Source: Octopus vulgaris (taxonomy: Eukaryota). Taken from it: a DNA stretch of 64,000 nt. Shown in pieces: positions 1 through 64,000 of this stretch. Position numbers and translations under genes: made by a program. Within the stretch, counting starts at the first letter, position 1. Each line of letters opens with the position of its first letter. A model generated the notes under the pieces. That model was not told where the DNA came from. It saw nothing but the letters and a program-made list of their open reading frames with translations, and did no database searches. The stretch spans positions 52,576,001-52,640,000 of the forward strand of contig OX597826.1 of NCBI GenBank assembly GCA_951406725.2, written 5' to 3'.

Positions 1-19284: not shown

Positions 19285-19710
19285 GCTTGCTGGCAGAAAC
19301 GTTAGCAAGTCGGACGAAATGCTTAGCGGCATTTCGTCTGTCTTTACGTTCAGAGTTCAAATTCCACTGAGGTAGACGTTGCCTTTCATCATTTCGGGGT
19401 CGATAAATTAAATACCAGTTGCGTACTGGGTCAATCTAATTGACTAGCCTCCTCAACAAAAATTTCGGGCTGTGTGCCTTGAGTAGAAAAGATTATTAAA
19501 GGTGGCAAACTGGCAGAAACTTTAGCAAGCCGGGCGAAATGCTTAGCAATATTTCGTCTGTCTTTATGTTCTGAGTTCAAATTCCGCCGAGGTCGACTTT
19601 GCCTTTCATCCTTACGTGTCGATAAATTAAGAACTAGTTGCGTACTACAGTCAATCTAAACGACTAGCTACCTCCCCAAAAATTACGAGCCTTGTGCCTA
19701 GAGTAGAATA
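19285..19710 (+). mobile_element. Two tandem copies of a SINE
   Basis: Units at ~19285 and ~19501: CTGGCAGAAAC.TTAGCAAG.CGG.CGAAATGCTTAGC...GAGTTCAAATTCC...GTGCCT.GAGTAGAA. Confidence 0.85.
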
Positions 19711-19891
19711 GAACATTAATGTATGTTACATTGCAAATTTTTAAAATTGTAAAAGATACAAAATGCAAAAATAATATGTGAAAAATCAGGCTAAGTACGA
19801 ATTTTAGAAACTTATCTATCCACACACGCACACACGCACACACACACGCCCACACACACACACACACGTCCACACACACACACACGTTCAA

Positions 19892-19929
<38 letters not shown>

Positions 19930-20244
19930 TACGGAGATGTACTTGCATAGCAAGTGATTTGATCTGAGATCGTGTGTTGGAACGAAAACAATTGCGGGGT
20001 GGAAGGTGTTTGTTAAGCCATTTAAGAAACACACAAAAGTCGTTCGATTCACTTCAACATTAAAGTTTAATTTGTCAAAATATTTTCGTCGCTATAAGAC
20101 CGCGACCTGTTCACTGACAAAAAAATCCGTGTTGCATCTGAGCAGCAATATTTTCACAAATTAAACTTAAATGTTGAAGTGAATCGAACGGCTTTTGTGT
20201 GTTTCTTAAATGGCTTACAAACACCCTCCACGCTGCAATTGTTT
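19930..20244 (-). mobile_element. Short PLE-pLTR-like element with ~100-bp inverted arms in (TA)n
   Basis: 19986-20085 inverted at 20148-20244; contains an HHR; both flanks are (TA)n. Confidence 0.75.
20071..20121 (-). ncRNA. Type I HHR with swapped G3-C8 core (GUGAACA)
   Basis: Minus strand: TTTGTCA-GTGAACA-G-GTCGC-GGTCTTATA-GCGAC-GAAA-ATAT-TT-TGACAAA; 7-bp stem I, 5-bp stem II. Confidence 0.75.
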
Positions 20245-20280
20245 ATATATATATAATTTAATTGAATAAGATAGAATCAA

Positions 20281-20511
20281 CAAGGAGTACGGTTAGACAG
20301 TTACTTAATAATCACTGAGTTGGATGTGTTAGCACCGAAGTCGAAGGTTTTGTAACTACAGCTACAGCAATTGTTTATCACATGAAGATATACAACTGGA
20401 TCCCATTTTGAAGTAAGCCGTTGCATAGTTAAATTCCTGTATATATGAAGATCTATGTTGTATGGAAATATGTGCAGTTATTATACAATAACTGTCTAAC
20501 TGTACTCCTTG
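20281..20511. mobile_element. MITE-like element with ~35-bp terminal inverted repeats
   Basis: CAAGGAGTACGGTTAGACAGTTA pairs with TAACTGTCTAACTGTACTCCTTG. Confidence 0.7.
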
Positions 20512-20939
20512 GAAGTATATCATAATACTACCGGCTATTTAGTAATTCTAAGAGTAAACGAGCTCTATTTTGTACTCTGCTACAATCCTAACGGAATACA
20601 CCTTAGATATACATATATAAAGATACGGTTCATTGAATCTAATCAAGAAGGGTGATTGATTACTATTTCTAGAATGCAACAAACAAATCATTTGTCTCTA
20701 TGCAGACGATTGCCAAATTAATAAAAAAATTATCGTGAGTAGGTAAAACAACAACAATCAAACACCATGATGCTCATTTCTCTCTTAATATGTGCCGTGA
20801 GATTTGAACACTGTTGTATTTGAAAGAACACCCGCTCTCTTCAGACGAGTGGGAGTCGAAAACGCTAAGAAGTGGTGCATGGCACTAGAATTTTCGACTC
20901 GAGTCAAATGTAGCACACTACTCCAAATCTCGTTAAACT

Positions 20940-21310
20940 AACAGCATAAGTGGAGTCAAGACCGGTGAGGTTGCACCGGCATCGAGTAGTAATGTAATAA
21001 TGATTTATTTATATTAGCAATTGTAATAATGAAATCATTTAATACGTACGTTTGCGTAATATATAATAAGAAATGCATTCATTATGTAAACCTTCCTCAG
21101 TTAAAAGATTTTTAAAATAATTTTGAAATGCATTAACTGATGAAGGTTTACGTAATGGATGCATTTCCTATTATATGTTATGCAAGCTTTAAACGTACGT
21201 TTTACCTGATTTCAAAATGTCACTATCTGGTTTGACTTCATTATCACAACTAATAGGTCTAGATGTCAGTGCAAGCTGGTCGGTCTTGACTCCAGTTATG
21301 CTGGTAGTGT
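20940..21310. mobile_element. Foldback element with an inverted pair of degenerate HHRs
   Basis: 20944-20985 inverted at 21262-21305; 21040-21105 inverted at 21133-21204. Plus-strand HHR: TAA-CTGATGA-AGGTTT...AAGCTT-TAAA-CGTACG-TT-TTA (G12 lost). Confidence 0.7.
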
Positions 21311-22170
21311 AATAGTGAAAATGCTGGTACCTTGCACCGTTTCTCAGCATAACACGATTTATATATAACAAATCATGATAAACACAATCAGAATCTGATC
21401 TCTAAAACCCGTGTTAATCCATACACCCCAAATATTATTGAAACTTATTACACAATATACATGGATACAGCACCAGTCGTTGTTTATTCGAAACAGCTGT
21501 AAAGATACGACCTGATTACGGGGTTCTTTTATTATTTGTATATTCAGCTTCATGTGTAAATACACTATTAATGCCTACTTTTCTTCTCTTCCTCTACACA
21601 CACACAAACACACACACGCACATAACGCACACACGGTCATATATGTGTGTGTGAACTAAACCTTTCTCGACTAAAGCTTTGCAGCCTTGCGATCCTCAAC
21701 TCAGTATTGGTGGTAGATTTATATCGTTTAATGCGTGTGTGTGGTTTAGTTTTTGTGATTCTTCATGGGTTTACGTTTCGCATTTATTTATCGGTGGGAT
21801 GGGCTCTCTTCTCTGTAATCATTATTAAATATTTATGTTTTTTATTGTGTGAAGCGGTGTTCGTATTTCTTGCAATTGTTAGTGGGAGGGTGCGTTATTA
21901 ATTTGTTTTATGATTGGTGAAAGAACATATTTTCATATTTTATTTTTTGTGCCTATATGTGTAGGTTGAATGTACATTGGCAGATGTTAGTTGGAGAATA
22001 GTTGCTAATGAATGGGCTTAAATGTAAAACTATTTGGATACATACATATTGTGAGTAAATATATCCGTGATGGGGTGTAACTATACAAACAAATATACAT
22101 GCATACACACATACACACACACATATATACGCATATATATATATTCATATACACATGTATATATATATTG

Positions 22171-24798
22171 CAGGGACTTGCGTCTAGGTAGGCAAGGTCG
22201 GCAGTGCCTACCTTGAATAAAATAGATCAATAGCAGCATTTTCCTTTTATGGCAAACTATACACTTAATTCAATAAAATTATGAAGGTTACTCTGATTAC
22301 TATGCATAAAATATAAAATCTTTTTTTGTAGATTAGATAGGTATAATTCTCCCCTGCCTTTGAATATCAGTATTTAAGCTACGCATAGTATTGTTGAAGT
22401 ACACGTGTCATGTGCACTCCTACAGCACCGCTTTCTAACCGTGCTATAAAGGCAGAAGTAAATCTGCCTCCAGCTCAGTCACGCGCCTGTGTTTCGCATA
22501 TTTTTCGTGTGTTTTACTTTCAGTTTTAGCTCATTTCCATATATTTATATTTTTTCCCATTTCCAGCAATGGATAGTGACTATCTTAAGACATTTTCAAA
22601 ACTAGCTTATGAAGAAAAATGACAAATTATTTAAAAAATGGTAGACCAACACCAGAACTTAAGGACCTAAAACAACAGAAAAGGACAAAAATCATTAGAA
22701 CATTTCAAACCACTTGGCGCAGCAAGAAAGAATGGTTGTGGGGATGTACTACAAGTAAAAGGCTTTTTTGTTACGCATGTTTGCTATTTTCTATATCTAG
22801 TGTAAGGTAGTGTGGTTAAAAGAAGAATATTGTGGTTTAAATAATTTGCCCAATGCTTTAAGTAAACACGAATGATCAGCAGAACATTATGGAAGCCAAA
22901 TATAGAAAATATTAGGATCTACACAAATCGACTTAGTCTTAGATAAACAGAAGTCCGTCGGCATTGAAGTTCACAATAAAAAGTTTAAAGAGCACAGAGA
23001 TATTTTTTTTCTTTTAATAATTTCTGCTACTCGTTTCTTGAGTAAGCGTGAACTTACTTTTCACAGAGATAATGAACAGAAATCATCGTTAAATTGCGAA
23101 AGCTATGTTGAGTTACTGAACTATACTGCAAGGTTTGATGAGAAATTGGCATAAAATTTACAGAATTCATCAGTTTTTTTTTTCTGGTCTTTATAATAAA
23201 ATACAAAATGACTTGATAGAAGCAGTAGGCACGATCATAGAAAATAATATTAAAGAAGTCGCACAAGCCTCGTTTATTACCATAGAAGTAGATAAGACGA
23301 CTAATATTTCATGTACAATTCGATGTTCTACAGTATTGAGGTACGTGTTGGACTCTGATATCGAAGAAATCTTTATAGGATTTGACATTCTTAAGGACAA
23401 ATCTGTTGGAGGTGTAACAGAGTGTATATTTAATAATTTGGATAAATATGACTGTTGTGAGAAACTTGTATCACAGACGTACGATGGGACAATAGTGATG
23501 GCATCCAGTTGAAATGGTGTTCAATTTAAAGTAAGAGAAAGGGCGTCAGCAGCTTTATTTATTCACTGCTATGCTCATAAGCTAAATCTTGTTCTATATC
23601 AGTCAATAGAATTTATTCCTGAATGTACAAGTTTTTTCAAGACCAATGAGGCACTTGCCTCATTTTTCCATCACTCTACAAAGCAAACGTTACTTCTTGA
23701 AAATGCAATCTTACGAGATGGAGTTCGAATTCAAAACTAATCCAGACTATTTTACAATACTGTTGTGACCTTTGCAAACTCTTCAACAGTATGAACAATA
23801 ATCCTATGTTGTGGGATCCAGATACGTTAGTGCGAAGCAATGGGTTTTATGAGTGGCTAACAAAAGACTCAACGTACTTTTTTCTGATGGTTTATAATGA
23901 AATTTTCATTAACTCTGACATTCTTTTTAATCTCTTACAAACCAAAATGATAGACATTTCATACTGCATTGAGAGGATTAATGGGATAATAAATTTATTT
24001 GAGAATCTACACAAAATTTCGAGGATTTGTATGTAAAGTTTGTAGAATGTTACAGAGAAAATAACTTAATTAAATCAAAGTCTCATGCGAAAGGTTCAGT
24101 TAAAGAAGAAAGAATGGGAATATTTGGAGTAATTTTGGATGACATACTGATGAACATGAAAGTAGGATTTGCTGATTTCAAAAAGTTCATTTCATTAGTT
24201 CATGAAAATAAATTTTAAGATCTTGCTTGCCAAGTTGATAAGGATGCATTTGAAAGTTTAGAAAAGAACGATGGAAAATTTTTCGACGACATAAGAGTGA
24301 AAGCGGATTTAGCTGGAATTTACAATGCACGAGTGTTTCGAGATAAATCCGTTAAAACTTTGCTTGATTCTATATTTGGAAATAAACTGACATAAACGTT
24401 CCTCGAAGTTGTGAAGTTGGTGTAATTAATCTTAACAGTTCCTGTTATAACTGTTTTTGTGGAGAGGTCGTTTTCTGCTTTCAAAAGAATTAAGAGCTAC
24501 ACTAGGAACAGAATGACAAATCGAAGGCTTTTGTTACTTGCTTTAATATCCATTGAAAAAGAAAGACTTAACAAAATGGGGAAATACCCTACTTTCAATT
24601 TCTACGAAAAAGCAATTGATATTTTTGCTACAAAGAAAGCGAGAAGAATGCATTTCCTGTACAAATAGGCTAATATAATTGAGAATTAAACATTTTAAAT
24701 ATCTTATCCTTCTATATACTAACAAATCTGTTGATGATAGTTTACTACATAAATGTCACCAACTGTCTACCCTGAGAAATTTTGACGGCACGTGCCTG
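22171..24798 (+). mobile_element. Full-length but decayed hAT transposon (ZMYM1-like/DUF4371-type transposase)
   Basis: Imperfect TIRs CAGGGACTTGCGTC / GACGGCACGTGCCTG. Fragments 22569-24668: EWLWGC..LFCYACLLF, NKIQNDLIEAVG, IEVDKTTNIS, SQTYDGTIVMA, FIHCYAHKLNL, ERSFSAFKRIKSYTRNRM..RL..LALISIE. Confidence 0.92.
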
Positions 24799-24832
<34 letters not shown>

Positions 24833-25142
24833 GTGTGTGTGTTTGTTTGTGTGTGTTTGTGTGTGTGTGTGTGTGTATGTGTGTGTGTATGTGTGTGTGT
24901 ATATACAGAATATGTAAAAATTTAAGATAATAGGAACGTATTAGGAATGCTCTGTTTTGTTTACCATCGAACCTCCGGCTTGAAATGCAACTGAATGAGT
25001 GATGTTGAAACTGCCTATCAAGAGCAGCAATTGGTGGTTTGTCCCTGAGCAGGTAGATAAAGATTAAAGTAAAAATGAAAAGGCAAACCATTTGGCATCG
25101 CTTGAAATTGATATTTTATTTAGATAGAGAATATAGGGATAC

Positions 25143-25585
25143 AGAATGTCTTACAGCTGTTTCTAGAATAACCAAGCATGTGGATCATTATATTGAGTAA
25201 TGGTTTCACAGACTGAGTTGCTGGATGTTCGATGATATTTCATGGAAGTAAACAGTTTCAGTTTTCAGAACTGGAACTGGTAACTCCCACCATGTCTTGC
25301 CATGGCTTTTCATGGAACATTCTTATTTGAAGTTGCACTTAGATATTATCTATAACTGCATTTTTCATTTACTCGTGGATCTATCTAACACATTCCTATT
25401 TTACTCTGATCCTTGCCTCATTCTTTATGAACTGGAATATATCAATATCCTCGATTGGGAAATTCCCCTCCCTTCTACACCTCCTTGACTTCTCCCTCTC
25501 AGATGATTGAATAATCAGACTATGGAACCACAACTCAATATGATCCACACGCTTGGCTATTCTAGAAACGGCTGTAAGGGACTAA
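25143..25585. mobile_element. Inverted pLTR-like pair with degenerate HHR (25493-25581, +)
   Basis: 25143-25225 inverted at 25515-25585; TCCCT-CTCAGATGA-TTGAATAATCA...TGGCTATTCTA-GAAA-CGGCTG-TA-AGGGA. Confidence 0.65.
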
Positions 25586-25713
25586 GTATATATATATATA
25601 TATACGCGCGCACTCAAATAGATATACACACAGACGCGTACACTCACGGACACACACAAACACAAACTCAGGCACGCACGTGCACACACACACGCACATA
25701 CATACATACATAT

Positions 25714-25785
<72 letters not shown>

Positions 25786-26179
25786 CCCCATTCTGCTTGG
25801 AAGCTATTGTCGAGTATTTAATAGCGGCTTTCAAACTGTGCTTAAAGAATATCTGTTTAATAGTTTCTAGATTTCATATTTCATATATCCGAAGGATCTC
25901 GAATGAAATTCGCGTAATCACGTGATGTATGGCGAGCCAATTATTCACTCTAACATTCACGCCTCTCGTTCACCCACAACATTTCGCTGTTTGATTAAAT
26001 AACTGTGAAAATGGCGCATACATTAAAACTACTACCACCATTGTTGCGAACTATGTTCACCACCAAACATCATGTATATCTTAGGCTCGTACACAGCCAA
26101 AATCTCACTACTAAATATTATCCAACGTTAGCTTATTACAGCTGACCAACAATGACTGTCCGAGTTGGTATTTAGACGT

Positions 26180-26420
26180 TTTAGAGAAGTTTATGAGGAG
26201 GATTTGATAATAACTGGTAATCCTGGCTTGTTTCATAATTGTCCGAACATAATTTCAATATGAAGAAAGGTAAGCTATAATTATTTGGGTTTGCTTTGAA
26301 GAAGAAAAATTTTTGTAACGATAAACCGCTCGCAGGGCGACCAATAAAATAAACTTTCTTTACGGACGATGACATGATAGATCATGCCCATCTCTATGCA
26401 CTTATTTTCATCTGAAGTGG
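26180..26420 (-). pseudogene. Possible highly decayed PLE GIY-YIG endonuclease fragment
   Basis: Across a frameshift: NKCIEMGMIYHVIV / KVYFIGR...FKANPNNYSLPFFILKL. Confidence 0.35.
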
Positions 26421-26685
26421 TAGCAATGGGGAGTGATTTGAAATGACGCAATAATTACTTCCTACTGGATTATAATCTTAGTTTGTCAAGGGAGACTATT
26501 CATAGGGGAATAGTCGCTGCAATATCAATATGTTATAGAAGTCACAAAGTCATTTTTCTGTCACTCGGATCCTTAGTCTGAAAGGTATTTTGATGTGTGT
26601 GTGTATGTGTGAGTTTCTGTGTGCGCGTGTGTATGTATATATATATATATATGTGTGTGTGTGTATGTATGTATATATGTGTATG

Positions 26686-26718
<33 letters not shown>

Positions 26719-26727
26719 ATATATATA

Positions 26728-26761
<34 letters not shown>

Positions 26762-26782
26762 GATATGTATATATATATATAT

Positions 26783-28003
26783 TTGGCTGACCGGTTCGCG
26801 GAACACCTTCGTGACATCCACCTTGCGAACGACACACCGGTCTCACGCCATTTCTGCTCCACCGGTCACTCCTTGCAACACCTATCTGTGTTCGGTTTGT
26901 CCTTACACAGAGGCCATCCGGATTCCCGTTTGCGCCGTGAACAGGAATTAATCTTCTCTCTTCGCTCTTATACGCCATTTGGTCTTAACTCTCCCCCCCT
27001 CCTCATCTAACCCCCTCTCCCCCTCCTCACCTATCCTTTCTCCCCCGACCCCTACTTCTTCAGTCCTTCATCCTTTCACCCCTACTCCCCTTCCCTTCTT
27101 CCCTCTTTCTCCCTCCCTCTTCCCCTTCCCTCTGCTCCCTCACTCCCTCTCTCCCTTCTCTCTCCCCCTCTCCCTCTTTCCTCCTTCATCCCCCTCCTCC
27201 CCTTCCTTCTCCCCCATCATCTCCTCTTCCCCCTTCTCCTACCCCTCTTCTTCCCTCCCCATCTTCTTCCCCTCCCCTTCTCTCCCCCCTCTTCTCCCCC
27301 TCCCCTTCTCTCCCCCTTCTTCTCACCACATGACTTTACACATCACATCACATATGATGTGCCATACTAATACACACACCAGCTAATACATACTAATACG
27401 TACTAATACATACTAGTACATACTAATACTTACACCAACCCTATACATACACACGTCCAGACTCCGCATACGCACTTATACTCTCTCACACACACACACA
27501 CACACCTATACATACCAATACGTACTAATACATACTAATACATACTAATACATACACCAACCCCATACATACGCACGTCCAGACCAATCCTACGCACTAA
27601 TACTCTCTCATACACACACACACACACACACACCCTTATACATACTAATACATACACCAACCCTATACATACACACATCCAGACCCTCCCACGCACTTTT
27701 AGCTGGTCCCTCAACCCTTTTATCAACCCTATTATCTCCCCTTATTTCGCTCTCGCGTCTCATGTTTGATCTTTGACCTCTGGCCGAAATCAGATCGCCA
27801 TGTTGATTCGTTAGCTACTGCACGCATTTTTTTCTCTCCTTCTTTCTGTGTTTTTCTCTCTCTGTGTATCTTTCTGTTGATGAGCGTAGGCTCGAAACGT
27901 TAAAGACTTGTTTTATTTATATTTCCTGAGCGCCATACTAATACAATTGTTCGTTTGTTTTCCACCTGCCTTCGTCTTTTGTTTATTTTCATAAAGCTTC
28001 CCG

Positions 28004-28005
<2 letters not shown>
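26783..28005 (+). mobile_element. Second copy of the Neptune-like PLE 3' end
   Basis: Near-identical to 14578-15794 with the same 3' terminus GCTTCCCGTT; ORF ends FGLNSPPLLI* at 27010; flanked by (TA)n. Confidence 0.93.
27869..27906 (+). ncRNA. Minimal HHR-like motif, CUGUUGA core (copy 2)
   Basis: TCTTT-CTGTTGA-T-GAGC-GTAG-GCTC-GAAA-CG-TT-AAAGA. Confidence 0.7.
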
Positions 28006-28065
<60 letters not shown>

Positions 28066-28068
<3 letters not shown>

Positions 28069-28458
28069 CTTAGGGGTAGCCATATTGAGATGGCAAATAT
28101 ACGTCACGATGTGTTACCGCTACTGTATATAACTCACTTTGATATTTATCATTGTTTGATTTCACTTTTTCAATATCAGCGACAGTGGACGCTGGAAAAA
28201 GTATAAGTATTTGTGAAGGAAATCTAATTCTCGGCGACAACTATGATTGTCACACGCTGACGAGTGGTCAATACCTCGAAACTCGAGTCCGTGTGTATCA
28301 TAAGTTGAAGACGGGAAGGATGACTTCCCTTTGCAAATACTGACAGGACACAGAAAGTGTGTCTATGGCCAGCTGGAGGAGTGTGTCCTCCTGGTGCTAA
28401 AAACTACAGTAGCATCCACCCTTAGGGGTAGCCATATTGAGATGGCAAATATACGTCA

Positions 28459-28462
<4 letters not shown>
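28066..28462 (+). mobile_element. Retrozyme-like non-coding element: 352-nt unit plus 45-nt terminal direct repeat, in (TA)n
   Basis: ACCCTTAGGGGTAGCCATATTGAGATGGCAAATATACGTCACGAT at 28066-28110 and 28418-28462; central canonical HHR; several hairpins. Confidence 0.8.
28251..28295 (+). ncRNA. Canonical type I hammerhead ribozyme
   Basis: CACACG-CTGACGA-GTGG-TCAATA-CCTC-GAAA-CTCGAG-TC-CGTGTG; GUC cleavage triplet; palindromic stem III. Confidence 0.92.
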
Positions 28463-28513
<51 letters not shown>

Positions 28514-28516
<3 letters not shown>

Positions 28517-28704
28517 TTTCATTTGCTTCAGTCATTTGACTGCCCTCATGCTGGAGCACCGCCTTTAGTCGAGCAAGTCAACCCCAGAACTTATTCTCTG
28601 TAAGCCTAGTACTTATTCTATCGATGTCTGTTGCCGAAACACGAAGGTACGGTGACGTAATCATATAAACATCGGTTGACAGACGATGTTGGGAGGGCAA
28701 CATA

Positions 28705-28772
<68 letters not shown>

Positions 28773-28938
28773 TACGACAGGCTTCTTTCAGTTTCAGTCT
28801 ACCAAATCCACTCACAAGGCTTTGGTTGATCCGGAGCTAAAGCAGAAGACACTTACCCAAGGTGCCATGCTGTGGGACTGAACCCGGAACCATGTGGTTG
28901 ATAAGCAAGTTACTTACCACACAACCACTCCTGCGCCT
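28514..28938 (-). mobile_element. tRNA-derived SINE with internal (TA)n
   Basis: Minus-strand head GGCGCAGGAGTGGTTGTGTGGTAAGTAACTTGCTT...ATGGTTCCGGGTTCAGTCCCA; same family as 49281. Confidence 0.9.
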
Positions 28939-29048
28939 ATATACCTCCCACATATATATGCGTATGTATGTATATATATATATATATACGAACACACACA
29001 CATTTGTATATCGAGGGATATACCGTTGTAGCTTATGTATAAGCATGC

Positions 29049-29121
<73 letters not shown>

Positions 29122-29362
29122 CACACACATATACATATGTGTGCCTACGTGCGTGTATGTGTGCGCGTGCGCATGTATATGTGTGTGTGCTTGAAAACTT
29201 GGTAAGATATTTTCTTAATATGAAACCAATGGTAAACTTTATATGCATATAAAGAATCTTTGTCCACCAATGCGGTACTGAGCACTCATTCTTATTGTTT
29301 AACAATTACGTGTATATATATATATCTATGTATGTATGTATGTTCATGTCTGGATTAACTAC

Positions 29363-29429
<67 letters not shown>

Positions 29430-29785
29430 TATATACGTAAAAGAGCTATAGCATATATAATTTTATAGTTTTATTTTGGGATAGTAATGAAAGCAAATAT
29501 ATCAACTCAGAAAACTATATCTAAGCTATTCAGACATTAAAGCGTTGATTTATTTGCGTATATATTAAGATTCAACAAAACAAGCCTGAATATATTACAG
29601 GCTTCTGTTGTTAAAGGAAAATTTGGAACCAAAATATGTAAGACTGATGAAAGAGGCTAAACAAAGACACAAGCATCTTTATTACTTCAGGTAAGTAGCA
29701 GGCAATACAGCAACAAAAATTAGCAAAACGAAAGAAAAAGTAAACGGAATATAAAATTATTTTAGAGATGATAGAGAGCTACGAT

Positions 29786-30480
29786 TTTCATTTCATTTCA
29801 TTTCATTTGAGTTTGAGTCCATGCTCAGGCCAAGTCGAAGACTCCGCCCTCAGAGTCTGGTGTGGTTGCCAGGTTGTATTCTCTGTTTAATTTTGACATG
29901 TGTAGGAGCGAGTTTGAGTCAGTTTGTGCTCGTTGTGTATATCCTGGGAGATGGGGTTCATCTCTAATGGTGCTTAAGTATCTATCCAGCTGCAATTTGA
30001 ATGATTCCACACTGCATCCTGATAGATTTCTGACATGTACCGGAATGGAGTTGAATAGTTGTGCTCCTCGAACCAACAGACTTGATTCTCGCAGGGTTTT
30101 TGCTGCCTGGCCAGCCTTTTTGTTGATTGGTGGTAACTGGCAGCGTCTTCCGTGGCGCAGTGAGTGGTAGGTTTTGATACCAAAGTTTGGCACCTTTTGC
30201 TCTATCATTTTCCAAATGTATATAATTCGGTATCGCTCAAATCTTCTTTCTATTGAGTACATCCTCAAGGTTTTGAGTCTTTGCCAATAGTCCAGGTCCC
30301 TCGTTTCTGAGAAGTATGAGGTAAAATTTCTTTGGAGCGATTCCATCTTAGATAGTTGGCCCTTTGTTGTTAGTGACCACAACTGAGAACAGTAGTCAAT
30401 CCTTGGAAGTATCATACTGTTCCAGAGGGTTTTCATTGTTGAGGTATCTCTTGATCTGAAGGTGCACAAGATCCACCCGC
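29786..30480 (-). mobile_element. 5'-truncated CR1-clade LINE 3' end with (AAATG)n tail
   Basis: ORF 29825-30469: IDYCSQLW, LDYWQRLKTLRMYSIERRFERY, LDRYLSTIRDEP..PGY...NSL. Confidence 0.92.
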
Positions 30481-31016
30481 TATTTAAATAATAGCGAAGA
30501 AGATCGAAACTTTTTCACAAATGTATGTCTTTTATGTAAGTTTAGGTATTGCATCTTTTGCCCACCTCATATTATAGAAAGAAGAATCATCACTTGTTTT
30601 GGTGAAGTTATTAAAGGGTGAGGGCAGAGAGTAGACTGCTCATCTCATATAAACTATAGTGCAAACTTACAGCTCTTTTGTTAAAAGCTTACCGAAATTG
30701 AATTTGTTTTCCATTATTTAGTGGTCAATAAAATTAGCATTAATATATTGAAATTGACGCAAATATTTATACCCTATTTGTTTTATAATATCATTTAACT
30801 AAAACCGGAATGGATACCACTGTAAATTCGGTAGTTTGGATCGTTTTCCTTATGAATATGTATGTACTATGCATATTTATAAACATATGCATATATGTAC
30901 ATACCGCCATTTATGTGTCATAAAATATGCATTTACCCTGTTGGAAAGTGGGATACCAATTTATTTTATTGATTTCTTTATTTTTAGAAAAAAATCTCCC
31001 CATTGACACAATATAC

Positions 31017-31175
31017 ATCGGAAGGAGGTACACATCGTTTGAGCTGTGACTCACGAGAACCGAACAACAGGTGACGAACGTGTGCACGGCATTATCCATC
31101 CCCAAGTATGGCAAAACGCGCCTATTGTTCTCGTGAGTCACTGCTGCGACGGGGATCACCTCGTTCGTTCCGATA
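31017..31175. other. GC-rich ~160-nt long hairpin
   Basis: ATCGGAAGGAGGT...GCTGTGACTCACGAGAAC pairs with GTTCTCGTGAGTCACTGCTG...ACCTCGTTCGTTCCGAT. Confidence 0.75.
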
Positions 31176-31358
31176 CATATTTTGTATTTATAACATATCT
31201 TTGAAAACATTTTCATTCAGACAAGGAATAAAAACCACACAAAAAAACAAACAACAAACAGCATTATACACTTCCACGGTGTATATAGATTTAATATGAT
31301 ACACAAGTGGCAAGTTGACTTTATCGCCGTTTCAATTACGTTCACCGAATGTATGTAT

Positions 31359-32255
31359 GTAGGAGGGGGTACCCAAAAGAAATGGAATTTTGCAATATCA
31401 CTTTATTCACTTAGTTTTACATGTTTACACTTTTACCACCTTCAAAGTATTCTCCATTTGAAGCAATGCATCTGTCCAGACGCGTTTTCCACCGTTCGAA
31501 GCAATATTGGAACTCTTGTGAAGTGTTGACTTTTAAAACCTCCGTCGTGTTTTTGTTTTTTTCATCACCTCCCCCACATCTGCATATTCCCTGGCACCAG
31601 CTAACATCATCAGTGAGGATCTTCGAATAAAGGTCCGGATCAATTTCCAAGTGTTCTTTGAAGTTCATGACTGCTTTTGACCATCCGTGAGCAGGCGATG
31701 CACACATTTTTCTACAACTCTTATCATTCGCAATTTCTCGCTCATAATTCGTTGGCAGGAGCTCCAGGACACATCAACCAGTTATATCAACAAGTTCGTC
31801 AATTGTTCAGTGACAGTCCTGCAAGTTCAGTTCATGAATTTTTGTGATGTTTTCATTCGTTCGGGAGGTCTACGATCGTCCTGGACGAGGTTGGTCTTCA
31901 AGTGACAAGTGACTATTCCTAAGCATGAAGGCCATTCATAAACTTGTTTTGTTTTTTGTTATGGCAGCGCCTTTGTAAGTTGTTTGAAGTGTGACAACTG
32001 TTTCGGCCGCCGTTTACCGCAGTAAAAAACAGAATTTCACACACGCACGCTGTTTCTTCGCTTCAGCCATCACAAAAATCGACGAACGGAGAAACCTTGC
32101 GAAACAAAGACGCACCCCGTGGAAGTACGACCAAACGCGACGATACCGGTCGGCAGCCTAATGCCTGAGGGCCACATCAAGTGATGTCTAGCGGCAGAAG
32201 CCAGAACTACAACGGGCTTGTCCCACACAGAACGTTTCCAGTTACTTTTCGGTAT
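31359..32255 (-). mobile_element. Internally deleted mariner element
   Basis: From 32070: MAEAKKQRACVKFCFLLR*TAAET...SLEDQPRPGRS...SKILTDDVSWC...FQYCFERWKTRLDRCIASNGEYFEG. Decayed TIRs TACCCAAAAGAAATGGAA / TTCCAGTTACTTTTCGGTA. Confidence 0.9.
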
Positions 32256-32317
32256 GTAATATGCACGTATGCATGCATATGTATATATAATATATATATA
32301 TACGCATACATACCTGC

Positions 32318-32404
<87 letters not shown>

Positions 32405-32411
<7 letters not shown>

Positions 32412-33029
32412 AATAAAAGAATGGAGTCGAACGAGGATTTTAACACAATTCCTTTAATTTTAACACATGTTTCGAAGACTGCATATTCTTAATTCTGAAG
32501 GAATAAGGTGCATTATGCCGTCTTCTCATCAGGAAAGTCAAGGAAAATCAATCAGCCTCAAGACGGACAAAAACTTTTCTATAGCTTGCTACATATTGAC
32601 CACAGTGATAATGAGTGATTTTAAAAATCCGTTAAAAGCAATGACGTCAAAAATGTTTGGAAGAGGAATTTATGAAAATAAGAAGGGGACAGTATGCATG
32701 CTGTATGAATATGGATGCGGGAGTGATTGCTCTGGTTAATAAGTTTTATTGCTTATGTGTGTGTATGAGTGTGTGTATATAACTGCATTTATGTCTATGT
32801 ATGTATATGTGTGTAGACATGTATAGGTAGGGGCCGGTTGTCAGATAAATATAGCAGTAAAGCGAGAAATTTATGTCTGTGTGTTTGATTGAGCGTATGA
32901 CAGAGATAGTTAAGTAGAAAGTAAGAGGGAAAGGTAGAGAGGAAGGGATGAACATACGCCAGTGACATATAATATCATTGTTTTATGTAACGGATTAGAC
33001 ATAAAAGGGACGTGAAATTAAATACTAAA
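32405..33029 (-). repeat. Inverted pLTR arm (~625 bp), partner at 35746-36370
   Basis: Reverse complement of 35746-36370, about five substitutions counted by eye. Confidence 0.97.
32449..32545 (-). ncRNA. Type I HHR in the inverted pLTR
   Basis: Reverse complement of 36229-36325, with a G>A change at the first stem I pair. Confidence 0.75.
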
Positions 33030-33088
33030 TTCATTCACCTACTTAAATATTTTTATACAGTTTCATTGAGAATCTGCTAACTTAACCG

Positions 33089-35719
33089 ATGCCGCAAATG
33101 GAGTTGTTCGATATTAACGCTTCCCTTAAGGACATACCAATACCACCAAAGGAAGCCTTCCTTAAGGAAATGGTTAACAAAACAAATGCATTTATCATCC
33201 GCATCAGATGGCTCGCATTCTTCCATGATAATGAGGACATAAAACGGAACAGTAGCGACGTATCCCTTCAATATGATAAACTTTTTAAGTCGAGGGGAAC
33301 CCCTCCACCAAATCCTAGACTGAAGAAATTTGTAGATGATCTGTGGAACATCGTAAAAAATATTAAGTTTCACAAATCACCCCTAAGAAATAGACACCTT
33401 AAATACCTTGATAAAATCACTAAAGACATTAACAGATTGGACGCTATCCTGGTCCAATCGGATAAAACCAGGAATATATATAAACTTACAAAGAACCAAT
33501 ATTTAGAACTATTCAAAAGAGAGATACAAAAAAATTACAGGACAACAAGTAAAAACAAACTCAAACAGGCCAACTTAGAAATTAAGCAAATCATGGAGAC
33601 ATATGGATTACAAATGAAAACACAACCGTTGAACCCTAGACAACCAAGATTCATCGTCAAGGACCACAAACAGAACTTTCACACAAACCCGGCATTGCGG
33701 CTCACATGCCCTTCTAGTTCCGACATCGATATCCTTAGTAAGTACATTTTAGATAAATATATACCCACATTAATCAATAAGTTAAAACTTAGCTTATGGT
33801 CTAACTCTACTCAAGTCGTAGAGTGGTTTAATTCTATTAATGATAAGGCAAACACTAAATTTATACAATTTGATATATCTAGTTTCTACCCTTCAATCAA
33901 CCCTAGTGTAGTTAATAAGGCCCTATGGCACGCGCACAATAAGGCAGTACTCTCCAGGAATGAAATTAATGTGATATTAGCAGCTAGAAAGTCTTTCATA
34001 CAGTTCGATAATAAGTTATGGGTCCGTAAAGATACTCCTAACGAGTTCGATGTACCAATGGGAAGTACAGACAGCGCTCAGATAGCCGATTTGGTCGGAA
34101 TTTATATTCTCTATGAACTAGCCGACCAATTTCCGGACATCTGTGGCGGTCTATACCGAGACAATTGTCTGCTTTACCTCCATAATGCTTCGAACCAAAA
34201 AAAATACAGAGGGTTAAGAATAGATTAGCTAGATTCTTTAGTAGAATGGGCTTGAATATAGTTTTTGATGATGAATTGACTAAAGCCAACTTCTTAGATA
34301 TTACCCTAAATCTGCAAAATAATTCGTACTTCCCTTACCATAAGCCTTCTACTAATCTTAAATATATCAGCATTTTCAGTAATCATGCCAAAACAATTAC
34401 CGATAATTTAGTTTAAAATATTTCCTTAAGACTTTCAAAATTATCTGCTAATGTTGACATTTTTAACGAAAAGGCTGAATTTTATAACGCCGCCTTGTCA
34501 AAAGCCGGGAATAAAAATAAACTGTCATACATCGATCCAGCCCATTCTAATCCAATATATATTTCCCAGAATAAGAAAACTCATAAAAAATTGAATAGCG
34601 ATAATTGTGGATTTGGTTCTAACCACGTCGGCACCTCTGTACATAAGATTAATAACTTACGGACCTGGGGTTGCAATCAACACCCAACCCCAAATTCACA
34701 CCATAGAAAATTTCCCTTTACTGTGAAAAGTAACACGGTGAGTAATTCTAAATCTACAAAAACCTATATCTGGTTTGTTATACCTTTCGGAAAACAACTC
34801 AAATCGAAACTTCCCTCACAGTTCCGTGAAGCAGTGGCTAGGAATTCTCCCAGGAATTCTAGGTATTATTCTATTATAAATTCACATAAGGTGAGAATTG
34901 CATTCTCTAACACTAGAAATCTTTCACAAATTATCGCTTCCCATAATAACAAGCTGCTAAACAGAGATCCTTCACCCGGAAGATCCAACGCTATTTTTAT
35001 CGATTCCAACCAAACATACAATAATATTAATAGAAATAGTATTGATAGTAGCAACATTCGTAGCAACGTTAGTGTAGGCAATGATAATATTAATAATAGC
35101 ATTAGTCGGGCTGATAACAATGATAGTGTTGATGGTATCAACAACAACATTTCTATTGCCAGGAATATTGCCGGTTGTAATGCAATTAATATTAATAATA
35201 ATAATGATAATAATAATAGAAATAATGTACGGGTTAAAACTAACAGTAATATTAACAGCAATCATATCATTAATAATTCAGTTTCAATCTCCGAAGGAAA
35301 CCATAACAGATTAAGGTTCTTGTCCAGATTAAGATTCTTGTCCAAAAATTAAGAATACAATTTACCAATGTAGAATTTCTACCGGTACCGTTGTCTTCTT
35401 TTATATTGGGGCAACAACTTCCAAATTATCAGAGAGAATTTCAAATCATTATTCAACGTTCCGAGATAAGAGAAAACAACAGAGCACAGGACTAAGTAAA
35501 TTAGTTTGGCGTCTTAAGGACAATAATATAACTTTTAAGCTGGATTGGTTCATATTGTCTGTATCCTTTCCTTTTGATAAGGGCAGGAAATTTTGCGGAA
35601 TTTGTATTTCCGAGCTCTACCATATAATTTTCCCCAAGTTCCATTTAGTTAACACGTTAACAGAAAAATCCTATAAATGTATGCACTGGCAAAAACATAC
35701 TTTTCATTCATACAAATGA
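33089..35719 (+). pseudogene. PLE polyprotein (RT, thumb, Asn-rich linker, GIY-YIG endonuclease), disrupted
   Basis: SLKDIPIP..IRIRWLAFF, SDKT, DISSFYPSI, FDVPMGSTDSAQIADLVG, GLYRDNCL; frameshift ~34200; NFLDITLNL..YFPYHKP..SNH; stop ~34414; frameshift near 35345; TIYQCRISTGTVVFFYIG..ERISNHYSTF..CGICISE..KCMH; TGA 35717-35719. Confidence 0.9.
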
Positions 35720-36228
35720 TAATTAATATTGATAACTTCTCTGTTTTAGTATTTAATTTCACGTCCCTTTTATGTCTAATTCGTTACATAAAACAATGAT
35801 ATTATATGTCACTGGCGTATGTTCATCCCTTCTTCTCTACCTTTCCCTCTTACTTTCTACTTAACTATCTCTGTCATACGCTCAATCAAACACACAGACA
35901 TAAATTTCTCGCTTTACTGCTATATTTATCTGACAACCGGCCCCTACCTATACATGTCTACACACATATACATACATAGACATAAATGCAGTTATATACA
36001 CACTCTCATACACACACATAAGCAATAAAACTTATTAACCAGAGCAATCACTCCCGCATCCATATTCATACAGCATGCATACTGTCCCCTTCTTATTTTC
36101 ATAAATTCCTCTTCCAAACATTTTTGACGTCATTGCTTTTAACGGATTTTTAAAATCACTCATTATCACTGTGGTCAATATGTAGCAAGCTATAGAAAAG
36201 TTTTTGTCCGTCTTGAGGCTGATTGATT

Positions 36229-36325
36229 TTCCTTGACTTTCCTGATGAGAAGACGGCATAATGCACATTATTCCTTCAGAATTAAGAATATGCAGTCTTC
36301 GAAACATGTGTTGAAATTAAAGGAA
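36229..36325 (+). ncRNA. Type I HHR in the 3' pLTR, extended stem II
   Basis: TTCCTTGACTTTC-CTGATGA-GAAGAC-(40 nt)-GTCTTC-GAAAC-ATGT-GTT-GAAATTAAAGGAA. Confidence 0.85.
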
Positions 36326-37029
36326 TTGTGTTAAAATCCTCGTTCGACTCCATTCTTTTATTCGTTTTAAATATTACACAAATTACCACACAAGAACACG
36401 GAGTTTCTACCCTTGGCATGTAGGTTCAACCGTATTTTCTGACGTGAATTTGCTACCCAGGTATCAGTTAACCGAATTATCAATACTAGGATAATTCATT
36501 CACCTACTTAAATATATATATATATATATAACTTGTTAATATAACAGTTCCGCAATGTATGTTCTCATATCGTAGAAAGAAAAGAAGCAAAACATAGGAT
36601 GTATCTTCATTTATATAACCAAAATATTTATATATATATAAAAAACATGCAAAAAACAAAAGAAGGAAACGAACGCGCAATACAGTGAGAAAAAGTATTA
36701 AAAATAACCGCCAACAGATATGGATGTATAAATCTCGCGTAAGCTGCATTGCGCGTGTACACTCGCGCATACATGCATCCACGAAAATGTAAGCATACGC
36801 ACACGCGTGATTTGGTGTACACATATTCACATAGCGAGTTAAATAGTTACTTGGTATTTATAAGAATGGGAAGTGTAAAGTTATATTTAATTCATCTATA
36901 CCTTAAAGTAAATTATATTGAGAGTTACTCAAATCCATTCCCCTGCGTTGTGCAAAAGTGCATTTATATGCATGTAGATCTCTTCAGAGTCTTTCAGAAA
37001 TTCTATTAATGATCTTCTCATTGGTCCAC

Positions 37030-37325
37030 AGATTAGACATCGCCTGGAATTGATATTTTATGGTTTTGTACACCTTATTATGGACCAAGTTATGTTATAC
37101 TTAATTTTATCTTCCTTCGAAATCGGCCAAAAATGTTGAATGTCTCCCTTTAATTCTCTTGAAGCTGGCGACATGGTTGTGATAACGGTTCTGAAATGAA
37201 TCAGCCGTCTGCCCAATGTAAACATACAACCCTCCTCTTGTGTGCACGGTACATTTATATTCAAGACTTTTACTCATGCAGAGATTCATCAATGGGCATT
37301 TTGATTTTTCCCTACATGAGCATTT
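37030..37325 (-). pseudogene. PLE GIY-YIG endonuclease fragment (same PLE type as 33089, different family)
   Basis: CSCREKSKCPLMNLCMSKSLEYKCTV...YVYIGQTADSFQNRYHNHVASFK...IKYNITWSII. Confidence 0.85.
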
Positions 37326-37452
37326 ATCATATATATTTGTATATATGACAGTTCTAACTTCATATAGTTGAAGATGTGAATCCTAAAAAGCGCAATACTC
37401 CGAATGTTGTCTATGTAGAAAAGAGTAATAGCTTAGAAGATAGACAGGACAA

Positions 37453-37590
37453 TTTTAAAATCACCTCTAGTGAAGCTGAAGCGAAAACTGCAGACGATAT
37501 TTTTATACCTACAGTTAGAGTTAGCATTCGATAGTTTTACTATTTCCATTAATAGTTTTCACTTCAGCTTCGCTAGAGGTGATTTTTAAC
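37453..37590. repeat. Short foldback or MITE with ~37-bp inverted ends
   Basis: AAAATCACCTCTAGTGAAGCTGAAGCGAAAACT pairs with AGTTTTCACTTCAGCTTCGCTAGAGGTGATTTT. Confidence 0.8.
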
Positions 37591-37625
37591 TACTACTACT
37601 ACTGCTACTAAAAATAATAATAATG

Positions 37626-37695
<70 letters not shown>

Positions 37696-38429
37696 TGTTA
37701 ATTGAGGGTATAAATGCAAAATAAGTAAAATATCTCTGAATAAATAGTAATGTACTCCATACAGCAAATTGTAAGCAAAACTGGTACAATTAATAGAAAT
37801 CTGAATAAACATTTTAAACCACGCTTCAACTGCAATACCAGTAGAGGTGATTATAAGACCAGAACTCCTTTGCATTTAGAAAGTAACACTATCACCTTTC
37901 AATGAATACCAACGCAGGACGCTTGTTTGAATCAGTTCACTTTGAAAATGTGAGTGATGGACCCTTGATGAAATTGCAGCGAATAGGTTGCATAATTACA
38001 TTGTGAGCAATGTGCAGTTGCTGCAGTCAAAACATATGTAGGTCAGTGTTATATATGCTGTAGGAAACTTTTTAAATTTTGCATGAAAATAAATCTCCAC
38101 TCTCCTCTTCGTTATCAATTATATACTCTACGGAACTTTTGCATTTGTGAACAGGGACATGAAACTACCCAACGAGTGAAGCTTACAAATACCAGTAAGT
38201 CTTTTAAGCTTGCGTACTATGCAACAGGACCGTTGTGGATAGCCGGCACCTATACCAATTTGTGAGACAAACGGTATCTGCCAGGATAACTTATCCCTTT
38301 TATACTCTCTCTCTCTCTGTCTCTATCTATCTGTCTGTCCTTGTATCTCTCCCTCCCTCTCTCTATCTGTCTGTTTGTGTGTGTGTCTCTCTCTCTATCT
38401 ATCTGTCTGTTTGTCTCTCTGTCTCTCTT

Positions 38430-38481
<52 letters not shown>

Positions 38482-38636
38482 GGAGAAATTATACAAAATA
38501 TAAATAGATGCTGAGTAAAGCACCGGCACAGTTTCGATTACCCGTTGTTATCTTTAGATTTATTGCAGGAACTTCGTAGTGGCGGTTGAGGTAACAGTAT
38601 TAATAACATAGATGGAATGAATAAAAAATTTTATTG

Positions 38637-38725
38637 GGTACGACACATGTTTCGACCCGTTCTTAGTTACTTCGGGTATATCAATAAAAAGTCCCACAGA
38701 GATTTTCTGAGTCAGCTTACGTACC
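38637..38725 (-). ncRNA. Degenerate HHR-like motif with G3/C8-type core
   Basis: Minus strand: GGTAC-GTAAGCT-GACTC...GGGTC-GAAAC-ATGT-GTC-GTACC. Confidence 0.5.
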
Positions 38726-39024
38726 GCTATATGTCCATCAAATTCGAGAATAAGTATAAAAAAAAAAAACAGAAAAATTATTGAAGCGCAAATCATACAA
38801 ATATGAACGTGAAAATTATACATTCTAGTTTAGAGAAAATGCTGTAATGGACCTTCGCTGTTGTAACTGTTAAGAGAAAGAAAAGGATGTAGAAGTTGAA
38901 AGGAAGATAATAAACGAAAAAAATTTTGTGTTCGTGCTTAGATACACATGTACATACATACATGCATGCATGCATACATACATACATGCATACATACATG
39001 CATATTATATATATATTATTTATA

Positions 39025-39063
<39 letters not shown>

Positions 39064-39095
39064 CACATCCAAGTATATATATTATGTATGTATGT

Positions 39096-39735
39096 CATTA
39101 TTTAGTTTATTTCAAGATTTCTTGCCAATAGAGACAGAACAGGTTTCTAACCTAGATCCAAGTTTCCTTCAATAAAATTTCAACATCAACAACTGGGTAT
39201 TTTTCTTTATTTGTATGTATGTATGTATGTATGTGCAGATTTGTATGTTTTATGTATGTTTTCTCATGCATATAGTTATATATCTAGGCATGCTCATATA
39301 TTTAAATGATAAACTTCTAGAAAACGTTATAGATATTTGCAGTTCCAGTGATGGATTGGCTCTGTAGTCTTAGAAATAGCTTTCTCCTTTCTGGTTTTGA
39401 GAAGCCTAATTTCTCAAGATTGGTATTTAGGCAGTGTGTTACATATCCCAGGGCCCCAATAATTACAGGTATAGACCGGAACTTGTAATCTGGATAGAGT
39501 AACTACAGATTTCTGAATAGTTCATCGTAGGTGTTCTCTTTTTCACTGATCTTCAGCTTTATGTTAACATCCGCTGGGCAGCTAATTTCCACAACTGTAC
39601 ACAGTTTCTCTTCTCTGTCCCAAATCATTATATCAGGTCTGTTGTGCTTACATATTATTGAGGTCTACACTAGTACATTCCACCAGTATTCCTTTTTATT
39701 ATGAGTGGCTATGGCATCTACCATATGAATCCCAG
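39096..39735 (-). mobile_element. R4/Dong-type LINE 3' end (restriction-like endonuclease), ending in (CATA)n
   Basis: EYWWNVLV*TSIICKHNRPDIMIWDREEKLYTVVEISCPADVNIKLKISEKENTY...IPVIIGALG. Confidence 0.85.
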
Positions 39736-41204
39736 GTGAAGTGGTCAGTCTTTCTTGCATGGCTGTCCCTTTCACACAGTATTTGATGTATCCGCTCTGC
39801 AAGCCCATCACATGAGCAACAACTTTTATGTCACTACAGAGCTGCCACTGATGCTCATCATATTTTATGCCTTTCAACGCATGCTCCTAAGTTTCTTTCA
39901 TATGTGATGCATATCAGACAGGAACTGATGGTTCACTATTCTCATTATGCAGCCAGCCACCTTTCAGACTGGGTTTTGATGAATCTATGAACAGCCTTCA
40001 GTTACTGGGTTCGTACTCAATACCAAGTGCTTCCATCACACCATTAATACTCTTGCAGACCAATAAATTCCATACCAATATGAAGAAATTGCTGAACCGT
40101 TGATGACGGTCATGAAACTTTTCACGTCAGCTGCAATGAGATTCCACTGTTGAAGACGAGAGCCTAGCAGCTCTGCCTAATTCTTAGGTAGTTTTAGATC
40201 CCTGACAAGGTCACAGGGTTCAACTTGTGTTATGAAATGTGTTCTAGAGGAGGGCCACTCTGTAATCCAGCACTGCCATCCTTCTCTGCTTCCTCCTCAC
40301 CACTTTCTTCATCTGACTCGAAGGATACCAAAGTTGATGTATCAGGAACGGGTAGACCATTTCCATGAGGAACTGGGTGAATAGCTGATGAACTCCTTTT
40401 CTTCTTTGACAACTCCTTTTTTACCGGAGATACCATGCAGAAATAAAAATTGCTTGTTAGTATGGCCTTTTGGTCCCGCCACGTTATTGGCACATCAAAA
40501 GGCATTCTTTTCGTCTTCCTTTCCAACCACTGGTGAAGGTTACTAGCACAAGTCTTGCAGCATATGTGAGAAGCTCACTTCTTGTCTTGGTCGCCAATTT
40601 TGCATCCAAAATATAGTTGATATGCCTTTCTAACCATAGCATTCATATGGCACTTCTGTGATGCTAAGTCACTTCACCACAAATGTAGCAGAAGTTGTCT
40701 GTCTTATTCACACAAGTGAAAGACATCTGAAAGAAAAAAACAAGAACAGCAAACATTTAGAAGATAAATAGAAAATTCATTCATAAATTCATCATTATAA
40801 TACAGAGCATAATAACTCAGCAGAAATATTTATATCATTAAGTAGGAAAACAGAATTACTATAAAATGCCTCACATGCATATCAGTAGCTTGCTCACTGA
40901 ATATTTATTATAAGTTTAAAAAGAGTTTGACTAAAAAAAGTCACCTACCTTTCACCTCACTATATAAACTTGCACAGCACTACCACCTCCTATGACTGCT
41001 GGAACAATACTGAAATTCAGTGGGACTGTAAATGTGGTAAGAAACACATTGCTGCAAACCAGCTGGAACCTGTTGTGACACATACGTGTATCTTGAAAAG
41101 TGGTGCTAACAAAGAGTTTTAGCCATGATGTTCATTATCAGTGACCTAAAATTAGTTGGAAATTGCTACTCTGGTCTCAGAAGCATTTTGGTTGTTGACC
41201 AGTA
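39736..41204 (-). mobile_element. Chapaev3-like (CMC) DNA transposon, 5' part, nested in the LINE
   Basis: End TACTGGTCAACAACC (CACTG-like); ATG at 40726 right after an intron acceptor; CVNKTDNFCYICGE, YFGCKIGDQDK, MPFDVPITWRD, LFIDSSK, WQLCSDIKVVAHVMGLQSGYIKYC. Family assignment from memory. Confidence 0.8.
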
Positions 41205-41772
41205 TTATCAATCAAAGAGTGTTGCTCAAGAAGCTGCCCTCCAAGTCTTATGATGTTATCAGCCTCATGTATGCAAACTTGGTTAAGGGATACTCTTCGA
41301 CACTTGCTGGTTAAAAGATGTTGCCGAAGGGATATGATGTGATATTCAAAGGCATTTTGGATCGATGTTAAGCCGCGTTCGCTTTGTTTTCATTTTAGGT
41401 AGTAGATGTCTACCTCACTGTTTATATGGCAATTATGTGTGCTTGTTAGTACTTTTCGGGTTTTCACGGATCTCATCAACCGTCCAATCAAGCAGCTCAA
41501 ATCTTGGTATGAGTACTGGTACTACGGACACATTATGAGCCACTGTTTTATTGAATGTAGAGACTTCTGAGGTCTAAATTTTCTTTATTCGGCTGTAATA
41601 TTCTTTAGTGACACGAGTTTTGTTACAGGTGCCATTGTGAGATATATCTTCATCCAACCCTAGATACCTGTCACATTCCTCGTCAGATACAGGGGAAACA
41701 GTCAAATCATTGATGAAGACGTTACTAGTCTGGTTTATAGCTTTCCCCCTTTTCTCAACCATATAACAACAT
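41205..41772 (-). mobile_element. R4/Dong-type LINE, post-RT segment, 5'-truncated at (TATG)n
   Basis: ECDRYLGLDEDISHNGTCNKTRVTKEYYSRIKKI*TSEVSTFNKTVAHNVSVVPVL...LDWTVDEI. Confidence 0.8.
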
Positions 41773-41864
41773 TTATGTATGTATGTATGTATGTATGTAT
41801 GTATGTATGTATGTAGGTAGGTAGGTAGGTATATGTGTGGGGAGAGAGAGAGCCAATCATATAC

Positions 41865-41908
<44 letters not shown>

Positions 41909-44224
41909 CTGTGTGTGTGTGCGCGTATGTGCGTATGTGTGTTTGCATGCACATACACATGCAATTCATTTGCGTAGGTAATTTGTTCTCAGAGAGGAAA
42001 GCATCATTTAAAATCGTTCTAAATATTCAGCTTTGTTCCATACTTTTGTATAAATACTCTCTCCCTCTCCGTCTTTCTCGCTCACTCTTTATAAATATAT
42101 TGTTGTGTGTGAGTGACTGTGTATGTGTATGTGTGTGAGTGTATGTGTGTGTGTGTCAACATACACACACAGATGCACATGCACACTAACACGCACGCAC
42201 AAGCACACGCATATATATAGAGAGACACAGACACGAACATAGCATCAGTATGGACATCACTTATAAAGTGTAGCTCGCTAGTTACCATGGCAGTTTCCGG
42301 GAAATGAGAAGGGATTTTACAAGAACGTATCGCAATAGTGTTTTCTTTATTGCTTTCTAGATTCTCGTTGACAGGAAGTTTCTGAATGTTTTTAAAGCCT
42401 TGCTGCTGTCAGATTTTCTATCGCTATTATTAGTCCACACTTGAGCGAAACAATTAGCTACACAACACAAACAACATCGTCATCATCATCATCAGCAGCA
42501 GCAGCAGAAGCAACAACAACAACAACAACAACAGTGACGATGACAACCACGACAATTGTGACTTGAAAATATAAATCGTAATAAAGTCGCATAAACAAAT
42601 GAAATCTTCAGCATACGTGTTTGGAAGTCTTTAGTGTTAAAATGTTTGCTTTGTCTTCGTTGGGGTTGAATATCTCGTCGCCAATAAAGTTATGTCAACG
42701 TTGGGGTGTGCACAAGGGTGTAGGAATAGTATTTCCCAAATAAATATTTGGATATGGTTATCTAGAATAACCTTTCGCTGACTTAGTATGTTCACGCAGA
42801 ACGTACTCCGTATTCCGCCAAACGTAGGTACGATATCAAACTAAATATCCGATATGAACGACCAGCGCGGTCAACTGCTACCTATCAACTGCCGAATGTC
42901 AACTCGACAGTTCTTTTTTATTGTATTGAAATTCATCAGTCCACTTTTAGTCACGTGGATCCTCCCATAACTTCTCCCCTTTTTGAGAATTAACCTCCTT
43001 CCAGAGTTTTAATATCTCTTACGGTTAGCTTTTAATTCCAGTATTTCTGTTCTTTTCCTTTTTGTGTACTTGAACGTGTAGTTTCAATTTGTTTGGCTAT
43101 TGGCACCTCAAACGTATCGTAAAATACTTCCATAGGGATTTCATCACCCGTGACTGTTTCTTCCGTACATGTTTTTTAAAGTTGGTTTATATGCCATTTA
43201 TGTTCGACTGTGTTTCATTTTACCAAGAATAACATTTCTCTAATTTGTTTTCACTGTTCTCCCAGCTTTCTTTACCATATCCATACAATTTTAAAAACTT
43301 TCTCGCCTAACTTGAAGAATTTTGGTGTATATTTGTTGTTTGCCACATTTCTATTTTTACTCGGTATCAACTTATCAAAGACGGATCTGATCTTCCCAGC
43401 AAACAAGTGCGGCTGGAATTACGACACTTTGTACGTACATAAAAACATTATCACAAATCGAGAGCAGGTTCGAATTTGTGTCGCGTTCAGCAAAACGATA
43501 TTTTTATTGCTTTATCCCTCAGCATTTCTTTCCCTTTTTAAAATGAATTGGTTGTTTTCCGATTTTAATTTTATGTTTTGAAATGTAATTGGTAGTTCAC
43601 GTATGATATTACGCAAAACATCTTTTTTGCTCACAACGCAGCAAACACGGTATCCTGAAACGGTTCATTATTTTTCAAAATCAGTCTTGATAAACAATCA
43701 GCGTGTCCTAATTTCTTATATGGTATAAACTTCACCTTAAAATCATGGTTTAGTAATATAGCACCCCAGCCTTACAACATGTTAGCATTATGGGTAAGGA
43801 TTCCTTTCTTCGACTCATACATAGATAATACCGGACGATGATGTAGTCTAAATTTTCTACCGTGTAAAAATCTATGAAAGTTTTTTACGGCAAAATAATC
43901 GCAAGTGCCTCTTTTTCAATTTGGCAGCAGTTTCTTTCTGCTGATATCAGAAAACGTGAGGCATAAAACGCGGGCTTCATGTCACCATCTTTATATTTAT
44001 GTAGCATTACTGCTCCTATACCATACTCAGGGGCGTCTGACGCTACTACAATCTCAGTTGTCAATTATCTTTAACTTCGTCAAACCCCTTTTGGCAATTT
44101 TGAGACCAATTCCACTTTACATCTTCTTTTAGCAGATTATTTAGAGGAGATCTTACCTTACGCATATTTGGTATATAATTTTGATAATAGTTTTCAAGTC
44201 ACAAAAATGTTTGTATGGTAGATA

Positions 44225-44284
44225 TATTTCCATTATTTCCATTATTTACATTTGACTGATATTTGTCCTCATCTTGTTTGTTGT

Positions 44285-44340
<56 letters not shown>

Positions 44341-44555
44341 CAACATCTTGTTTGTTGTCATAATAATAATAACATCGAAAAATACCTTAAGAATGAGAAC
44401 ACAGGTTCGAAATTTCCCCAAGACACCTGATGAAGGCTGGAGGGTATATCAGCCGAAACTTTGTGTTAACAACAGACAAGATGAGGACAAATATCCGTCA
44501 AATGTAAATAATGTACATAATGTACATAATTCCTCATCTCTTAAATATAGAACTG
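44225..44555 (+). mobile_element. Small PLE-pLTR-like insertion with inverted arm, (AAT)n and HHR
   Basis: 44238-44287 inverted at 44467-44515; lies inside the Gypsy remnant. Confidence 0.75.
44423..44466 (+). ncRNA. Minimal type I HHR
   Basis: ACAC-CTGATGA-A-GGCTG-GAGGGTATAT-CAGCC-GAAA-CT-TT-GTGT. Confidence 0.8.
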
Positions 44556-45597
44556 TAGATATATTTGTTGGAGGGGACATATTTTAAATCACATTTTCCC
44601 TGTGTGGATATGGTCAGCGTCCATTTTAATTAATGATATGCCCTAGATATTTAATTTAAGGTAAGAAAAATTCACGCTTCCCCTCAAGTGAAGCCGTAAT
44701 CCCTTATTGTTTCGAACACATTTTATATGCTCGACATGCTGATCACCCTATTCACTTTTAATTGATATACCATCCAGATATGCTATCGCGAAGTCACACT
44801 CTGCAAGCATCAAATATAGCCGGAGCAACTTTTATGTCAAACGGAAGCCGGTTAAACTTGCACAGACCTTTATGTGTATTGGTTATTAGTAGCTAAGAAT
44901 ATTCGCCTTCCACTTGTATCTGTAAGTAGGCATCAGACAGATAAAATTTTGAGAACAATTTACCACCATTTAATGTCAAGAATATTACCTCTGGACGAGG
45001 TAATGGGTAGTTATACTGTTTTAAACAGTCATTTAATTCCGTCGAGAAATCTGAAAAAACACGTATTTCATTGTTCTTTTTAACGTATATTGTTGGACTT
45101 GCCCAATCTGAATAATCTATCTCTTCAATCTCTCCAATTTTTTTCCAGTCTGTCTAATTCCTGTTTTACCTGTTTGAGTGCTGCAAACGGTACATTATAT
45201 TTGGGTTCGAAAACTGGTAATGTATTTTCTTTCCCCTGAAATTTGGTTTTGAATTTATTACACCGACCCATCTTGACCGGGAAAACATCACAAGACAACC
45301 TTCTCACTTCCTTCTTTAAACTTTCTGACCCTGTATTTGAACTGGTGCACGACCCCATTACATTTTTGCAAAAATTATTTATGGGTAAATCCCACGAGCT
45401 GAACATTTCCATTCAATCAGTTCAAAAAGGTTACTTGTATTTTAATACATAATTTTTCGTTTTTATAGACTTACGGCGAAATATAATGATACAAATAATT
45501 TCGCCTTTAAAAATAAATTTAATTCCCGAGAAACCACGGGCAGTTTTCGATGTTTTCTGCAGTGTAGGTTTCCCGATTTTTTCCATGTGTTTTCATT

Positions 45598-45676
45598 AAT
45601 TAAAGTAATGTTACTTATTTCTTTATTACCCACTAGGGGCGACACAGAGGGGGACACCAATTAAAGTAATGTTACT
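45598..45676 (-). mobile_element. 43-bp SINE 3'-end insertion with 18-bp target-site duplication
   Basis: AATTAAAGTAATGTTACT at 45598-45615 and 45659-45676; insert resembles 5808-5850. Confidence 0.85.
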
Positions 45677-46630
45677 ACCTGTATCTAACTGTAATTTTAC
45701 ATTTGTATTATTAATTTTTACATACACAAATTTCCATTGAAACATGCTCGTATTTCTTGTCACTGATGAATTGTTTACATGATTTTTTTTCTGTTGAACT
45801 GTTTTCTAGGTTTTGTTTTACAGTGCGATTTTTTCATCGTACCGCACTTGAAGCATTTTCAATTTTTATAAGGACAGTTGATTCTGTAGTGTAATTCTCC
45901 ACATCCAAAAGACGGGTTAATTTTCATTACTTCGTATGTTTGTATATTGTATATGTGAGTTAATTATTTTCTTTTCATTTCTTACATGCGGTCGTTCTGA
46001 TTGTATATGAGAGCAGGGAGCAGGTTCTCACAGCAATTTGTACGGTAGCGTGCATTAGGTTTATTATTATCTGGTATTCCTCAGATATTTATTGTAGTGT
46101 TAGCTTCTGATTCTGCTCTAATTTAATCAGAATTCGGTTACGAATGTCTGCGTCTTTCTTTGCCGTTAACCCTTGCACAAAGATTAAACATTTAAACATA
46201 TCTGGTGTTAGCTCATTAATTTTAAATATTTCGCATTCCCTATTGACGATTCTAGCATATGTAATAAAATCTTTGTCCTCTGTTTTTGTAATATTTATGC
46301 ATTGCTAGCGCGTATTAAACAAAAAAAGATTTTCTCGCTGAAAATCTTTGAAAGAGCGCCAATAGTTACTTTAAAATAGACTTCGCCCGGTCTCTTCGTT
46401 AATATATAGTTGCAATATTTTCCGTGCCCGGTTGGGGCCAACTTTCTTAACAAAAGCCGTTTTTTTTTCTCAACTTACCAGCCCGAGTACTCTTCTTTAA
46501 AAACATCCTCATACCTTCTGCAGTACGCAGAAAAAGTGATATCCTCATCCAAATGGAATTTCCGACCGTATCAGGGGTATATGAAGTTGATGTGTTTCTG
46601 TTTTGTTGGGTAACAGCTGTATATATATAT

Positions 46631-47175
46631 ATAATGAAGGAGACGGAAAATTGGGAATACGACTGTGTTTATTAACCACTACATTTGTTTCGTCCTATCA
46701 AGCATCGATCCCTCATGCGTGGGATACTGAACTGCTTTAGTAGTATCCGACGTTGTAAATGTTGTATATATCCATCTCTGTTAACGGTTTTTCGCTGTAT
46801 TGTGTATTCGTTACTTTTTGCATCTGGTATTTATTATTGATCTTATAAAGAAATGAAGCTGTATCCTTTAATTCGCCGTCTTATATAACACAAACCGAGA
46901 CGATATCTTGCAGAACAATCGTTATTTTAACGGGATACATTATTCAATCACTTGAAGAGACACATTTACAACGTCGGATACTACTAAAGCAGTTCAGTAT
47001 CCCACGCATGAGGGATCGATGCTTGATAGGACGAAACAAATGTAGTGGTTAATAAACACAGTCGTATTCCCAATTTTCCGTCTCCTTCATTATTTAGATA
47101 CCCAAAGAACACTGTGAAAATGAACGTGTTTGCCCGGGAACCTATGAGTGTGTATACCACACGATGTATTATCTA
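46631..47175 (+). mobile_element. PLE-pLTR-like element with perfect 132-bp inverted repeat and degenerate HHR
   Basis: 46631-46762 is the exact reverse complement of 46962-47093; AATCAC-TTGAAGA...GGAC-GAAAC-AAAT-GTA-GTGGTT. Confidence 0.75.
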
Positions 47176-49209
47176 ATATATCTAAGCTTATGTACACATG
47201 CACATATTATATATAAAGGGACCAACCTTGTCATATTTTGTGTGAGGCTGAATCTGCCTGAGAACCACGTTAATGTTATGCATATCTGTGGAGTACTCAG
47301 CTATTTGTGAGTTAATTTTATCCTCGTGTAGTAATGAAAGGTGAAATCTACAGCCAATATTTGTTGTGTCTATGATCCCATATATGAACTTTTCTCTGGA
47401 TTTATGTATCTACTGTCTCTCTCACTTTCTATCTTTCTCTTTCACCTCCTTTGAGTCCCTCTTCTCTCTCGCTTTTCATTTAATAATCTGTATATGGATC
47501 TACTTCTCTTGCGATGTGACAAACGTTTAAAAGCACAAAACGAACGCCGTCACCATTCACTGTTTCATTCTCTTTCTCTCTCACTATCTCACTTTCTCTC
47601 TTACTCCCCCTTTCTCTCTCATTCTCTCTTTCTCTCTTACTTCCTCTCTGTCCTCTTTTCTCTCGCTTTGCCACTTCTTTGAAGTAAGTGTGACGCACAC
47701 AACAGGTACGTACAAGAACAAGTTAGCGTATTAATATTATTGATAAGATTAGAAGCACGTACGTGTTCTGCAATTTCTAATAATGACATACATTTACTAA
47801 CTTTAGCAAGATGAAACAATCGATAACTTGAATTACTTTGTGACTGGTACATATTTTATCAACCACAGGAAGATGAAAGTCAAAAGGAAATTTAAAACAA
47901 AAAAAGGTAAAAATTACCCCAAGTGTAATTTGAGCAGATGTATGGCACGTGACTATAAAACGATCAACATTATGAGCGCCAAATATGCGAATCTGCCATT
48001 AACTACCCTTGTCTGTGTTTTCTTTAAGATATATATCTTGCGTCATATTTTAATTAGCTGCTTCAATTCTTTTGCCGAGACACGAATTCCTTATGTGGAA
48101 AAACTTTTATATGAATACACATCAAGCTATCTACAAGTAATTCATCCACACTTCATAATCTATGATGCTGTGAAAGGTAACACTCCCTTAGATGAGATAG
48201 GTCTAGAGCTCTACTAGTTGACTTCCTTTTCTGTACATGCTTTTAAAATAATCATTTAAATGTATTTTCCATTTGCACATTTTATTATTTTATTATTTTT
48301 CCTGGTATTGTTTAGAGCAGTTTAAGCTGCATTTATTATCCAGTATTGTGGAATCGAGTATAAGGTTAAATAATGTCTTAATACATACTTTAATTCTCCA
48401 TATATTTACATTTATTTTCAGTTCTTTTGATACTTTGGTTCAAAAAGCAATTATTCGTTGAATATTAATGAAAGAAGCGACTCGTTATCTGTTGCAATCT
48501 TACTCATAAATAATGAGGACAGACAGACACATTGTATCTTACTGGATTAGAAAGTGGGTTATTTTCTATATTCACTTTCGAGACTGGACTCGTTCTGTTA
48601 TAGACTAAACTAATACAAATTAATTTCAAGTTTTATATAAGTTTAAACAGAAAATCATATACTTACATGCATATGTGTGTATATGTATTTATCAATACAC
48701 ATACAAGCACAAACACACATTTACATACTCACACACAGACACTCATGCATATATGTATGCATGTAAGTTTGTGTATACGTGCATGTATCTGTGTGTGAAA
48801 GATTAAAATTCAAACAACAGGAAAAGCATTTGTTTTGTTGTCAGCAACACATTAATGAGTTGTGACAAGAAGTTAAGTTGTGATGAAATCCTAGAGAATT
48901 TCGTTGCTCATATTTCAAATACTTTGTACTAACAACAATTTATCTTAATTTAAAATGTATTCCACTTCGAACCAACGTGTGCCTTTGCTTGGTAAACGGA
49001 GAGTATACGTTATCAAAATCAATGATGAAATAAAATAATGATAAACGATATATATTTTTTTAATATTCTGATATTTTTCCAAGTATCCTGTTTTATACGG
49101 TCTCAAGCAATTACAAAAAGCCCACCCGCCGCCATATATATATATATATACGTATGTATGTATGTCTGCATGCATGTATCTATCTATAATATATATACGT
49201 GTGGTGTGT

Positions 49210-49280
<71 letters not shown>

Positions 49281-49282
<2 letters not shown>

Positions 49283-49670
49283 CGCAGAAGTGGCTGTGTG
49301 GTAAGTAGCTTGCTTACTAACAACATGGTTCCGGGTTCAGTCCCACTGCGTGGCACCTTGGGCGAGTGTTTTCTACTATAGCTTTGGGCCGACCAAAGCC
49401 TTGATTTGGTAGACGGAAACTGAAGGAAGCCCGTCGTATATATATATGTATGTGTGTGTATATGTTTGTGTGTCTGTGTCCCACCAACATCGCTTGACCA
49501 CCGATGCTGGTGTGTTTACGTCCCCGTAACTTAGCGTTTTGGCAAAAGAGGCCGATAGAATAAGTACTAGGCTTACAAAGAATAAGTCCTGGGGTCGATT
49601 TGCTCGACTAAAGGCAGTGCTCCAGCATAGCTGCAGTAAAATGACTGAGACAAGTAAAAGAGTAAAAAGA
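49281..49670 (+). mobile_element. tRNA-derived SINE, full length
   Basis: GGCGCAGAAGTGGCTGTGTGGTAAG (A box), GGTTCAGTCCC (B box), tail AAGTAAAAGAGTAAAAAGAG. Confidence 0.9.
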
Positions 49671-49674
49671 GAGA

Positions 49675-50110
49675 GTTTATATAAAGGAATACCTAAAATG
49701 GGACAAGAACGCAAAATTTCCAAACAGTTCGAAGATACAAAAAAGGGACAATAAAACATCCAGACAGACGATGCAAAAAAAAAACAAGGACGGGTCATTC
49801 GGAATTTTCTTTCTTCAGTCGAGTTCCAAATAATCTTTGCAATTTCGGCTGCTTATACACGAGATTGCTCCAGTCTGGCCAGCATCAAGGAAAAACTAAG
49901 CTAAGAGCACTAGAAACCGTGGAAGAAAGCAGCGAATGTATACGATAGCAAAGACGAAAAGAAACGGAGAAATGGTACAAAAATACAAATGTGAATGAAG
50001 GATATTAACAACAGATGTCCTTCGACTAAGGACGAATTAAATTAAGCTGGCGCGTGTGGAAGTGAAGCCTTACGGCAAGGACATATTAGATGACAGGCAT
50101 AGAGAGGAAT
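49675..50110 (-). mobile_element. Diverged PLE pLTR remnant (family of 53325-53700 and 54160-54375)
   Basis: Shared blocks TGGGACAAGAACG, GCAATTTCGGCTG, GAGAT.GCTCC, CAAGGAAAA, GAGCA.TAGA. Confidence 0.7.
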
Positions 50111-50478
50111 ATAGATGTTGCAAGGATGCATGCATGCATACATACATACATACATACATACATACATACATACATACAACTGTACTGTCTGTGTGTAAGG
50201 CCTCCGTCGGTCAAAGGTCGTCATGCAATGAGCAAGCGTGAGTAAATTTTTACGACGAAGGCTCACATTTGTCCTTGCCTGCACACATGGGACCAGAATC
50301 ACCGTAGGCGTTAATGTCTGAGCAGAAATTCCCGAAAGATATACTACAATTGTTTTGCCAGTCCACCGACTGGATTTTTTTCATGTTTGTTGAACTCGAA
50401 AATATGAAATATATATATATATATATATATGTAGAAAGTAAAAATACTTGTTTAAACCTGCGTTAACTCCATTTTGTA

Positions 50479-50611
<133 letters not shown>

Positions 50612-50619
50612 CATTGTGG

Positions 50620-50725
50620 ATGCGCAATGGACCAGTGGTTAGGACGGCAGACTCGCCGTCGGAGGATCGTGGTTTCGATTCCCAGACCGGGCGTTGCGTG
50701 TGTTTAACGAGCGAAGACACCTAAA
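50620..50725 (+). mobile_element. tRNA-derived SINE head
   Basis: TGGACCAGTGGTTAGG (A box) and GGTTTCGATTCCC (B box); same family as 55741. Confidence 0.8.
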
Positions 50726-50899
50726 GCTCCACGAGGCTCCAGGGTGCATAAAAAAATATGACATTGCACACAACTGGAAATCTGTTATGCGTGCGTAAAG
50801 AAATTCATTTGTTAAAATTAATGAAAATGGATTTCGCAACCGTTGGTTTTGCAGGAGAAGTGAACTTATACACAAATATACACAAATATTGTTGAACTT

Positions 50900-52330
50900 C
50901 TCCTAAAGGTAAACATCGCACTCTATATTGCAGCTGATAAATAACATAAGGCTTCACAGAAATAGTTAAGTGATGCTGTTGTCGATCACCAAATTACAAC
51001 ATGTATGTTAAACATTAAGCGACAGAGAAATATAACATCAGGAATCTTGACTTCAAAACAATATTGTGTAAGTTTTAAAGGAAGTTTGAGATGTGATGTT
51101 TGCTGTTTACAGACCTAAGAGAGGGAAAAGAGTTGATAGTTGGATTTATATCAAATGTAGAATGTTATTAGAACAGTGGAAAAGGAGTGAGAAAATTAAC
51201 TCTTGGTAGCAGATGACTAAGACGGAAAGTAGAATTCCAAATTAAATGTGAGACATGATACACCACAGGAAGAAATACAACTGAATTTCAAACGAAACGA
51301 GAAATAAAGAGAAGAATATTAGATTACTTTGTGAATCTATTAAATATATTACAGGCTTGGCAAGGAAAAACAGTGTTCACGATTAGAGAAACAGGTGAAA
51401 TTGCTGACTAAAGAAAAACGCACCAAAACTAAACAGAAAGGACACTTTGAAACAATAATAAACAAATTAATTTTACAAATTAATAAAAGTTTCCCAAATG
51501 AATGCAATCTGGACATCGAAACGGGAGAGGAATCACATTAGTTGAAATGACAAGAGCTGTAAAAGCAATTTCTCATTCATAATGCACCGCATGTTGCATG
51601 TATGGTCCCCAAGCTGGTAAAAAATAAAACAATCATAACAGCAGATGTGTACAAATAACTTTTTACTTGCACTTGGAGAAGACGTGATGATAGAATGGAA
51701 AGGTAATTGAAATATGAAATTTAAAAAATCTCACTCGAATTCGGGAAATGGAAAGAGATCCCTCCGTTACTTTTTTTCGCAGAAAAAAATTTATACAGAA
51801 TTGAACCAAAGGTCGAGGAGATTCTGTGAAACTTCGAATTCAGTCTTCAGTATATTATGATACTACTAATTTGAATAATTATGTATAATTACCGAGAGTG
51901 TTAAGTCTCATTTTACTCAAGTTCATTTCACTTAACTTTGTTAATATTCCTAAGGAAGACATAAACATTGTAAACAACTTCTTTCCCTGTTTATGAAGAA
52001 GAAAAAGGAAAAATATACCCCAAACATGTGGTTTACTCTGGTGAATATATAGCCTCCTGTTGATTCGAATGTTACTGACCTTTTATCTAGTATCTGAAAT
52101 CTGAAGTGTTAATTTGTCTATCGTCGTTTCACCAGTTGACTTTTAAAATTGTTTTAACATATTTAAACTTCAATTCTAAACGGAATGAAATGGGTTAAAG
52201 CGTGAATTCTATATCCTGTTCCCTGGAATCAACCTGTTTACAACCCACACAACTTGTGTAATTAAATAGCTGTTGTATTGCCACTTTTACGAGAGTAGAT
52301 TGCCAATACTATGTAAAAGTATTTCGTTTG
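50900..52330 (+). mobile_element. Very decayed RTE-like LINE remnant
   Basis: Fragments LDIETG..MTRAVKA..NAP..MVPKLVK..EWKG resemble the pre-RT region of RTE elements; heavily disrupted. Confidence 0.35.
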
Positions 52331-53003
52331 CAAAGCGGTAGTTTTTCCCATAGAGAAAGTTGAACTCAGTACACTGCACTAACAAAACACATGTGAAGAT
52401 TATATTGTGGATAAATGTATTGAATTTATATCAATTCATTACATAAAAGTAAATTCATGCACACAAATATGCACATGCAAGTATATTAATAGACATCTGG
52501 TCTTGTGCGAAAATTTGAAACCAATATTTATTGACATCTATCTTTCTGCCTACTCATCTCACTCATCAAAGTTACTTAATTCTCATTCAACTTCCTGACA
52601 TTACACCCCCACCCCATTTTATTGCTCGACCTATTTGCAGGCATTCAAGATAAAACCGAAGCCCATATCCCAACTATCATATTCTACTCTTCTTCATTTC
52701 CTCAAATATGTGTAATATGAAAGTAAGAATATAATATTTATATTATAGTTAAAAGGGAAACAAGGTGGGAGTTCTGTGGTGCAGTTGGTATGTTAATCGA
52801 TGTTGGGTACACATTTCAGTTTCACCGTTGAAATTGCTGAGATGTTTTCTGTTTCACGTTAGTGGAGGTAATGAGGATGTCTTTCTCACCGTGCTCGTCA
52901 TTGTTGATAACGATAAATGATAAAGATTACAAAATAAAATAATACGTTAAGAAATGAATGAGTGGCAGATCATATACATGCTTAAATATATTTTTCTAAA
53001 CAT

Positions 53004-53148
53004 GAGGCAGCGAGCTGGCAGAAACGTTAGCGCGCCGGGCGAAACGCTTAGCGGTATTTTGTCTGTCGTTATGTTCTGAGTTCAAATTCCGCCGAGGTTG
53101 ACTTTGCCTTTCATCCTCTCGGGGTCGATAAATAAAGTACCAGTTACA
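53004..53148 (+). mobile_element. SINE 5' part
   Basis: GGCAGCGAGCTGGCAGAAACGTTAGCGCGCCGGGCGAAA...GAGTTCAAATTCCGCCGAGG; family of 19285. Confidence 0.85.
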
Positions 53149-53164
53149 CACATTATCATATGTA

Positions 53165-55735
53165 TCTATTTTCTCCTCCTCCTTTTCTCTTTTCTTGCCT
53201 CTGATTCTTTGGTCTACTCTTCCCCCACTCTCTCACATTTCTCTGTCTTTCTCACTTTGCACCTCAATGATTCTGTCGCCAAGCCAATCCTTGGCACGCT
53301 CTCTTTCTTCTCCCCTCTTTAATTGTAGAAAAATACAAACTGGGACAAGAACGTAAAACATTTAGAAGACGATACTAGCAACACGGACGGGACATTCGAA
53401 GCCTTCAATCTTCCGTCAAGAACCGGATCATCCTCGCAATTTCGGCTGATTAATCTTGAGATCGCTCCGATCCGGCCAGCTCCAAGGAAAATCTAAGCTC
53501 CGAGCATTAGATTTCTTGGAAAAAGGATCGAATGTGTACGAAACAAGGACAGAAAAACGGACGATGCCACACGAATATAAATACAAAAAACAATAATAGT
53601 AATAACAGGACAAAAACAGCGGGTGTCTTACGACTAATAGACAGTACAACTTAGTTTAGCTGGCGTATTACGACTAATAGACAGTACAACTTAGTTTAGC
53701 CGAAAGTTTGGTTGACCAGCGGTCACGTGAGAGGAGAAGAGAGAGAAAAGAAAGGGGGTAAAGGAATCAAAGAGAGAGAGAAAAAGAAGGACGAAGGCAC
53801 CAAAGGGGGGAGAAGAGAGAGAAAGAAGGAATTAAAGAGGGGAGAAGAAAGAGAGCGTGCCAAGGATTGGCTTGGCGACAAAATCAGTGAGGTGCAAAGT
53901 GAGAAGGACAGAGAAATGTGAGAGAGTGGGGGAAGAGTAGACCAAAGAATCAGAGGCAAGAAAAGAGAAAGGGAGGAGGAGAAGTAGCGAGAGAGAGAGA
54001 GAGAGAGAGAGAAAGAGACAGATCAAAGTAGAGTGCAAAGTGTGAAAGGCAGAGAAATGTAGGAGAGAGAGACAGTGTTATAGAGTCGTACCAAATTTAA
54101 AGGAATATGTACATACATACAAGGCCAAAGAGGGTATGGGCGTCGCTATATATATTATATGTAGAAAAATACAAACTGGGACAAGAACGTAAAACATTTA
54201 GAAGACGATACAAAAAACACGGACGGGACATTCGAAGCCTTCAATCTTCAGTCAAGAACCGGATCATCCTTGCAATTTCGGCTGATTAATCTTGAGATCG
54301 CTCCGATCCGGCTAGCCCCAAGGAAAAACGAAGCTCCGAGCATTAGATTTCTTGGAAAAAGGATCGAATGTATATATGCGTATGTATGTCTGTTTCGATG
54401 TATGCACCCCATTTTCTCCAGCCCACCCTTGTCCTCCTTTAAATGCGCCCGTAACCTACACGATCTACTGATCCGTATCATCTTCTCCTCTTCCCCCTAG
54501 TCTCAAACGGATCCTTCCCTTGCTCTAGATCCCGCTGCCAACACCACCTCCTTCACTGGATCCCACTATCACACTCTCCACATTAGAAACTCCTCCTACA
54601 GCTCTTCAAGCATTACCTATTGCATTAGATGTAATCTCTGTAATACACTCTGCGCACGAACAACCCCGTCGCACGTCATTTCTGCTTGGCCGACCAATCT
54701 ACCGCTGATATCTCAGTTTTTGGCCTCGCTCTGCACCACGGATCTATACACTCACGACTCCGCCAGGAACAGCGTTACATTTTCAGTCTACACACACAAA
54801 TTCCTTTCGAACTCAGCACAACCCATCCTCTTAACGACTGTCTCTACAAACTCCTTAAAAAGAACTTTTTGTTTTATTTTAGTTTATTTTATCTTATCTT
54901 ATCCTCCCTTATACCACTTACTTTTTTACAGAGTCAGTCTTTTTTCGATTTGTTATCGTTTTCTTTCTGTCGAATTGTTTAACCTTTTAATTGCATTCAT
55001 TTTTTTTATAATAGTATTAATTTGATCCCTTTAATTTTAATTATTTTATTTTTTACTTTTTATCTTGTATCTGTTATTTTTGCAATTTTTATTCATTTTT
55101 ATATTTTTACATCTTCTACCCTTCCCCCTTTCCCTCCTTTTTATCGATTTTTAAAATTATATTATATTTTATTTCTGTATACACACATACATGCACACAC
55201 GTACATATACACACACGCACAAATACACGCACACGCGCACACACGTGCACACAACACACATACATGCACATACACACACACACACACATACATGTACACA
55301 CACATACACACACGCACATGCACACGCACACACGCGCATACACACACATGCACACGCACACACGCGCATACACACACACATGCACACGCACACACGCGCA
55401 TACACACACATGCACACAGGAACACACATATACCTCCACACACACACACAGAAAGCCACACACACACTCACATACACACACGCTCATACACACACGCACA
55501 AATACACACATACGCATGCATACATACCATACGCACACACACATGAAAGCACATGTACCTCACATATACCTACCACATGTTTTGCTGGTTGCACTTTTCT
55601 ATACATCCGGCCAAGTGATACAGGCATCTCTCAAGCCATTGTGGTTTTCGGTCCTCCTCTCTTTCTTTTACCTTCTGCTGGTGTCCTTTTGAAACCTATT
55701 TTAATCTGGAATAAATGCTCTTAGCTTAGACTTTT
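53165..55735. mobile_element. Rearranged Neptune-like PLE cluster: inverted 3' UTR pieces, two minus-strand pLTRs and a plus-strand GIY-YIG remnant
   Basis: 53172-53324 inverted at 53830-53982; 53325-53535 repeated at 54160-54372; 54405-54830 encodes FSSPPLSSFKCARNLHDLLIR..ITYCIRCNLC..ISVFGLALHHGSIHSRLRQEQRYIFSLHT, homologous to the 14514 element. Confidence 0.8.
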
Positions 55736-55740
55736 TGTGG

Positions 55741-56065
55741 AGGTACAATGGCCCAGTGGTTAGGGCAGCGGACTCGTGGTCGTGGGATCGCGGTTTCGAT
55801 TCCCAGATGTAGATGTTTATTGAGCGAAGATACCTAAAATCTCTTTCACCACAACCTTCTCTCACTCTTCCTGTTTCTGTTGTACTTTTATTTCAAAGGG
55901 CCAGCCTTGTCACACACTGTGTCACGCTGACTCTCCCCTATATACGTTAAGGGTACATGTGTCTATGCAGTGCTCAACCAATTACACGTTAATTTTACGA
56001 GCAAGCTGTTCCGTTGATCGGATCAAGTGGAACCTTCGACGTCATAACCGACGGAGTGCCACGAT
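55741..56065 (+). mobile_element. tRNA-derived SINE (internally deleted)
   Basis: TGGCCCAGTGGTTAGGGCAGCGGACTCG...GGTTTCGATTCCC head plus body; related body fragment at ~47215-47320. Confidence 0.85.
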
Positions 56066-59000
56066 ATATAAATATATACATTTACATATGTATATTTGTA
56101 ACTGTGTATACATACTTACATACACACACATACACATACATACATACATACATACATACATGCATACATACATACATACATACATACATACATACATACA
56201 TACATACATACATACATACATTCAAACGTGCATCAACATTTGAAAAAGAGAGAACATATCCTTTGACATATTATAGAAATCTTAGCTTGAAGTGGATCTG
56301 AATCCGTATTCTGAGCTTTATGTTGAATTGTAAATAATAAGCTTACCACAGTAAAATTTAACGTATATATAATAGAACAGTATATATTATTTCTACAAAA
56401 CACTCCACTTACATAATTCATTGAGACCAATGTAAAAAACAATTGGAAATCATGTTGGCTTTGGTGTCAAACTCATATCCTGTAATTATACTCAAAATTA
56501 AATCCACAAAATTATACCCCTGCAATTTTACTTTAGTATATGTCAAAGAAATTTGTGAAAAATAAGCCAGAACTGACTTTTTCCATCAATGGAAGAAATT
56601 ACAATACCAAAAGTGACCAACAACTATTCCTCACTTTTCTGATAAAGAGCTTTTGTCTGCAACCACACTTCCATTCTCTTCTCCACAAGAAACTAACTAA
56701 TGCCTCTTTGCAACCTCTGTTTGAGCTTATTGCCGACATAGACCATTACTAGTTTCAGTGTAATCAACTTTACATTGGTGAGTGTTGATGTATCTTGTAG
56801 GTGATGCAAATAGTATGAGATATTGTATTACTACGTGTGATTTCCAAACGGGTACGCTGTATATCCCGCGTATCAGGCTGGGTTGTTATTCGTGGAAACC
56901 AGAATGATTTACAATGCTAAATTTTTATGAAGAGATCGGTTTCAAAGACAGAAACTCATATTTTAGTAATCGTATGATGACTTTTATACATTTAATTTAT
57001 TCCCATTATTTTTATATTGTGACACTTGGCGGCAGAAGATATATTCCACATGCAGGCGAAAATGATATTTATTTATTATCATTATTTCATTTATTCATTT
57101 ATTTATTTATTTTTTATGCAAATGATGGAATATGCATGCTGCTCGAGGAATGCGTATTTAGAATGACAGTAAATTTCTTAAACACTGGCTTTAACTATAT
57201 TGCGTTCCTTACTTTGTATCTTTTTCGCTATTACTTTTGTTTCATTTGGCTACACACAGTTTGCTTTTTCGTGTAATTTCTTTGGCGATGCAATATGAAT
57301 AAACAGTATTGATTAAAATGGACCGATTTAATTATCTGTGCTTTCCCAATTTATTTTCAAATGTTAGTTCTGTATCGCGTCCAAGAAATTATATTTTACA
57401 AGTAGTATCTATTTTATCAGCATGTAACAATATTTACATTGTCAAGCATTTATGAGTGACATAAACAATTTCCTTTCCCAGTACCAGCTTCCATTTATGC
57501 TGTTGAAAGAATCCACTTTTCTATAGATGTTATTGTATGGCATTAATTTGAGTTTTAAGATTTTTCTGAAAAAGATAACCTTTATCTTCTCAACACGCCA
57601 AAACTTCGTAACCTTCTCTCTGTTTAATGGATATATTTTCCAAAGGATTAGTACTGCTTATAAATATACGTTTCGGATTAGATAGCAAATATTGCTATTA
57701 TAACATTTTAAGAAATAGTAATTTTATATCATTTACTCGTCAGTTAAATAATGTTTGTGTCCTTTATCTTGAAAGATTTCGGTGTGTTGGTAGATAATTC
57801 GAAACAATGAAACAAACATTGCACAATCGATATATTTAGTTTATGGGACTTGCTAATAACGATGAAATGGTACTGAGTTCATGGCATTTAGGGCATGGGG
57901 GTAAAGTCACAGCTGTGCGTCGATAGTTCTGATACAATTTATTTGTGATATAGACGCAACAATATAGGGATCAGTTGAATGGGAAATAGTATTCATAGCA
58001 CTCAACACATGAGATGGCAACGACTTATTATGAATCAAAGCAATAAGAATTATTGCTAACAAATAATTACATTAAAAAAGAAACAGATGATTGTGTTAGA
58101 AAAAAAATCTTTAAATCTGAAGTGATTGACCTTTAAGCATTATTAATAACAGCAATAACAGCATGTGAAAGGCGTCATGACCTAACTGACAGTCGTCAAG
58201 GCTACACATAACTTTCAGTTTCGCAACAGTTCAGAATAGAAGTAATAAAACGGAACGAGAACTAAGATAACAATCTACGCATTAAAATAATATAGCTAAA
58301 CACACACATAATTAATTATATGTGCGCGCCTGCATATACACACTGTCAAACCCAGACAGTCACATACGCACATACACAAATATATAGTGTGATCTGCCGC
58401 TTTATGAAACCACTTAGAGTTGCCCCGTTTAGCGCTGATTCGCTATAAGAGCTCTTTTTTCGAGGAGATAATATTTTATTGAGATGGAACATTATCAAAA
58501 AAACAAGTAGAACCCATAGGAATAACAGATTTTTATAAATTTTCTTGCTTTGATATTTTATATGAACTTACATATCTTCATTTATGTAAGTTAAAGATGA
58601 CATCAGATCAAGGCATTGAAAATAAAAAGATGTTGGCATTTCATCACAGAATCACCTAATTATTTCTGGTGTTCAAATGTAGCAACAGTTCATTCATATT
58701 TTGTTTCCATACTCGATTCCTTTCTCGTTCTTGTTTTTCGTACATGCTTTGCTTTCTTTGTTGCCTTTTCGTTCTTGATATCGTAACATACAATCCGTAG
58801 TCTTTTTAGCAACCATATTTTCTCTTCCAAGAGTGATCCTCTTTAATAATATACGTATATGTTCAATCATTTTGCATCTGTTAATTTTGTCTTAAATTTT
58901 CATTTGTTACTTCAAATTTTCGAATTGTGATGTTTAGTTAAATATAAAGTGGAAATAAAATTGTACAAATGAATTTGTATAAACGTAGAATGGTTACAAA

Positions 59001-59079
59001 AGCAATAAAAATGACAAGTAATGCCTTACTGCCTTAATACCATGCCGCTACCATGCACATAAAAGTGAAGGGGAGAGTA

Positions 59080-60050
59080 CTTTCTTCCTCTCAAAAGGTG
59101 AAAGTGTTTTATAGAAAGTGGAGTAACAGAATGAGTATGTTCGTGTAGAAATATATATTATGAAGGAATTTACGAATAATCATTCAAATTAATATATATT
59201 TCGTCATACACAAATATTTCACATAACTTTTTACTCTTCATAAATTTAAAATAGCTCAAATCTCAAGTACCGAAAGATCAGTAAAGTGTCGCGGAAAACC
59301 CTATATTATAAAAAATTGCAAATGTTGAAAGAAATGAAGCTGGTGTACGTCGAGAATCTCTGATCGTTTATTTTGTTTAAGTTGTCTCTCCAAACCGTTG
59401 TCAACATCGATGAAACAGTGCTTTTCTGATAAAGAAATCCATTCGACTTTCGTTACCCGAGGAATAAAAAAAATGCTTTTTGCTTCAAGGTTGTAGAAGA
59501 CAGTTTGGCACTACTACTTGACGATAATGCTTGAGGAGACGTCAACACAAAGACAACGCTCTTTCATCATCCAGAAATACTATGATATATGACAGAATTT
59601 TGAGATCAAACAGGAAGGCATGAATGACAATAGAATGTTTCAATAGTTTCATCTAAATTTTAGTTTAGCAACAAAAGGATATTACGAAGACCATAACTTA
59701 AAACTATGCCATTGTTAGAGATTGACAATGCTCCAGGTCACTTGTAGAATCTCGATACCCTTCAAGCCCGCAGTCTTGTCAAAGTCATTTACATACTAAC
59801 ACCATCTCCTTATTTCAATAGCCTTCTACGTTCATGGTACTTTAAACAACTCAGCGACGAAAGAGATGGTCAAAATATCTTATCGAGGACTTTATAAAAG
59901 CCGCTACTGTACCATGAAATAGATAAAATATCAGAGCAGTTGTAACAAAGGACGTTGTAACTGAGAACTGCATGAGAAGAGTTTGAACGAAGCAATGATA
60001 AGGAGCAAGCAGTGACTTTCTGAAATTACAAAGAAATGTTATCAACAGCC
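59080..60050 (+). mobile_element. Decayed pogo/Tigger-like (DDE_1) transposase remnant
   Basis: IDNAPGH at 59721-59741; upstream LALLLDDNA*GD and RSNRKA*MT resemble Tigger motifs. Limits approximate. Confidence 0.6.
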
Positions 60051-60574
60051 ACCATTGGGTTCACCTCCGAAAAAGAAAAGGAAAGTTGCAGGATGTCCAA
60101 ATCTTGGGTATCTTCAAGACTTTCCACTTCCCTCCTACATTTAGTTGCCCGCTTTTGCACACGGGAGCGTCATTCCTCTAATGTAGCAACCATTTCAGCA
60201 TGGATGTCCTTGGAGGCTAAACCCTTTTCTGTAAGTACTCGATAACACTACGATGTTAAATTTTGTTCATATTCAAGAGAATTCGCTTCAAGTTAATTTT
60301 GAAATCTTCTTTGAAGAATCAGTTATCTCTTTACCACGAAAGAGACAATGCAGTTAGTAATACGAAGTACTGAAATTACTGCATGCAAGATTTGACAGAA
60401 CTAGTATTACTTCTTCATAGTCAGCTTATGAAACTTTCAGTCCACCAGCATATATTTATTCATTGAATGAGTCTCTGGAAAAGATCCACGATATAAAATC
60501 TGTCTTCGAAATAGCTTTTGGTGATCATGGTGCTTTTGCTTAGAACTATATATTTAATCAGCGGTACTTAGGTA

Positions 60575-61123
60575 GGGGCAAGTGCGCTAGCGTGGGCGGG
60601 AGCAGGTGAGGGGAAATGGGCTACGACGGGGCGGGGGCGGTGAAAGTGAGCAGAGGTACGGTCCGCGGAACTTGCCCTGATGAGGGCAGTGTGGATAGTA
60701 GTGAGGAGATATCCAGGCAGAATGAAGTGGCGAGCCATGAGTTGAGACTAAGTCTCAAAGTCATAGTTGTCACTGCAGGGCCTGCGCAGAGGGAGGAATT
60801 GGGAGTAGAGGATGGAGAACTTGGTGTGGGTAGGAGGCGGTGAGAAGTTAAGGTAGGGGTGTGAGTCGGTGTGTTTATAGTGGATGGAGGTAGTGAGAGC
60901 GGAGTGGTGTATGTTGACAGAAATGACTAGAAATGCAACGAAAGTGTTGGAAATAGCGTACGAGAATTCGAGGGCAAGATGGATGGAGTGGACAAAAGGA
61001 AGGAGTCTAGTTGTTCGCGGGAGAGTGAGGTCGGAAGTGTGACCAGTGAATCGTGAGAATATTTAGGCTTCAAGGTAGGCAACGGACAGGTTCGCATAGT
61101 TAGGGCTCATTCTTGTTACCATA
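60575..61123 (-). pseudogene. Neptune-like PLE reverse transcriptase fragment
   Basis: MVTRMSPNYANLSVAYLE; LEFSYAISNTFVAFLVISV; TSIHYKHTDSHPYLNFS; TKFSILYSQFLPLRRPCSDNYDF; the YxDD region appears deleted. Confidence 0.88.
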
Positions 61124-62599
61124 TGTGTAACATACCATATATCAACTACAAAACAATATCTTTAAGGATGCCGTCTTTTATTCTAAGTTATTTACAAAGA
61201 ACTCACATCTGAAATGATTTTGCCTTTCTGTTCCGCCTCTATTCTTCTCTATTTCTCTCTGTCTTTGTCTGTCTCTACCTCTGTTTCCCTCTCTCTCTCC
61301 CACATACATTTACACAGATGCACGCGCATACACACACAGTGACACAAACACACACACCACACATACACACGCATACAAATACTGTCCCTAAATTTTTCTC
61401 TACACATCGACACTGTTATTTACATTAGGAACGACACTTATATTCTCTATCATCTCTGTCTCCTATTTATAATTTTTTTTATTTGACATATTTTCTCGTA
61501 TATCATTTAATCTATTTGGCTTTTCTTTTACACATTGTTCATTCTCTTTTGCTCTCTAATTTTTACTTTTTCCTGTGTACATACTTCCACTTCCTTTTTC
61601 TTTCCATTAATGTTTCAAGTTTTGTTAACTGCAAAGACGTAATGTTATCTGTAGAACTGAACTTGTATCCAAACAACTATCAATAACAACTTACTCCTGT
61701 GCATACATACATTTAAACTTTGACATGGCTGTGTTTAAATTTCTGCAGTGGAACTGAATATAATTTCTTCTAGAGAAACTACGTTAATTTGACGTAACTT
61801 TAATATAATGCAGCTTGGTTCAGCCTAAATTTCTTCCCTTATGCGGAATTTAGAGGGAATTACCATTACGTGAATTATTTATTACAAAAGATAAATCTAA
61901 TTTAGACCGATTAAAGTTTGATTAATCTGGTTTACATTGGAAAAGCATAGCATCCTCTTTTTTGATCTTGACTGAGTAACAGAAACTTAAACACAACCAA
62001 ACAAAGGAAAGAAGGGAAAGAAGAAACGAGAATAAAAGTAATAAATTTCGCTGTAATCTTTGCAGTTGTCATGGTAGTTTTACAATTTCAAGGCTTTCTC
62101 TGATGCATTCTAATTATTCGTCTATTGTTTTTACAACTTGAAAAAAAATGGCTATATTTTTCTAATTGATAATATCCCAAATGAAATTGGAGATTGGGAA
62201 AATAATTTTCAGCCCTCAGACTTGAAGTGAAGAATAAAATAAGCGTTTTATTCATTGGCTAATACAATGCTGGCAACAAACTTATTTTAACTAAGAAGGT
62301 TGTAAGAAAATGTTTAGAATATAATTTATTTATTACCTTTCATTAATACTAGTTTCTTAGCTACAATTAATAACAATTAGCAACTAAGTCGTATGATTAA
62401 TTCATGCATTTCTTGGCTACGGAATCTTCATTTTTTTTCACTTCAATTCTGTATTTCCTCCTTCCTTCACCAGTTACTAAATAGCGAAATTGGAACTTAA
62501 TAGCTATCAAGATAAAACTACCTTAAAGATATTGTTTTTTAGTTGATAAATGCTCTGCAGCTCATCAGAGGTGGTATATATACATCTCTTGCTCAACCT

Positions 62600-63450
62600 T
62601 AGAAATCTATTTTCGTTTAGGCATCTCTCACTCCATTAAACATGGAATCAAAAGAAATTGGTGCCTTCTGTGGCAGACTCTTTTCATCCACTCATCTTTT
62701 GTCATTTTCATTCCATTTTTCTTTTCTTACTGTCAACATTAGCATTCCACAAATCTCCAGCTTAAATCTATTCCATCACCACAAAACAACTCTTGCGCTT
62801 TGATAGATTCATAGGCTATTCGGTACCGTAGTTCGTTGGCCTTGACATTGCTGTCGTCTAAGGATTTCGCTTGCTTCGTCTTATAGTATGTGTCTTCGGG
62901 ACAGTGATTGATGGTGAGATCAGCAACGACCGTTAACTTTTCGAAGCCGTACATAGTTCAAAGTTCTGTAACCGTTTACTGTTATCTTCAATTTTCTCTG
63001 CTTTCTGCTTTTTGAAATGTTTCCCCGAATTGCTCTAAGAACAAAACGTATACCAGCTTGATCCGCAGAGTGTGCCATTCGATTAATCTGCCTCCTCTCC
63101 GTCCAACAATGGGAAATAAGTCTGAGATAATGATATGGGTATTCAGAGATCATTAGAAGCAGGAAGTGTGCACTGACCATATCTTTGTGCAAGTTGCCCC
63201 GCGAGAGAAGCTTTTTCACTGCCGATGAACTTAGTATCAATAGGGATCCTATATTAATTCACCATTCTGTAAATGATGTGGGATGCGCCAGGTCTGTGTT
63301 TCCAAATTCTCCATCCCAATAGATGGAGTTTAGTGAGAATTTCCTCCGAGTTCCCTCTCGAAGATATGTTACTTGCTTCTTTTCTTTACCTGGTAAATTT
63401 TTCAAGCAAAGAGAAACTCCGTTATTTGGCATACTCCTCTGGTGGAATTA
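62600..63450 (-). pseudogene. Unidentified decayed intronless coding sequence, probably transposon-derived
   Basis: Chained frames ...IYWDGEFGNTDLAHPTSFTEW*INIG-LILSSSAVKKLL...LRLISHCWTERR...RKLKITVNGYRTL / YGFEKLTVVADL...KANELRYRIAYESIKAQ with normal protein-like composition. Confidence 0.5.
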
Positions 63451-64000
63451 TTTCGAGGATCACCTTCGGACCTAACACTAGCAAAATATACTACATTGTC
63501 GTTGAGATCCGTTGTCTTTATACTGTTTATCATTTAAATTAATATTTTCCACATTATATGTTTTTTGTGATTCCTACTGTACAACAAAAGGCGGTTGTTT
63601 CAAACCTTTCTGTTTCTTGAATTTTTTTTTCAATTCTGTTTTCCCGTTTGAAATTATTTGAGAGTACCACGCTTGTTTACGCTATTGAACCTAGTGCTAC
63701 CACCCCTCAAGGAAAATATTGCAATGGGTTAACTGCAGACAAATATATAATTAAATCAAGCAGATTCAAAGGATATTTCCCGCCACAGGATGATAATTAA
63801 CGACGACAACAACAAAACCGAAAGTTGCAGCAGCAATAGCAACAATAACAACTATTCATTCGATGTTTGGCACAAAGTCAGCAATTCTAAGAGTCAATTA
63901 CATAAAATCCAGTGTTCAACTGGTAATTATTTTATCGAATGTCAAAGGCACAAGTGGCCACAGCGAGATTTCGTGCTTAGCACGAAAAGAGAAGAAAGAA

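Follow-up and report, generated by a model that had tools for sequence, protein, structure and literature searches.

Non-LTR retrozymes of metazoans have been described (Cervera and de la Pena 2020, PMC7229834) as tandemly copied, non-coding units of about 350 nt (350–390 nt in mussel, 330 or 350 nt in axolotl) that carry a type I hammerhead with a short palindromic stem III, have a G+C content below 50% and a stable self-paired fold, and are accompanied by target duplications of more than 4 bp. Circles and cleavage were demonstrated for those elements, and mobilization by Penelope-like elements (PLEs) was proposed there and in a further study (PMC7761336). A circle model has also been formulated for PLEs (PMC4209133), and the reverse transcription of retrozyme circles by PLE enzymes was proposed between 2014 and 2020 (PMC4209133, PMC7229834). 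A 2026 preprint on the retrozymes of Xenopus and other vertebrates (bioRxiv 10.64898/2026.07.22.740005) treats them as non-autonomous users of the PLE machinery; its evidence is co-occurrence and homology to PLE pseudo-LTRs (pLTRs), with pLTR ancestry and phylogenetic support for the retrozyme–PLE tie, and it states that the mechanism is open. Eight of the nine Xenopus retrozyme dimers in that work did not cleave in vitro.

In vitro, the PLE protein of PAc, a Poseidon element of Anolis (Frangieh 2024, PMC11167929), makes nicks in both strands of AT-rich targets and extends them, starting at two internal RNA sites that delimit a tail of 30–40 nt. PAc is autonomous, a dimer was predicted, the RNA tested was linear and uncleaved, and the ribozyme was not needed for insertion. 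Penelope-like insertions in genomes (PMC8557442, PMC3846280) display 5΄ truncation, partial tandems, a head-to-head inverted and 5΄-truncated arm, a tail of 30–40 nt that is often found at one end, target duplications of 8–10 bp, and a bias toward microsatellites and TA.

We analyzed an insertion of 397 nt in a stretch of 64,000 nt from Octopus vulgaris (the window), together with its relatives in the same genome. As far as sequence can tell, the element has all of the DNA-level features that the available text of PMC7229834 gives for animal non-LTR retrozymes; its unit of 352 or 353 nt, tandem and without an internal domain, falls within the 150–450 bp of such non-coding units, a class defined by the lack of LTR, PBS or PPT architecture, and the hammerhead type, stem III, G+C content, self-paired fold and target duplications agree as well. 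Whereas circles and cleavage were demonstrated there and are predicted here, the present family offers a footprint of insertion, namely fixed internal priming points, tails, inverted arms and TA targeting, of which the available text of that paper gives no account. The same footprint, without detectable pLTR homology, distinguishes it from the vertebrate retrozymes of the preprint, with which it would share non-autonomy and the use of PLE machinery. With PAc it has in common two putative internal initiation sites delimiting a tail, AT-rich targets and the presumed nicking of both strands by a dimer, and it differs in autonomy, tail length and the kind of RNA considered. The features listed above for Penelope-like insertions all have parallels here, but the octopus element has no ORF and up to six units per arm, its tail rule is strict (24/24) and its arms share variants. 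In the literature searched, a scope that leaves most subscription papers and repeat databases outside, we found no account of a cephalopod retrozyme, nor of retrozymes with tails, paired arms or fixed points of priming, and the element is a new animal non-LTR retrozyme with insertion-level evidence that we did not find in print.

Our main reading, to which we assign a probability of about two in three, is that the window contains a 5΄-truncated copy of a non-coding, hammerhead-bearing family, likely a non-autonomous retrozyme copied by PLE proteins into (TA)n from an RNA that was likely circular. A preliminary description of the locus had proposed a retrozyme-like, hammerhead-bearing, non-coding retroelement moved by PLE machinery; the unit, the motif, the dispersal and the tandem copies support the former proposal, and the fixed 3΄ ends, tail rule, inverted arms and TA targets the latter. 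The interest of the family lies in its insertion record more than in its host, as the insertions supply countable evidence (fixed internal priming sites, a strict one-tail rule, one source for the arms and read-through of the ribozyme site) that connects a retrozyme with the biochemistry of PLEs and opens the rolling-circle question to experiment. A short RNA written into TA repeats by a telomerase-like enzyme has further interest as a cassette for RNA-templated insertion.

The insertion in the window and its predicted fold

The features of the insertion are listed in Table 1. The longest exact repeat is one of 45 nt with a period of 352 (28066–28110 = 28418–28462), and because its first A and last AT are common to the TA arrays, 42 nt of the redundancy are unambiguous. 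No long ORF was found in the 352-nt unit in any frame. The terminal repeat, the non-coding unit, the pure (TA)n flanks and two hairpins (GGACAC/GTGTCT at 28346/28359 and GGAGGA/TCCTCC at 28375/28386) had all been noted in the preliminary description and were recovered. This copy would have been primed at site 1 and then extended for 397 nt, so that the 45-nt redundancy would mark the stopping point, and it would be a single arm, only one priming having succeeded.

Table 1. Coordinates of the insertion, its parts and its surroundings (positions in the window)
Feature	Position	Strand	Remark
Whole insertion	28066..28462	+	One 352-nt unit + 45 nt; single-armed, 5΄-truncated
Repeat unit, positions 1–352	28066..28417	+	Non-coding, strong self-pairing; private changes at 28234, 28265 and 28395 relative to column majority
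Second copy of unit 1–45	28418..28462	+	End 28459–28462 is the family's fixed 3΄ end, putative priming site 1
'Tail', unit 46–92	28111..28157	+	Found 3΄-terminally in the other arm type; end 28153–28157 is putative priming site 2
(TA)n target array, left	28005..28066	.	Pure (TA)n
(TA)n target array, right	28461..28514	.	Pure (TA)n
Type I hammerhead motif	28251..28295	+	Predicted cleavage 28289/28290; stem III short, palindromic; T at 28265 breaks one stem II pair
Hairpin just 5΄ of site 1 (unit 14–29)	28079..28094	+	
Hairpin arm (unit 100–136)	28165..28201	+	
Long stem, hammerhead at tip (unit 141–276)	28206..28341	+	
Two hairpins (unit 282–298, 310–326)	28347..28391	+	Double change at one pair of the second, 8/19 rows
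Neighbour, outside the element: 5΄-truncated copy of active PLE family, 4477-nt unit	26783..28005	+	Ends in the same TA array

The hammerhead motif consists of stem I (CACACG/CGTGTG), CTGACGA at 28257, GAAAC at 28278, CTCGAG at 28282 and GTC at 28287–28289. The Rfam model Hammerhead_1 (RF00163) covers all 45 positions with 26.7 bits (E = 3.6e-4), below its gathering score of 34, and no Rfam match within the window reached its gathering score. The motif had been called intact beforehand, which holds for the core and fails for stem II, one of whose four pairs is broken. At the column concerned (28265), A is present in 57 of 58 aligned units and T in the window copy; the 33-nt core occurs once in the genome in the window form and 439 times, as exact matches, in the common form (reversed control, 0). 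The T was computed to cost 1.6 kcal/mol in the hammerhead fold. The minimum-energy fold differed from the active hammerhead fold for both the window and the common forms, as is usual for hammerhead motifs. The core is present throughout the subfamilies examined, apart from point changes in some of the older rows, and a base pair of stem II is often C-A in the mid-age and old subfamilies, the ribozymes of which may be weak.

We computed the circular fold of the unit and obtained –113.7 kcal/mol (z = –5.4 relative to 100 dinucleotide shuffles); a second computation of the self-paired fold gave a z value of –7.5, and the minus strand gave –5.1. Both strands fold well, and hence the fold alone does not tell which strand is the RNA. 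In an alignment of 19 natural units (65–100% identical), 83% of the cells were paired, compared with 36–48% in slid controls, and double changes were found in 22 of 68 pairs; none of 500 shuffles reached the covariation score. The rows of this alignment are not independent of one another, some of them include unrelated flanking sequence at their ends, and one row served to derive the structure. The covariation thus supports the conservation of the fold, as support rather than proof.

Ends, arms and targets across the family

The family is large, young and well preserved. When the genome (2.8 Gb, 227 contigs) was searched at the DNA level, 40 of 3075 candidates were scored and yielded at least 123 matches; most were 98–99% identical, and copies are dispersed over many contigs. 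The commonest form in a positional sample is a 353-nt subfamily. A motif of the mid-age subfamilies occurs 1397 times in the genome, and an older family, about 70% identical, is represented by 1613 candidates; in a genome-wide Rfam search, the retrozyme family was not among the matches within the 73 scored candidates. One relative that is 65% identical (L273:36–1425) forms tandem and inverted arrays directly adjoining a mid-age copy, and is the source of many compensatory changes in the fold alignment.

Two sets of loci were compared, with arm coordinates curated by hand. Set A was drawn, in order of position, from the first 100 among the 439 core matches and comprises 58 loci, another two of these matches being members of set B; leaving out L038 as a likely duplicate of L033 reduced it to 57. 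Set B comprises 23 loci from the DNA search matches. In set A, 28 loci were single-armed, 24 were clean and two-armed, and five (L049, L059, L072, L085 and L099), which were set aside, were two-armed with one aberrant or damaged end. The 3΄ ends of 76 arms fell at unit 41–45 in 46 cases, at unit 84–93 in 28 and elsewhere in two. Every one of the 24 clean two-armed loci was head-to-head, with one end of each class and a spacing between them of 41–50 nt, and none of the five aberrant loci was 45/45 or 88/88. Single arms ended at site 1 (22), at site 2 (4) or elsewhere (2). Six clean two-armed loci of set B obeyed the same one-of-each rule, while two had a damaged end, and the same two ends were observed in the mid-age and old subfamilies, which are 65–90% identical. 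TA adjoined 72 of 77 canonical ends, so that the TA flanks expected at other copies were indeed found, and target duplications of 11–13 bp were present in the unique flanks of 5 of 20 loci checked.

In the preliminary description, the terminal redundancy had been read as a free permutation, produced by one turn of a circle plus 45 nt, with different permutation points expected in other copies. This has to be given up, as 74 of the 76 arms have their 3΄ ends at two fixed points and unit 45 is one of these two, family-wide as well as in older subfamilies. The 5΄ ends, on the other hand, are scattered round the unit. An excess at unit 334–25 (24/75 against 12.5% expected), where the window copy also stops, is a weak hint, since the range was picked after the data had been seen and six of the ends belong to short first-pass arms.

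By analogy with PLEs, we infer that unit 42–45 and unit 88–92 are internal priming sites of the PLE type (sites 1 and 2). The RNA just past site 1 reads AUGUGU and could pair with a TA primer via two wobbles; its last G is replaced by the target T in many copies. Priming at the ribozyme-cut end was rejected, as the ends lie 173–220 nt away from the cut. Judged by the same analogy, the two fixed 3΄ ends, the inverted arms with one tail and the TA targets are the 'tail' signature of PLEs.

Templates of the arms: circle, multimer or linear RNA

Arms longer than one unit, the tandem multimers that had been anticipated, accounted for 49 of 76 arms, and 17 exceeded two units; the longest measured at least 2122 nt, with up to six units. 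The arms crossed the predicted cut site 106 times with no pile-up of stops, as 1 of 75 5΄ ends fell within unit 222–228 (1.5 expected). The template was accordingly not a cleaved linear monomer. In set A, 12 loci had rare variants common to at least two units, and in seven of these loci they extended across both arms; set B added L019, L021, L022, L029 (both arms) and L030. Variants common to units and to both arms indicate one template or source for the two arms, and this common source was likely a circle.

Three loci carried a variant in only some of their units (L073, 4/6; L043, 2/3; L095, 2/3). The order in L073 was variant, none, variant, variant in one arm and variant, none in the other, that is, the same order in both arms when counted from the outer ends, and some templates must thus have had different units. 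These loci argue against a monomer circle, and fit a linear multimer and a multimer circle equally. The best-surviving alternative, which we regard as unlikely, is that PLE proteins used the same two priming sites on a multimer transcript that came from a tandem locus and stayed linear and uncleaved, and that circles, if made, were by-products. The L073 order would then reflect different units within one template, the absence of stops at the cut site is also expected of uncut RNA, and PLE insertion proceeds in vitro without any need for ribozyme cleavage (PMC11167929). However, copying an n-mer can neither lengthen an array nor spread a new variant to every unit, and rare variants do fill arrays: 5/5 units twice in L065, 6/6 in L073, 5/5 in L029, 4/4 in L019 and 3/3 twice in L089. 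For a variant to run through a whole array, there must have been a bottleneck of one unit and, after it, repeated copying. A circle provides for both, and a linear multimer could do so only through repeated exact template jumps; moreover, no indels were present at unit 224/225 among the listed variants. In our judgment, a circle was quite probably used in at least part of the events.

Of four sequencing runs that were only guessed to be RNA, two, from two organisms and one study, contained a contig of 383 nt of the 353-nt form. This length equals 353 + 30, the length of a cyclic path at a word length of 31, and tandem copies give the same contig. The stretch searched for was present in 20 of 24 listed sequencing runs, from eight organisms, and none of these was recorded as RNA.

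We further considered a single priming event, in which the first cDNA would fold back and be copied into the second arm, and resolution of the intermediate by the endonuclease would give rise to the tail. Both ideas have been published (self-priming, PMC3846280; resolution, PMC8557442), variants common to the arms are expected of it too, the 5΄ points of L045 and L061 lie 0–1 nt apart, and the variants of L043 and L095 mirror about the junction. We nevertheless hold this explanation to be improbable: 8 of 24 loci have arm lengths that would be impossible without trimming of the junction, arm lengths are uncorrelated (rho 0.24, P = 0.26), the variant order in L073 matches from the outer ends and not from the junction, and both initiation sites have been seen directly in vitro for PAc (PMC11167929).

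The possibility that the element is a pseudo-LTR, solo or tandemized, belonging to an autonomous PLE, or else a satellite spread by amplification of DNA, is largely refuted. In its favour, retrozyme–pLTR homology is reported in Xenopus (10.64898/2026.07.22.740005), a PLE adjoins the copy in the window, and in L085 the retrozyme is linked to the 3΄ region of an older PLE. Against it, each of the 49 arms that exceed one unit passes into a further unit and never reaches an RT-endonuclease ORF, the unit showed no homology to the sampled PLEs, and the PLE neighbour in the window has its own end and a TA spacer. Divergence from kin is about 5% for the PLE in L085 and about 0.5% for the retrozyme inserted there, which points to a later insertion with deletion, and dispersal, fixed ends, target duplications and inversions are not features of satellites. 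The preliminary description had tied a solo pLTR to ends shared by all copies together with an adjoining PLE ORF; 3΄ ends are indeed shared, whereas the ORF is absent.

Under the preferred reading, in which PLE proteins copy a likely circular RNA, transcripts of tandem copies would be cleaved at the hammerhead and closed by ligation into circles of one unit and, in some cases, of several. Two PLE proteins acting as a pair would nick the two target strands about 12 bp apart, after which both nicks would prime on one RNA, the first at site 1 and its counterpart at site 2. Each reverse transcriptase would pass through the cut site for up to six units, the two cDNAs would then be joined head to head, and a single arm would arise where only one priming succeeds. 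The features of the unit, ends and arms are read directly from the insertions, and from them we infer the formation of circles by cutting and ligation, with cleavage predicted from the motif. A more specific form of this reading is tentative, and we rate its chance somewhat below even: the two reverse transcriptases of one Penelope-type dimer would prime 41–50 nt apart on a single circular ribozyme RNA and roll several times, and a Neptune-type driver would be involved through recognition of shape. If true, the insertions would provide direct genomic evidence that an animal circular RNA undergoes rolling-circle retrotransposition, would account for the tail and inverted-arm structure of PLEs in general, and would name a Neptune-type driver, with recognition by RNA shape and not by shared sequence.

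PLE families of the same genome as candidate drivers

We examined four young PLE-type families as drivers. These families have ORFs and differ in their tails (none, 38, 42 and about 150 nt), and their presence in one genome would allow a single experiment in vitro to address the identity of the copying protein, the point at which copying starts and whether the protein rolls.

The family of the neighbouring PLE, with a unit of 4477 nt, is an unlikely driver, since the 37 loci examined and one tandem locus (one locus ended early) displayed a single 3΄ end and lacked inverted arms. This very active family has copies at 26783–28005, 14512–15794 and 16552–16623 in the window and at loci L154–L167, with frames of more than 1000 aa and a hammerhead-like motif of a variant minimal form; its single 3΄ end is fixed and runs into TA. 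One of its loci is a tandem of 3.3 units with 99.4–100% identity, which suggests that more-than-unit copying occurs in this autonomous element too. A second family, with an 899-aa frame, was rejected because its two ends lie about 150 nt apart and do not match. It is represented by a broken copy in the window (33086–35719) and by relatives at L117–L128, the young ones of which have a hammerhead-like motif with a long stem II and this unusually long tail. The third, with a 781-aa frame (RVT_1 + GIY-YIG), has a tail of 38 nt. An apparent motif likeness to this family, computed on a tail slice truncated to 28 nt, was not significant, being the lowest among seven tails at 27 of 1000 shuffles and not the top in a window scan, and was discarded.

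The remaining family, with an 811-aa frame, is one that we take to be Neptune-type, from its CGRSNCATC linker rather than from a tree. Its tail measures 42 nt, its targets are TA, and its copies are 99.1–99.8% identical; one arm carried the tail and the other lacked it in 8 of the 9 loci with both outer ends read, although these loci were partly chosen as two-armed. The linker motif marks the Neptune and Nematis clades (PMC8557442). Among the loci of this family (L328–L343), private variants were common to both arms of one locus in L329, L335 and L338, and the one-source rule for the two arms may be general to PLEs. In its ribozyme region the GAAAC half is kept, and the CUGA half was not seen. 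Among the four families sampled, this young family is the best-fitting driver, as a candidate only.

A comparison of the retrozyme with five PLE loci of the four families found no sequence similarity (best E, 0.1), and a PDB search with a PLE protein gave no match. L085 was also considered as a PLE–retrozyme chimera that might name the driver, and was rejected because its two parts differ in age. At this locus (L085:1–1131), the retrozyme is joined to the 3΄ region of an older PLE that lacks its last 55–100 nt, and the join is likely a later insertion with deletion.

Other sequences of related kinds were encountered. The window contains RT-like frames, judged by eye to be of LINE type, at 10514–11923 and 29825–30514. 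A canonical type I hammerhead of 45.5 bits at L168 (G000:C5:6546758–6546804, minus strand), which does not adjoin TA arrays within the 850 nt examined, may be a solitary ribozyme retained by the host. L169, L170 and L173 belong to a further hammerhead family, in which stem II has an insert of about 60 nt, and two of its motifs stand in tandem in L169.

Follow-up and report, generated by a model that had tools for sequence, protein, structure and literature searches.

The window analysed here, a 64-kb stretch of octopus DNA, contains at positions 32405–36515 what is very probably an inactive copy, complete in length, of a Penelope-like element (PLE) whose family, within the Hydra clade, is undescribed. 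The complete account that we propose, in which a Hydra-clade PLE carries an inverted pseudo-LTR (pLTR) produced by twin priming, is considered likely, at a lower level of confidence than the identity alone. As a single locus the element matters little, being a dead copy in a layout that has been described. It provides a clean example for the question of how the inverted pLTRs of PLEs are formed, and it adds to the clade a high-copy family whose hammerhead has an unusually long helix II.

A sequence-only reading of the window had listed, in order, (TA)n, an inverted pLTR, a 23-bp direct pLTR stub, an RT-GIY-YIG frame, a full pLTR and TA. All of these parts were found, and the features of the locus are as follows:

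32277–32406, no strand: (TA)n target microsatellite, left side
32405–33029, minus strand: inverted pLTR, an inverted, 5′-truncated copy of the 3′ UTR (625 bp)
32451–32543, minus strand: type I hammerhead of the inverted arm, core intact and starting at 32532
33028–33050, plus strand: 23-bp direct pLTR stub, equal to 36493–36515
33092–34201, plus strand: ORF piece 1, with the N-terminus, RW (33200), DKT (33458), RT motifs A and B, and YRDN
34192–35315, plus strand: ORF piece 2, with the remaining palm and thumb, an insert of ~60 amino acids and an Asn-rich linker
35312–35719, plus strand: ORF piece 3, with the last half of the linker knuckle (C-P-x4-C) and the GIY-YIG endonuclease
35720–36515, plus strand: 3′ UTR/direct pLTR, with a terminal TTAAATAT at 36508–36515
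36231–36323, plus strand: type I hammerhead of the right arm, core CUGAUGA at 36242
36513–36531, no strand: (TA)n target, right side

Positions 32405–33029 are the reverse complement of 35745–36369 over 625 bp, with six substitutions and no indels (99.0% identity), matching the earlier estimate of ~625 bp. The 625-bp inverted and 23-bp direct repeats are the pseudo-LTRs expected of a PLE. Since the arms are the 3′ UTR of the PLE and the internal frame encodes RT-GIY-YIG, the earlier description of an RT-encoding element that mimics a TIR transposon was accurate. The ends are asymmetrical, with the direct 3′ repeat reaching 146 bp past the inverted portion. The outer end of the inverted arm is located inside the TTAAATAT site of its template, a motif that occurs at three places in the 3.5-kb unit besides the stub, including 36367–36374 and 36508–36515. 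The inner junction joins position 35745, at the start of the 3′ UTR, to position 36493, near the end of the pLTR, and shows no mirror image or palindrome; the direct stub shares 2 bp with the inverted arm, and a 7-nt AATACTA situated 4 nt before the stub matches 36482–36488. Beyond 36531 a second Hydra-type fragment, in the opposite orientation, follows with its 3′ side, and further TA-targeting PLE remnants are present within the 64-kb window.

Clade assignment and the broken reading frame

The hallmarks of the Hydra clade given in the available sections of PMC8557442 are RWK, DKT, a CxCX5C linker, the absence of CCHH, CxxC and CxH around the conserved E and N, canonical hammerheads and (TA)n targets. 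In the octopus element, the change from DKG to DKT was observed as SDKT at 33458, and among 28 relatives DK[TS] was present in 26 and DKG in one. RIRWL was read at 33200, where the hallmark is RWK; its Trp is invariant in all 31 aligned rows, and RxRW[KR] occurs in 17 of the 28 relatives. The nuclease has one Cys and no CxxC between the equivalents of GIY and YIG, and thus lacks the CCHH motif, which was found in none of the 28 relatives. A CxxC precedes the conserved E (CGICISE) and a CxH follows the conserved N (N...CMH). Within the linker knuckle only C-P-x4-C is readable, CxC being absent in all three frames at a spot hit by a frameshift and a stop; CxCX5C is found in 17 of the 28 relatives, including the two nearest full-length ones (P0002 and P0006). 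The (TA)n tracts on both flanks represent the Hydra-type insertion target. Comparison by eye with the alignment in Fig. S7 of PMC8557442, in its available part, matched the motif blocks to the Hydra rows and not to the Penelope/Poseidon, Neptune or Nematis rows.

A phmmer search returned 3561 relatives, the best being 43% identical over the whole query, and identities of 41–43% over the full RT piece were the highest among protein relatives in the sets searched. The element was placed in a six-row group with a support of 100 in a tree of 75 rows, all of which were relatives, without named PLE references. Viral contigs gave 70 pattern matches and no relatives, and a 31-row profile run against PDB sequences gave no match. 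An AlphaFold model of the RT piece (pLDDT 89) was compared with the PDB using Foldseek, where the first 13 rows were all telomerases (best E = 1e-6); in VIA-align, TERT ranked first (Z 11.2, rmsd 5.0, 262 aligned), with R2 and LINE-1 tied within 1 Z. These model-based matches support a relationship of the predicted RT to telomerase RT, as expected of a PLE. The earlier assignment to the PLEs, with Hydra-clade motifs and a TA target, is upheld by DKT, RW, the absence of CCHH, CxxC/CxH and the telomerase-first structure matches.

Features held in common with the Hydra-clade PLEs of PMC8557442, as its available text describes them, are a single ORF that pairs RT with a GIY-YIG at the C-terminus, DKT, RW, no CCHH, CxxC/CxH, a type I hammerhead and the (TA)n target. 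The element differs from them in its Asn-rich linker, its 800-bp 3′ UTR, RWL and the missing CxC, and its unit of 3.5 kb exceeds the size of generally <3 kb reported there. Hydra-1_Obim, the octopus family in the same paper, differs by eye at the N-terminus and in the hammerhead. Judged from sequence, the clade and the layout of the element are both familiar, and what appears to be new is the family.

Although interrupted, the ORF spans the full length. The profile of the 28 full-length relatives aligned to positions 1–361, 358–558 and 571–706 of 709, corresponding to the three frame pieces. The RT motifs named in the earlier reading were all located, as DISSFYPS (33869), FDVPMGS (34046) and YRD (34154), but the catalytic motif is damaged and reads YRDN (34154–34165), compared to YRDD in 27 of the 28 relatives. 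Frame breaks were found near 34200, at an A run, and near 35315, and stops at 34414 and 35330. The element, described beforehand as near-complete, is therefore complete in length and carries five ORF lesions. Because the lesions at 34154–34205 read identically in a 147-bp short-read contig (record 5 of run X1, covering 34082–34228 with 0 differences), the first two are not base-calling errors, X1 being a run that may be the source of the assembly itself. Since the element has YRDN, two frameshifts and two stops, it would make no enzyme; as judged from its letters, the copy is dead and supplies none. An 18-bp tandem at 35307–35344 was considered as a duplication lesion and rejected, as it aligns to the natural C-P-x4-C.

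The Asn-rich linker (~34980–35300) contains a (TAA)n run, and this stretch is also covered by family contigs in public runs; comparable inserts have been described in rotifer Penelopes (PMC3846280, available sections). The C-terminal GIY-YIG domain proposed from the letters was recognized by the profile of the 28 relatives with E = 1.9e-26, and Pfam PF01541 scored it at E = 0.004, below the curated cut-off. RT was undetected by Pfam in the copy at 32405–36515 and in all four of the full-length relatives scanned.

Hammerhead motifs and relatives in sequencing data

The right-arm hammerhead displays a 52-nt helix II region, a 3-bp helix III and a predicted cut after GUU at 36312. In the left-arm hammerhead the first pair of helix I is mismatched (32461), and helix I is lost in a constrained fold. 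Rfam found neither hammerhead at the two thresholds tried. A hand-made type I descriptor, with 30 block shuffles of the window as the background, identified three full motifs in the 64 kb (6061, 28257 and 36242) against a shuffle mean of 0.2; the left-arm copy fails the full descriptor owing to the mismatch at 32461. A hammerhead had been assigned to each arm beforehand, and the core is indeed present in both, while the left copy lacks a full type I descriptor match. The Rfam and Pfam thresholds miss this octopus Hydra family, and in repeat annotation it could be mistaken for a TIR transposon.

A metagenome set of relatives comprised 78 loci, 60 of which reach the nuclease end with 3′ flank, and scanning revealed a downstream type I hammerhead in 40 of these 60. 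The helix II region measured 10–25 nt in 40 of 40 hammerheads of relatives, in contrast to the 52 nt of the octopus element. Inverted 5′ copies were recognized by eye in five of the 78 loci, direct repeats at contig ends being left out as possible assembly overlaps. The clear case is L075, in which the inverted arms have a hammerhead each and both end at the same TA-adjacent site, with no palindrome at the inner junction. The other four (L031, L037, L049 and L052) have short inverted pieces that end at the contig end. L061 was dropped as an inverted-copy case, its match being 70%. Public runs from two organisms cover the family from end to end, for the most part with a likeness of 85–95%.

Formation and age of the inverted pLTR

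The inverted arm is no surprise, as it follows a described PLE insertion pattern that is on record for a Hydra-clade family. According to the available parts of PMC8557442 and its supplement, inverted 5′ copies are common in PLEs, and at its 5′ end Penelope-13_HM contains a 5′-truncated inverted copy, while both of its strands bear a hammerhead, the same layout as that of the octopus element.

A possible course of events starts from established PLE biology, in which the RT-GIY-YIG protein nicks AT-rich DNA and the RNA that is reverse-transcribed spans more than one unit, with an internal start and no prior hammerhead cleavage. Twin priming is a mechanism known from LINE-1. Here, the (TA)n target is symmetrical, and cDNA would be primed from each of its two strands. 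The first cDNA would be primed at the TTAAATAT of 36508–36515 and would run for 3.5 kb until it entered the upstream repeat, a step that would account for the 23-bp stub; the second, primed at the TTAAATAT of 36367–36374, would copy 625 nt. Joining of the two cDNA ends by microhomology at 33021–33029 would then give the inverted pLTR in one event. We lean slightly toward such two-strand (twin) priming of the (TA)n target as the origin of the inverted pLTR. The predicted ribozyme cut at 36312 falls within the sequence of both arms, so the template was apparently uncut at that position.

Purified PLE protein, studied as the Poseidon element PAc of Anolis carolinensis (PMC11167929, available sections), starts internally, cuts and extends both strands and prefers RNA with an uncleaved hammerhead, all of which fit the locus. 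For PAc the start site is an AC-rich stem loop with no target homology, in contrast to the TA-like motifs at both ends here, and this lack of homology between start site and cut DNA is a point against priming by TA microhomology. Two further observations speak against twin priming, namely that the TTAAATAT motif was picked after inspection and that the ends are offset by 146 nt, compared to the usual 30–40-nt tail. The term “twin priming” was not found in the PLE literature searched, a search with subscription papers outside its scope.

The arms are 99% identical and stand beside an ORF with five lesions, a contrast that could have arisen in either of two ways: a dead template was recently copied in trans, or homogenisation has acted on the arms of an older insertion. 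Copying of the defective template in trans by an intact relative is, in our estimate, an even chance. An old insertion, in which gene conversion homogenised the arms (or the left arm was added later) while the ORF decayed, is the less probable course. It would explain why only six of 625 arm positions differ when most family contigs are less than 95% alike (2791 of 3984 contigs in X1, a count for the whole stretch with the neighbouring family included). The ORF differences from family contigs would also suit it, since 8 of 24 were synonymous compared to a random expectation of 27% (p = 0.30) and the changes look like neutral decay, but these 24 are the best-supported subset among the differences listed. 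In a second organism (organism B), pieces were ~3% off the octopus copy, similar to its flank piece (records 26, 29 and 32); if they are orthologous, six or fewer arm differences would be improbable (Poisson p = 0.0006), but their orthology is only putative. Near-identical pieces at higher depth (record 5 of X1, and records 22 and 24 of X2), depth not being equivalent to copy number, fit a small young subfamily and so argue against conversion.

Self-priming fold-back on an antisense template, as modelled for the Penelope of Adineta vaga, is an improbable source of the inverted arm. The model was proposed from palindromes at inverted junctions (PMC3846280, available sections), and the inverted-pLTR Penelopes of A. 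vaga and Drosophila virilis treated there belong to a different clade with a CCHH nuclease. Their junctions are often palindromic with a 30–40-bp tail, unlike the octopus element with its 146-bp offset; the junction 35745/36493 is not a mirror image, and the inner junction of L075 is likewise without a palindrome. Two-strand priming is favored over fold-back because both ends lie on TA-like sites and the inner junction is non-palindromic.

That the layout is an assembly artefact, or that two unrelated copies of the family abut by chance, is very unlikely. Tandem and inverted PLE arrays are known to trouble assemblies (PMC8557442, available text), and none of the contigs listed bridges the junction 33029/33030, a result that would suit an artefact and is in itself neutral as evidence. 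A copied read is contradicted by the six scattered differences between the arms, and unrelated copies by an arm identity of 99% where the family mostly shows 85–95%. Against either version stand the clean, apparently TA-primed outer end with the microhomology at the junction, an organism B contig that joins 32438 to 33031, and the recurrence of the layout in L075 and in the published family. Lastly, a DNA transposon with 625-bp TIRs (a MITE-like vehicle) carrying the PLE is hardly credible despite the inverted termini and TA flanks, as the arms consist of the 3′ UTR of the PLE itself, hammerhead included, the right side is 146 bp longer than the left, and no transposase frame is present within 32405–36515.

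Read-through RNA and the neighbouring small elements

Read-through RNA from the locus would pair its arms in a duplex computed at about −1117 kcal/mol, a role of which as an ADAR or siRNA substrate is hypothetical, and would lock the sense hammerhead inside the arm duplex. Each transcript contains only one of the two hammerheads in the sense orientation. With its helix III of 3 bp, the right-arm hammerhead probably depends on a second same-sense copy for cutting (PMC4209133, available sections), and the locus offers none. No recognizable host gene was found among the long frames of the window, nine of which were scanned. In run X13, taken as RNA by guess and assembled into strand-blind contigs, the A>G/T>C counts resembled those of DNA runs and are uninformative on ADAR. 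A broader scheme is doubtful, namely that Hydra-type PLEs twin-prime inverted pLTRs, that the octopus family mobilises dead copies and small elements sharing a ~25-nt terminal motif, and that its arms are gene-converted and provide a lasting supply of dsRNA that acts against the family.

Three small hammerhead elements lie in the same window:

5965–6216: small hammerhead element
28066–28462: small hammerhead element, type I, with a 352-bp unit and a 44-bp repeat, in TA repeats
44338–44560: small hammerhead element

PLEs are published candidate mobilisers of retrozymes (PMC7229834; bioRxiv 10.64898/2026.07.22.740005; available parts of both), and the element at 28066–28462, with its type I hammerhead and TA repeats, looks like a non-LTR retrozyme as described in PMC7229834. 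Alignment against shuffles revealed no sequence link between this retrozyme-like element and the pLTR of the PLE; for the three small elements, the sense-strand scores with the pLTR were reached by 146, 296 and 24 of 300 shuffles. The 3′ end of the element at 44338–44560 resembles the final 25 nt of the PLE; it was the best non-self match with one query, and with a second, compared over 7971 windows, an unrelated site scored equally. This resemblance may serve as a weak lead. The suggestion that the family could be the enzyme source for the small hammerhead elements fails for the copy at 32405–36515, whose RT is dead (YRDN, frameshifts and stops). Other candidate partners for the small elements exist, because the second Hydra-type fragment lies next door.

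Hydra-type relatives of the main element

The main element, the dead Hydra-clade Penelope-like element (PLE), is adjoined by a further PLE fragment:

37004-37331, minus strand: 3' piece of a Hydra-type PLE from another family (profile E=5e-16)

An intact knuckle, CxCX5C-P-x4-C, was found in this fragment together with GIY-YIG, and the two elements lie tail to tail with a TA run (36513-36531) between them. The fragment is well covered by the family contigs (contigs from public sequencing runs that match the main element's stretch), and a hammerhead scan of it with our own descriptor found none.

The depth of these contigs climbs sharply across the last 300 bp of the main element, which hints at many short 3' derivatives. 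At 36478-36495, just upstream of the terminal 23 bp, other family copies in the contigs carry a different, longer sequence in which a CUGACGA half-core lies; these copies also diverge from the main element upstream of the hammerhead.

A 5'-truncated Hydra-type element with inverted pLTRs was identified at L075, a metagenome locus:

L075:204-434 and 2194-2419, opposite orientation: inverted pLTRs, 94% alike

Each arm contains one hammerhead, and a TA run is present at the 3' end.

Small hammerhead elements

28066-28462, plus strand: retrozyme-like monomer
5965-6216, plus strand: small element, type I hammerhead at 6061, TA runs either side
44225-44560: small element, minimal hammerhead (44427)

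The first comprises a 352-bp unit and a perfect 44-bp direct repeat, with a canonical type I hammerhead at 28257 and a (TA)n run on either side. The helix II region of the 6061 hammerhead, at approximately 50 nt, resembles that of the main PLE in length but not in sequence. The third element contains a (TAA)n run and an inverted piece of its own at the 5' side (44225-44285, 90% to 44468-44528), and its 3' end appears to resemble, weakly, the last 25 nt of the main PLE.

Other decayed frames and repeats

54501-54850, plus strand: decayed GIY-YIG-like remnant
31420-31773, minus strand: frame with a presumed mariner-like end
10628-11920, plus strand: LINE-type RT remnant (RVT_1 match, E=1e-22)
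29828-30514, minus strand: presumably a LINE-type RT remnant
14577-15793 and 26783-28004: near-identical duplicated segment (~1.2 kb, 99%), C-rich repeats
46634-46762 / 46962-47090: inverted repeat pair, 129 bp, 100%
53235-53324 / 53830-53919: inverted repeat pair, 90 bp, 97%

Neither the GIY-YIG-like remnant nor the 31420-31773 frame matched Pfam. The former, which we take to be a Neptune/Naiad-type PLE, shows a CxxC within its core (YCIRCNLC) and a PVARHF motif; the terminal stretch of the latter is presumably a mariner transposase C-terminus. Both copies of the ~1.2-kb segment adjoin TA runs, and it is possibly another TA-targeting element. The 90-bp inverted pair breaks into a duplicated 215-bp segment.
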